A DNA stretch of 64,000 nt, from the NCBI GenBank assembly GCA_000708835.1, contig DF237262.1, forward strand, positions 1-64,000, written 5' to 3'. How positions within the stretch are numbered: position 1 is the stretch's first letter; every line of letters begins with the position of its first letter. The DNA comes from Klebsormidium nitens. Taxonomy: Eukaryota; Plantae; Klebsormidiophyceae. The position numbers and the translations under genes were made by a program. Shown here piece after piece: positions 1 to 64,000 of this stretch. The notes below the pieces were generated by a model. It did no database searches, had not been told where the DNA came from, and saw only the letters and a program-made list of their open reading frames with translations.

Positions 1-489
1 GTGCATTCGAGGCCGTACTAAAGTATGCATACTGTCCGGTACGTCATGAGCCAGAGCGCATAGACTGCGGCCGGCAAAGCTTTATTGAGCAACTGTTTGA
101 ACAAGAGACCGCATGCATGATCAACCTGAGTCAGTCACTGACATCGCTCCCAAACTCTCCCCAAACTAAGGACGTTGTTATTATGAATTGGGACTATCTT
201 GTGGCGCCTGCCAGGGTCGTCCAATGAATGTTCGAAAAGGAGGGGACCGTGAGCTCCAATTGCTTACACTAATGCCTAACTCCTAGCTTGGCGCTCTCAC
301 TACTTGCGGCAAGGCTGAATAAGTTACAACTATTTGATGCAACTGCTCAACGGTAACGGATGATCGGGTCAAAGCCTCACTCAAAAGGTTTGATCTCTAC
401 ACCTAGACTCTACCAGTCACTTCGCTAGGTGACCTTGATAAATGCTGTGCTACAACGCAAGACTGCATACCTTTCTAGTGCGCACTGCA

Positions 490-2458
490 CTACGTGTACA
501 GATCCGGAACGCTATCCTTGCCGTCACTGCCGCTCTCAGCACTGCTGGCTAAGCTGCGCGACCTTCGCTCCGCATCAAACACATAGTAGCGCTCATCTTT
601 CATGGGGAATAAGAGGCCGAATGCCAGCGCGATGCTGGCCCATGCTGCTAAAACCTGACTGATGATGGAGGTGTGACTAACAGGCCAGATTTGCGTGATC
701 AGCGTCTCCCCTCGCGAGTCGAGGAGCACAACGAGCGACATCGAGCCGGATCGCCCGGGGGAGCTCGGCCACGCGTCTTCGCGGATCCACGACGCAACAG
801 TCTCCTGCAAAAATCAACCGTGTGGGGTGCGAGCTGAGACTCCATTTGCGATTCAGTCGAACTGTACGGTACTGATGGCACAGAAGGTGGCCTTGACAGC
901 CCAGCTGCCTTGCAGAAAGTAGTTCGTAATCCGCTCTATGATCCTAGTGAACGAGCTTGTTGTGATTCTTTTGAAGGAAAGATCAGACTCCTTTCAGGCG
1001 AGGTTAGAACTAGAGTCGCTATCACATGGATGAATTCCATGCGATTCACTTGAACTCCCATTTGAGTGACACCCTGAGTATGGCGCCAAGGCAACACTCT
1101 CTGCCTTACTAAGAGAAAAGCTCATAGAAACGGAGGATGCTGATTATAGATTGAAAACTTCTCAGCGCAAACGATGCATCAGCGTGTGTACACGAGCAAT
1201 GAAAAGCTGGGCATGGTACGCAGGACAACCGTCTCAGCAACTCGTCACAAATCACAATCAGGAATTTACTTACGTAGGAGCTGTTTGAATGAATCAGCTG
1301 ACTGAGTTGTTTGCTCACCCGGGTCCCGTTGATATACTTGGTCGTGGTCAAGTCCAAGCGCATGGTTAATTGGCTCCAAAAGGACCCGTTTGCTTTCTCG
1401 GCAGTGCTGTAGTAGCTATACCCGGTCTCTCCGAGCACCTTCGTTCCGTTTTCATACGATGCCAGGAAGCGCATGAACGACGTAATGCCGATGCTCGAAA
1501 AGATGTCCAAGCTGCAGAAGCGTGGTGCACTGTAGGCCGTTTCCCCAGCCTGCCCGACGATCCCCTCAAAGTCCGCATACAGACACAAAGAGTTATCCCC
1601 GCCAGTCCAAGTCGCTGGCTTGACATATGCCCCGGTAGGCACGCCGGCGCTCGAGCGCACTACGAACTTGTCACTAGGCACCGCGGTGCCGTTCCGAAAG
1701 TATGCCTTTATTGTTTTAGGAGTGGGTGGCGAGTAGCCGTCGTAGTCTTGGATGCAGCGAAAGCGGACGTCCGTTTCTGTCAAGAAGGTCTCCCAGTCCG
1801 CCGGACTGTAGGTAATGCGGTGGCATGTGGTGATTCCCGGGAATCGGACGCCGCTTTTCCCAATTGACAACGATGTTGGCAGGGTCTGTGCTCGCAGCAG
1901 AACCTGCCACAAAGCAATGCTTACTCACTCCAGCACCCAAAGTGGACAGAATCATTCCTGGTTGGGTCAACTTAGCAAGTGACCAAGTGCTCTTGACCAA
2001 CTTAGCTAGACCTGAGAAAACAAGCCCCCTCCTTTGATGCGCAGAGCAAGGGCTCCATTCGCAGCAAAGATTGAGACAACAGATTGTTGTGCTGGGATTG
2101 CCAGGCTGAGACTTCAGAAGAGGTGCATGCAATCAAAGCTTGTGCCTCTCATGGTTTCTGGAGCGACAAGTCAAACCACACAGCTTAGAACATTTTACAG
2201 ATTAAGACGAATATGACCAAAACGCTCTGTGCGAAAGAATAATCAGAGCTCTGGCGTGTGTATGAAGTGACCGCAACTTTTGGAAATTACCCATACTGTG
2301 AGAATGAGCACGCTCGATAGATGCGACTGCAGGAGGCTTACCGACACAAGTATGGCGGCAAGGAAGCTCGCAAAGACAAGGATCAGGAGGACGAAGCACG
2401 CCCACGCTCTCCGCCGATACTGCACCGGCTGCACATCCAAGGGCATGAAGAAGCCCAT
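490..2458 (-). CDS. Two-transmembrane protein with DEG/ENaC/ASIC-like architecture (3 exons: 2342-2458, 1319-1903, 490-804; ~338 aa)
   Basis: All junctions are canonical phase-0 (TCG|GTAAGC, tggcag|GTT, CGG|GTGAGC, tttttgcag|GAG). The spliced protein reads RRRAW-hydrophobic TM1-...LPTSLSIGKSGVRFPGITTC, then an ectodomain with four N-glycosylation sequons (NGT x3, NGS), then SLVVLLDSRGETLITQIWPVSHTSIISQVLAAWASIALAFGLLFP (TM2) and a short tail. The gene is well supported; the family assignment rests on motif spacing only. Confidence 0.65.
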
Positions 2459-2755
2459 CCTTGCAGAAGGAACCACAAACCCCGCTGCAAAGCGAACCAG
2501 GATCTAATCCAGGACATAAGGGCACATTGACTCGGGTCCTGAGTAGAAACGGCTGAGAACAACGCACCCCGTAGCTTAGAAAGGATTAGCAAGAGCAATT
2601 CACATGAAGGCGCCTTGGTTCAGGTCCTGAGTAAGGAGGGCTGGAACTCAGTTTGATGATGCCATGTACGATCTGAGTACACGCTGTGCTTGTAATGCTG
2701 TAGACACGGTGGTGGCCCTGAGTACAACATACTGCCACCGTCAGCTTGCATTGAA

Positions 2756-3394
2756 ATGTCCTTCAGCCGCTCCTGCAGAAGAGAGGACACACAGCGATCA
2801 GTGCCCGCAGCTCAGCAGGCAACCGTGAGGCAACCGTCCAAAGACATTGAGCTAGACATCATGCCACTCGCCATATTTGTGAAAACATTGGACAATGCGA
2901 CCGATGAAAAACCTTTTCTGGTCAAAGGCTACAAAAGTCATCAAGATTGCTTGGCGCTGCCTGGCCTTTCAAAAGACTGCGAGTGTGGGGCTCGAACCCT
3001 TCTCGCGACAACCCGAATGAAGCTGGTACAGAACAGGCTGCAAAAAAACAGCAAAAATATGCTAGAATGTGCCAGAGAGCTGCCTAGTGGCAGAGGAACA
3101 CACCTGTGGGTGTTTTGCGGTGCTGTTGGGCCTTTGTAAAGCCAAAAGTTGAACGCCACAACTGGCAATGCCTTGATTAAATATAATATGGCATGCACAA
3201 GTTTTATTGGCGAAAGGCTGGCTGAGACGGAGCTGACATTTCCGTTCAACGGAATGCAATGGACCGGAACGTCACTCAAAGCCAACGGAACGATACATAA
3301 TCATAATTACGGCTACTGTAGAATGTTGCCAAAAGGCCAAGAATTTGCACTTGGCGAAGCATTCGTTTGCCAAGATGTGCTACGCGTGCTTTAA
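2756..3394 (+). pseudogene. Interrupted reading frame, possibly a relic of a MULE/FAR1-type (WRKY-GCM1) transposase DNA-binding domain
   Basis: ORFs 2756-3139 and 3149-3394 share one frame, broken by a single TAA. The second half has C...W...HNH (ACTSF...QWTGTSLKANGTIHNH), reminiscent of the FAR1/MULE zinc-finger end. Weak similarity only. Confidence 0.25.
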
Positions 3395-4345
3395 GTATGT
3401 TAAAAGATGATTGACTCTTGCCATCGACAGCTCGGCCAAAAAGTGCTTATAAGGGGTCTGCAAGCTCACGCTTCAAGTTTTTGTGTGCCCTCTCTGAGTT
3501 TCTTGAAGTCTTCATGCAGGGATTCTTTCGGGGCCTCCTTCGTTTTCGTCAGCATCAGCACTTGCCTGATCTGAAGTGTCCTCCAATCAGTACGTGCGAC
3601 TTGCAGATTCAAGGCCACGTCATCTTCAATGATTGAATTGAATTGCACCGAGCGTTGTTTTAACTGTCTCACTCCATACTTCCGGAGTTCACATACCGAA
3701 AATTTCTAGAAGTTTCCTTAAGACTCGGACATTCAGCAACGCTTGTTCAACATCCGCTTACATCAGCTTTATCAAATCGGTATTGCACTGCAACAATCAT
3801 TGTCACCTGGAGATTCTGACCAAGGTAACCGTCAAAACGCCGCTTCCCCACGATCGGATGGAAACGCATAGCTCAACATGCACTCAGTACAGTTGCGCCA
3901 GCCAGAACTCGTAATCAATAGAACATCCATTGAAGCGGCCGGCCGGGGCCTCACCCGCGGGCCTCACCGGTGGTAGCCCCGCTCGAAAGTGGATTCTTGC
4001 ATATAAAATACTATGGAGCTGTACCGGAGTACCTTGGAATACGGGATACTCCTCTTCAATCACAGGTTTCAAACAGAAAATACATGTTGGTGCAAGTTTT
4101 GCGTGTTCCGGGGGGCTGGTATACCAGCTAGAAAATTGAGCCGGAGATGCAACGTGTTCTGTAATCATTGGACATCAAAGTGCAAAAATTGTCTATACGG
4201 TATGTCTATTCGATCAGTCAGCTATTCTACTTCGCTCATTCCCTTCCCTTCGAGTGCTCTCGTACGGAGGGGTGGCCCCTAGACTATCGAGCAGTCGCCC
4301 CAGCGAATTATTCTGCTATCCATTGTCTAAAACGTGCGCGCGCTC

Positions 4346-7300
4346 CTAAAGGAACATCGATCTCGAAAGGTGCCCTTGAAGGTGAGACGGGCTCTCGCGC
4401 GGGCGGTGATGCGGGCTCTCCGGGATCTTGTGCGAGAAGCTGAGGCCACGTGTCGGGCTCTCCGGACCCCTATGCGAAAAGCTGAGGCCACGTGGCGGGC
4501 TCTCGGGGCCCTTGTGCGAGAAGCTGAGGCCACGTGGCGAGCGTGGCAGCTTCGCGGGGGTGATGGCGGGAGGCTCTTGGCGCGCGAGCTTGCGGCTGAA
4601 GCTGGACTCGCCCGTACGGACGTCTTCGAGAAAGGCGCCGACGGTCTGGTTGCTCACGGAGCCGCTTCTCTGTGGAAGGGTAATGAAATCTGATGTGAGC
4701 ATTCTGGTTGATCCGAGAAAGATTTGCCCAAGAGCTAGTGTGCTGGGTTTCTATCACACGGCATCCTTAAATATAAAAGAAGGTCCAAATGAAGAATCAG
4801 TCCAATCATACCGCCTATCAAAAGAACGTGACTGCCGACGACGGTTTGGTTAACAAGGGGCAACGTTCGGTGCACTCAAGACAAGCAGGCTGATTCGCAT
4901 GAACGAGCCCACAAACTGCAACTCGTCAGAAAAGTTTAGAACAAGATAAGCCACTCGCCTGCAACTCGTCAGCCATGATAAACGCCCACGTCTCCACATC
5001 CAGCACCGGACCATCCTCTAGGCTCCACGTGGCAGCCTCCTGCCCCGGGGGCCGGACATCCAACGGCCGAAGCAGCAACGAGAGCGGCGACTTGAACCCG
5101 GCCCGCCCACTCTCCTGGTCGCCGGAAGTCCCCACAGCGCGCGCGCTCAAAGGAACGGGTGACCCAGGAGGGGAGAAAGTTTTGGGCGCCAAAATGGACT
5201 GGAATAAAGTGGGCAGGTTGCAGAGCGGGTTAAAGAAGTAGAAGAGGGCGGCCGCCCTCGAGCCGTCGCCCAGGGCTGAAGGGTCGCCGAGAAGGAGGCA
5301 GTCGCCGTTGCGAAGCTCGGCGAAGCGCTGCAGGGAAAGACCGTAACTGGTTGAGTAATTGACTTCCGCTGCTGCTCATCATCTTTCTTCCCATCAAAAT
5401 GCTATCTGCAACCCTCCTCCGGCATGATTGTTTACGACAGTCAGTCCGGAAAGGCGAGAAGATTCAAAAAAATCCTTGACCCCGCTTCGTAAATGCGGGA
5501 TCGCGTAGCATTCACACCTGCTCATTGAAAAGAACAGTTCGGAAACCCTCTGAGCATCTCAGACTAGAATCAACACTGCAGAACTCATAAGAAACTACCA
5601 AAGGAAAGTTCAGAAACGGTTGCTCCTAGTAGCGGAGCAGAGAGCACGAACGTCTCACAACATCCCGAATAAGAAAGCAAAAGAAGCTACATCGAAGTGG
5701 TCCTCTGATTCCATAAAATACCTATTTAAGACAACAATCTCTAAAGAATCGCAGTATGCCTCACCGGCAGCGGCATCCCGTTCAGCAGCGCCGGCGCGTC
5801 GTTGAGCGACCTGGCAATCACGGTAGCGCAGCTCGCTTTTCCCGCGGCGGGGGGGGCGACCACCATCTCAATGTGCTCCTTCGCCAGCCCCCCTGGAAGC
5901 TTGAAGCCGACCGCTGGATCACTCCCGATGCTGAAAAAGCGGGCGAAAGGATGAGAATGCGGCGACTCCACGATTAGTCGCTGAACGTCACGCTATATGA
6001 GGACTGGAGACTTTGACTTGGAAACTTTATCGGAAGTTGGACTTTGTGGCGCTGATTGCGAGCCTACAGGGTCAGGTAAATCGTCTGAAAACATCACAAC
6101 GTGAAACACATACTCCTCCCTCACGCATCTTCTTTCATTATTGGAGCTCAATCCACCCTTCCAAGATGCAATACGCGTGGACCGCAGCTTGAGACAGTCA
6201 AAGCTTCAAGTCCGGCCAATCACCTGTTGACACCTGGCGCCAGGACGTGCACCGCCCAGCTGGCCTTCAATGCGTCTCCAGACGTTTCCTCCCGTTCCAA
6301 AGCATGCGCCAGTAGTCCCTCTCCCGAGGCTTCCCTGAACAAAACCGACTCGTCTACTGCAATTCCGAGCCGCCTCAAAACTCTCAACCCGGCAACCAGC
6401 TTCCGGTTCGACGCGGAATTCTCCAGGAGCCGCGTCTCGTCTTTCGGCGTTCCGGCTTCCTTGTCCGCTTCCGTTTCCGGTTCCGGTCTAGGAGACCCCT
6501 TGTGGTCGCTGCCCACTAGCAGCTGCACGAGGAAAGGCGACGCGGCGCCGATCGCCGACGAAAAGCCCTCAAACCTCCGCCATTGCGGTTCTGCCACGTG
6601 GACAATCCGCTTCTCCACTTCCGGCTCCGGTTCCGGTTCCGGTCCCGTCGCTGAGTCAATGGACATACTCACTGCCGCCTCCGTTTCGGTAGCTCTATCT
6701 GAAGTCTGCGCGCGTTCGCAATCCGTTCCGTTGTCCAATAAACTGATGACGTCAGTCGCCGTTCCGGCGTTCGCGGTGTTCAATATCTCCGTTCCGGACG
6801 CTGCTGAAGCATACGCTACAAGCCCTTCCGTATCGGTGACCGTATCTACACCGTTTGATTCCGTCTCAGTAGAGCTAGACGCCAACTCAAGCGGAACCGG
6901 ATCCGTCATGCTGTCGCGAAAAACGACCTCCTCCGTTCCGCTTCGAGCATCTGTACACGAGACACCGGAATCCGTTCCGTCGTCCACCACCTTTGGCGGC
7001 GTCTCCGTCTCCGTCGCGGCGCTCTTCAACTTTGGGGCCTCCGTTTCCGTTCCTTCCGTTACAACGTCGGCCGGACTCGTTTCCGTGGAGGACGCAGCGG
7101 TTTCCACCCCGGGCTCCGTTTCCGTTCCTGCCGACCTTGATTCCGGTAAGAAGGCGTCGGTTCCGCTGGACACCGTTGGCGTCGGAGCCTCCGTTTCCGT
7201 TCCCTCTGTGACTGTGACTGCCCTGACTTCCGGATCCGTTTCCGTTTCCGCCGTTGCCATAATGAGCCCGTCCGTTGCAGTCCCTTCTGTTGCCGTTTCC

Positions 7301-10300
7301 GGCCAAGCAACAGGCTCTGTCTCGGTACTTTCCGTTGCGGTCGCCGGAACGGGTTCCGTTTCCGTCCCTTCCGTTGCCATCGTCGGTACGGGGTCCGTCT
7401 CCGTGGCACTGGTGACACTGAAACTCTCCTCGCTCGCTTCGGACGAGCGCCGCGTCCTGATCCGCAGTTCCGGCCGCTTTCCGTTCCCGTTCCGCTGCTC
7501 CAGCAGGTCCTTGAGCCCCTTCGGAGAGGCACGGGGGCTCCCCCTAGGGCTGATTCGTCCCGCCAACGACCCAACCACCCCCCCAACGAGAATGCGCGCC
7601 GCGTCCGCCCAAGTGTGCGAGCGCGCGCGTTCGATCGGACGGCTGTGATTGGCAGAGATGGTGTCCCACGTGTCATCGAGGACTCGGGACGAGAAGCCTT
7701 CCACCGGAGTCAACATGCTCGAGGTCGGGGAGTCGGGGTGGGAGTCGGGGTTCCCGTTCCGGTCACCGAGTCCGCTGCCGAGGAGCCGCGACGCGACGGA
7801 GTGCGCCTTGAAGAACGAATTCTCTGTTAGCGGGTCCAAGCGAGCCGTTGCCAGCGTTTCTTTCCCGATCGGCGCTTCGCCGCCCAGTATTTCTGTCGCG
7901 CTCTCTAGTTGCGCGACCGGGGATTGCGGCCCGGGCACAACGAGTGCAGCCGGAACGCTTGCCATGCTCTGAACAACCGCCCGAAGTGACTCAATCTCCG
8001 TTCGCAGGGACTGGATCAGCTTTTCGCGGGGGTCTTCGTTGAGGACCGGTTTGTTTTTGATGCGCTTGGCCCGGTTTGCGTACCGAAGCGTCGAGAGCGT
8101 CTCTTTCACGTCCTTTTCCGCGGGGCTGATGCTTGCGACCATCACCGTCTTGCTGTTACCGCCCAGGCTCTCCTTGAGAAGCCACGTGAGGGACGAGTTG
8201 CGGTACGGCACGAAGTCGCTGCCACGTGCCAGCTCCGTGATGACCTGGACACGTGGACGGGTTAAGCTAAATTTCTGAGTCCACTTGATGCCAAGGTTTG
8301 AGCGGTGCTTCGTCATTGCTTACTACGAAACGAAAATTTCTTGTTACTTTCGAAGAGAAATTTTATGTACCGCCACAGCCGTCAAAAAGCCTGTCTGTCG
8401 AAATGATGAGCAAAGACTGAAGTCAAAAGGAGGAAGAACAGAAGAAAGAGCGACCACTCGCAAGCTCGAAATGCACACAATTAAGCCAGCTGGAAATACT
8501 TTTTGCCTGAAATTACGGACGAAGTTAATTGGCGTCAATCCTTCCGTGGCGAATCCCTCGAGCCTTTTGTAAAAGGGGTGAAAGAGAAGCGCAACGAACG
8601 ACCTCCGCTTCCAGAGGCGCACAGCCATCACCGATTAAAGTAATTGAAGCACACACTCCTTCACAGCCAACTTTACAAGCACCAAGCATAGTCACCTGGA
8701 ATGCTAATGACAGAAACTTGGGCAGAAAAGTATATTGACGGGCTTGCCACTCACGTCATTCAAGAGCGACAGCGACTTGTTGATGAATCCCGACTCCTTG
8801 AGCCGCGCCCCGGTTGCATTCGTCCGGTTCTGCCGCTCGCTCCCTGCGAGATCCACCAGGTTGATCCTGCTAACCCGGCGGAAGGGTACCCCGGTCTCGG
8901 GGGACGCCTTGGTCTGCACGGGAGGTTTGCTTAGGTTAACGTCTAACCCGACTCTGAGAGAGCGGTATGTATATTTGCAGCTTGCGTGTCTGTGGTAAGA
9001 GTTGCTGGGGTCCACTCTGTTGATTCAACGAATCCTAGTTCCGTGAGAGCATAATTGAAGCTTCGGTGAGGATTTTTTTTCTGCTGATCTCAATTTGGAC
9101 AAGATTCGTGACTGATCTTGCGAAGTTCCAATAGCACTAGATCGATGCACACTACTGTGAGCTTATTCAAAGGCTGGACTTGTCCTTCGAGCAACGTGAT
9201 GAAAGATGGACGTGAGACTCTGACATTGCGAGAGATCCCGGCGGAACGTCCGAAAAGAATGGTTGGGTGATGGCCGAGCTCCTCAAGTGAACCGCTATAT
9301 CGGAGGTGTAAGACCGAGCAGACGAGACTGTCAGGACTGCTATTTTTATAAATATAAATACATGCGCCCATGATTTTCCATGGACACGAAAATGGTCGAC
9401 TATATGACGACTGGACGTGGATGAGTCTTAGCTATACTCCTCTTCCATCGCGATAGGGGAAAAATCAGCCCCAAAAGCCCCCCCCTCTCACCTGCGTAAC
9501 GGTCAATGTGAACACCGTATGACTCCGGCTGGACAGCTTATTCATGTCCGTCGCAGCAATCGTCCGATTTCGGGACCCCTCCTCCAGCAGCGCCGCCATT
9601 TCCGCCCAGCTCGACACGTGGCGCTCCGTCAGCCCCTCCACGTACGGCCCCTTGTCCGGGTGCTCCCGGATCTTGAGCGTGGCCCGCGCCCCCTGGTTAA
9701 CCGCCTTGGTTTGACTAACCCCGCCCCGGACCGCCCGCTCGGGGGCCTCCACCGACCCCTCGGACTCCGCCACGGACGCCACGTCACTGCCCACGTCATC
9801 CTCCGCGTCGCCGTCCTCCCCCTGGCTCTTCCCGAACCGCGTCGCGGGGGGTTTGGCCGCGCCCGCTTTGCGCGCGCGTTTTACGAACCTCTGCGCCGCG
9901 AGTTTCGCCTGGACCATGACGCGGAGAGAGGGTGCCCGGGGCCGGGAACCGGGGGCCCCGCTCTGCTCGGAATCGCTGGTCGGTTCGCTGGCGTCACGGT
10001 CGGTGTCGGAGTCGTCGCGCTCTGAGTCGCCGTCTTGGAAGTAGGACGCGGGGGCCTTGGTGCGCGCGAGCAGATCGCGCACTTGCTCGCGGTAGATCTC
10101 GAGGTACGTGACCTGCGGCCAATGGATGACGGGCAAACGTTTCAGACTCTGAGCATCTTTTACGCTCCAAAATGGTTTCTCGAAAGGGTTCTTGTGCAAA
10201 CGAAGCTTTGCCGACCGGCATCAAGAGACGTCGCCGTACCAACAATCTTTCTTCCGATGCAGAAGGACGAAGCCGTTCAGACAGGATAATAATCCAGTAG

Positions 10301-12454
10301 GGTAAACTTGAAAAGGCAGATTCGAAGTGCCGAACACAGCAATCAACTTGGTGACCCTAACAGTATTTCGGCATGTTCTGCGCTTAGCTCGAGACAACAC
10401 GGCCAAGGCCCATTCTAGCTTCGGACGGGCCGATCAGAACTGAGAAGAGCGTCGATGTTGAAAGCACGGGCGCAATAGGACGCGATCCCAGACCCAACTG
10501 AACCTCCATCTCAAAACTGGTCGCCCCTAAGCACCTGCATTTCTATTTCTCCCTGAGCGACCGTTCGCGAAGCAGTGTGGAAAATCGGAATCGACCCCGG
10601 AAAACGGAGGGAAAATCGATCCTAAAGAGCAGCGCACCTCTACCGAGACGTCTGTGCCCGCGTCCCGCTTCTCCTTTAGCCGCTGCAGAAGCGCGGCCGC
10701 CAGCCGGGGGGTGATACCGGCCCCCTCCTCCGTTGAATCGCCCATCATGGAGAAACTCTTGCCCGCGCCGGTCTGGCCGTATGCGAACATCTGCGGATGA
10801 AGGGGAGCGCTTATCTGCCTGGTCGCTCCACTTACGCTATCCGATTGGTCGATCTTGAGAGCTGAGAAAATTGGTAGAACTATTTCAAGCAAGCAAAGAG
10901 GTGGTTCAAGCCCGGTCTGGCCGTGTACGAACATCTGTGGATGACAGGCATCGCTTATACATGGCCGCTTCGGCTATGATATGGGGTTGGTCGAGGCTTG
11001 GAAGGAGGGAAGAGTTGAAGCAAAGCTTAAAATATAGGTAGGGCCAAGCTCGGTCTGCCCCTTATACGCGAGCGGTTGTATATTACGGAGTATGTATCTG
11101 ACCGCTTCGCTTAACGTTCCCGATCGGTCCTGAGAGCTGGAAGGACTCTAACAGATTGGCAAGCCACTCAACGGGACTCGCAGGTAAGCAGATGTGGAAA
11201 GGTGCAAACGCGCATCGCCGTACCAATCGCCCGGCTCGAGAAGAAGGGGTTCAGCTTCCTAGTGTGTCGAGAGGCATGTGCTCTCCTTCGTCCGTAACGA
11301 GAAACCTCTGACTCACTAAAGGATCCGAGCAATTCTCTTATGCTTTATCTGGCACGAAAGCACTCACAATTTTCGTACTAGCAAGGTGAGGACACCCTGG
11401 AACGTGAGCTACACCGCAAAGACCCCAAGAGGAAGATTCGTCTTACGCTCAACGGAGGCCTTTTCAGCTCACCGTAACGTTGTATCCCTCTAGCGCACTG
11501 TTCAGCGACTGGTGCCCGAGCGCCTGAAACAGGGCCTCCTGCAGCTCGGCCTTCGCCCGGGGGATCCCCCCGTCCCCTAGCTCGCTGTCGTTCTGCACTA
11601 GGTCGAATGTAAACTCCTGGGCCCCGAGGGGAGGAATCGACTCCGTCGGCCGGCGCGCGCGCGCGCTCGCGCCCGACTGGTCGGTGGCGCGGTGCGCGCG
11701 CGGGGGCTCCTCGTAGAGCGTGATTTTGGGGCCCTGGATGACGACGGCCTGGCGGCTTTGGCACGCGCGCTCGCGCTCGGTGAGGGGGCGCACGCGCACG
11801 GCGACCACGACCTGCGGGATGATGTGGAGAGGTCGCCGTTAGAACCAGTCTGCTGACTTCGAGGACAAGAGTAAGCACAGGTTTCTCTTATTCGAATCAA
11901 GAGTCGTATCTGGTGCGATGCCATATTGTCATTAATCTGCCAGGAAGTGAAGAAATTATAAGATGTATGTTTTGCGGGCTTTGAGATGAATCTAAGAACC
12001 TTAGCCCAGACAAACCTGTGGCTGGAGAACCGCGGTTCGGAAGAGCCCCTTTGCCGGGGTGCCGTATGCCCCCATGTCTCGATCCTGATGAACCGTTTGC
12101 AAGGAGCAGCCGGTTGCATTGAACGCCAAGTTACTAAGCAGGCCGCAAGACGTCGAGACAGTCCCTGAAAGCAAAATTCCACCTCAAAATGGTGAATCGA
12201 CTCCAGACAGGATAAGGCAGCCTACCTTCTCGAGTCCTGCAGAGGTCCGGAACGAGGTCACGGGCTCCGCTATTTGCATCGAATCATTCTCGCTTGCCGC
12301 TGCGGGTTCGAGATCCGACTCTCCGTCACGCAGTTTCAGTGAAGGAAGCGCCATAAGCACTGGGGCTATGCTGGTGGGGCTCAGGCGGGAGTCCGAAGGT
12401 TGGAAATCCGTGTCGGCTTCTGTCTGAGAAATAGGCGCCGAGACCAACTCCTCC
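4346..12454 (-). CDS. Kinesin-3 family motor with FHA domain (5' end probably incomplete). Exons: 12226-12454, 11473-11811, 10638-10790, 9492-10112, 8755-8913, 6224-8244, 5765-5930, ~4955/4959-5327, 4346-4689
   Basis: Motor motifs in order: [13 protein letters not shown]-loop [27 protein letters not shown], switch I NKLSSRSH, switch [39 protein letters not shown], neck [12 protein letters not shown] (kinesin-3-type). Spliced FHA: SPFLVQL...LAPGVNSIGSD...[10 protein letters not shown]...LLNG...[11 protein letters not shown]...FYFFNP. Phases agree except at the last junction. Confidence 0.92.
4428..4550 (-). repeat. 42-bp coding tandem repeat (~3 copies) encoding GPESPxRGLSFSH[KR] in the last kinesin exon
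   Basis: gagaagctgaggccacgtg recurs at 42-bp spacing. Confidence 0.85.
6640..7420 (-). repeat. Degenerate coding repeat array of [GSA]TE[TS][EDP]-like motifs in the kinesin stalk
   Basis: SATETD, EGTETE (x3), [43 protein letters not shown] and others; ttccgtttccgt/tccgt recurs on the + strand. Confidence 0.85.
10768..11135 (-). repeat. Decayed tandem copies (~140-bp period) of the intron/exon junction of the kinesin P-loop exon
   Basis: 10768-10800 ccggtctggccgtatgcgaacatctgcggatga vs 10912-10944 ccggtctggccgtgtacgaacatctgtggatga (30/33 identical). A fainter third copy lies at ~11045-11135. Confidence 0.85.
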
Positions 12455-13741
12455 CTGCATTGGAGGAAGCGCGGGGTTAGAGCTGAAAACGAGCAGTATG
12501 AAAGCAGACCAACAAGGCGGTCAAGGCAATAAGCTTACCGATCGCTTTAGGATTTGAAGTTTAAAGTCTTGTGCGAGGGAGTGCTCGAGAGTGCGAAAGA
12601 TTCTTGTGTAGTCAAAAACGGCGCGTCCTTCAACCGGGAGGCTGAACGCTCAAACGTGTTTGCTGGGTTTAGCAGAACCCGAGAAGATGATCGGTTTGGA
12701 AAACGTTCGGTAGGGAATGCATGTCGCTCAATGTTCGGACGACCTGCTTGCTTGCTGACGTTTGAAACACCAAAAGACGTGGAGATCTGAGACTGTGAAC
12801 GTACCTGCTTCCTGCGTACCCGTCCGCCCCAGCATCAGCCACCCTTTCTCCTTCCAGGGGGGCATCTTTCTCCGTCGCTGGCCACCCCCCAGACCTAATC
12901 TCCTCCACCAGGGGGGTAAACGAGCTGCGCCTCGAACCGGGCTTCGAACCCCCCTCTCCCAAACTAGCTCGTCTGCTTTCCACGGTCACATTTTTGCCCG
13001 GTTGGGTGGCAACCCTGCGCTGACTCGAGAGGGGCTTCGAAGCCGCTGCCGGAGATTTGGCGGCTTTGGACCGCGGGGGTTTAGCTGCTAGCGAGCTCGA
13101 GGGGCGCCTTTGGGTGGCCAGGATAACCGGGGGGGGCGTGTCGTCGATGAGGGGAGCGAAGGCGTCAGCTTCAGGGGCGCTGCGGAGAAAGCAGAAAGCT
13201 TTGAATGTCTGTACGAGACCGAAGCGGTTTAGAGCAGGTTAGCAGGACTGTTTTGGAGGGCCATAGCCGCATCCATTCACGTCGCAGTAGCCTTGATCCG
13301 TTGAATGATGAAGTACTTGAAGGAAAGATAGTCGGTCGTAAGTGCTCCAGATAGGCAGTTTGTTGCCGACAAAAAGCTGACAAGGCAGCGCACCTAAACT
13401 TACCCTGTGACATGACAGCGACGTCTCGAAAGCTGCTGTCCGTCTAGTCAGCGGCTATCCTCAACCCGTTCCAAAACTTTACTGCTCAACGCCCCTTTGC
13501 TAGAAGAAGCTATGAGAAGCTCAAATTCCTCTGGCACTGTTGAGATTCTAGCATCAAGGCAGCCGTACCTCGTTTTCAGTGCTTTACAGATCTGAGAGTT
13601 TTCGATTTTACTCGGATGCAAAACTCTCTACGAATGGACGATCTGACAGGTCGCTTGGACTGACCTGCTCACAGCTCCAACCGGTTGGTCGAACGACGTT
13701 CGTCTTGAAGACATTCCAAGAACCCTCCCATTGCGCTCCTC

Positions 13742-13912
13742 AACCTCCGACTCTCGCAGTGGAAATTCGGACGTCTTCTTTCCAATTTCTGAGTTTCGCT
13801 TTACAAACTCGGACGATCTTTTCACGACCTCCGACTGCCTCTTTCCAAAGTCGGAGGTTCTTTTCCCAACATCTGGTGTCAGCTTTCCTGAGCCGAACTT
13901 TCGACTCAATTG
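13742..13912 (-). CDS. Candidate upstream exon (possibly of the kinesin) with six 21-bp / 7-aa repeats
   Basis: Polypyrimidine acceptor ctttttgcag|CAA at 13912. The frame gives GKRTSDF GKRQSEV VKRSSEF VKRNSEI GKKTSEF PLRESEV. The exon continues to a donor near 13660-13675; linkage to the kinesin is not established. Confidence 0.4.
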
Positions 13913-16900
13913 CTGCAAAAAGCGCTTGCGAATGTTAGCGGATGTCGCCAACGCAGTCCAGCCACACTTTCTGATTGCATCTGCTGAGCATGCAAGAACA
14001 GCTCTTCGTCTAAATCTTTTGCTTCTACTGCCGACTGGACAAAATATAAGCACAGCAACTCTACGTACTAAGTGATTATCTTGAAGGCAAACAGATGAAG
14101 CTCGTTATTGTCCAATATGATTGATCTGTGACATAAAGTGCATCTTTCAACAACGTAAGTCTAGAACCAACATACTTTCCCTTGTGGACTGATATAATCT
14201 ACTAGCATTGGCAACTGATCTGGCGGATCAAAACATCGCAGAGGTGAGGTTTCAAAGGTCAGTTCAGCTTTCCTTGGAATCTGCACTTGGAAGGCCGAAC
14301 TTGATACAATTCAGCAATCAGGCAACATCAAGCAGAACGACGCCCTACTCTAGCCTCCATTAGTCCTGTACGTTGGCTTCTTTTATCGCTCTTGGGTTCT
14401 GTTCAGCTTGCTAATCATTCTGAACTGACAGCTTACCTTCTTGGGAGGCTCTGCTTTCCTGAAGAGTCGCGAGTTCTCTGGTATGTCAGCCATCCTTATG
14501 CACCAGAGTTGATGAAAGGCCTCCTTGCCTCTGCAGATGGCGAGTACGAGGCTAGAGGCTCGAATATTGTTGAAGGACGTTTCTCTGACAATCCAATTTG
14601 CAGCTAAGCTTCTGCAGATGAGAGATGTATGAAGCTCTTATACAGTTTTCATTCTTTGGAGGTCCGATTGTGGTGTTGGAATTTGCTTGGTTCAACGTTT
14701 GAGACCAACAGTGCAGTATGAACTATTGGATATGGTCATGCTATGCATTGGGGAGCATATGAACTCGGCAGGCTGAGCATCAGAGTGCAACACACTTCAC
14801 AAGGAATGAGGTTTAGTAGCAGCGACGCCCCGCAAAGGGTAAATACAAAAAGCGCTGTAAGACTTCTCTGAGACCCGTTCCACTATCTAGTCAAAGATGA
14901 TATATCAACATATATGATCCAGCACAGGATGGTTCTTGTTCTATGAAGCAGATAACCAGGGCCTTCAGATAGACCAAGCAGTAGTATTGAGCAGCCAAAG
15001 CAACGTATCTCCAGCATGCCAGAGTGCTTTCCAGGGAAAGCTGTAGACCCTCATACAGATGATACCCAGTTGGTGCTCACCTTCGATTCACTTCCTTCTG
15101 CTGCTGCTTTGCAGTCGCTCCTTCATCTCAGCCAGAGGGTTGCAGACTGCACTTTTTCATGGAAATCTCCATTCTACTTACTCGTCTACTGCAGAAAGAC
15201 TTTCTCACCCTACCCAATCTGTAATGCTGCTATTGAGGCAACCCTGTACTTCCAGGTGCATCATCTCGCGGCATTTCTCCTTCAAGGGATTGGCTCTTCG
15301 TCCTCTTTCAAAGACTCTGTGGCCCCCATTCTGTGCCGTACAGAGCGTTCGACTTGCAGAAGAATCCCAAAGGACTGCTCAGTCCTCTTGATCTGCTCCC
15401 GAAAGTTCCTCCTCCAGGGGACTCAGATCAGTGCAGCATTGGACGAATTCTCTTCGTTCCTAAAACCCTTGCAATCATGGAAGAATGTGGGGTTCCCGAG
15501 GCGCCACGACCAACCCTCTGCGGCCAGTGGTAATGCATCATTCGCAAATCAAGCAGCATCCTACATATCTAAGAATGTTCTCTGACTTAAAATGACATGA
15601 TTTGCCAGCCTCCCCCGACTGTGAGTGTGAAGCTGGAACCCTAATTTTCGGCTGGCCTCTGCGGCGATCGCCCAACTCGACGGTACCGTCGGTACCTATG
15701 TAGATGGTTTGTCTACGCGGTATGTACCATCTTCCTGGCCCCCGCTGGCGGCCCGCGGCGGCGGCCGGCCCGGGCCGCGTGCCGGCCAGCGAGTAGCCGC
15801 CACGAGCCTACTCAGAGCCTGCGCCAGCGCGGCAGCAGAAAATGCAGCGTGCGCACGGGCAATTAGTCCGGCCCAGTAGCTTCCCAGGGCATGAGCTCGC
15901 AGCTAGCGAGCCAGCGCGCGTACGCAGGAGTACTGCATGGCGAGTGGTTTGACCAAACCAACACCCGTTAATTTCAAACCCCTTCATAAACGCCACCCGT
16001 CCATATCACCGGGCACCACAGCTTCGCACCATTTAGCTATGATGCATGGTGAGCGTCACTCGACAACAAAGTCGCTGCAGGCGGAGACACTCCACTCAGG
16101 TCAAATGTATCCATGCCGTCATACTCATGTAAAGAAAAGAGCAGCATCGAAGCTGAACTTGCACACCTATACCGAACGACTCGCACACATTTGAAGGCCA
16201 GTACCGGGGCACTCATGCCCTCACCTTCAATGCAGATCATTTTGATCGCATCAGAGTGCACATATAGCTTCTTGCGGACTTGGCCAGAAGGTAAGCGATG
16301 CATCAATGCATGCGAATGCGATGGACACAATCTATGCGAGTACCATAGCTCCATCTTCCAAGCAGGGCCCTCGAGTGCGGATGTGACCGTTCAAAATAAC
16401 GGGAGACGCTCGCAAAGTGGGCACTGAACCAACAAAACCAACCGCCTGTAACATGTGCCCTCTACCTCCAGCATCAATCTCGTTTTGACGGTCGCAGCCT
16501 CGTGACGATGATCTCTATATACCCTCAACAAAGCACCAAATTATTATACTTGACATACGGCCGAAGAAGCTTAACTTAGGGCTCTTACGGCTCTTATGTC
16601 TGCTTCTGTGTCGCGGTCGAGACGTTGACTCGACGCGTCTGATCCCCGCCTGTTCATGAGGGCTAGCGGTGGATCGTACGGTTTTCTTCCTACCATAGGA
16701 GCGAGGGTGATAGAACTGGACGTCCGCTTGTAAGACGTGGTGCCCTTATCGTTTGCCGACGTGGACGGCAGCCGCGAGAGCTTTTCCGCTCCACTTTTTT
16801 TCTTCTTTTCTTGCAGCGGACTTTCGGTCGTTCCATCTCCAGAGGACCTGAAAAAATGCCGGAAACTTGGGACCGTCAGGAAAGAGCGTACTTGCAGGCA

Positions 16901-17430
16901 GCATCTTTATTGACGGCTCACTTCGTCCAAGCAACAGACGGCGCGTTCGTCTAGCAATCATGCAGATCTTGGAGGATAATTAGTCGAAAGCCAAGCTGGT
17001 AAGCTCCTGAAAGTTTTACACTGAATCAAGTTGTCTGTGGGAAGATTCCTTGTTTATCACGTCGACTGGTGTCAGTTTACCCAGGTCCCGAAGCCGCCTA
17101 CAATTTATTCAGTGAGAGGACAGGACGAGAAGACAATCGAAGCAACATGATAACCCTGCGACTATTCCAAGAGGCGGCTGACGCGAGCTTCTATGCAAAC
17201 GCACTCTTCTGAGCGTCATTCAAGTCCCTCGGAACTGAGCGAGTGGCAGATGCCAACAAGGGCTGCAATTTCTTGGCAAAACTTGCATGTGCAGTCTGCT
17301 GTTAATTAGACAGGCACCTTACTCACCCGCTGCCGAAAACTTTCTCTTGCCAGTCAAAGGCCGTTCCTTTCTCCACCAGTGAAGACGTGCAACCAAAAAA
17401 TAAGGACCATGAACCCAAAACGCCCCGGGC

Positions 17431-17504
17431 GCTTACGTTTGATTGGTCCGGGAAGCGCGTAGCACCCGAGCACCAGGGTCCGTACGATCCTATAGCGCGG
17501 ATGG
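17431..17504 (-). repeat. Decayed copy of the end of the last EF-hand-gene exon, downstream of the stop codon
   Basis: gcttacgtttgattggtccgggaagcgcgtagcacccgagcaccagggtccgtacgatcc vs 17591ff gctcacgtttgattggtaacggggggaagcgcgtaacacttgagcaccagcttccgtacgatct. Confidence 0.85.
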
Positions 17505-17592
17505 GATGCAAGCTTCACGTTGAACAACGACGCGATTGTGCGCAGTAGAGACTTACGCACAAAAACAAAGACCAAAAATGCAAAAGCCCCGC

Positions 17593-20500
17593 TCACGTTT
17601 GATTGGTAACGGGGGGAAGCGCGTAACACTTGAGCACCAGCTTCCGTACGATCTTGTAGCCCGGGTAGGAGGGGTCCGCCTCGGGGGGCGCGACTTTTCG
17701 TAGGAGCGACACGAGGCGGTTGTGGGGGAGGTACACGCCCAGCTCGCGCAGCGCCTGGGACAGCTCCTGCGAGCGACACGTGTCCGATGCCGTCAGCAGA
17801 ATTTCTTGGCTGACTTCTTAGACCAACTTTTGTGGCAACGTTTGGCATGAAAGTTGGCCCAGATACGTTCTGACATTTCGTCACGCACGATTTGGGAGCG
17901 CCTCTGCAGCTGCCACATGTGTCCGTTCCGCCACCACTCACAGATCAAGTTCTTCGCTTTCTAACGGTTGATATAACCCCACAGCACTTGCGTACGTACC
18001 GAGCGCTTTACAAGAGCACTAACTGCTTACTTCAGCACCCGTTTCTTGACCATTTACCGCAGCTTACATGGAAGTTCGGCGGCCGATCCCACGCCGGCGG
18101 CTGCTCCGCTACCCCCGCTCTCGTTCCCCCATTTTCTCCCAGTTGATCGCCTCCCGACTGACACATCTGGTCTGAGGGGCTTGGAGCATTCGACAGGGGG
18201 GGAGAACCGGGCGCTTGGTGGTCTAGGTGGTTCAGTTGGGACGCTGGCTGGTTGCGCCGCAGCTTTTCGGCCACCAGCTTGTAGACCTCGGGGTCGCGCG
18301 CGCGCACGTGCCTCAGGATGCGCGCGAGCCGCTGCTCGTGGCGCACCTCGGCCGTCTCCTCGCTGCAGAATGCAGAGAAGAGTTAGAGCGTAACAAATGG
18401 AGGTTAACGGTGTTAACTATTGCCGCCAGCTTAGACGTCGGTGTGGCGCGCGCGCATGAGCCTCAGGATCCGCGAGAGCAGCTGCTCGTGGCGCACCCTC
18501 GGCTGTCTCCTCGCTGCGGTAAATAGATGAGGGCTTCAGTTTAACAGCGACATAAAAATCACTTGAAGAGAATGATACGGTCAGGTGGAAGTCTGGGGTT
18601 AAGGATCATGCCGCGAGTAGAACTTGATCGCGCGGATCCTGAAAGGGGACACTTGTTGGTGACAACGAACCCGCTTCTTCCTCGAACCGCGATGCACAAG
18701 CCGCGCATGAATACAAACACATAGTGAAAGGGATAGTAGAACACGGCGTGGCGTGATCTCGTTGAGAGTCTCTAGATTTTGATGCGTTCAAAGGACATCA
18801 TGAAAGAAGACATGTGCCCTCGAATTTGAAAGACCGGACTCACTGTGGCAGCAGGGCTTTGCCGAGCTCGTCAAACTGGATGGCGCCGGACCGGTCCTTA
18901 TCCACGGCGCACATCAGCAGCTTGACGTCCTCGTCGTTCACAACGCCCACCTGCAAGAACGCCCCACCCTTCAACGTCAATGGTGTTTTCAAAAGCAATT
19001 GTGATTGAGAGAGAGCCGAAAATCAAATTCGATAATCCGGCCAGGGAGCAATGGGAATCTCAGAACGCAACCTTTACAAGTGACTCAGAGATTAAAATTT
19101 TGTGTCGAAAGTGCCTGATCGGATAAGGATGTATCATTGTCTCTGGGTGGTTTAAGATGGTTCTTCGTGCTCACTAAAGGCATCAGTCTTGAAAATCACC
19201 CGTCTCAACTGGTGCCAATGCTTGGGTACGGCCACACTGCTTGGATCTCTGAGTTCAGGAATCAAGGCGGCAAACCCCGGTCTACGACAATGTCTTCATC
19301 ATCCAATGTAAGCCTTCAGCCAGCTCAAGTCCAACCTGTACTGGAAAAGTTCTTGTCCCTGAGGTTTCATGATGTGCAGGCGGAGTTTTGTGAAGAAAAA
19401 CCTTGCGCTAACCCCCAACAAAACTCATTAACCCTTCCAAAAGTCTACTTGCAAGATCCTGTCGAACCCTGCGATAATGGAACGGCGGCTCTCCCTGTTT
19501 CCTATCCTTCAATAAGTGACTCTGCGCGAGTAAAGCACCTTGAAGATGTGGAGCATCAACTTGGATCATGTTCCGAATTCGAGTTGTCCTTGTCCAAATC
19601 GGACACCTGCCTTCATCACGGTGCAGGTTTCCTCAGCCCTTCCGTTTACCAGGAATTCGGCGAGTAAACCTTGAGCGTGTGAAGCATTTCCTTGAGCTCT
19701 GCTTCCGAAATCGGATTGTCCCTGTCCTTGTCCTTGTCTAGATTGGCCGCCCGGAACGCCCTTTGGACCCCTACCTTAAGTACACTGCATCTTTGTTTTC
19801 AAACCTTCCGTTAATCAGGAATTCTGCGGGCAACCAACCTTGAGCGTGTGGAGCATCTCCTTGAGTTCCGGTTCCGAAATCGAGTTGTCCTTGTCCAAAT
19901 CGGACGCTCGGAACGCCTTTTGGATGGCGCCGTCCATGCTCCCGACCGCCGTCGCCAGCCGACTGCGCAACTGCGCGATCACGTGGTCCTGCTCGCGCGT
20001 CACCCGGCTGCGCGCTTTGCCCTGCGACCCGCGCAGCTTGTCCCCGATGGGCTGCCCAGGGTGCCTGGCAAAAACGCGCGGTTGAAGTTTTGGTAACGCG
20101 CGCTCGATCTGATCGTGTCAAACCTGCGCGATATTCTTACCTAAAGCAGCGCCAGAAGTGGTTGCAATAATCATCACAGCGTTCGGTTGGCGAAAAGTTG
20201 ACCACATCAAGCTGATAGCAGGGGCAGATTTGTTCTAGTCGACCAGGATTCTCTCATCGCCACCCGAGACACTCCGTGCCCAAACCATTCCTAATGGGCA
20301 TTTGTTGTTTCAGAAGAAAGGCTTCAGACGAGGTGGAACATAAGATTCAAAACGATGCAATGGGCTATTTGTACAATGATGTAGATTTTTGAGGAGGAGC
20401 TAGATAAGTCCTCACTCATCTTATGTAAGACGTGCGCTGAAGCGTTTTTTCGAGGAAAGAGAAAGTCACCTGTTGGGGTACAAAGCAAGGCCGCCCTTCT

Positions 20501-23500
20501 GCACCTCCGCTTTAAGTTCCGTCTCCTGCACATGCGCGGACTCGTACTACTTTAGTGCGGAAGGAGTGGTGCTAGATCCCTGCTTTTGCTTCTTTGAAAA
20601 TATTTCAGACGGCCCCACAGGTTCGGCCTTGACAATCGCTTGAGAATGTTCTTACTGGTTCCTTACGTACTTTTTTGGCAAGTGAGATTGGACGGATATC
20701 GAACCTCAACTTTTGCGAACACCACGGGTGAATCGGCAGAATCGGCAGAATGAAAAATCGGCAGAATCGGCTCGATAGAAAAAGCTAGGTGGGTTGGACT
20801 CAAGCGATGACGAACTCTACATGACGCATCAGATTCTGGGCGAATCCAGAGAAACAAAAAGGCGGGAAAGGGAAAAGTTTTGGCCGCGCACCACTTTCTG
20901 CAGGTCTTCGAAGCCCTTGACGGACAGCTCGGAGATGTCGAGCACGAGCGTGTTGCGCTGCAGGTTCTCCTTGAAGTTGCTCAGGTCGATGTACCCCTTG
21001 CGCTCCTTGTCCACCGCTGACGTCAGCGTATCCATCTCGTGCGGCCGCAGCTGCAGGGAGAGGAAACGCGTCTTGGTCCTGTTCCGTGAGTCTAGACACG
21101 TTCAGTAGGTATGATTGTTGGATGTTATTCTCCCTTGCAAGTTGCTCAGCTCAATTTACCCCTTGTGCTCCTTGTCCAAGGCTGACGTCAGCGTCTCCAT
21201 CTCGTGCGGCCGCAGCTGCAGAAAAGACGTACGCGAATCCTTATACTTTACCTTCCACCCACGTATTCGACAGCTTGGGCTTTGTGTTTTTGGTTCGACT
21301 GTCCTCAGTACTAAAAACTCCACTCTTAAGGTCCTTTTCCTCGGCTCACGTCAGATTCCCAACTCGTGCGGCCTCAACACGCGTTGGAACACGCGTTTCC
21401 ACCGCTTGATAAAAGGAGAAGGGCGAAGCCTCATACATTTTCAACGACTGTACTTGAATGATCTCCTCACAGCTGCTCAGCTCAACGTGTCTTTCCCGCT
21501 CGTACGTCCTGGTCGCCGTCGGAAACCTTGGATATGCTGTGTTCTTCTCCCCGTCAGAAGCATTTTAGACTGAGATTCAGATTCATTTCCGGATGGAATC
21601 ATGTCCTAGATATGACAAAGTCTGTCTCTGAGGGGTGGATCCAGAAGGCGAACAGCAGAAGACGCCTCTTGTTTTGTGCGTCATTCAAGGAATGAATACA
21701 GAACATTAGCTGCGAAACGCGCACCTTGATGCCCATGTCTTCCAGCCCTTGCTTCAGCTCCTCGTATTGCAAGATGCCGTCCCTGGAAAAACAACAAGAC
21801 GGCGCCGTCACCGCGTGACCTTGAGTTGTTCAACAAGAATAAAACTTCTTGGATATACATCACGTAACAGAGGATCTCCTGCCACAAACTGGCGGCCGAG
21901 ATCAGTTCCGTTGGGTGCCTTCAGAAACTTGACAAGGGGCTCGGCCTTCGAAGTTCGATTCGAGTATCGCGGAGAGAACAGCTAGGTCTGTCAATACAAC
22001 CAACACTATCCAAACGCTTTCTGGTCAGCTAGAATATTTTGCTGCATGAGCTTACCGATTCTCGTCAAACTTGAGGAAGGCCTTGTCGAGTACGCCCAGC
22101 TTCGTGTCCAGCCGCTCCAGAATCTTCTGCCTGCGCAACCGTAATCAAGAGCGTCAGAAAGCGTCCAACGATTCCGGTCTGGATCGAGTACTCTCTTCCC
22201 TTCTACTCACGTGGGAGCATTAGCTACTTTAAACACGATTGGACGATTCAAGACATGCATGATGATAATGCATAGTGGAACAGTGAAATTTTTGTGGAAC
22301 GTGGGATTCCAGTACGAAGTTTCGGCGCCGATTACGCACCGTATCCGGACGAGCCGCTTCTCGTCGTCCGTCAGAAGCCGCTCAATTTTCAAGCGGCCAG
22401 TCACCGTGTCCAGCAGCTGCCACTCCTTTTTCCTGCATCCAAAAAGGTATGCCGGTTCAGCGTCTCCTGTCCTACTCGTCGATAAGGAAATGTCCTACTC
22501 GTCGATAAGGAAAAGAGTCTTTACGGCGGACGAGAGTCTTAGGCACTCGAGAAAGGGGAACTCAACCTGTCCCGTTTCTTGAGCGGGCTGCCTGTGTGCT
22601 TATTGAACGTATCTGCCATCGCCGTCCCGATCCAGATGAGAGGATTGTTGTCAGGTTGAATACAGCCCGAGAGAAGTTGCCTTTTGGTGGTTTAAATAAC
22701 TGGTCCTCAAAACCTGTTGCGCGCTCACCCTTTCTCCGACCGCTTCCCCTTCTTGGTCACCTCCTCCGCGAGCACGCGCGCGCCCTGCCCCAAACTTGTC
22801 CCCGCGGCAAACACGCCCGTGTCGTTCTCAGAAATAAGGTGAGATGCCGCTTGCTCCACCCTGCAAAAGTAATGCAAAGCCTTGAACAAAGCGCTTTGGT
22901 CTTCCCTGATAGGGGAACCTTAATCTGACGGGACGGCTTGTCTGAGCACAGTTATCCTCTTGTCCAGCGATCTAATTTGCTGACGGTCTCAAGGATTTGT
23001 TCTTCACGGACTCGTTCGAACCCATCTCATCTGTAGTTCGGTCTCGTTTGACGAACTAAGCTGTCACGTGGGCGCACGTACAAAATGTAGGACTTAATTC
23101 TACCGTAGGGCGCGCCTTCCTCGCTTCGAAAAAGTGACTGAAGCAAGGAAGTGACACAGAAATCTCACAACTCTGATGGGAGGAGGATTCAAGGCACATA
23201 TTTGAGGGATCCCAAACTTTGAGAAATTGAAGACCCATCAAGAGATATTCCTAACACGGAAGGAGCCTTCCCCTACGGAGAATGATACTTACCCGTCGGG
23301 AAACCGTAGCCTCCTCGAAAAGTCTCGATAGCTGCAAAGACCACACGAATAACAATGGTCAAGAATCCCGTGCATTTTGCAGGCATTAGCGCAGTCTCGG
23401 CGTAGTTTATCAGAGACCCAGGACGCAGGTGGCATCAGTCGCGCGCTTGCGAGGCCTTCCGGAGCCCTTTCATGTGCCCTTGTCACGTGCCCCTTTTTTT

Positions 23501-26500
23501 CTGGTGAGACAGATGTCACCGAGGAGAAATGACAGAACCTAATTTATGAGGATCTAAACCTCCACAGCCCTCGCTTGACAAGAAGCCTGTCCTTGTGGGA
23601 AAAGAAAGCGCTCGAAGTGCGGCACATTCAGGGGGAGTGAGCTAAGAAGGCTAGAAAGTGACCAAACCCAACATTCTCACTTGATGCCAGCACGCGGGAC
23701 TGCGAGCGTCATTTTGAAGCATTCGCTTTCAGAATTAGTGTCAATAGACTCGATTTGAAAGCGGTTCTTTGCAATCCCGCATTCTGCGACCTTCAGCGCT
23801 CCGAAAACATCACGCTAACCTAGTAATCCATCCGAAAATTTGTTCAGCCTTTCAAAGATGTAACAAATGCAGAAGACCCCGATTCGCCGGACCCAAGGTG
23901 TCAAACCCTCGAACGCTCTCAAATCTTGTGCTGGGGAGGGCGCTCGCTGCCTGTTCAGCACTTTGCTCATATATTTCCGATCCTTTCTTCAATACTATTT
24001 ATCAGAACAAGTTCCTCACTTGACGCGGCCTGTGTTTTCGCGGTCCAGCATGCGCGCGACTTGCAGCGCCTCCTTCTCGTCGAGTCGCACCCCTAGTTCC
24101 TTCAGGCTCTCGTGCAGCTCCTTGTACGCCACCGAGTCCAGCTGCTCCACGTCCCGGCGCGCGCACACCGCGCGCAGCTGCTCGCTCTTCCAGTACAGCT
24201 GCACAAAAGCCGCGCGCGCGTTAGGAATCTTAGCCGCTTTCATAACTTCACGCGCTTGCTCTCACGCCTTTCCAGACCTTTCCGTTTCTGTGTTTTGAGC
24301 GCGCACGTCCGCTCGTGTTGCCGCGTTTGTTGCCGTTTCGTGGCCGACCACGTGGTGTGTTCTTCGGTCCGTCACTCCCGCGCTACTGCGCACCTTCTTC
24401 TGGTGCTGCTTGCGGGGCGCTTCAGTAGGTGGAACTCTTGGGGGTCTTGCATTACGAGCGAGGTACGCAACTTCTCATCAGAGGCCAGATTAGGCTTGGG
24501 GGCCAAATTTTAAGTGTTTCCGCTCACATAGAGACGATCAATCTCAGATTACAGGGCCCTACGAAGTCCGCGCTTCTGTAACGAATGAGAAGAAAGTTGA
24601 GCTCAGCTAAAGCGCCCTCTTGCTTTTTAGACCCTTCAAAAGACCAGAAGCTGTCTCAGCCAGCATTTGCGTGCAAGTTTGGGGTGACGTGATGAGGAAA
24701 AGCGCCCCTACCTTTTCTTCAATCTTCTCCAACGGAGTGGCCTTCCGGTTCATCGCCACAGCCACGCGCGCGCGGTGGGCCGCGTCGGCCGCGTCTGCGC
24801 GCGCACAAAAGACATCAGATTTGAGTGGGGCTTGGAGGCAAGAATTTCAGATCCAAGCGGACTTGCACCTACGCCTTTCTAACAGCGTCAAGAGACGTAA
24901 GAAGAAGTCTTGGTGTACTAACGAAGCAGTCAATCTCAGGCTTCGATCAGGGAACGGTTCCTAGGTGAGCACGCTGAGCGCGTAAAACCGCACGACTGTT
25001 TTCGTACCTCGCAGGATCGCGGCCGCGGGATCGTAGAAGTAGCGCGGGTTTAGAGGGTTGGAAATAAGCTGCCGCTGGAAGCCCCACTTCTTGGCCCCAA
25101 TGTCGATGTCCGAGATGTCCACAGAGGTGCCCACGCCGCCACGTGTCAGGCTGCAACACGTCCAGATCAAAATGATCTTTGAGTTGCGAACTGATAATGC
25201 GCTTGCGCTGAGGGCTCGAATCATTCGCAAAGCATGCGCGCTAAATTGCGACGTTTGTCAAACGGACTCTGATTTTGGGTCGGCTGACGAAACCGAACAT
25301 GGTTCAGATTGTATACCTTCTCTTTATTGGAGACTTACAGATGGATCTCACCGCCCGGTAGTCCAAGTCAAACTGTAAAGAGCACTCCTCAATGCTGTCC
25401 CTGTTGATCCGAAAGAAGCTATTGGTATTGTCGCACCGCTGACTAGCTGATACGCTTCTTTCACAGATGATGCTGATAGCCCTTCTACTATAGCCCTTCT
25501 GACATTACCACCTGTCCTTGACGTCTATTGACACGTCAGTTCTGCGCCGCCCCAACTTCAGCCAAAGAATGTCACCTTCGAGCAAGGTGCTTTGCTTGTG
25601 AACGAGGGGACGCATCCTCCTCGAGCCGCGTTTTCCGGGCCGGCTTTTTGTACAGACTGCGGGCACGTGTCCCGCTGATGTCATCGATGGCGAGGCCGTC
25701 AGTGACCCTGGAGCTGAAAACCTGCGTTCGACGAACTCCAAATTCGACAGAATCCAGATTCGACGGAATCCAGATCGACGGAAAAGCTGCCTTCGTCGAA
25801 CTTCGTAAATGAGAACGTTTGTCACAAGTAGATGCAACTCCGCCACGCCTTTACAGTTGATTCCTTCGAGCACGTTCACCAAAGCTATGCTTTTTACTTT
25901 TGAAGCTCTTGAACAAGTCGCTGTTTGAAGCATACGGCAGCTTGACTCCTTGAGAAAAGGCCGTCCGTTCTGACCAATAACTTCGTGCTGACCATATGCC
26001 TTCGAATGTGCTCTTCTACGCGTCGCTTATGTTAAGCTGAGAGTTGGGCGCTGATCCGCCTGATCTTTCCAGCGTGCTACTGCTTTTGCCTCTGTTGCAT
26101 CCAAGCAGATCTGCATGACACTCCAAGTCGTGACTAAATAAGAAATCTCACCCGTTCATTTGCACTTCCAAACAAAGTCGTCGGGACATTGTGGTTGGCC
26201 AGGGTATAGGCGGGGGTTCAAAGTAAGTTGCAGCGAATAAGTTTCTAACTCTGCTGGCTGTGCAACGCACTGGCCATCAGTACCTTCGTGTTATTGCATG
26301 AATTTCTCACAAGATCCTGATCTCCGATCCGAATGTTATGGTGTTTGTTTGGCAACCTTGTACAAGGCGATGCTAGAGAGAGAGTAGCAACACAACACGG
26401 ATTTAGAACGAATTCATATGCAACGTTGTTTTCGTACCTCGCCGTCAGTCCCTGCGGGAATTGCGCTTCCGCCCTCAGGCAGCTGATAGACAGGCTCCAG

Positions 26501-27664
26501 CGGGTTAATGCTCCGTTTGGTGGTCAGAAATGCCTTCTTTGCGGACACGCGACGCTCCTCCTCTTCCAGCCAAGCATGAGTGTCCAACTTGCTAGGCCCA
26601 GGCTGCAGATGAGTGTGTTTGTTTGGACGTTATTCTGCTTTTGACAATGCAGATAGGTCCTTTGGAAACAGACCCTTTTGAACCATGTTCGGGACCCAAT
26701 GAAAAGACTTAGCCTTTCCAAGATCAAGGGACATACCGAGGTACGTTACCAATTCTGCTTAAAGCCTAAGCAAATGTATAGCTCTCCAGCTACATAGCAA
26801 CAGATCGACACCATCAGCTCAACTGCCAATTTGGAACCATAGCATTGATGCCTGCGCATAAGTCGTCAAAAGCTTGTATCATAGAATTACTCCACCTTGA
26901 TGCATTTCTGTGCAAGCGGCTGCTGTCGTTTTCTCTTTTTCACAAAGTGGATTGTCAAGACTTGTTTTTTAGCTAGGTGTTCGGGCTGGGGTTGTGCTAG
27001 CTTCTTGTGTCAAATATTGAGCAGAACACTTGTAGGTGCCTCTCACAAGACAACTGGGTAACCCGCTATAAACTACCAACGGATTGGCTTTGGAAAGAGT
27101 GCTGATGATTGGAGCAGTATTTCCATCAGCGTCAACTTTTGCAGTCACCTAGAGATTCCATACAGCTAACAATGCTCAAGGATCTTCCCGCCTATACTTC
27201 CATGGATTACCCCCATTTGAACAATCGGTGACCTTGTGCAGTTTACCACACAGTATGCATAAAGTTGGAGCTCTATATTCCCACCTCCTCCAGCACTTCG
27301 CTCCGAGGTGACACTTAGAGCATAAAAGCAGCTAAGCAGCTTTTTGCAGACCTGGTTAGGTCAGACATCTAGCTTTGCCCATTACCTGACTGTGTGGCCG
27401 CTTCGGTGGTGATGCCTGCGCCCCAGGAATATCAATTGTCCTCAGATTGAGCGCTTCAGCCACAGGCCACACCGAACCAGGATTTGTAGCAAATGGAGGG
27501 CTCAGCTTTGGACTGCCAGCAGGGTCCGAGAAGACATCCCGAGAGCTCAACTCCCAGTTGAACGTGGCTTTCATCTCTTGCGATGACGAGCGGAGCCGCT
27601 CGGCATTGATGTGAGCCGCTGAGTGTTCCATTTTCTTCCTTCTTTTCAGGTCAGCAATTCTCAT
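17593..27664 (-). CDS. Multi-exon (~18-19) EF-hand calcium-binding protein with N-terminal DIxG[AT]/NPLxPxY repeats; probable ciliary/axonemal protein
   Basis: Phase-consistent exons encode EF-hand loops DRENTGRVNYRDF, DENRDGILQYEEL, DKERKGYIDLSNF, DLDKDNSISEPEL, DKDRSGAIQFDEL. N-terminal repeats: LRTIDIPGAQA (~27400), KRSINPLEPVYQLP (~26490), LAIDDISGTRAR (~25690), ISDIDIGAKK...SNPLNPRY (~25040-25110). The start and the last 2-3 junctions are uncertain. Confidence 0.8.
18424..18517 (-). repeat. Intronic frameshifted copy of the start of the exon at ~18270-18364, acceptor included
   Basis: ccgcag|CGAGGAGACAGCCGAGGGTGCGCCACGAGCAGCTGCTCTCGCGGATCCTGAGG vs ctgcag|CGAGGAGACGGCCGAGGTGCGCCACGAGCAGCGGCTCGCGCGCATCCTGAGG. 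There is a 1-bp insertion and a later deletion that creates TAA. Confidence 0.9.
19538..19768 (-). repeat. Two intronic decayed copies of the EF-hand exon end at 19838-19925
   Basis: aaccttgagcgtgtgaagcatttccttgagctctgcttccgaaatc (19667ff) and caccttgaagatgtggagcatc...gagttgtccttgtccaaatcggac (19538ff) match aaccttgagcgtgtggagcatctccttgagttccggttccgaaatcgagttgtccttgtccaaatcggac. Confidence 0.9.
21100..21225 (-). repeat. Intronic copy of the EF-hand exon 20886-21056, with acceptor and premature stop
   Basis: ctgcag|CTGCGGCCGCACGAGATGGAGACGCTGACGTCAGCCTTGGACAAGGAGCACAAGGGGTAA vs the real ...GCGGTGGACAAGGAGCGCAAGGGGTAC. Fainter fragments lie at ~21345-21375 and ~21470-21510. Confidence 0.9.
22468..22513. 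repeat. Perfect 23-bp tandem duplication (intronic)
   Basis: tgtcctactcgtcgataaggaaa x2. Confidence 0.95.
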
Positions 27665-28944
27665 CTAGCTGGAAGTAGGTAATCTTTTCAAGTTCAAAGT
27701 CTTAAAATTCTCATCAGCAGCCTCTTCTTAGGCTGGTGAACTTATTCTAATTTAACCTCATCTAGCTCACCGCACGATAATGTTTTCAATGGGTGAAGCC
27801 TTCGCCTGAGTTGAATGCTTTGGGCCACCTCCTCGCTCCTTTTCCATGAGGGCTTTGCATTGCATTATCTGCTTTGCTCCGGCATCCAGCCTGCAGCAGA
27901 CAAACCATGTCCACGCAGACACAACTGAAGATACATATTGCCCTTCGCACACACCAGGTAAACTTGATGGGAACTGAATGGCTGTAGGAAACCACCTTCC
28001 ATATTTTCTACATAAGCTTTCCTGAGCTTTCATGCCGGCTTCCTCTGGAAAGATTTGATTTGTTGCTCCTTGAATCAGGATGGTGCACTTGCGACTCAAC
28101 AGTGAAATGACCGCTCATATCCCTGACATGCTGACACAGATGTCACTCAGACGTTTCAGACTCGACAGTCAGTCTGACACCAAAATCGTTTCCGACTCGT
28201 ATTGAAGTTCCGCTTTCAAATCCAAAGTGTCAATCTTGCAACCCCTGACGATGGTAGTCGTATCTTGACACAACGGAGCAAAGTGCATGCTCGTCAACTG
28301 CTGTCTATTTCGAATCTTGCAAGCGCGCGCGCATTATCGATCCAACGGTGGTGCTTCTGCGCCGCAGACGCTTTCAGGCTGCATTATGCATTTCTCAACA
28401 ACCGACCTGCTGGCAAGGGCTACAAGAAGTTCACTGTTCAGAACGGCAAGCTGCTTCGATCCATATGCTTGAAGTATAGCTAGATGGGTTCTCTTGCTTT
28501 CAAGGTCTTTCTTCTGCAATTCGCACTTGCGCTGCATCTATAGGTAGGTTCTGCATATTTGTGAGCTGGTCTTTGCCCCGTAGTGCCCTTGGCATCCAGC
28601 AGAAGGTGAGGGATTGGAAGCTTGCCTTCCAAGCTGCAGTAGCACGCTCAATGAGTTGTTGCTGATATTAACCAGGTGTGCAACTTGCTCTAAAAATCAA
28701 TATCTCTGGCGGTCAGAAAGTTGTTTGAAGAAGCTGCTGAGACTTCCTTCGACCTTCCTCTTGCTCAACATGAAGCAACTTGCGCAGGTGTGCTCAATGA
28801 CCGACACTTTAATACTCACATTTGCAGCTAGTTCGCGTGAGTCACTGCTCAGGATCCGGAAGAGCTCATCCTACTGACTCTGCCAATCAAGCTTCCTAAG
28901 GAAGGAGGGGCAGCACTGAGCAAATTGGAGGCTGACCGAAGACA

Positions 28945-31900
28945 ATGGACAGAGAGGCAGACAAGAATGCAGATGCCGGGAGTGACGATGAGGAGATTGA
29001 CGAATATGACTATGTGTGGAGCAATGCAAGGTAAGCGCCACCTCAGAGTTTCGCTTATAAAAGCCAGACGCTTGTCTTGCTGAGGAAGGTTTCTAACCCT
29101 CTTCCCATGACTTGCCGGTGAGCATCGCAGCACACAGTGGCAGGTAGGAAAGATTGGGGACATGCCCTGGCGAGAGGCTTAGCAAGCTTCGTCTGTCCTG
29201 GGTGCCATGGTAAGACGAAGAATATTTGTCAGCAAAAGAAGGAGCAAACCCAGCTGGTGGTCCTTTCAGCAGTACACAGAGACGAGCTTAAGAAAAGGAA
29301 GCCCAACGATCCAGCGGGAATTTCGTTTGTTGCATGCCAAATGCAAGTCCTCACAAGTGCGTACAAAAGAGCTGCCTGAAATGTTTCGTTCTCTGACTTT
29401 GCAGGCAGGATATGGTGTACGACAAAACGGGACGGAAGATCAAGCGCAGCATCGTGAATGCACGCGAACAGGCAATCGACGACTACGTTGCCGAGCACTA
29501 CGGGGGTGGGGTTGATCCAAACCGGACGGAGCAGCAGAAGAAAGCGGAGATGAGGGGTAAGGGGGAGGGGCCGTCGAACATGAAGAACAAAAATGGGGAG
29601 GAGATGAGTTTTGAGGAGCTCATGCAAAACTTCCGGGAATGGCAGCAGACTCCTGAGGGAAAGGAGGCGATCCGCAAGGAAGAAGAGGTTAAGGCGAGGA
29701 AAGCCGCTAAGAGCGGGGGTGCATCAGAATCTGTGGGAGGTGATGTCAGCAAGGCAAAGAAAGGTGCCAAGGGCAAGAGCGTGGAGAAGGCGGGTAAGAA
29801 GGTCCAGGAACTAGAGCGGAAGTTGCAGAAGTTGGAGTTAGTGGGGAGTCCGTTGGCAGGGCGGAGACCGCTCACAGGGTATCCTTTAGACCGGCCGGAG
29901 AAGCTGGAGCAGTGGCGGACCTACATGGTAAGTGGGAAGCTGGAGGCAGAGTTAAGTTGTCCCTTGATCTCCTGCATTGTAGCCTTCTGAAATGTGGATT
30001 CAAGAGTAAACTAATTTGGACTTTCGACAATTCAGTGGAGGTTGTACCCCTAGGAGACAGATACTCGAGAACAGAAAGCTTTTACTTGTAAATCTTCAAG
30101 GGTTTGAATCGCGAGTACCTTTAAAAGTTGGTTAAGAGCTAGAAGACATAGTTGCTATGTCTGCCTATTGCATGTATCGCAGAATGCTCAGCAGCGATCG
30201 TTGGAGGATACAGTATCTTGAAGTGCTCTTCCTGTGGCAGTGACAAGTGTAGGGATGAACTGATTGCATGTCATCCTGAGAGGTATTAACATCTTATTTG
30301 GGGTTTTCAAGTGGCTTGTGAAGTAGCGCTTGTTCTGCAGCCCCCTTGTGTTTCAGGCAGGGCCTATCATCTTTTCTAAAGGGAATTTGCGTATGGTGCT
30401 TTAGGAAAGAGCACTGGAGCGAGTCAAAAATGCTTCAACTCTTTCTAGGGCAGAGTGCTGATGTTGATTCCTTTAACAAATCCCCCCAGCACTCGTAAGT
30501 TTTCACTCTCAAGTAGAGCCGTACAAAGAAGACACAAACTCATGCAATGAGCTTTTAACGCATTCGAGGTAAGGTTGTCGCCTTATCAAAACAGGCCTTG
30601 CTCTCCTGGTTTGTCGCAGGGAAAGGACGGGCGAGCTTACTTCGTTCGAGCAGGCGACAACGGACCCGGCACGTTTTGGAAGCCGGACGACCTGCTAGAC
30701 ACCTCGGAAGCTCAAACAGGTGATGTGACACCCCTCTCCAATCAACATCTTGCGAGCCCTGTCTTTCAGCGACTTTTGAATCGGCTTTTGCCAAGTTGTT
30801 GTGAGATCCTCGTAGAGGAAATGGACCCTTCCGTTGACATCTCAGAGTTTGCACGGATAAACATCCGAGTTGCTGATTCATCCTCTATCGAGGAAACCTC
30901 TATCTCTTACGATTCCAACCTGTCAAGCCTTCAATCCCTCAACCCTAAAATCATAAACCTCTAGACGGGCAGGGTGGCAAGAGCTCTTTGACAAGGACGG
31001 CCGCCTCTACTACTACGACCCGAAGACTAGATTTCCAAACGCGCAACCCTAAACTTAAACCCGTTTTTCTCACAATCTCGATTTCTGAAACCTTCAACCC
31101 CTCAACCCTCTACCCTAAAACCCTAAATCTCTGGACGTGCAGGTTGGCAAGAGCTCTTCGACAAGGACGGCCGCCCGTACTACTACGACCCCAAGACTAG
31201 AGAGACCAAGTCGCAGATGCCGAGCCGCCTCAAGGTCGCACGCACAATGGCTGACGTCATGCTGAACGTTGGTTACGACGATGACACCACGGCGCGCTTG
31301 GCGCCGAAACCGGGACCGGCGGGCTGGAACCTTTTCTCCGACGGTGAACTGCGGAATGCCAGTGTGGTAAGGAAGCGGAACCGGAACCGGAAAGAGGAAT
31401 GAAATATTTTTGTCTTGATGGCAAGGACATTCTTGCGAAGTAATGTGACGGGCACTGAAGGACTGTGTTGGGCGGACTTCGTGAGGGCCAAAGGAACTTA
31501 GGTACAGGATTTACAACTTTTGCTTGAGGTTCCTGGTAATGCTTTGTTGTTGTCTCAAGCTGAGGTTGTCTGCAATGTTGTTGGTTGACGCTGTTCATTA
31601 GCCTCTGTTCAGGTCTGCGTTTGCTGTGTGTCCGGAATTCCGGAGTTGACCCTCCGACATTCTGAAACGTTCAAGTCCTTGTAAAGTGCGTGTTCTGTAA
31701 CCGGGTCTTTCTGATATTCTATTTCTGCCGCGATGAGCCCGGCGACCAAGACTTGAAAGTAGCAGAAGTGCGGCTGAATGTTTCGCCGATTCCGCTCACA
31801 TTCCGCTCGATATCTCTTCCTCCCAACAACCGTGCTTGTAGACAACCCCATACCTGGTATCCAACCATATCAAACTAGTACTTGAACGTGCTTTGAAACG

Positions 31901-32706
31901 GGGAGAGCACATGTGCACAAGCGGACTTCCGCCTTCATGAAGGCTGAAGAGCGCTGTTCGCTCCCTCAGGAGGAGTTTGCGGAGATGTGCTTGACGATCT
32001 TGAAAGGGGTTTCCAACCCATCCAACTGGTTCTTAAACGGCCGTCCTTAAAACGGGAAGAGCACGAGCACAATCGAATGTTCGCCTTTATGCACTCTCAA
32101 AAGCGTTGTTCGCTTCTTCAGGAGGAGTTTGCGGAGTTGTCCGCTTCCCGCATGGTGGACATGATGTCTTCCGGGGGCGTTCCGATCCCGGATGCAATGC
32201 GCGAGTCGTTGAAAGCGGCGTGGAAAGAGCGTACCTTAGAAGAGTGCAAGAACGTCCCGCCGAAGGGAGGTGCATCGAAGAACACGTCGGGACAGGATTC
32301 GAAAACTAACGCGTTCGACGAGTTTAGAACGCTCCCAAACGGGCAGCGCGTGAGGGTGTGCTGGGAGCCGAGCTGCGGCAAAGACGAAGCGACGGCCGGA
32401 AAGTTCAAGCGCTGCAACGCGTGCGCCAAGGCGCGGTATTGCTCCCGTAAGTGCCACGCTTCCTTGAGTTCTACAAGCTGCGACTTGCAAGTTGTTTGGC
32501 ACTCATGAATCAGGGAAGCCCAGTTTTGCATTTGTGCGCGCTTGGTAGTGTGTTACTCTGACTTCGAACCATTGGAATATTGACCCCTGTTTGAACTTGT
32601 GTTTGCAGGGGATTGCCAGCTCCAGCATTGGAAAGCTCACAAGAAGGATTGTAAGGAAATGGCAGCCGAGAGGCTTGAGGGAAAGCCTGGCAAAGCTCAT
32701 ACATAA
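28945..32706 (+). CDS. Protein with two WW(-like) domains and a C-terminal MYND zinc finger. Exons: 28945-29030, 29405-29927, 30620-30719, 31143-31366, 32122-32446, 32609-32706
   Basis: All junctions are GT-AG and in phase. WRTYMGKDGRAYFV...TFWKP; GWQELFDKDGRPYYYDPKTRETKSQMP; CWEPSC...KRCNACAKARYCSRDCQLQHWKAHKKDC. Confidence 0.88.
30940..31135. repeat. Intronic duplicate of the WW exon start, embedded in telomere-like (CCCTAAA/CCCTAAAA) units
   Basis: 30973ff ggtggcaagagctctttgacaaggacggccgcctctactactacgacccgaagactag vs the real exon 31143ff. Flanking caaccctaaaatc, aaccctaaacttaaacc, ctaccctaaaaccctaaat. Confidence 0.85.
31930..31992 (+). repeat. Intronic decayed copy of the 3' splice site region of exon 32122
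   Basis: gagcgctgttcgctccctcag|GAGGAGTTTGCGGAGATGT vs aagcgttgttcgcttcttcag|GAGGAGTTTGCGGAGTTGT. Confidence 0.85.
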
Positions 32707-33419
32707 TTTACGGGTCAGTGCATGCAAGAGCGGCATCCTTGATAGACGTACAGCTTCCGGATTTGCATTTGTATCGGACGTTTACGCACAGTGAAGTGAC
32801 TTTGTAAACACACGTTCCATCGCTGTATATAGTAAATGGACAGGCTTGAACCCGAGCTTATATGGCTAGCTCCAATTAGTGTCTGACGCAGACGCATTGG
32901 ATGGTGATGCGGTGACGCCCCTCTTCTTAGCGACTATCGCCATTCTGATTGTTACAAAAAGCTCCGGTTGATTTCAGTACTAGGCCACGCTGCACTTTGT
33001 TTGAAATATGTACATATACAAAATGAGCTGCATCATGAGGCTGCGGCGGCAGTTAGCTAGCCATTTGATTGCAGTGACTCACTACTAGCTGTTTAGAGCG
33101 CTTGCGTTGTATGAAAAGTTTCATAAACGATCGGCATTGCATATCCGGCAGGCCCGCCGCGCGGCTAATCGACTGCCGCATCTTGGGGCCGCGGCGATGC
33201 ATGTATGTTGGTATTTAATGCCCACAATGCTTTAAGTAATAACAGCCTCGGATCAAACGATAGCAATCAGGACCGGTATCATTCGACAATACCAGAATGC
33301 AGTCTCGGTCCGTCGCGCGTGCGCTGAAACATTTGAAAAGTAGGTCCAACCGCATTGGCAGGTCGCGGGCAGGTACAGCTTAAATGGGCATGGGATCTTT
33401 GACGCACTAGAATACGTTC

Positions 33420-36400
33420 TTACCGCTCTGTAGAATCCGACAAATCACTACGTCCTTCTCGCGACTCTCTACCTGATCTCCAGACTCGCCTAACGTCTCC
33501 AGGTCGGATCTCCGACTGATCTCTTCCAATTGCGCTTCGTTGCTCGCGCGCTCCTAGGAACGCTTCCCGGAAGCGCACGTCATTTGGCGTCAAAAGCGCG
33601 CTGATTGACACCAGCCGGTCGAAGGAGCCCGCGGCTCGGGCGCCCTCGTGCCGGGGCTTTATTCTGGTGTCAAGGCTGAAGCTGAAGAAGCGCGGGAAGC
33701 GTACCTACGAGGATGAGCAACTACGGTTAAGTTTGGCGTCGAACAGATGCTCAACTTTCCAGTCTCTCATCTCCGGTCCAGATTCATTATGTATAACATT
33801 GCTCCGGCTTTGTGTCAAGCACATATTTCTAGATCGTGAGAGAGGAAAATGATACTCATAAGGCTGGATTTTTCAGCGGATTGGCTCGTCTCCCTTACCG
33901 GGTAAGCGGCCAACGTCAACTTTCTCGATTGCTTGATACAGAATTTCAGGAAAGGATTGGAGAAAGAGAATCGAATTCTTTGGAGAAAGAGAATCGAATT
34001 CCGCACTGCCGAAGATAGCTGGCAAGTCCTCTAGCGAGCTCCTCTAGCGAGATCGACTCGTTTAGAAGGTCATCCACTTCTTGCGCAGTACCTCAAGAAG
34101 AAAAGCATAAGATTACGAACTCTTCGAGCTCGTTAATTGAGCGCCCCATCTGCGCGCCATCTAGATTCCCAGGTAGTTGACTTCGGGCTGGCAGTGCCGC
34201 CTAGCAGGTAATCTACTTTTGATGCAGACGTAACACAGAAGTTCATAAAACGGAACAATCCAAAGTACCACAAGAATGTGACGAACTCACGAGCTCATCC
34301 ACCGGGCGCGCTATCAAGATAGCCGATCGGGGGCTGAACGCTGTCGCTTACGCTGTACTTCAGGAGGTAGGCAACTCGATGCCAAAGCGAACCAGAAGTT
34401 GGTCAGAAAACATAGAAGCACAATCAAGGAGTGAGTTACAGACTCACGAGCTCGTCAACCGGGCGCCCCATCTCATTCACCAGGTAGTCGACTTTGGGCT
34501 GAAAGTTGCCGCGGACGCTGTAGGTCAAAAGGTCCGGAAACTGTTCAACCATGTAGGCGAGTTCGTGTCGGCTCAGGCCGAGACGCTCGAAGAAGGAGAC
34601 CTGCAAGAAGGAGGAATCTGGCTGGCGTTGACTGACAGGCGTTGGGAGCATAGAAACGCTTCCAGTTAGGAAGGCAAGAGGACGCGATGGCAACGGAGTC
34701 CCAAAGAGGAGGTCGAAAAGGGCTGATCATTTAGCACAGACTGAACTTGATTACGCCGATCAGTTGACTCCCAATTGATACGAGAAGAATTCTATCTTCA
34801 GCGTTTCTTTCCCCAAATTGGATCTAGCAGCTTTGCCGTTCCAGAACCTGACTTGGTTATGCTAACCATGATCATTATTGTATTGTGGTGGACCAAGTAC
34901 CGCATGATCAGCATGCAAGTAGGTACCTGCCTACTCCGATGAGGAAAGCAGCCTCAGCCTTCTCGGTGTACGACTTTGCGGAAAACAAATAGAGAAGATA
35001 GATAGATATGTCAACAAACGAACGAATAATTGAAGAAACGAACGAACAAACAAACCGAACAAACAGACAAAAAAAGACAACAAAGACACAGTCAAACAAA
35101 TATACAATCCGACAAACACAACAAACACACCAACAAACAAACAGATTGGTCAACGGATGAACGAACAAAGAAGAGGATAAACAACAGACGAATACTCGTA
35201 ACCACTCCGGCACCTCACCCGCTCCTCGAGACCCTGCACGCTGGTCAGCAGCACCCGGGGCTTCCACCCGACCACTTTCCCGACCTGGCCTTCCGTCAGG
35301 CCCAAGTCGTACAGAAAGTCTAGCTTCTCCCGGGGCACTTCCAACCGGGTGCCCAGCAGCTCGGGGACGGTCAGCAGCAGCTTCTCGGTTCGAGTGGGCG
35401 GAATATCGGCCTCCGTTTCGAGAAAGTCGATCACCGCGGCGAGGCGCGCCGGGCCTTTAAGAAGGGCCTAAAGGAAGAAAAACGACTACGATTCTTGTAA
35501 GTTTAGATGTACTATACTGTGAGATTATGTTGGCATGCTTGCTCCGTGAATCTGACTCTGTGAGACCTCTATTCCAACTCAGTAAATGATTATGTATGTG
35601 CCCCCCTTTCCAATTTTACAACGAGCAAATCACTCTATTCTCTTCTCCGGCCCTTCTAGAAGGCCCCGCACGCCTCGAAACGAAGGCGAACCATCTAAAC
35701 CAACGTCATCTCACTTTGCATTACTTCATTCCAACTTACTGACAAATCACACTCGTTTCTTTTTCTCCAGGCCCCTCTTAAAGGCCGGGCGCCCTCGCCG
35801 CGGTGATTGACTTAATTCGCCAGATGGGAGTGAGGTATTGCTGGGTCAAGTAGCGCTCCTAACCAGAACATGTGAGTTTAGTGTAGCGGGCCTGTCCGGC
35901 AAATTCCCTCAACATTTGTCGATCCGCCAAGAAGATTGGACGGACGGAAGATCGTCAACGCAATGAAAGGGGTCAAACAAGGGGGATGATAATGAGACTA
36001 TGACGATGATAAAAGAAGAAGTAAGGAGCAATAAGATGCTGGAAAAGAGGAGAGAATCGGGATGCACGGCGTTGCGGCGGGCTCACCTGTGGGCACTTTG
36101 TGACAACTAGACCGATGTGGGCTCGCTTGTGCTGAACGCCGACGTTCAGAAGCAACTGGAGGGACGGTCGTAGGAGCCTGCAAAGAGAACCAGCGAACAA
36201 ACTCAACAGTCAAACTCAACAGTCAGTCAGTTGCATTCCTGTGTTAATACTGTTCCGTTCGTGCTTCCTGGGTCGACGTGGAGAGCCGGTAGTCGTACGC
36301 CCTACGGTGCAACGGCATGAGCCGCGCAAAGATGAGCACAATCCAACTTGTCTACAAAAACGTTAAGTGCAGAGAGCAACGGGAGGCACGCCACGATCGG

Positions 36401-39400
36401 GTAGGTGAAGAGCAGAGCTTGCATCTTCTCAATGAGAGAGGAAGGACCAAGATGAAGGATCTAATTCACAATTCAGTGGGTCAGCGAAGGACCCAGTATC
36501 CGATGATTCGAAAGCGGATCACAGCTTATCTCAAAATGTGCCCATTCACTTGCTTGGCCTGAGCTTTCCATGAGCGGAATTACTGCAACTAGGTGTTCAT
36601 GCCTGTGGTCAAACCAAGTCGACATATGAAACAAGAAAAGGCACATAAGATCTGCGCTTAATGAAAAGGCGCAGCTGCCGCGGAAAGAACACTGCATATT
36701 CGTCAAGATTTAAAGAAGGACTCATGAGACCTGGAAAGACTCACCCATTGATGTCGCAGAAGAGGATATGCGGCAACCCCGCGACGACCTTCCCAACCGT
36801 ATCTATGGCCACAAGCGCCTCGCGATAGAGGAAATCGACGGTCGGGATGGCAGCAACGTACGCCGTCTCGCTGAGCACGTACGGCCACCGTCCGATCATG
36901 CGCGCCAGGTCAGACCAGCTAATGCGCAGGATCGACTGCAAGACAAACGGGGTGGCAGAACATTAGGTACTTGACGTGGTTAAAAACCAAACCCTCATTG
37001 GTGAAGTTGTGAGTTTCTACTCTTGGCCCAGGTCTTTGAGTAAGAGAAGATTGAGATAGACGAAACCGCAGGCATTCAGGCAAAACGCAAACTAAGGCGT
37101 TCGAATGCTCCCTTTTGATGCTGTAAAGGAGGTAACTTCAGCTTTTCACCGAGATCTTCGGAAGGAGCGAGGAGTTTGAAAGCAGGTATCAGAACAGCTG
37201 ATGCAAACAAACAATGTAGTTTGGACAGTTTTGACGTCTTTAGCGTTTGAACTTGAAGACCATGGGGGGTCCGAAAGCACGGAAGTGAGAGACTGAGGCT
37301 TTGCATATTTACCCTATTCGGAACGTACTAGAAAAGGCACGGGATTGCAGCGCCACAAAAGCTGCAACCTCGAAAACAGACGAACTTGAGAAATAAAGAC
37401 CAAGTGCATTGGTCCAGCACGGACTGAACGCACGTCAACCCTGCCTTCAACCAGGTCCGACATCTCACTCTTCGACTTATCGTCCGGATGCAACCCTACA
37501 ACAGATCCACCAGCACAAACCTGCATTGAACCTCTTCGCTTAAGTTCGCCTCTTTTATGCCAAGAAGCGTCTGAATTCAAGAATGGGCCTGTACAACCTT
37601 ATGTTCGTAGTGAGGATTCGCGAGCAATCCACACCATTTCAAATCTCAACCCACCTTGAGATCCCGCATGCGCGGCTTCAACTCCGTTTCCACGTCGAGC
37701 GCAAATGCCGGCGGGAACAGCAGCAGCGCGTTTGCGGCCTCTGCTGACGTCATCCCGACCTCCCGTTCCATATACTCCGCCACCCTCTCGAAGTTCTTCG
37801 TTTCCAGGCTGGGAAAGAGCAGCTCCGGGAAAGAGGAGACGACCAGGCTAGCGCCCCAGGGGGATCCCCGAGCTCCAGGGTTCGGGTTTGGGGTAACGAG
37901 GGTTGCTTCTCGGGTCACGGAATTTGGGTCTGGGTTAACGGGGGTGTTGGCGGATTGACCGAGGCCCCTCGAAGATGGGTTAGCGGAGGTTAGCGGTTGG
38001 TCAGAAGGCGGTTCAGCTGTGGTTGACAAACAACTGGAGGGGTTGGAGGCGGCTGATTCCGACTCCGTAACTAGGTTCGTGGAGGGGTTTGCGACAGGGT
38101 TACCGTCATATCGTGCTGGGTTAGCGGAGCTAACCCCGTCGTCTGTACCACTACTTAAATCGGCCAATTGGCTGGGACTAGGAGGGGAGTTTTGTTGAAC
38201 TTTGGAGGGGCTTCCTTTCAACGCCTCAATAGCAGCGCTGCTGGCACTAGACCCTAGTCCTACATGCGCGCTGGCCGACTGTGCTTGGCTAAGATCGCTA
38301 AGGCTGTCAATCTCCCCTGCTTCTGACAAACCGTCAACCTCTGAATCAACACCCCCGTGTGATGCTTGGGCCGATGGGTAATCAACTCGCTGACTCTCCA
38401 CTTCGTCGGACCCTCTTCTAAAACCACCGTCGAGACTGGAGCTAGGATTAGAAACGGGGCTGGACTTCGCCGCCCTGATCTCCCATTCCCGCACCGCCGC
38501 GACCGCCGCCTCTAGATACCGCACGTTGCGCTCGATGTCGTCATCCTCCCGCATCCTGCTCAGCGTCTCGTCGCGCCCCCTGACGAGAATCCGCTCCGCA
38601 GCCCCGAGCCCGTCCGCGCACCCGAACAACCGCTCGAAAACTCGCACCCTGGTTATGATCTCCGTTATTGGCAGAACGGCCCGCCCCTTCGGGCCCCGTG
38701 AGCGCTTCAACACGCGCAAGATCCGTTTGATCTCGTGGGGGGGAATGCCGAGGCTCTCAAAGAAGGGGGGTAGCGAGCCCCCCCCGCGGCTCTCGTCAGC
38801 ACACCACCGAAGCTTCCAGCAATAGGCGGCTGTGTCTTGGTCACTACTCTCTGTCGTCGACTCTGCTTCCGATCCTTCTACGGCCATCCCGTTCTCCTCT
38901 CCGATCTGAGGAGATGAATCAGATGCAAATGAACCAGATGCCTCCGATCCGCTCACATCAGAAATGTTACCAAAGCCAATGTCCGCGCTTGCACCTCTAT
39001 AACTTGATTCTCCCATAGACTCACTACTTTCCGCTCCTTCCGAACCGCGCCCCTTTGCCAGATTCCCATGAGGCCCCTCTCCCAATTGGTCCAAAGCGCT
39101 TTCAAAGCTCTGTCTCTCCTCGTCCGCGCCAGCCCCTTCGGTCCCATTCACACCCCCAGCCTCGTCCCCGTTCACACCTCCCGCATTGGTCCCATCGACA
39201 GCGCCCGTCGTCAAACCGTCCTCATTCTCAAACCCAATCCGAGACTCCGTCTGGTTCGTTCCCCCGCTGACACTTCTGTCTTTCTGTAGCCCCTCTCCCC
39301 CAGCTGTGGATTCGCCCCCCTCTTTTCCCCCATCAATTTCCAGCTCCCCCTCACCCCCGTTCTCCACAGCCGCTTGTTCTTTCTCCCACTCTGCCAGCCG

Positions 39401-40624
39401 ATACGGCTCTCCCCGGGTCGGCCCGATCCCCAAAAGCTCCTCCAATTCGCTCTGCTCCTCCGCTCGTCTCCTCACCCCCCGCAGCTTCCACTCCCGCTTT
39501 CTCCTAGATCGGGGGGATGCCTCTACCCCCCCGGGGCCCCCCCCGGCGGCCTTCTTCCCTTTGCTTACCTTCTCCCGCTTCTCTTGGGGGGAAGGCTCTG
39601 GCACCCCAGACAACTGATACGCGCTTGCAAAAGCGGATGTCAGCTTCGATCCCCCCCGTCCAGAAACGCTAGCCTCCTCCTCGTTCTCTACACTCTTCCC
39701 CGCCTCTTCGAGCGGCATGTTTCGACCCGCGCTTTCTACCCCCCCATCGAGAAGCCCCAAGTCCGCCCAGATGTCGGGGGGCCCATCCATTTCGGACACC
39801 TTCTCTACTAAACTTCGGCAGTACTGCGGGGCAGCTGCGGCGATATGGATCGCTTCGGACGCCTCCACCCCTTCGCTCTGTAGCTGTACGGCGACGACCT
39901 GCGCCGCCTGCTGCAGCCTCCACTCATAAGACCTCCCCTCGTATGCATAAGGCGTCCCCTCATCTGCATAAGGGGTCCCCGGACCTGGTGGAGTTTCCGC
40001 TGCCGCCGAAGGCTCGGACGAAGAAGCAGGCAAGGTAGTATCTTGACTGTCAAAGTGTTGGGGAGTAGTAAAAGATAGGGGCACCGCTGCAGCGTCAACT
40101 GAACTGTCAGTTTTAGGGTTTCCTCCAGTTGGCACCCTTTGACCATCAGCCCCATCGGAAGACTTGCCGAAAACTGCATCCCGAAGTGTGTCTCCTTCAC
40201 CATTACCTATGGAGATTGAGTTTGCACCACCATTCTGTTCCCTCTCTTGTTCCTTTCCCCCTGAGGCATTGTCAGAAGTTCTGGAAGACCGACAAGAAAC
40301 AAGAGCCCTCCGCTTGGCAGCACTTCTTGCATTTGGCCAGCACCACCATACATTGCTGTCACAAGCCACGGCTCTTCTTATTCTTCTTCCAGCAATTCCT
40401 CCCCCTTCCGATGTCAATTGGCAGCACTCTTGATTCTGTCCTGCAAGGTAGACACCGCATAGAACCCCCTGGGCTGTCTTGAAAGGGGAAAGAGAAGGCA
40501 AGGCGTATGGCTGAAGCACGGATGCCCGACGCAGAGGTGTTTCGCCAGCAAACGTCCGACAGCCCTGAGATGCAGCATATTCATAGGGAACGCAGCATGG
40601 GGCTATCCGGACAGAAGCAGCCAT
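33420..40624 (-). CDS. mTERF-family protein with a long acidic, disordered N-terminal region; probably organelle-targeted. Exons approx: 37652-40624, 36753-36938, 36087-36179, 35219-35467, 34447-34602, 33420-33704
   Basis: mTERF repeats: FPELLFPSLETKNFERVAEYM...FPPAFALDVETELKPRM; FPDLLTYSVRGNFQPKVDYLVNEMGRPVDEL; terminal VRFPRFFSFSLDTRIKPRH. Phases agree. The N-terminus is rich in Ala/Ser/Arg/Cys, like a transit peptide (inference). Confidence 0.9.
34125..34345 (-). repeat. Two decayed direct copies of the end of mTERF exon 34447-34602 in the next intron; the one at ~34285-34345 keeps the donor
   Basis: cccaggtagttgacttcgggctg (34167ff) and actcacgagctcatccaccgggcgcg (~34288) match caccaggtagtcgactttgggctg and actcacgagctcgtcaaccgggcgcc. 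Confidence 0.8.
35030..35175. repeat. Degenerate (AAAC)n / (TTTG)n microsatellite in an mTERF intron
   Basis: aacgaacaaacaaaccgaacaaacagacaaaa...acaacaaacacaccaacaaacaaacag. Confidence 0.8.
35620..35812 (+). repeat. Two INVERTED copies of the mTERF acceptor and exon start (exon 35219-35467) within the upstream intron
   Basis: + strand ttttctccag|GCCCCTCTTAAAGGCCGGGCGCCCTCGCCGCGGTGAT (35771-35807) vs - strand ttcctttag|GCCCTTCTTAAAGGCCCGGCGCGCCTCGCCGCGGTGAT (35/38 identical, one gap). A weaker copy lies at ~35640-35680. Confidence 0.9.
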
Positions 40625-41210
40625 CTCTTTCTGCGTTTGCTTCCTACTCTAGCGCCATTCGGAATCAAAGGGACTTGAACTTCGTTCTCACTTCATCATG
40701 CGGTGTCGCATCCTTGCATCCTTGGCCCTCCAGGCTCTCCACCGTCACGCATGTTTGGCAGCTCGAGGCTAATCGAATTTCTAACCCACCGCCGGGTTCC
40801 GAAGCCGGCTGCCGTCTCAACTGCCGGCGCCAATCCCTATAGAGTTGTATTATGTACTGGGATTGCGCTGGAATATCAAATTGGGCCTTGGCCCAGAGAA
40901 TGACGGATCTGCCGTTGAAAACAAGGTTAAAGATCCTGGTTATGAAGTGAACCTCGGGTTTTCCCGGTTCCGTTCTGCGACCTGCGGCTGCTCTGACACG
41001 GCACTCCCTCTCGATCTCGCTGAGGCTTTGCAAAGATGTGAGGCCAGATCCCCAATGAGCTCCATCGCAAGAAGCGGTTGCATGGGGAGTCAGCAGAGCT
41101 GGAGGGAGCAGGGGCCAGCATTTGGCATTGCTGTTGGCATTGCTTGCTTCTAGAACTGCAGACTTCCTAGCAGCTGCAGTGGGAAAGGGGACGTTGCAAG
41201 CTGACCAATT

Positions 41211-41936
41211 ATGGCAGCGGCAAGCAAGGAGGAGGTTCAGTCGCAGCGATCAAACGCTGGATACTTGCAGCGGCAATGGAGCAAGCTATCACCCTTCCAG
41301 TTGGTTCTCATCTGCATATTGACTGCGCTCATAACCTCCGGGAACGTGAGCTGGACAGACATCTCGTATTGCATTGCTAGCACCGCTTACTTTGTCTTCT
41401 TTGCGGTCAAGGTGTTCCCTCCACTTTTGAAAGCTGGATCACCCACTCCAGTCGATCAAGCTGCGCTTCTCTTTAAGAACAACGAGTTGTTCAAGCTGTA
41501 CATGACGGTAGCCGCTTTCCTTGGCTTATTCGTTCCTTGCATCTTCATTCTCGCCGCAGCGTTCTTTGGATTTGAGGAAGGCGTAAGATCAACGATTCCG
41601 CACGTGTTCCTTCTGGTCGCTCAGATCATCTCCGAAACTGGTTGTGCGGATGTTGCTGTTTCGGACCCGATTAGAGTGCTCGTTCCTGCGAGCTATAATA
41701 CCAGGCGACTCGTCACATTGGTGCATTGGACCAAAGTTGCGACTAGCCGACAAGTGGGATCTGATATAACGCTCCTGTGGCAAGTATTTGAGGCAATCTT
41801 GGCCGTCACCAACCTAGCCTTCTGGACATACAATCTGCTAGGTTTCCTCCTGCCAGTATACCTCCCGTTACAGCTCCGCTTCTATTTCAAGCAAGAAGCG
41901 GAGCTGAAGAGGGCCTCCGCAAAGGGTGCGGAATAA
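41211..41936 (+). CDS. Single-exon, 241-aa plant-type multi-pass membrane protein of unknown function
   Basis: Clean ATG-to-TAA ORF with several hydrophobic helices. The motifs SDPIRVLVPASYNTRRL..L..W and NLAFWTYNLLGFLLPVYLP resemble an uncharacterised plant membrane family (recalled, not searched). Confidence 0.85.
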   Translation: MAAASKEEVQSQRSNAGYLQRQWSKLSPFQLVLICILTALITSGNVSWTDISYCIASTAYFVFFAVKVFPPLLKAGSPTPVDQAALLFKNNELFKLYMTVAAFLGLFVPCIFILAAAFFGFEEGVRSTIPHVFLLVAQIISETGCADVAVSDPIRVLVPASYNTRRLVTLVHWTKVATSRQVGSDITLLWQVFEAILAVTNLAFWTYNLLGFLLPVYLPLQLRFYFKQEAELKRASAKGAE

Positions 41937-43363
41937 GCTCAAGCGGAACTGTATTCGCTTTGCTTCACGCTCTCCGCTAAGAGATGAACCAGAGGCATGA
42001 CAGATCTATATACGTCACTACGGAAAAGAGTTGTTAGAACCTCTCTTTCCAGAAAGCTAGGCTCTCGATTGACCTATGTTTGGAGTAAAAGCATAACAGC
42101 CTTGTGTTTGATAAGTAGGTTATGCAGGCATTGAAACGTCAATTCGTGTTGCCAATAGTATGGCAACTTTATGTCTTGGAGCGCAACGGGTACCATGAAG
42201 TGTAGTAGACAGCAGCTGTCACGTCCACCTCTCTGTGTAATATCCGCACTCTAGCTTGCGATGGTTAGCTTACCAGTGACTGGCAAAGCAGTCATACAGG
42301 TTGTACTGATAGCGCCTTCAGATCACTACTCATAGCAGTCAATCATATTTGGAAATAGAGAATTGCTGTTCTCGGGCGCTGGTATCACTTCCGACGATAC
42401 CAGTACGATCCTTTCGATCCTTTCAATCATGGTCCTGAGATTGCTCCTCACTGCAGGCTTCGATCTATGGTTCACCATTCAGCAGAGCTTGCATTGAGTC
42501 CTCTTATTTGACGCTCAAAGTGCACCGCGGCCTGGGGGCCCCACCACTTGCAACCTTCTGAGTTTCATGTTTGGAAATCCTCCTAGCGCATGCTGCATGT
42601 ATGTAATGAATTAGGCATATATTATGCATGCAACAGTTTTCCACGCGCCCGACCAGACTCGCTTGCAATAGAGTGGCTTATATAGTATATTTGAATCGCC
42701 ACATATATAAATTATATATATTCGCAACATGCATGCAACCCATACGTACGTGGGCGCGGCCACCGCATACGTGACCGTGACAGCTTTGTGAAGCTTCAAC
42801 CCATTAACAATCTTGCGATCCGAGTCATATGGAATGTGCGACGGTGCAGTCATATATATAGCGATGGCGCACTCGTGTGATTGTAGCTCTTGCAATATAG
42901 CATATGCCATATAATATGCTTTACGTTCAAGCAAATTTTGCAGCTTTGAATTCGTGCTGCCTGCGCTTGTGCTGCAGCCATATTCCATCTGCAGCCACGT
43001 ACATGACAGTGAATGATCATGACAAACTGCATACATAGTTGCCCAGGCCACATGAGAGCGAGCATGAATTCCGGAGGGCGGTCGTCTACATCTGCTTCCT
43101 AGATCGTGCAAACCAATCGCCAGAAAACCGACCCGTGCAAGCAAGCAAGGAGGTGAGAAAAAGCACAAAACTTTCCACGTGGATGATAACATGGCCAAAC
43201 ATGACCGTCCACATGCTTAAAAGTATAATGTACATTTTACTATTTACGAGCTACCATTACCTCCCTTGACCATGTACTTTCAGCAACCATCAAACTTCTC
43301 GCCACTGACCAATGTACGAATTGGGACACCTACTTATTGTCTGATGCTGTACACACCTACCCG

Positions 43364-46300
43364 TCACTCTTTCTGTAGGCGCTGACGCTCGATTTCAAGC
43401 CAACCAGGTAGCGGAGAGGACTTGGCTGCAAGAATGCAATTCCAAAGGCGTCAGTCCTCCCATTCTGGACCAAAGAGAGACCTTACCCGCCAAATTCAAT
43501 AACTGATTTTCTAAAAGTAAACCCGAACAGCTTGCTATCCCTCAATTCCGTCTGATCTGCAAGTAGGCTTCACCTTCAAAGTCCTTTATGTCTAAGCAAC
43601 AATTTAGCAACTTGGGTACCTACTTCAGGGAACCAGACAAATAAACCTTTCATTTCTGAGCAATCGCTAAGCATACGGCTGATCCATGAGACCAGCTAAG
43701 CGCCAACTGATGAATACGCATGGGTAAAATCACAGCAGCATAAACCCCATTGGGCACATGCAAAAAGCTCACGCCTCACATTTGGCAAGCAGATACGATC
43801 CAAAGCGATGCAGCACTCACGTTTTTCCTGCTCCATGTTTGGGACCGTTCGTTGTTCGGCGTCCGCCCCCGACGCCGTTCGTTGTAGAAAAAATGCGGCG
43901 GGCACTCCCACAAAACTCCTCTTAGTGGAGTCGGCCACGTCATGATGCTGAGGATTGGTTTGGCCCTCCGGGTCGGGTAGGAGCTTGCTCCCCTCCATGA
44001 GCATCTTGTTGACACCCTCCGCATACGACCTGAGGTCGAGAAGCCCACGAGCGGGCGTTAGTGTCAAGTAGCCTGATGTTTTAAAAGTTGACGTTCACTA
44101 GGGTTCACTGAGAGAACACCCCAGACACAGGCAAAGCTGGTCATCTCTACGACCCATTTACTTGATCCAATTTTCGCTTGTCAAGAAGAAGCGCTTGAAA
44201 CAGCTTCTTAGTGTCAATCGTGTTCAAAATAGTTCGAGGTGTCGGCCAGGAGTAAGAATGACATCTGGACATTACAAACTTCCCACCTTCTAAGAAACAC
44301 GGTAGATCTTCCGACCCACCCATCGTTGCGTTACCTGGGAGACCCCACTCAAGAGCGTTGCGTTTCCTGGAATGAACGACGAGCCCCCCTTCACCGGGTT
44401 TTTCTGTCCGCTCAAGGCTTAGGTACTCTTTGGGAGTTGAAGAGCTCACCGAATGGCGGGTGACGTCATGTTCTCGTTCTTCCCGAGCAGCCGCCGGAGC
44501 GTGTCCGCCGACTTGATGAGGTCGACGTTGTCACGCCGCAAAAAGCTGTGGGTTTGAGGCGGGTCCTTCGATACACCTGAAGGTCAGAAGCGATACGCTC
44601 TTTAGTGCGCGTTTTATGCGCAAGGGGCTGAATTTCAGACGCTAGTCTAAAGAAACGGCTTTACCGCAAGTGGCTCTTTGGATTTGCAAGATTATCGAAG
44701 CCCCCGGTTGAAGAGGGAGGCCATCGTCGTATTCTCGCCTTCCAAAATAATTTCTGGCCGGTCAGAGACAGGTGGCAGATCTGAAATTTTTCCAGGAGCA
44801 GAGGAAGTAACCACAAAATACGCCTCGGCATGTCATGCTTTCTTTGCCTCGTCTGCGGTAAAAGTATGGGCAAACTGCATTGTTACTTGGTTACGGGCTG
44901 AGAAAAACTTGATAGGGAGCGAAGAGCCATTTACAACGGCGCATAGCCAGTCGCCACTGCACTCCCGTGTGTCCTGAGGCAAACGGGATTGAAGTTGTAA
45001 GAGGAGGGAGAGCTGCGGAAAACACAGCAAGGCAGCAATTCTCACCTCCCATGACCAGCCCCTGCGCTCGCGACTCCATCAGCTCCTTCTCCGAGAACAG
45101 CGGTTGGTCCTGCACCGAGGGGCTCAGCACGCGCAGCTCCAAAAACCCGGGGCTCTCCCTCCGGGCAACGCTCCCGCCCTTCCCGAGAAAACCCGTCCGC
45201 GCGTCAACGTCTCCCCCCCCGGCGGGGGTCATCGCCTCCTGGCGCTGGCCCAAGAGGTTCGGCCACGGACGCTCCGGATTGAGCAGCCCGTCCAAATCCT
45301 TCTTGTTCTTCCACACGTCCGGCTGCGGACCGTTGAAGAGCGGGGGCCCCGACACCCCCGTCTGGTCCCGGGGGCTGAAACGAGGCGGCGCGTAGGGCTT
45401 ATTCGAGAAGGAATCGCGGCGGCCCTCGAGCTGGGGGGGGAGCCACGTGGGCAGTTCCCAGTCGCGCGAGAGGAGCTCCTTCTCAGTGAGGTTGGTCCAC
45501 GTGGGCGCAACTAGGGGGGGGAGGGAGAGGGAGGACGGCGTGGGGGAGGAGCGGTTTGAGAGGGGGACGGCCAGGTTGAGGTCGAGAGTCTTGTCGAGGA
45601 GAGGGCGGTCGTGGGAGTCGTGTCTGCAGTAAGAAGAGCGGTTGGTCTGAGAATTGGCACAGGCGAGCAGCGAGGAGTTTGTGAAAAAATGCACAATTGA
45701 GAGATTTCGCGCAGGATTTGAGAGCAGAGCGAACAGTGCTGATCAGCTTGCGACGGCATGCTCCGAGCAGCTAACCTCGAGAAGTCAAGAGGATTTCGAG
45801 AAACCGCAACAGACACAGTCGATTCCTCGCACCACCATTATACCCAGGTAGCGAGCGAAGCAGGAAGTGACGGCACACATAGCGGTGAAAGTGATGCGCA
45901 CCATCGTGCAACCTAAGTGCTGCACCCCCGACCCAGGCAACTGTGACAAGAAGCGATCTACGAAACATGCCAACCATCCGTGCCAAATATCGTCTGCCAT
46001 TCTAAGCAAAAAATTTGGGCAGTGTAAAAAAGTCATGGCAACTTACGAGGACGCTCTTGCAACCCCCGCTGGCAGGCCCCGCCCATCCATCCCGCCTCTC
46101 AGGAACTGCGCCAGGCCGGTCTTGACGGCCGGCAGATCCGGCTGTCCATGACTCGCACTCCTACCCCACAGCCCCTCACTCTCGCGCCCCAGATCCACTG
46201 CCCGGGGCTCTCCCCCGAGCACATCCTTCTCCCCGGGGTGGTGCATCGGCAGCCATTTCCCGTTCTTGACGACCCCCTTGTCGCGGAAGAACGCGCCGAG

Positions 46301-49300
46301 CTCCCGGGATTCTCGTCCCAGGGGGGGCGTGCTAGAGTTGCGCAAACCCCCCTCGCGGAGGGCTTGCATGAAGGGTGCGGGGCTAGGGGTGGCGCCGCGG
46401 GAAGGGCCCCCGAGAGAGAGCCCCGTGTTGAGGTCGAAGCGTTCTTGAGTCTCGGGGGCGGGAACGCGGCCAGTGTCGAGCGCTGACTTCAGCGCAAGGT
46501 AAGCGGCGCTGAGCTCCTCGCGGTTGAGCTTGGACTGCAGGATCGCGTGCTCGAACTCCTCTTCTTCCGTGAGGACGGTGTACGAGGGGCGCACCGACGA
46601 CGCGCGTCCGAGGTCGTCGGCCCCGCGTCCGAAAGCGTCCGAAGAGCGCCCGAAAGCGTCCGAAGCCGCGCGGGAAGACTTTTTCCGGGACCACGCCTTC
46701 TCGGCAAAGTCTCCGAGGCCGAGCTTCTCGAGAAACTCGTTCATGGAGGACGACACGTGGCGCGAGCGCGGTTGGGACGGAGAGCCGAGCCGGACAGAGG
46801 GGACGTCCGCAGAGGGAACGGCGTCCGCAAACAGGGGCAGTTCTTGGGACGGTGTGAGGGGGGTGGCTGGGCGAGCAGACTGCGAGAGAGACGAGGAATG
46901 ACAGGTTTCAGCTTTTAGGGTCCATTATTTGACAACGAAAGATGCTATTCTTGAGCTTGAGATGCTCAACCAGGTTCAGAGCGTCGTAGAATGATGCAAT
47001 AAAGAGAATTTGAGCCGTTGATCAGTTGGCAAGATTTGACAGCGCACACTTCAAGGCAAATAAAAAGCTCAACCTTCAAACTCGCCCTCCAAAAAAGCAA
47101 CAGCAGCAACACATGAGCAAAATGCTAATCCGCAAGCTCTGGCCCCAGATCCTCTCAAGCCATACCATGATTTGCAAGCTATCTCTGTGTCTTGGTAGAT
47201 ATCACGCTCCGACAAGAAAAACGCCCACAAAGCATACTTTGCATACCTTGTCCTTGTTGCGCTTGGACTTCGACTTGCTCCGGGGGGGCTTGCCTTCGGC
47301 CTTCTCCACCCCCACCACAGCAAGCTTTTCCTCGAGCTCCCGCAGCCCCTCCCCAGCCTCCTTTCTCCGCTTCTTGCGCGCCGCCCGCTCTTCCTTCTTT
47401 AGCTTCCGCCTCCGCGCCTCCTGTTCTTGCTCCTCATTAATCTGCTGCAACATCGCCACCGACTCCTGCACCGCGCGCTGGATCTCTTCCTCCAAATTGA
47501 CGTGGTTCGGCCGCTCCTGGGTGATCTCCGTGTAACCCCCCACGCGCCGCCCGATCGGCACGTCCTCCGATTCCGACCCGCTGTTGGCCTCCGTCAGCGA
47601 GCCCGGGTCGCTCGCGTTCGACCCCCCGTTTGCGGGAAGCGCCAAAATACCATCGCCCAGCTTCACGGTGCGCAAACCCTCCTCCTTCCGGCGCCGTTTC
47701 CGCGGCTTTTTCAGCTCCTCGACGGGATCCCGAGGGAGCGGCTCGGGCACCAACCCCTTGACCGGTTTCTTCGCCGGCGTCTTCCTCTCCGGCGCTTTCT
47801 TTTCGGGCGCCTTCTTCTCCGGCGACCGCATCTTGGACAGGAGCCCGATCGGCGCATCCTCGTCGCCGGAATCACTCTCCGGTCGCCCCAGCAGCGACTT
47901 CTCCAGCCCGCCGCTTTTGGGCGCCTTCTTCGGGCCCTTGCGCACGCCCTTCAGAGCGTCCACCACCTTCTGCGCGCTGACTTCCGGCACGAACGGCCGG
48001 AATCCGCCGAACTCCGCCGGCCGGAGCAGCGCCGGCTGCCACGGCCGCTTCATCCCGAGCCCGAATCCGCTCTTGCCCTCGTCAGGGGGGCTCCCCGACC
48101 TGCTCTCGTCGGCGAGCGCGCTCTTTTTCTTCCGCTTCTTTCCTTCACCGTCCGGATCCTCGCGCCGCTTCCTCTTCTTCTTTTCCTTCTCCACACCGTC
48201 CGTCCCTTTCTTCGCTATTTCGCCCTTCCCGATCAGTCCTGGCGCCACCAATCCCGTCACCGGAAGCCCAATCAGCAGGTTCAGCTTTGCCAGTTTCGGC
48301 ACCTCACCTACCCCCGTCAACGCCTTGAACTTCTTCCCAAGCGCCGGCTCCGCCTTTCCGCCCAGTTCCGGCCTCTTGAACGGAACATCCCCCAACAAGC
48401 CCGCCCCCAGGACCGACTTCTTCTTGCTCACTTTGAGCGCCGATAGTGGCAGCTGCTCCATCTCCTCATCCGACAGTTCCGCTGGCCCCTTTCCTCCAGG
48501 GACCTCTTCCATCACCGGAATAGAAAACGGCAGAGGGGGGGACATTCCCCCTGGGGCGGTTACCACGGGGCTAACGGTAATCCCCCCATGAGACGGACGC
48601 TTGCTGGGAGGAACCCGGAAAGCCCCGGCCAGAGGCTCGTCGCTGCTGTAAGACTCCCCGTCAGAGTGCGCCTCCTTTTGTTCCGTCGTAACGTCCTTTT
48701 CTTTCTTGCTCTTTGATGCATCGGCCGCCGGCGCCGCCGCGCCCGCCGCAGGGCTTGCCACTCTAGGACCCCCGAACAGAGTGCCCTCTTTGAGTCTCTT
48801 GATCCAGCCAGCCAACGGGTTGGTCGGCTTTGCTGGCTCCACGGGCTTGCTCGGCGCGCTCTCTTTTTCCTTACTCGGCAGAGCTTCGTCTTGAGCGACC
48901 ACCTCCGTGAGGGGTTTCTGGCGCTGCTTTTTCTCCCCCCCCTTCTTCTCCCGCTTCCCATCCAACCCCCTCTCGCGAATCCTCGGCCGCCAGACCTCTT
49001 CCTCGTCGCTCGAGTCTCTGAGCTTCCGCGTAACTCGCCGCTCCTCCTTCGTGCGAGTCTCGGGTCGCCGCGGCTTGTCTTCCTCGCTCTTATCCCCCCC
49101 AGAGGATTGCCCAGGGGATCGTCTGCGCCTCCCTCTTCCTAAGGACAGTCCACGCTGGTCCCTGCCAGAGGGATCCCCCCGCTTTGTCCCTCCAGAAGAG
49201 AGCCCAAGCTCCGCCCCTTTCTCGCCCCTTCCGGCCCCCACCCCCAATGACGTCAGCAGCTGCCGCTCCTCGCGCCCAATCTTCTCTGCACCGGACGAGA

Positions 49301-52300
49301 ACGCGTCGTCGTCCGAGACCGTCCGCTCCCGATCGTCTTCCTCCAATTCCTCCGCCTCTAGTTCCCCCAGCACGCCCGTTTTCCCCACGAGGACCTTGGC
49401 CGCCGCCAGCGTGCTCTCGTCGTCGTTCTTCTCGGGGGGCACGTTCATCGACGGCGCGCCCGTGGGGCTGCTCTTCACTCGCGAGCGTTTCCTGCGATGC
49501 CGCTCGGGGCGGGCAGGCGCGTTATCCGCGGCGTGTCTGAGCACCATAAGCCCCGCGACGGCGTCCTCTTCGAAGCTGTCCATCCCTTTGCCCTTCTGCC
49601 CCTGCGGAGACGCGGGGCCCCCGCCCCCCCCGGCCGTCCGCTTTAGCCGTTCCACGATGCGCTTGCTGTTCTTCTCGCGCTCCTCCTCCCCGAGCGACTC
49701 GCTCGACACGATCCTACGCGACTTCTTGCTGACGATCGCGGCGAGCGACTGGAGCCGATCTTTTGGCCGCAGCGACATCGGCAGCTTGGCACGGCCCATG
49801 AACACGCCGTCAGACCTCTTCTCCGCGGAGAGCCTCGCGCGGCGCAGCGACCCGTTCTCGTCCGAAGAGCCGCCGTCGGCGTTCGCGTCGCCTTCGCTAG
49901 CTTTTTCTTCCAAACGGCGGAGGAGGCGGGCGGAGCGGGGCGCGGCTGAAGGGGGCCGCGGGGAAGGCTTCTCGAGATCCTGTACATGAGTTTCGGGGTT
50001 AGGGAGACCTGCTTTAGAACTCAGTCGAGCGCCTTGCTGCTTGTAAAACGCAGTCACATCTGCTTTGAACGCCCTTGACCAAAACATGACTCTGATTCGT
50101 TCTCATCCTACCATTAATGAGGGCGAAGCCGTTTGATTGCCAGGAAGAACCATACGAAGGGAAACAGATGACCAGGCCAAGGGGATACTGGGATAAAATG
50201 CTGACGCACCAAAGCGGCATTCTTTGTCTACGACCCTTTCAGATGCACCCTGCAAGGGTCCAATCTACTCTGAGACTAGGTTTACAACCACTTATACTGG
50301 GAACAAAAGCGTCAATATCGAAGCCCTCCCTGAGATCATCAGCAAACAGCTCCAACAATCGGGCCTCCAAATCTTCAAATCTCAAAGCTTCACAGAAGGA
50401 ACCACAAACAGAAGTTCCCCCAGGGCACCCAGAAAAGCTTACCGTGTAGTAGTAAGTGGCTTTGTGGGAGCCCTTGTGGCCACCCAGCGCTTGTCCGGTT
50501 GGAAAGACCAGCCCGCAGATCTCGCAGGGCCAGCCAAGCGGGACGAACTCTTCAACCGGGCGCTCTTTGACCGGGGGGGACTTGGGGCTCTTCTTCTCCT
50601 TTTGGAAGGGGCCCCGAGTGCCCTTCTTGGTGTTGGCACGCTTCTCCTCCTCCTATGAAGGAAACAAAGTAAACAGGGGTTCGAAATCTGGCCATCTCAA
50701 GAGGGTAGAGGCCAATCCGTGAAGCTTGGTCAAAACGGTTATGCCCTTCAACGTTCATTTGAAAGTTTAGTTTGTTACGGATGTTGAGAGAGAGCCGACG
50801 CTTTTTCGATCGAGCAGAGCTTAGCAGAGCGCTGGTAATGATTTCACAGTAAGGACTCTGAACCCAGCTGTCAATGTCCAAAACCTTTCCAGAAGAAGCT
50901 CTAAGTTCAAGAGGAACTAAGAATGTCTTAACCAAGATAAGAAGAGATTGGTTCCACACAGCCTAGAAGCATTGCCAACAACGTGAGGCAACAGCAAGGG
51001 CCGTCCTAGATTACGGGGCCGTTTGTCTGCTGCCTCACCGTGTATGCATCGGTAGGTTTGTGCGAGCCCTTATGCCCCCCCAGTGCCTGCCCGTTCGCAA
51101 AAACCAGCCCGCAGATGTCGCACGTAAAGCCCACTGCGCTGACCTCAGGGACCGCCGCACCCTGCGGCTTTGCAGTAAGACTTTCCACAGCTTTGTGCGA
51201 GCTCTTGTGGCCCCCGAGCTTCTGCCCGTTGGGAAAGACCAGCCCGCAGAGGTCGCACTCGTAGCCCCGGGGAGCGGGGGGGGGTTCGGGGTCGCTCGGC
51301 GGCGGCTGTCTCACCGGGAATGCGTCGGTCAGTTTGTGGGAACCCTTGTGACCGCCAAGAGCCTGCCCGTTTCCAAAGACCATGCCACAGATGTCGCACT
51401 TGAAGCCACCCTTGGTCTTGGTCGCCGGCTTCTCAGCCTGCAGGAGGTACAGCTATGGTCAGAAGGAGGAACAAGCCTGTCTGAGGTTGTCTTTGACGAG
51501 TCAACAGAAAAGCGTCACACATTCAAGCCACAAGAAGGTGGCAGGGACAATCGTAATCGTACAGTCTGAAATCGGGCAAAAGAGGAATTTTTTCGCAAGG
51601 GATGAAGGAGGCAGCAGTGACAGGTAGCCTGCCCCTGCGTTTCAAGGGAAACGCTCAAAATGTGGTCTCAATGGGTTTGCGCACGCAGGTAAGCACACGA
51701 GGGACTCGACTTGTCAAGCGAGCGGACACTCGAAACCAGTCAAAGCAGACTTGTGACGCCTTCAAATGGGTGCAAGGAACCCATGTACATTCAGTGTCAG
51801 TCTAGACTGCCAGCGAATTCACTATGAAAGGAGTAGATAAAGCATTTAGCACTGATCAGACGAAGCAACGAAGCTAATCTCGCAGCTTTTGCATGGATTG
51901 CGCTGAGCAAGGGCACCCAGTGCTCCCAATCACGAACCACCAGTCTCGACGTTCATGAGACTGCCAACCACAAATCAGAGGTGGCCCCTCACCTTCGCCC
52001 TCTGGGGAGCTTCCTCTTCTTCAAAGAACCGGGTGACCGGAACCCTCTCCCTCTTTCCGAGCCCCCTGGTAGCTATTTTGTCTGCCCCCGTTCCATCATC
52101 AGCACTGTTGGGTGTTGCTCCGCTGCCACCTTCCTTATCGCCCCCCCAGTCCTGCGGCTTTGATTCCAGCCGGCTGCCGAATCCAGAGTCCCTCTCTGGC
52201 CCCGTTACCTCCAAACCGACCTCCACTTCCTCCCCCATCTTCTCCAACCCACTATCCTCCCCCCTATCATCAAGCACCGCTTTCTCTTTACTCCCCTCCT

Positions 52301-55153
52301 GAGCCTTTTCTTCCGTATCAACTTTTCCTTCCTCTGGCTCCAGCCTGAGCACCAACTTGGAGCCCTCTTCCTCTTTACTCGCAACATCAGGCTCTGCGAG
52401 CACGTTGGCTTCAGCCCCCTCCTCAGCAGCTGGTGTCTTTTCCGGGGTAAGAGAAGACACCGGTTCGGCAACTTCCGTGCTCGGGGGAGGAGCAACGGGA
52501 GCTTCCTCTTGGACCTTCTCGGTCGCAATCAATTCCTCTTTCAAAGGCTCCTGATCAACAGTCACTACCGGTGCCTCCTCTGACTCAGCAGCCTTCGCCT
52601 CTGCTTCGGCCACGGGGGCAGCATAGGTCTCTGCCAATCCAATGAGGGGGCCCGCTTCTTTCACGTCCACTGCCACCCCCTCTCCAGAAGGAGCCTCTTC
52701 CAGCTGCTCAACTCTCAAGCACTCCTCTCCTCCGCTCTTCTTTTCCCCTTCTTCTGAGGCAGCGCCAGCTGTCTCATCCTCAGCGCCAGCTGTCACAGCC
52801 TGAGGGAGCCCCTGCTTGTCTTTCCCCGGCTCATCCGCATCCATCACAGGGGGTTGCTCCTCCTCTGGCTTCTCCTCGCGCGGTAACTCGGGTTCGACTA
52901 CCAACTCCAGAGTCCCAACCTCTGCTGTCTTCGAGCGCGAAAAGAGCCCGCTCAGGGCCGCCTGAACAAAAGACTTCCTTTCCGCTGGGGCCTCTGCTGG
53001 AGGCTGGTCTTCCTGCTCCGCAGCGGCCACGCCATTCTGCACTGGTCCCTTTACCTCTTCCTCAGCCCCGGGCGCCTCTTCCCTATCACTCTCGGTAGCC
53101 TCAGAGCTCCGCGCCTCATTCGCGTCTCCCTCGCCGCTCCCAGGAGTTGCATCCTCTGCCCCTTTCTCCACCTCTTCGTCCACTTTCTCGTCGCCCCTCA
53201 GCTGTGGCTCCATCTTCTGCTGCGCCCCCTCCTCTTCCTTGGTCCCCTCGGTGTCTGCACCGGCAGTCCCCAGCACCTTCGAGTTGCGCAGCGTCCGAAC
53301 GGCTTCAAATGCAGCTCTGACACCCCCCTTCTTGGCTGCAGAAACCTGCACAGCTTTTACCGGCTCTGCACTCTTCTTCGGCCCCTTTCCGGATGATTTC
53401 ACCCCCTTAAAACCCTCTCCCTTGTTTGCCAACCCTGCCTTGGAGCTACCTGGCTTTGCCTGGACCTCACCAGCTTTACCTGGCCAGCGCCCCTTCGCCT
53501 CTCCCTTCTCCCCTTTCAACCTCTTCGCTTCTTTTCCTCCATCCCCCGCTTCAGAAGCTTTTCTCTTGGGACCAGGCTTCTCGCTGGAAGTGCCCTTAGG
53601 AGAAGATGTCCCTTTCGCTCCACTCCCCTCTTCAGCAGCTGCCTTTCTCTTGATCCCAGGCTTCTCAACAGAACTGCCCTTGGGGGAGGACTTCTCTTTT
53701 GCTAGCTGGAGAGAAAGGGGCTTCCGTCCAGGCTTCCCCTTCACTCCCTTGCTCGTCTTCTCGTCCTCCCTTCTCGGTCTCCCAGGACCCCTCTTGTCAG
53801 CCCCAGCTTTGGGCTTCTCTGCTCCAGATGCAGGCTTCTCTGCCCCACCCTTTGGGCTCGGCTCGTCCCTCTTGGGCCTCCCAGGGCCCTTCTTCTGACC
53901 CTCGTCTTCCTTCTTAGGCCTCCCAGGCCCCCTCTTCTGCGTCTCCTCTTCCTTGCGAGGCCTTCCAGGGCCCCGCTTCTGAGATTCGTCCTCCTTTTTG
54001 GGCCGCCCCGGGCCCCGCTTCTGAAGACCAGACGCACCCTCGTCCTTCTTCTTCTTCAAGACAGGAGTTCCCCCTTTCGCCCCTCCTTTTGAAACGCTAC
54101 CGCCGGTCTTCACTTTTGACTGATCGGCCCCCATCTTCAGCTTGCGCCCCAGGCGGCCTCGCTCCAAGCCCAACGCACTCTTGCCCTCCGGGCCGTGTTT
54201 TTTCCCACTCTGCTTCATCTGTGGGAAGGCGTCCTCGCCGTCCGAGATGCCTCGGAGATCGATAACTTCAAGTTTTGCCTGCAAGATGGGACAGTCATGC
54301 ATGGTGTGTGCACGTTTTTCCTTCTTCATTGCTGCTGATGGAGACTTAAAAATGACTGCAGCTACCACTTTGCCTGGATTGATGTAGCGAAACTCGAATT
54401 TGCTACTGCGGTTTTGCTACTGGCCAAGAGCCAAAAGCACAAATTAGGAAGGGGACAGTTCGTAACTCGAACACAGCCGGTGTGGAAATGAGTGCAAGTA
54501 TAGACATGCATGTACAACTTTGATTGGCAACGGACGTTCAGAATACTAAACCACTTGAAGGAACGCACCATCAACATCAAGCCAGTGTATGAAAGCACTG
54601 TGCTTCTTCAAAAAGTTCGAAATTGGAGACCTGAAGTGCAAAACCAGCAAGTGGGCCAACTTCAGCAAGCAATGAAGGAGTGAGGCGTTTCAATAGTCTG
54701 ACTACTGTTATTAGCTCACAGTGACGTTAGATAGACCGCACAGCTGCAAATTTCTGCTGAACAAAGGCGCACAGAGCCCCCTCTTGGTGAGGAGCACCAT
54801 TCGACTCACTACCATCATCAGCTTACAGTGCTACTAGATCAGAACACACGGCTACAAAAATCTGGTGAATATAGGCGCACTGAGGCCCCTCTTGTTTTCA
54901 CTTCAGTGAAAAGGAGGTGCTGACTTCCTACTGTCCAGACAACCCTTGCAATGGCTTCAAAGCCCGAGCATGAACAACTTGCAAAGCTGAATAAATAGAC
55001 AAGAGGACGTCTCACCCCGTTTGATGGTGTTGCCTTTGTCTCTACCACCATTGTCTGTTCCTGCGTTTCAGCTGGTGCCGAGGCATGGGCGCCTCTGCCG
55101 GAAAAGAAGGAGGGCTGATCCTGACGATTGGAGGAGGCCTTCTCAGACTCTTC
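43364..55153 (-). CDS. Giant (~2500 aa) low-complexity nuclear protein with AT-hooks, four QALGGH-type C2H2 zinc fingers, and L-box-like and EAR-like motifs; 5' end not found. Exons: 55016-55153, 51993-54278, 51039-51437, 50443-50652, 47247-49979, 46047-46879, 45046-45623, 44450-44576, 43821-44029, 43364-43425
   Basis: All nine junctions are GT-AG with matching phases (0,0,0,0,0,2,1,2,1). Fingers: CDICGMVFGNGQALGGHKGSH, CDLCGLVFPNGQKLGGHKSSH, CDICGLVFANGQALGGHKGSH, CEICGLVFPTGQALGGHKGSH. AT-hooks: KRGPGRPKK, KRGPGRPRK, KRGPGRPKK, KKGPGRPKR, KRGPGRPRR. Confidence 0.82.
53860..54025 (-). repeat. 42-bp coding tandem repeat of AT-hook units (Q[KR][KR]GPGRP..E...) x4
   Basis: QKRGPGRPKKEDES QKRGPGRPRKEEET QKRGPGRPKKEDEG QKKGPGRPKRDE. 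Confidence 0.9.
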
Positions 55154-58100
55154 CTGCAGCAGGAAAAAGTTGCATCTCACAACAGCAGCCAAACTGAAAT
55201 CCATCTGCACCCTTCGATGCTCTTCTTCATGGTAAATTGAAATGCTTCAAGTATCACATAGCAGATTCTTCGCACTTTTGCCGTCAGCATGCTTCTGTAC
55301 AGCTTGAAGTAGCAAAACTGCTTTTGCACTCTGCTTCAACAAGACGAACTCCGCTAAGAACTGGCACTTCCATGCGATATCAGTCTGAGAAGCAAGCTTT
55401 CGATGCAGAACAGCAGGCAGACAAGATTATGCACAGATTGTGCAAGTGCTTTGCTATGAAGGAAATGCCGTAGAGCTTTTGGAGCATTCCTTCCCAGCAC
55501 AATTTCGCAGCAAAATGAACAAGGGCCCTTCTCAAAACCAAGCTTCTCCAAGCCAAAACTTCTCATCAAAAACGCGTTGACCACGATGTGCAATCAAAGC
55601 TTGAACCAGTGCTGACTGGTTAGCTCAAATGCTCAAGAGTAGCAATGGGCACTGGGACCGCACTCCCTTGCTGGGACCACTGCACCACTTCATGGTTACT
55701 TTCATGGAGGATCGGCCCAAAACCGTAAGTCCAGCACTCTATGCTGAAGAACTGCATCTCACCTGCGCAATGACGTCACCGAGCAACCTCAGTTTCTGCG
55801 GCGTGAAGATTGGATTTAATCGGCAAAGTGGACCCAAGGAGTTCCCACCAAGCGGAGCAGTGCGTTTGCTCAAACCTGTCATGCAACAAGCAAGCGGTGC
55901 CCAGGGAGCGCTGCTCTCCTAAATTACGGGGTTGACCACTCCAGTTTAGGACGCGACACGAAAGACCTAGTTTGCAGTCACTACCCTTGCACCTGCTGCT
56001 CTGACAAGCCTGCTTGCAGCTCAGATGATGAGTCGTCTGCTGCAGACGGCTCTATATGATCTGCACAATGTAAGCGTCTGACGCAACCTATCCAACCACT
56101 TAGCATCCAACTTCACAGTGAGACCCGGATGATTCTTCTGCCAAACACAGAGCCCGCGTTCTGCAAAGCACCATAAACAAGTGTAGTCAGGATGCTGACG
56201 AAAGAAGCCTACACAGAGTTGGATGGATTGGAGTTGAAAGAGCTGAGCACTTCCAACCACAATACTGGCAGCAGGCTCTGGACAAACATCTGAACCCGAT
56301 TGCCTACTGTAGGCACCGAAAGTTGCTGATCTAACCGCATTTGCAAGACAACCCTTGCTGACCTGATCTGTCGACGATAGATACACCTGTTGTATGCATC
56401 GTCGTAGTAGAAGAGTTGCTTTTCTTGCTTTACCATTCTCAGGCACATCAAGAGACAAGATAATCTTGCTCCAAAGTGTTCAAACAATACCTGCTCATCT
56501 GAACAATAGTCGAGCTTCTCATATTGCATGCTATGCAGTTAAAATACCATGCATGACTTTTGTTTGCAACATAAGGCAGAAGCTACTGGAACATCCCAAT
56601 ACCGAACATCAGTCGCATGGCAAGCTGCAGAGATACATAAGCCCTTCGTAATCCAAAAACGTCCTTGGTACAAATAGATAGGAGGACCAACAAACGGCAA
56701 GAACGGATTTGGTAACTGGACCGTCAACATGGTCTCGAGACCGCAAAACTAGGCATCATGCGCTGCGGAGGGTTTCTCTAGAAGACACCTCACCTGTGCT
56801 AGAGTCTTCAACAAAGCTCTCCACAAATGCCAAAGCCAAACAAATACGTGAGCTTTCGGATGATGCAGCACGTACTCCGGCACGACCCTGATGGAAACGG
56901 CAGCAGTGCTCGGCCCAGGGCTCCCTTACTGATCGCCACTACTCCTTCCAGCGCTTGTCCCCATCTTCATCTGAGTGGTCCAGTCATGTTGCAATCATAA
57001 TTCGCAGTCTACGGTGGACTCCGCTCTCTATGAAGACATGTTTCCAGACTCTACACCGTTGCAGAGGTGCGCCCTGTCCACGTTTTGCTGTTGGAATCAG
57101 GAAACCGCTTACCGGTCGTTCCTCCGAGCGAACTCCAGCACTTATGCGTGCCACCCCGGGCCCCCTTCCGAGACTCACGGAATATCCAGCTGTTTTGTCA
57201 ACCGGGCACGAAGGCCGACACGCAGAGACGCCAGATTTTGGCGAGTAAAATATTTATTGTGCTAGCTTTCGAAAGCACGCTTATATTCAGACATTTTCTA
57301 AAATAAATATCGGCAATTCCAACGTCCAACTATTCATTCCGACAGATACCAAAAGTTCAAACCCCGCATATCATGTTGAGAAATGAGACTCACACGGTGT
57401 CACACCTTACTAGATCCAAAGAAAACACCTAACATTGGAATTTGGCCCTGTTAAATTTGATGTCTGGACTCGGGTGTCAAATGCGATGCCAGGTTGCATC
57501 CCGGCGAAACTGTGTGGCGTCATGTCTACCGTAGCACTCGGGAAACATCCCGTATCAGCTCCAATGACCAATGTGCAGGTACCGGTAGGTACGCGGTGAA
57601 TGCTGCACGCAGGTTCGTACGTGTCGATCAGTGCTTTTATCCTCGGTACCTACCGATGCTACCCCGGTGAGTCGTGACTGTATAACAGAGTCTTGTACCG
57701 GTACACGATCAGGAGGTGTATGATACCTAGTCGAGACTCGCGGGGCCTGGGCAGCCGCAGCCCCGTCGGTACATGACTCTGAATTGATTTGCTCAAACCG
57801 TCTTGTTCTTAGGGTACCGTACACGGTCCGTTGTCAATGTACGTAACCCCTGATACCTACGCCGACGGTACTGTCACTGGTCAGTGGTGTGGACCTCAAT
57901 ATCAAGCGTACAATGTTCGGTATTGGATCTGCAGTCTGTACATCTGCAACCCCGGCGACTTTGTAACGAAGGCCGACGATTTCGGTAAAATTCTGGTGCT
58001 TCTGGCGTTCGTCAATTTAATGCCGCGCCCGACCGTGCATGCACTCTATCTAGGGGTATCCTGACACTGTGGTCGATGCCCGGGGCTAAGATTCCATCCA

Positions 58101-61100
58101 CCCAGGTCGCACAAAACATCATCGTATGCATTATGCGAGTCCCATGCGAAAGCATTGGCGAACCGAGTTCGAACCAGCAAGTTCAGACTCGCAATGACTA
58201 TCTTCGTTGCAAACCGCCGTTCTGCCATGGCGCAAAAATATCACCGGTTTCAACCGTCGGCCCGGGATATCATATTGTAGCTCCCGGGGAAGTGCCGCGA
58301 GCGCCGGCGGAATATTGCAAGAGGGTGCAATATAGAGTAATAATTGTACGGCTTTTGTGACGCGTCCCAAGAATTCAAACGTGGAGGGCGAGATCTGATT
58401 GGATCGAGCAAGATTCCCATGAATTTCATTGGCTGAGAATTCCTCGGGGTAAGGAAACTGAAATGCGTCTGCGTCGCTTGCTGTGAAGGGGCAGATCGAT
58501 CTCCGGACAGGGTACCGGCTTATGATGATCTGATTGTCGCCTCCGTCATGAGTCATAGTAGCCTGGTAGCCTGCGTACCACGGCAGAAATTTACGCTGAG
58601 ACCCTGAATCATGGCTAACCACTGGCTAACCACTGTGCAGTGCACGGACTTGGAGCTTGCGTTCCAGCTACAGCAATTTTCTTAGGGAGCTGCAATCACT
58701 GACATTTGCCTCTCAGCTATGGTCGATGGCAAAATCAGGTATTGCGGAAGTCGTTGCCCTTCTCTAAACCTTCCACTGCAGCTAGCAGCTGTTGGTAAAC
58801 TCGTGTGCACCATTATCGAATTAAATCTGCGGCCCTCTGACTGCAACTTCAATAGCAGCTGCCTCGTCATGTGTATCACGCATGCCTACTATGAGCCAAA
58901 TGACTGTCCTTGACTTCCTTTGTGAGCTGTTCGTAGCGCCGGGCTTCTGGCCTTCAAAGCACGCGCAAAACGGGCACTGACTCAGACTTACGGTTTCGTT
59001 AGCTGAATGCTTGCAACCAAGCTCCTTTCACCAACGCTCTTTCAGACATTCTTTGCATGGCACGAAAGACCCTGCTAACCAATGTCACACCAGCAGGGAT
59101 AATGCAGCCAAAAGCATGCTTATATCATGACGTATTCAATCGTTGCATATGCGCGCATGGAGCTGTTTCTGAGGTAGGCATGCGAAGATCGGGGTCCGGA
59201 CTCCCAGCAAGTCCCAATGTACTCGGCCTAAGCTGAAGATCACTGTTGATACCGCTGTACCAGCTCAATGTGATGACGTATGTTGCAGCTAGCGAGCTGG
59301 TTGCAGCACATAGTCAGAGCAACGTTGATCTCTGTCTGCAGCTAGCTCTGGGCAGCTTGCTGCAGGCAGCAGGACAGTCTGCTCAATCTGCAGCTCTGCT
59401 CAAGGGATATTGTACAATTCAAGACTCGACGAATGTCGTTGCAATGGACAACCTTGAGACTCTACTGAGACCCTGCAGGGGATCCTGCCTTACTGCCTGC
59501 AGTCCCCATGCATATGGAAATGGCCAGCTTCATTCATGAGTCTGAATAGGTGCAACTGCTATATCCTCAGCATTTGGAGCCTAGTCATAAAACTATTAGG
59601 TAGTGTATATCAGTGTGTGATAGTACATATTCAGTGCGCAAGTGCAAGTCCCCAACGATGAATGGGGCACTTGCCAGCTTCAAATGCGGCCTTCAGAGCT
59701 GCTGTCGCTGGTCTCTTTCCTCACCTGGCAGGGTCATGCCTCAAATATAGGGTTACGAGTCTTGTTCCATACAGATCAAACCGCAAGTGAATCCTAGCTG
59801 ATCATAGACCTAGCTATTTTTGTCCAGGACAGCGGGAGCAGTGGAACAAGCTGGGAGTACCAGTAGAAGATTCACAACCACTTCCATCAATGCAGCTCGT
59901 CTTCAAGCTCTGCGAATGCATAGACCGATCATGACGTGCCATTTGTTGCAAGCACTGGCGTTGGTAGTGGAAAATTAAAGGTACCTGGTATATCCGGACT
60001 CAATACATGAGCTGGTTCTGTGACAATCTCTGGCCTCTAGATGCACAGGAGTCTATGTAGTTAGTGTGGGCTGCCAGCTGCATTTAGAGTACTAGTTTTG
60101 TAACAGGCTGCATGGAACAAAACACATGCATCAATGCAATGACGTACATCGACTTAGCAATCAACAGAGGACAGCTTGATCAGGTCAGCAACCGCTTCAG
60201 GCAGCTCAGGCCACTCCGACTTGAGCTGTATATCTTTAGGGTTTGGTTCTGCTTTCACCGTTCGGTTCTGACGTCACTCCTTCATCGGGTCTAAGAAGAA
60301 AGCCGGGCCATTGTTGATGACCCCCCCTGTTCTGGCGCTTGCGTGACGTTGATTAGCTAGTGTGGCACGCTGACCGGCGAGCAAATAAAGCCAGAATATG
60401 CTACCTCAATGAACATCGGCATCCAACAATCTGCCACGTTGGTGCTGCACTGGTTGAATCTGCAGAGAGGTAGCTAGCGCTGATCTTCTTGTAGCCTTCC
60501 TCTTCCAACGAGCCTAGCTAAATTGCCCACCTCTCAATTCAAAACTGGTAGCTGCTTCAAGACCTTATACCTGTTTCCCGGACATGAGTCAGTGATGTTG
60601 CTGAGAAAGGGCTGTCTAGACAATCGTGACAAGAGCATCCCCAACACATCACGTGCAGGTAGTCTGTCGAACGTCTGATCATTAATCGAAGATCATTACA
60701 TGCTTGGCGCTGCAGAACAGGTGTCAACGAGTTAGGAAGGGTTGGGTCCATAGTAAGTTTCAATGGGGCGCCCTACTTAGGGCGCCCAAAAGACGTGTGA
60801 GGTTGCTAGGGGATCTGGGCGGGTACTAGAATTGGGCGAAGCGTGCGAACTTTAGCTGGCTTATAGCTGGGTTCTGGTCCTTAGTTGAGTCTTACTTTTC
60901 CGTATCAACCTTCCTCGTCAAAGGACCTATTCATCAGTTACTTGGATCATCGTTTCCATTCTGCGACAAAGCATGCGATCCATGATCAAAGTTCGACAGG
61001 TCTTCAACCCTGCGATGGGCTGGGACTTCAACTCGGGCCGGTTGCTTGCGAAACAATGTTTGCCAACATGTCGTGTTCAAGGATGGAGTCTTATCGAGGT

Positions 61101-63150
61101 ACTAACCCTCAATCAAGGCAAAGATGGATTCGAAAGCTGCGTCAAGGAGTGGCCGGAGCAAGGAAGGAGGTCCAGCTTCATGTAGATTGAATATCAATGG
61201 CAGACGTAAATACGGCTGTACTGCTAGCTGTTGGCCTGATCGCTGCTGAGCCTCGGACTAATATTGCGTTCGCTTGATCGTCAATCAGATGATTCGCTTC
61301 TGCATTGGTCGAACCATCGATCAGAGTATATATGTAGATCAGACTCCCCGTGGATTGATGGTACCGGTAGGATCGCCATCAGCAGTATTCACCAGTAAAT
61401 GGCATTGACCTGGGATCGCGCTTGCGCAGAATTGCCTTGCGGCTTTAGCGATAACCTGAGTTCGGATGTGCTCGCCCAGCACTTTCAATCTCTTTTCTGA
61501 CCAAGGTTCTTGTTGCATTCGCCATCAGAGGTTACAAACAAAGTACTCCGAGGTTCAAAAGGCTCTTCGTAGTGCGACAGAACAGGCTGGTGTTGAGGAA
61601 TGTCAACACGGTGTGCATTCAACCTCGTTTGGCGAGGCATTGGAAAAACCAAAACCTCTAAGCTGTTGGGTACGTTTGACTGTGAAGGACCTTCCTACTC
61701 AAGAATTGCTTATGACCTCTCTGCCTCAGGATGTCAACCAGATAGTGCCCACAGACAGTTGTATCTGGAGACAAATTGCAGTACCGGATCTGTGTCTCAG
61801 TGAAAAGAATGAGGTGACGAGCAGCTAGGCTGCCATTTGATCTGGCGTCCCTTCAGGTAAAAGTCCTGATCGCTTCTTCTGGTATATCACTCCAAAAACA
61901 GTCGATAATTTGACTCAGCATAGCCGGGGTATTATCAACCCATCAATTAATGGTCGTCAGAAAGCCCCTTCGAAAATGTTGCTCAATTTCTAGCTCTCTC
62001 GTTCAGACCTACTCGAGCAAACAGGGAACCATCTGCGTCAGGAGAATACCGCTTCGCCTGAAGAAGCTAGAGACCCACGAAGGCGCTAATCAGATGATCA
62101 CATACTGAAGAAACACTACCCGCCAGAATCAACTGTCACGAGCTGACTGTGACGAGGCTAGTCCTCCAAAGCAAGATACACTGCGTATCTGCACACGTGG
62201 CGAAGTTCATGAAGCAAGCCCACTTGCCGTCTCCATTGCTTAGAAGGAAGCCTGGGCTCTGTCCATGCAAAATGGACGGTTGACGCGACCGAAAGCGATC
62301 TGCTGCCGCCTTGTGACCGTTTAGTCAAAAGAGCCTCCGCAGGGGTCCAGAATGTGCAATAGAAAGCCGCGTCTCCCGTTTCTCATGCACGGATTGACCA
62401 GTGTGCTCGACTTTTACTAGCTGGGCAACATTCACTCTAGCGGCGGCCCCATTGCATGATCGATAGGGTTGTGACTACAGAACTTAAGTTAGAGATATCG
62501 AGCCAGCTAGCATTATCACATTTGCCCTTTCAGACACGTATACTAGGTACGTGCGTCAGCACGCGTACACGCCTCGCGCAATATCGTCTGCGCGTGGAGC
62601 TCAGCATGGATCAAGTCTGAATCTTCAAGCCGGCCGCCGTAAAACGGCCCTCGCAACGTACAGCTAGCTACACGTCCATGCTCAAACAGTCATGGTCAGG
62701 CAGCGCTACATCTAACTTAACTACATGGACTGCAAGCTGAGGCGCCATGTGCGCCGGCACAAACTTGTCGATCCGGGATCATGATCGCCGCGCAGGCCCA
62801 TGTGACGCCAATTTTGAAGTCAAAGCTTAAGCAAGATGTAGGAATGTATAAAAAGAGTGAAGATATTCTCGATGAATTGTTGCACCTCCCAGCTAGCTTA
62901 CAAAAAGTGCGTCGCGTTCATGCTGGCCTTCCTTAAGAACTACAGCCAGGTTGACATTAGGAAGCTGAATTGTAACACTTACACGCTGGGGTAATAATAT
63001 GGTACTAGCCAAGCGCGGCTCATCAAACTCCAGCATATTAGCAGGTTCTAACTCGCTCGTTGTTTACAAAGTCGAACCTAGTCTCGCATGGCGCCTGGCA
63101 ACACCGTTTCAAGTGTATGGTACAGCATACTGTGCTATCAGCCAAGCAAC

Positions 63151-63300
63151 TCAGCTGCTCTCTTTGAAGAGCTCCCTCCCTATGAGCATGCGCCGGATCT
63201 CGCTCGTGCCAGCCCCGATCTCGTATAGCTTGGCGTCCCGCAAAAGGCGCCCGGTGGGATACTCGTTCACGTAGCCATTTCCGCCGAGGGCCTGAATGGC
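63151..63300 (-). CDS. IVD: Isovaleryl-CoA dehydrogenase, last exon (the rest of the gene lies beyond the window)
   Basis: ctccattgcag|GCC acceptor; [49 protein letters not shown] is the characteristic IVD C-terminus. Confidence 0.93.
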
Positions 63301-63417
63301 CTGCAATGGAGATTTGAAGGTACAGTCAGATGAAGCGTCAACGAATATCCCTGCTTGAACACTGAACATAGACAGTTACCAGACGTATGGCATTGTCTTC
63401 ATCCTTGCAGGAGGAAG

Positions 63418-63590
63418 GATGGCAGAGCAAAACCATACTGATGGCAGAGCGGAATGATACTGATGGCAGAGCGGAACGATACTGATGGCAGAGCGGAATG
63501 ATACTGAGGGCAGAGCGGAATGATACTGGTGGCAGAGCGGAACGATACTGATGGCAGAGCGGAACGATACTGACGGCAGAGCGGACCGAC
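63418..63590. repeat. 22-bp minisatellite, ~8 copies, in an IVD intron
   Basis: gatggcagagcggaa[t/c]gatact repeated head-to-tail with no spacers. Confidence 0.95.
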
Positions 63591-64000
63591 AACCCCTTTG
63601 AATTCCATCTGACCTACATGAAAGTGCTCTTTGAGTGCTCGAAGAGCGGCTGGACGAAATGGAATACGAAGCTCGCTTCTCAAGAGCAAAGCGGGACACG
63701 AAAGGCTGCTTCCGAGCTGTTCGTATCGCAATCTGTCGATTGGCACGATCAGGGCGCAGACCGATTTCCAGTCGTCTCCTTCTCAGACGGTCATTTGGAC
63801 ATTTCTGAGCAGAGGCTGTATCAGAATCCTTTCTTACAATAAGCCCGTCGGTTTTGTGGAAACGGCAATTTGAAGGAGGGATATCTGCGTTGATAGAACG
63901 AACTCCCCGGGGTTGAGAGCTGAACGTGAGCACGCAATCCAAGGAGCGGGTCTCCATATGAGATGCCTACGATTAAGTAAAAGAACGAGAGGACCATCTT

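What the first reader, a model, noticed from the sequence alone, without database searches (positions are those of the whole stretch)
490..2458. Compact DEG/ENaC/ASIC-like two-TM channel candidate in a plant-lineage genome
Seen: the spliced ORF has RRRAW, a hydrophobic helix, exactly 40 residues from that W to FPGITTC, a glycosylated ectodomain, and LVVLLDSRGETLITQIWPVSHTSIISQVLAAW leading into a second helix. Established knowledge: DEG/ENaC/ASIC channels have an R-x-x-x-W at the start of TM1, FPAVTxCN about 40 residues later (as I recall ASIC1), and a beta12/TM2 entry of the form LDIFFE-x-ETIEQ-x-LLGDIGG. The two segments align without gaps (ITQ vs IEQ; II vs LL). Differences: no N-terminal HG motif, no Cys-rich thumb (ectodomain ~240 aa, 4 Cys), and no GG/GAS filter. 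Inference: a divergent, minimal member of the two-TM ENaC/P2X-topology superfamily, which land plants are generally held to lack. No single ORF in the track reveals it.
Basis: partly seen in the sequence, partly recalled or inferred. Interest (0 to 1): 0.8.

Follow-up and report, generated by a model that had tools for sequence, protein, structure and literature searches.

The report
Algal two-helix ENaC/PAC-like membrane protein
A real, spliced and expressed gene of the land-dwelling green alga Klebsormidium nitens encodes a small membrane protein that crosses the membrane twice; its first helix and the strand after it weakly but repeatedly resemble animal ENaC/ASIC sodium channels, and it is predicted to form a three-part bundle, so it may be a channel of that design, but this is not proven.

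Summary
The gene is real. It has three minus-strand coding exons (2458-2342, 1903-1319, 804-490). Spliced RNA contigs from four studies confirm them, and they equal the public 338-aa record KFL_003130010 of Klebsormidium nitens.

By sequence the family is confined to Klebsormidium: one 386-aa paralog and a few orthologs.

- **For an ENaC/PAC-like reading.** The only family signal is Pfam ASC (DEG/ENaC). It is below threshold, appears in all three full-length members, and always covers TM1 plus the FPxITxC strand (best 23.2 bits against a cut-off of 23.6). A profile of that segment finds almost only ENaC beta, ENaC gamma and BRTNaC1 in the PDB. A three-copy fold passes its controls (0.60 against 0.00), with TM2 on the axis.
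- **Against.** The ectodomain and the beta12/TM2 segment match nothing. HG, the Cys-rich thumb and GAS are absent. AlphaFold models are poor (pLDDT 39-41), and the PAC/TMEM206 likeness does not stand above background.

Verdict: a plausible remote ENaC/PAC-type trimeric two-helix protein, but not a demonstrable DEG/ENaC member. The scan noted similar two-helix ENaC/PAC-like candidates on other pieces of this genome (probably the paralogs).

The parts
2342..2458 (-). Coding exon 1 (39 aa): short cytosolic N-terminus with RRRAW (2416-2402) and most of TM1 (2401-2342).
   Evidence: Translation. It equals residues 1-39 of P0001. The GT donor at 2341-2340 and the joint 1903|2342 are seen in RNA contigs of 4 runs.
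1904..2341 (-). Intron 1 (438 nt, GT..AG).
   Evidence: The joint skips 438 nt in all four runs. Depth is about 5 in the intron against 30-90 in the exons. Intron ends were checked.
1319..1903 (-). Coding exon 2 (195 aa): end of TM1 (1903-1895), FPGITTC (1843-1823), and most of the ectodomain with 4 Cys and sequons N110, N191, N211 and N231.
   Evidence: Translation. It equals residues 40-234 of P0001. The joint 804|1319 is seen in RNA contigs.
805..1318 (-). Intron 2 (514 nt, GT..AG).
   Evidence: The joint skips 514 nt in all four runs. 1274-1318 is in frame without a stop but absent from the spliced contigs.
490..804 (-). Coding exon 3 (104 aa plus stop): last ectodomain strands (LVVLLD... 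from 735), TM2 (675-607), and a cytosolic tail ending in DLYT.
   Evidence: Translation. It equals residues 235-338 of P0001. dN/dS is 0.18 against an environmental relative, L002.
2459..2772 (-). 5' UTR segment joined to exon 1. It is followed upstream by a 5'-UTR intron (about 2773-3103) and a further UTR exon starting at about 3104.
   Evidence: Contigs run unbroken from 2340 to 2775. In all four runs they then continue with letters that lie at 3107 onward (table 7; sequence). The exact intron ends are inferred from the CT..AC rule.
300..489 (-). 3' UTR (at least to 300).
   Evidence: Spliced contigs extend from exon 3 down to 300-312 (table 8).

Best explanation
KFL_003130010 is a 338-aa type-II-like two-pass membrane glycoprotein. 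Both ends are cytosolic and a beta-rich loop of about 234 aa faces outward or into the lumen.

It most likely assembles as a homotrimer. TM2 would line a central axis through its conserved face (T279, S283, Q284, A287, G297), and TM1 would sit outside. That is the design of the ASIC/ENaC and PAC channels.

Its TM1 and first strand look like a remote relative of the DEG/ENaC N-terminal module. The rest has diverged beyond recognition, or is of different origin.

Shown:
- the gene model, its expression and purifying selection;
- the two-TM topology;
- the sub-threshold ASC signal.

Inferred: the trimer, the pore and any ion conduction. Selectivity and gating are unknown.
For: **Gene.**
- Spliced contigs are present in 4 runs of 4 studies.
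- The exon translations equal the public record P0001.
- dN/dS is 0.18 for exon 3.
- The paralog has the same three-exon layout.

**Topology.** There are two hydrophobic 19-aa windows only. The four sequons and four Cys lie between them, and basic residues flank the cytosolic sides.

**ASC signal.**
- Pfam ASC is the only family hit shared by P0001, P0004 and P0005, always at profile positions about 16-83.
- On the N-terminal 80-92 aa alone the hits are E 4.2e-5 (23.2 bits), 2.4e-4 and 3.3e-3.
- The whole-family profile hits only ENaC beta in the PDB (E 0.12).
- The N-terminal profile hits ENaC beta (E 0.033), BRTNaC1 (0.23) and ENaC gamma (1.2-2.2). These are 7 of its 8 hits among 177,635 sequences, all in one register.

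**Trimer.**
- ESMFold2 with three copies gives ipSAE 0.60, 0.61 and 0.60 against a best control of 0.00.
- Partner pLDDT is at least 56 and the runs agree in at least 79% of contacts. The mark was reached by 21 of 30 proteins solved as pairs of one chain and 0 of 23 solved as single chains; that calibration used two copies, not three.
- The interface is made of TM2 residues 280, 283, 284, 287, 290, 291, 294, 297 and 298, residues 46-54, and strands 225-244 and 263-273.
- The TM2 residues invariant among paralogs (279, 283, 284, 287, 297) lie on that axis-facing side.

**Language-model and structure neighbours.** These include PAC/TMEM206 (0.84-0.86; TM 0.46-0.52) and an arthropod ASC cluster (TM 0.51/0.49). 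Foldseek on the sister's model ranks PAC/ASOR chains 1-12.
Against: - Every ASC score is below Pfam's gathering score of 23.6, and the match includes a TM helix, where HMMER E-values are optimistic.
- A clearly spurious family (YfeC-like) reached E 0.0035 on a piece of the same protein. This shows the noise level.
- The ectodomain and the beta12/TM2 pieces hit no ASC, PAC or P2X profile or PDB sequence.
- HG, the Cys-rich thumb and the GAS filter are absent.
- AlphaFold2 models are unreliable (pLDDT 39.2 and 41.1).
- The Atlas neighbours also include the non-channel ERV41/46-ERGIC family.
- The trimer controls replaced a copy with unrelated proteins. They do not control for generic packing of hydrophobic helices, and a pass may reflect memory of solved PAC/ASIC trimers.
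Confidence: 0.45

Rival explanations
1. It has the same two-pass topology but is not a channel. It would be a lineage-specific membrane glycoprotein whose loop is a beta-sandwich with some other role, for example an ERV41/46-ERGIC-like cargo receptor of the early secretory pathway, or a cell-surface or wall-facing protein. On this reading the ASC-like N-terminus is chance or convergence on a common 'TM helix then first strand' solution.
For: - Atlas structural neighbours include the ERV/ERGIC families at TM 0.47-0.59.
- No pore motif known from ENaC, ASIC, PAC or P2X is present.
- All ASC scores are below threshold.
- The fold searches are not above background.
- A conserved C-terminal DLY(P)T tail could be a sorting signal.
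Against: - Pfam ERGIC_N and COPIIcoated_ERV give no hit even at E 10, while ASC does in three members.
- 7 of the 8 PDB hits of the N-terminal profile are DEG/ENaC proteins.
- The three-copy fold passes with TM2 on the axis.
- The conserved polar and small face of TM2 (S283, Q284, A287) is unusual for a mere anchor.
Confidence: 0.4
2. It is a DEG/ENaC family member in the strict sense: a full ASC domain with palm and beta-ball, and a sodium-selective, amiloride-sensitive pore. This is the strong form of the reader's reading.
For: The TM1-to-FPxITxC module is in register with the ASC profile and with ENaC beta, ENaC gamma and BRTNaC1, including the 40-residue spacing. The trimer prediction also passes.
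Against: - The Pfam gathering score is not reached.
- Only about 60 of the 455 profile positions match.
- There is no HG, no thumb and no GAS, and the loop has 4 rather than about 14 Cys.
- The beta12/TM2 segment is not recognised.
- ASC clusters are not among the nearest by language-model features, while PAC is.
Confidence: 0.07
3. It is not a functional gene, but a chance ORF or mis-annotation.
For: There are no named relatives outside Klebsormidium.
Against: - Spliced transcripts are present in four studies, with canonical introns.
- dN/dS is 0.18 against a relative.
- A paralog at 22% identity has the same exon layout and conserved motifs.
Confidence: 0.01

Closest known systems
DEG/ENaC/ASIC channels (Pfam ASC, PF00858)
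   Same: - Two TM helices with cytosolic ends.
- A basic residue and a Trp at the start of TM1.
- About 40 residues to a [FL]P-x-[IV]-[TY]-x-C strand, in register with ENaC beta, ENaC gamma and BRTNaC1.
- A predicted homotrimer with TM2 on the axis.
   Different: - The ectodomain is half the size or less.
- It has 4 Cys instead of about 14, and no thumb.
- There is no N-terminal HG and no GAS or G-x-S belt.
- Only the first 60 or so residues are recognised, and all scores are below the gathering score.
Proton-activated chloride channel PAC/ASOR (TMEM206, PF15122)
   Same: - Size (338-386 aa against about 350), two TM helices and a compact, mostly beta ectodomain of about 230-250 aa with N-glycan sites.
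- The nearest named neighbour by language-model features after Y80K_N (0.84-0.86), and by Atlas structure (TM 0.46-0.52).
- Top 12 Foldseek hits and top 10 VIA re-alignments for the sister's model.
- PAC itself is known to share topology and assembly with ASIC/ENaC without sequence homology (PMC11059273).
   Different: - There is no Pfam TMEM206 hit at E 10.
- The cytosolic N-terminus is much shorter (19 aa).
- The fold match comes from a pLDDT-41 model and is not above background in the unbiased search.
- No alignable equivalent of the anion-selectivity Lys319 could be established.
ERV41/ERV46/ERGIC-32 (PF13850 ERGIC_N plus PF07970 COPIIcoated_ERV)
   Same: A two-pass topology with a luminal beta-rich domain of similar size. 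These families appear among the Atlas structural neighbours (TM 0.47-0.59).
   Different: There is no Pfam hit to either family, and they are not among the Foldseek or VIA top hits. These proteins are cargo receptors, not channels.
Unnamed Mucoromycota two-pass 'transmembrane protein' clusters and the ciliate Y80K_N family (PF27811)
   Same: These are the highest language-model similarity for both paralogs: 0.92-0.96 with 195-222 of 256 features shared, and Y80K_N at 0.90-0.91. Some are fused to Kelch propellers.
   Different: No sequences or alignments were obtainable here. Exhaustive phmmer did not reach them. Their function is unknown.

Membership tests
DEG/ENaC (Pfam ASC PF00858) | Score at or above Pfam's gathering cut-off (23.6 bits) for the ASC domain | tested here: not met
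   Whole proteins score 13.9 (P0001), 19.3 (P0004) and 17.1 (P0005) bits. N-terminal pieces score 17.0, 23.2 and 20.7 bits.
DEG/ENaC (Pfam ASC PF00858) | TM1 preceded by a basic residue and Trp, followed after about 40 residues by the FPAVTxCN strand | tested here: met
   RRRAW, then 40 residues, then FPGITTC. The match to ASC profile positions 16-83 is in one register in three members, and likewise to ENaC beta, ENaC gamma and BRTNaC1. The terminal Asn of the motif is His or Pro here.
DEG/ENaC (Pfam ASC PF00858) | N-terminal His-Gly (HG) gating motif | tested here: not met
   Residues 1-19 contain no His. The paralogs have none either.
DEG/ENaC (Pfam ASC PF00858) | Large Cys-rich ectodomain with a thumb (about 14 conserved Cys) | tested here: not met
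   The loop is about 234 aa with 4 Cys (66, 89, 146, 169). The paralogs have 3-4.
DEG/ENaC (Pfam ASC PF00858) | G-x-S (GAS) selectivity belt in TM2, and a recognisable beta12-TM2 segment | tested here: not met
   TM2 has no G-x-S. The C-terminal pieces and their profile hit no ASC model or DEG/ENaC chain.
DEG/ENaC (Pfam ASC PF00858) | Palm and beta-ball fold of the ectodomain | tested here: inconclusive
DEG/ENaC and PAC (shared) | Homotrimer with TM2 lining the central axis (in silico test only) | tested here: met
   ESMFold2 with three copies gives 0.60 against a best control of 0.00. pLDDT is at least 56 and at least 79% of contacts agree. TM2 residues 283 and 287 of different copies touch each other. 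This is the model's own confidence, not a measurement, and the calibration used two copies.
PAC/TMEM206 (PF15122) | Pfam TMEM206 profile match | tested here: not met
   There is no hit at E up to 10 for the whole proteins or the pieces.
PAC/TMEM206 (PF15122) | Fold of the PAC subunit (two TM helices plus a compact beta ectodomain) | tested here: inconclusive
PAC/TMEM206 (PF15122) | Lys at the cytosolic end of TM2 that sets anion selectivity (human K319; PMC11059273) | not testable with these tools
   P0001 has K303 just after TM2, and the paralogs have D-L-R-R there. No reliable alignment to PAC exists.
ERV41/46-ERGIC (PF13850, PF07970) | Pfam ERGIC_N and COPIIcoated_ERV matches | tested here: not met
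   There are no hits at E up to 10. The only link is Atlas structural similarity at TM 0.47-0.59.
P2X receptors (PF00864) | Pfam P2X profile match and ten conserved ectodomain Cys | tested here: not met

The most novel reading that the evidence does not exclude
This Klebsormidium family would be the first green-lineage representative of an ancient, eukaryote-wide superfamily of trimeric two-helix channels. That superfamily would unite DEG/ENaC, PAC/TMEM206 and large unnamed fungal (Mucoromycota) and ciliate (Y80K_N) families. The TM1-to-FPxVTxC module would be its surviving sequence signature. On this reading the ENaC/ASIC design predates animals and was present near the origin of land plants.
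Probability: 0.3. Interest if true: 0.85.

Novelty: new variant of a known kind. Interest (0 to 1): 0.6.

Why it matters
DEG/ENaC channels are described as absent from land plants on the basis of Pfam ASC searches (PMC12806904). Outside animals they are known only from a few unicellular lineages (PMC10507113). PAC shares their design without detectable sequence homology (PMC11059273).

An expressed, conserved 338-aa protein in a terrestrial streptophyte alga, with an ASC-like first helix and strand and a predicted TM2-lined trimer, would matter in two ways if confirmed:
- it would extend this channel design into the green lineage;
- it would give a minimal scaffold, and a concrete candidate, for pH, osmotic or mechanical sensing at the water-to-land transition.

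If it proves not to conduct, it still marks an uncharacterised two-pass protein family with probable fungal and ciliate relatives.

Tried and rejected
- **Exon-by-exon searches.** Pfam and PDB searches of the separate exons found nothing meaningful.
- **Searches for relatives.** The word-index search with exon 2 found only the gene's own record. Exhaustive phmmer of P0001 gave one true relative (P0004), one ortholog fragment (P0002) and a spurious Ig-repeat protein (P0003). Searches with P0004 and with the family profile added only P0005 and P0006.
- **PDB by sequence.** Single-sequence phmmer of the paralogs gave only noise. The ectodomain profile gave no hit, and the C-terminal profile gave only profilin and VP60 noise.
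- **AlphaFold2.** Two runs on the shallow alignments gave pLDDT 39 and 41. Searches with P0001's own model returned only noise or helical hairpins. The wide VIA search with the sister's model was dominated by helical hairpins.
- **Pfam noise.** The YfeC-like, DUF308, NapE and VirB8 hits are treated as noise.
- **Window.** No second paralog lies in the window.
- **Literature.** Searches found no paper on this protein, on Y80K_N, or on PAC or ENaC relatives in algae or fungi.
- **Rejected readings.** P2X, a chance ORF, and the donor at 1273.
- **Joining the exons.** I used the stored public record P0001, after checking piece by piece that it equals them.

Full report
**Gene model.**

The feature lies on the minus strand. 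There are three coding exons, all phase 0:

| Exon | Window | Length |
|---|---|---|
| 1 | 2458-2342 | 39 aa |
| 2 | 1903-1319 | 195 aa |
| 3 | 804-490 | 104 aa plus stop |

- The introns 1904-2341 and 805-1318 have GT..AG ends.
- I searched the exons one by one by reference. The exon-2 search returned the public record 'hypothetical protein KFL_003130010 [Klebsormidium nitens]' (P0001, 338 aa).
- The three exon translations equal P0001 piece by piece. I used that stored record for whole-protein work and made no join of my own.
- Contigs of four public runs from four studies carry exactly these two joints. Word depth is 30-90 over exons against about 5 over introns. The contigs also show a third joint in the 5' UTR (about 2773-3103).
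- The transcripts use the donor at 1318. The in-frame gtaagt donor at 1273 would add 15 residues and is not seen in them.
- Exon 3 has dN/dS 0.18 against an environmental relative (L002, 83.5% DNA identity).

The gene is therefore real, expressed and under purifying selection.

**Check of the observation.**

All the described elements are present:
- RRRAW at residues 15-19;
- a hydrophobic helix at 20-42;
- exactly 40 residues between W19 and F60 of FPGITTC;
- four sequons (N110, N191, N211, N231) and four Cys (66, 89, 146, 169) in the loop;
- LVVLLDSRGETLITQIW running into a second helix at about 278-300.

Only two 19-residue windows are strongly hydrophobic. With basic residues before TM1 and after TM2, the topology is N-in, C-in, with a loop of about 234 aa outside or in the lumen.

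**Relatives.**

By sequence the family is tiny.
- Exhaustive phmmer over 1.84 billion representatives gave only three hits: a 106-aa ortholog fragment (P0002, 88%), a 368-aa protein (P0004, E 6e-4) and a spurious Ig-repeat protein.
- P0004 led to the K. nitens paralog KFL_006660060 (P0005, 386 aa) and a 245-aa fragment (P0006). The family profile found nothing more.
- P0001 is about 22% identical to the paralog group.
- It shares with that group the RR-x-AW start, the [FL]P-x-I-x-x-C strand, the first two loop Cys (C66 and C89 are invariant; the paralogs carry 3-4 loop Cys), a Y-[IL]-N-G-[ST] sequon, the I-T-[QE]...P...T-x-I-x-S-Q-x-x-A-x-W...F-G TM2 entry, and a DLY(P)T end.
- It also shares the same three-exon layout.

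**Comparison with known families by sequence.**

- Pfam ASC (DEG/ENaC) is the only family that recurs. For whole proteins it gives E 0.028 (P0001), 6.3e-4 (P0004) and 3.1e-3 (P0005), always with protein residues about 8-81 on profile positions 16-83 of 455.
- On the N-terminal 80-92 residues alone the scores rise to 17.0, 23.2 and 20.7 bits (E 3.3e-3, 4.2e-5, 2.4e-4). They stay under the gathering score of 23.6.
- The whole-family profile hits only ENaC beta in the PDB (E 0.12).
- A profile of the N-terminal segment gives eight hits at E up to 10 among 177,635 sequences. Seven are DEG/ENaC proteins: ENaC beta 0.033, the centipede BRTNaC1 0.23, and ENaC gamma 1.2-2.2. All align W, TM1 and the P-x-[IV]-T-[IV]-C strand in one register.
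- None of these is significant alone, and the three family members are not independent of each other. HMMER statistics are also lenient for TM helices: an obviously spurious YfeC-like hit reached E 0.0035 on another piece.
- Even so, the concentration on one family, the one predicted beforehand from the motif and spacing, is unlikely to be pure chance.
- The ectodomain and the last-strand/TM2 pieces match neither ASC nor any DEG/ENaC, PAC or P2X chain.
- HG, the Cys-rich thumb and the GAS belt are absent.

**Structure.**

- AlphaFold2 on the shallow alignments failed (pLDDT 39.2 for P0001 and 41.1 for P0005). It predicts little more than two long helices and a mostly beta loop.
- The P0001 model finds only noise.
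- The ESM Atlas holds both proteins (pLDDT 0.57 and 0.52).
  - By language-model features, both are nearest to the same unnamed Mucoromycota clusters (0.92-0.96), then Y80K_N (0.90-0.91), then PAC (0.84-0.86).
  - By structure they resemble Mucoromycota proteins (some fused to Kelch propellers), PAC (TM 0.46-0.52), ERV/ERGIC proteins (0.47-0.59) and, for P0005, an arthropod ASC cluster (0.51/0.49).

**Assembly.**

- A three-copy ESMFold2 prediction of residues 8-325 passed the tool's mark. It scored 0.60, 0.61 and 0.60 against a best control of 0.00, with pLDDT at least 56 and at least 79% of contacts shared between runs.
- The mark was reached by 21 of 30 proteins solved as pairs of one chain and by 0 of 23 solved as single chains. 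The calibration used two copies, and a pass can come from memory of solved relatives.
- The confident contacts put one face of TM2 (280, 283, 284, 287, 290, 291, 294, 297, 298) on the three-fold axis, with 283-283 and 287-287 touching between copies.
- TM1 (32, 35, 36, 39, 43) sits outside. Residues 46-54 and strands 225-244 and 263-273 form the membrane-proximal interface.
- The TM2 residues invariant across paralogs (T279, S283, Q284, A287, G297) fall on that same face. That fits a functional, possibly pore-lining, surface. This last step is inference.
- The controls used unrelated proteins, so they do not exclude generic helix packing.

**Reading.**

- The best-supported account is a homotrimeric two-helix protein of the ASIC/ENaC/PAC design, whose N-terminal module is a remote relative of DEG/ENaC (confidence about 0.45).
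- The main rival is a non-channel two-pass glycoprotein, for instance ERV-like, with a chance or convergent N-terminal likeness (about 0.4).
- Strict DEG/ENaC membership fails several defining features.

**Literature context.**

- Pfam-based surveys report no DEG/ENaC in land plants (PMC12806904).
- Non-animal DEG/ENaC homologs are known only in heterokonts and a filasterean relative (PMC10507113).
- PAC resembles ASIC/ENaC in topology and assembly without sequence homology (PMC11059273).
- No paper on this protein was found.
- Earlier notes of this scan describe similar two-helix ENaC/PAC-like candidates on other pieces of the same genome, probably the paralogs, with similar cautious conclusions.

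**Context.**

The next gene on the same strand (about 6.2-11.8 kb) is a kinesin. Nothing links it to this gene.

Noticed in passing
window 2773-3103 (minus strand): There is a 5'-UTR intron. In all four runs the contigs leave the window sequence at 2775 and continue with letters found at 3107 onward. The transcript therefore starts in a further UTR exon upstream of 3104.
   Followed up: partly
window 1274-1318 (minus strand): A second in-frame donor (gtaagt at 1273) would add 15 residues, including an NSS sequon. It is not used in the spliced contigs examined, but rare alternative splicing cannot be excluded from contigs alone.
   Followed up: partly
window 6220-11810 (minus strand): The neighbouring multi-exon gene is a kinesin (Pfam Kinesin motor domain in five ORF pieces, E down to 5e-23). 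It has a long Thr/Glu/Ser/Pro-rich repetitive tail encoded in 6220-8316.
   Followed up: partly
P0001 residues 334-338 (window 504-493); the paralogs' C-termini: The C-terminal motif D-L-Y-(P)-T is kept between paralogs that are otherwise 22% identical and whose tails differ. It may be a short sorting or binding motif.
   Followed up: no
L001 7898-9011: Next to the paralog KFL_006660060 lies an 872-aa gene with TIG, EGF-like and Glyco_transf_29 (sialyltransferase-like) domains. This is an unusual combination for a green alga.
   Followed up: no
Atlas neighbours of P0001 and P0005: Mucoromycota proteins of about 1000 aa combine a domain that resembles this two-pass protein (TM 0.62-0.65 by query, over nearly its whole length) with Kelch beta-propellers ('galactose oxidase'). 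This hints at a wider family with fused sensor domains.
   Followed up: no
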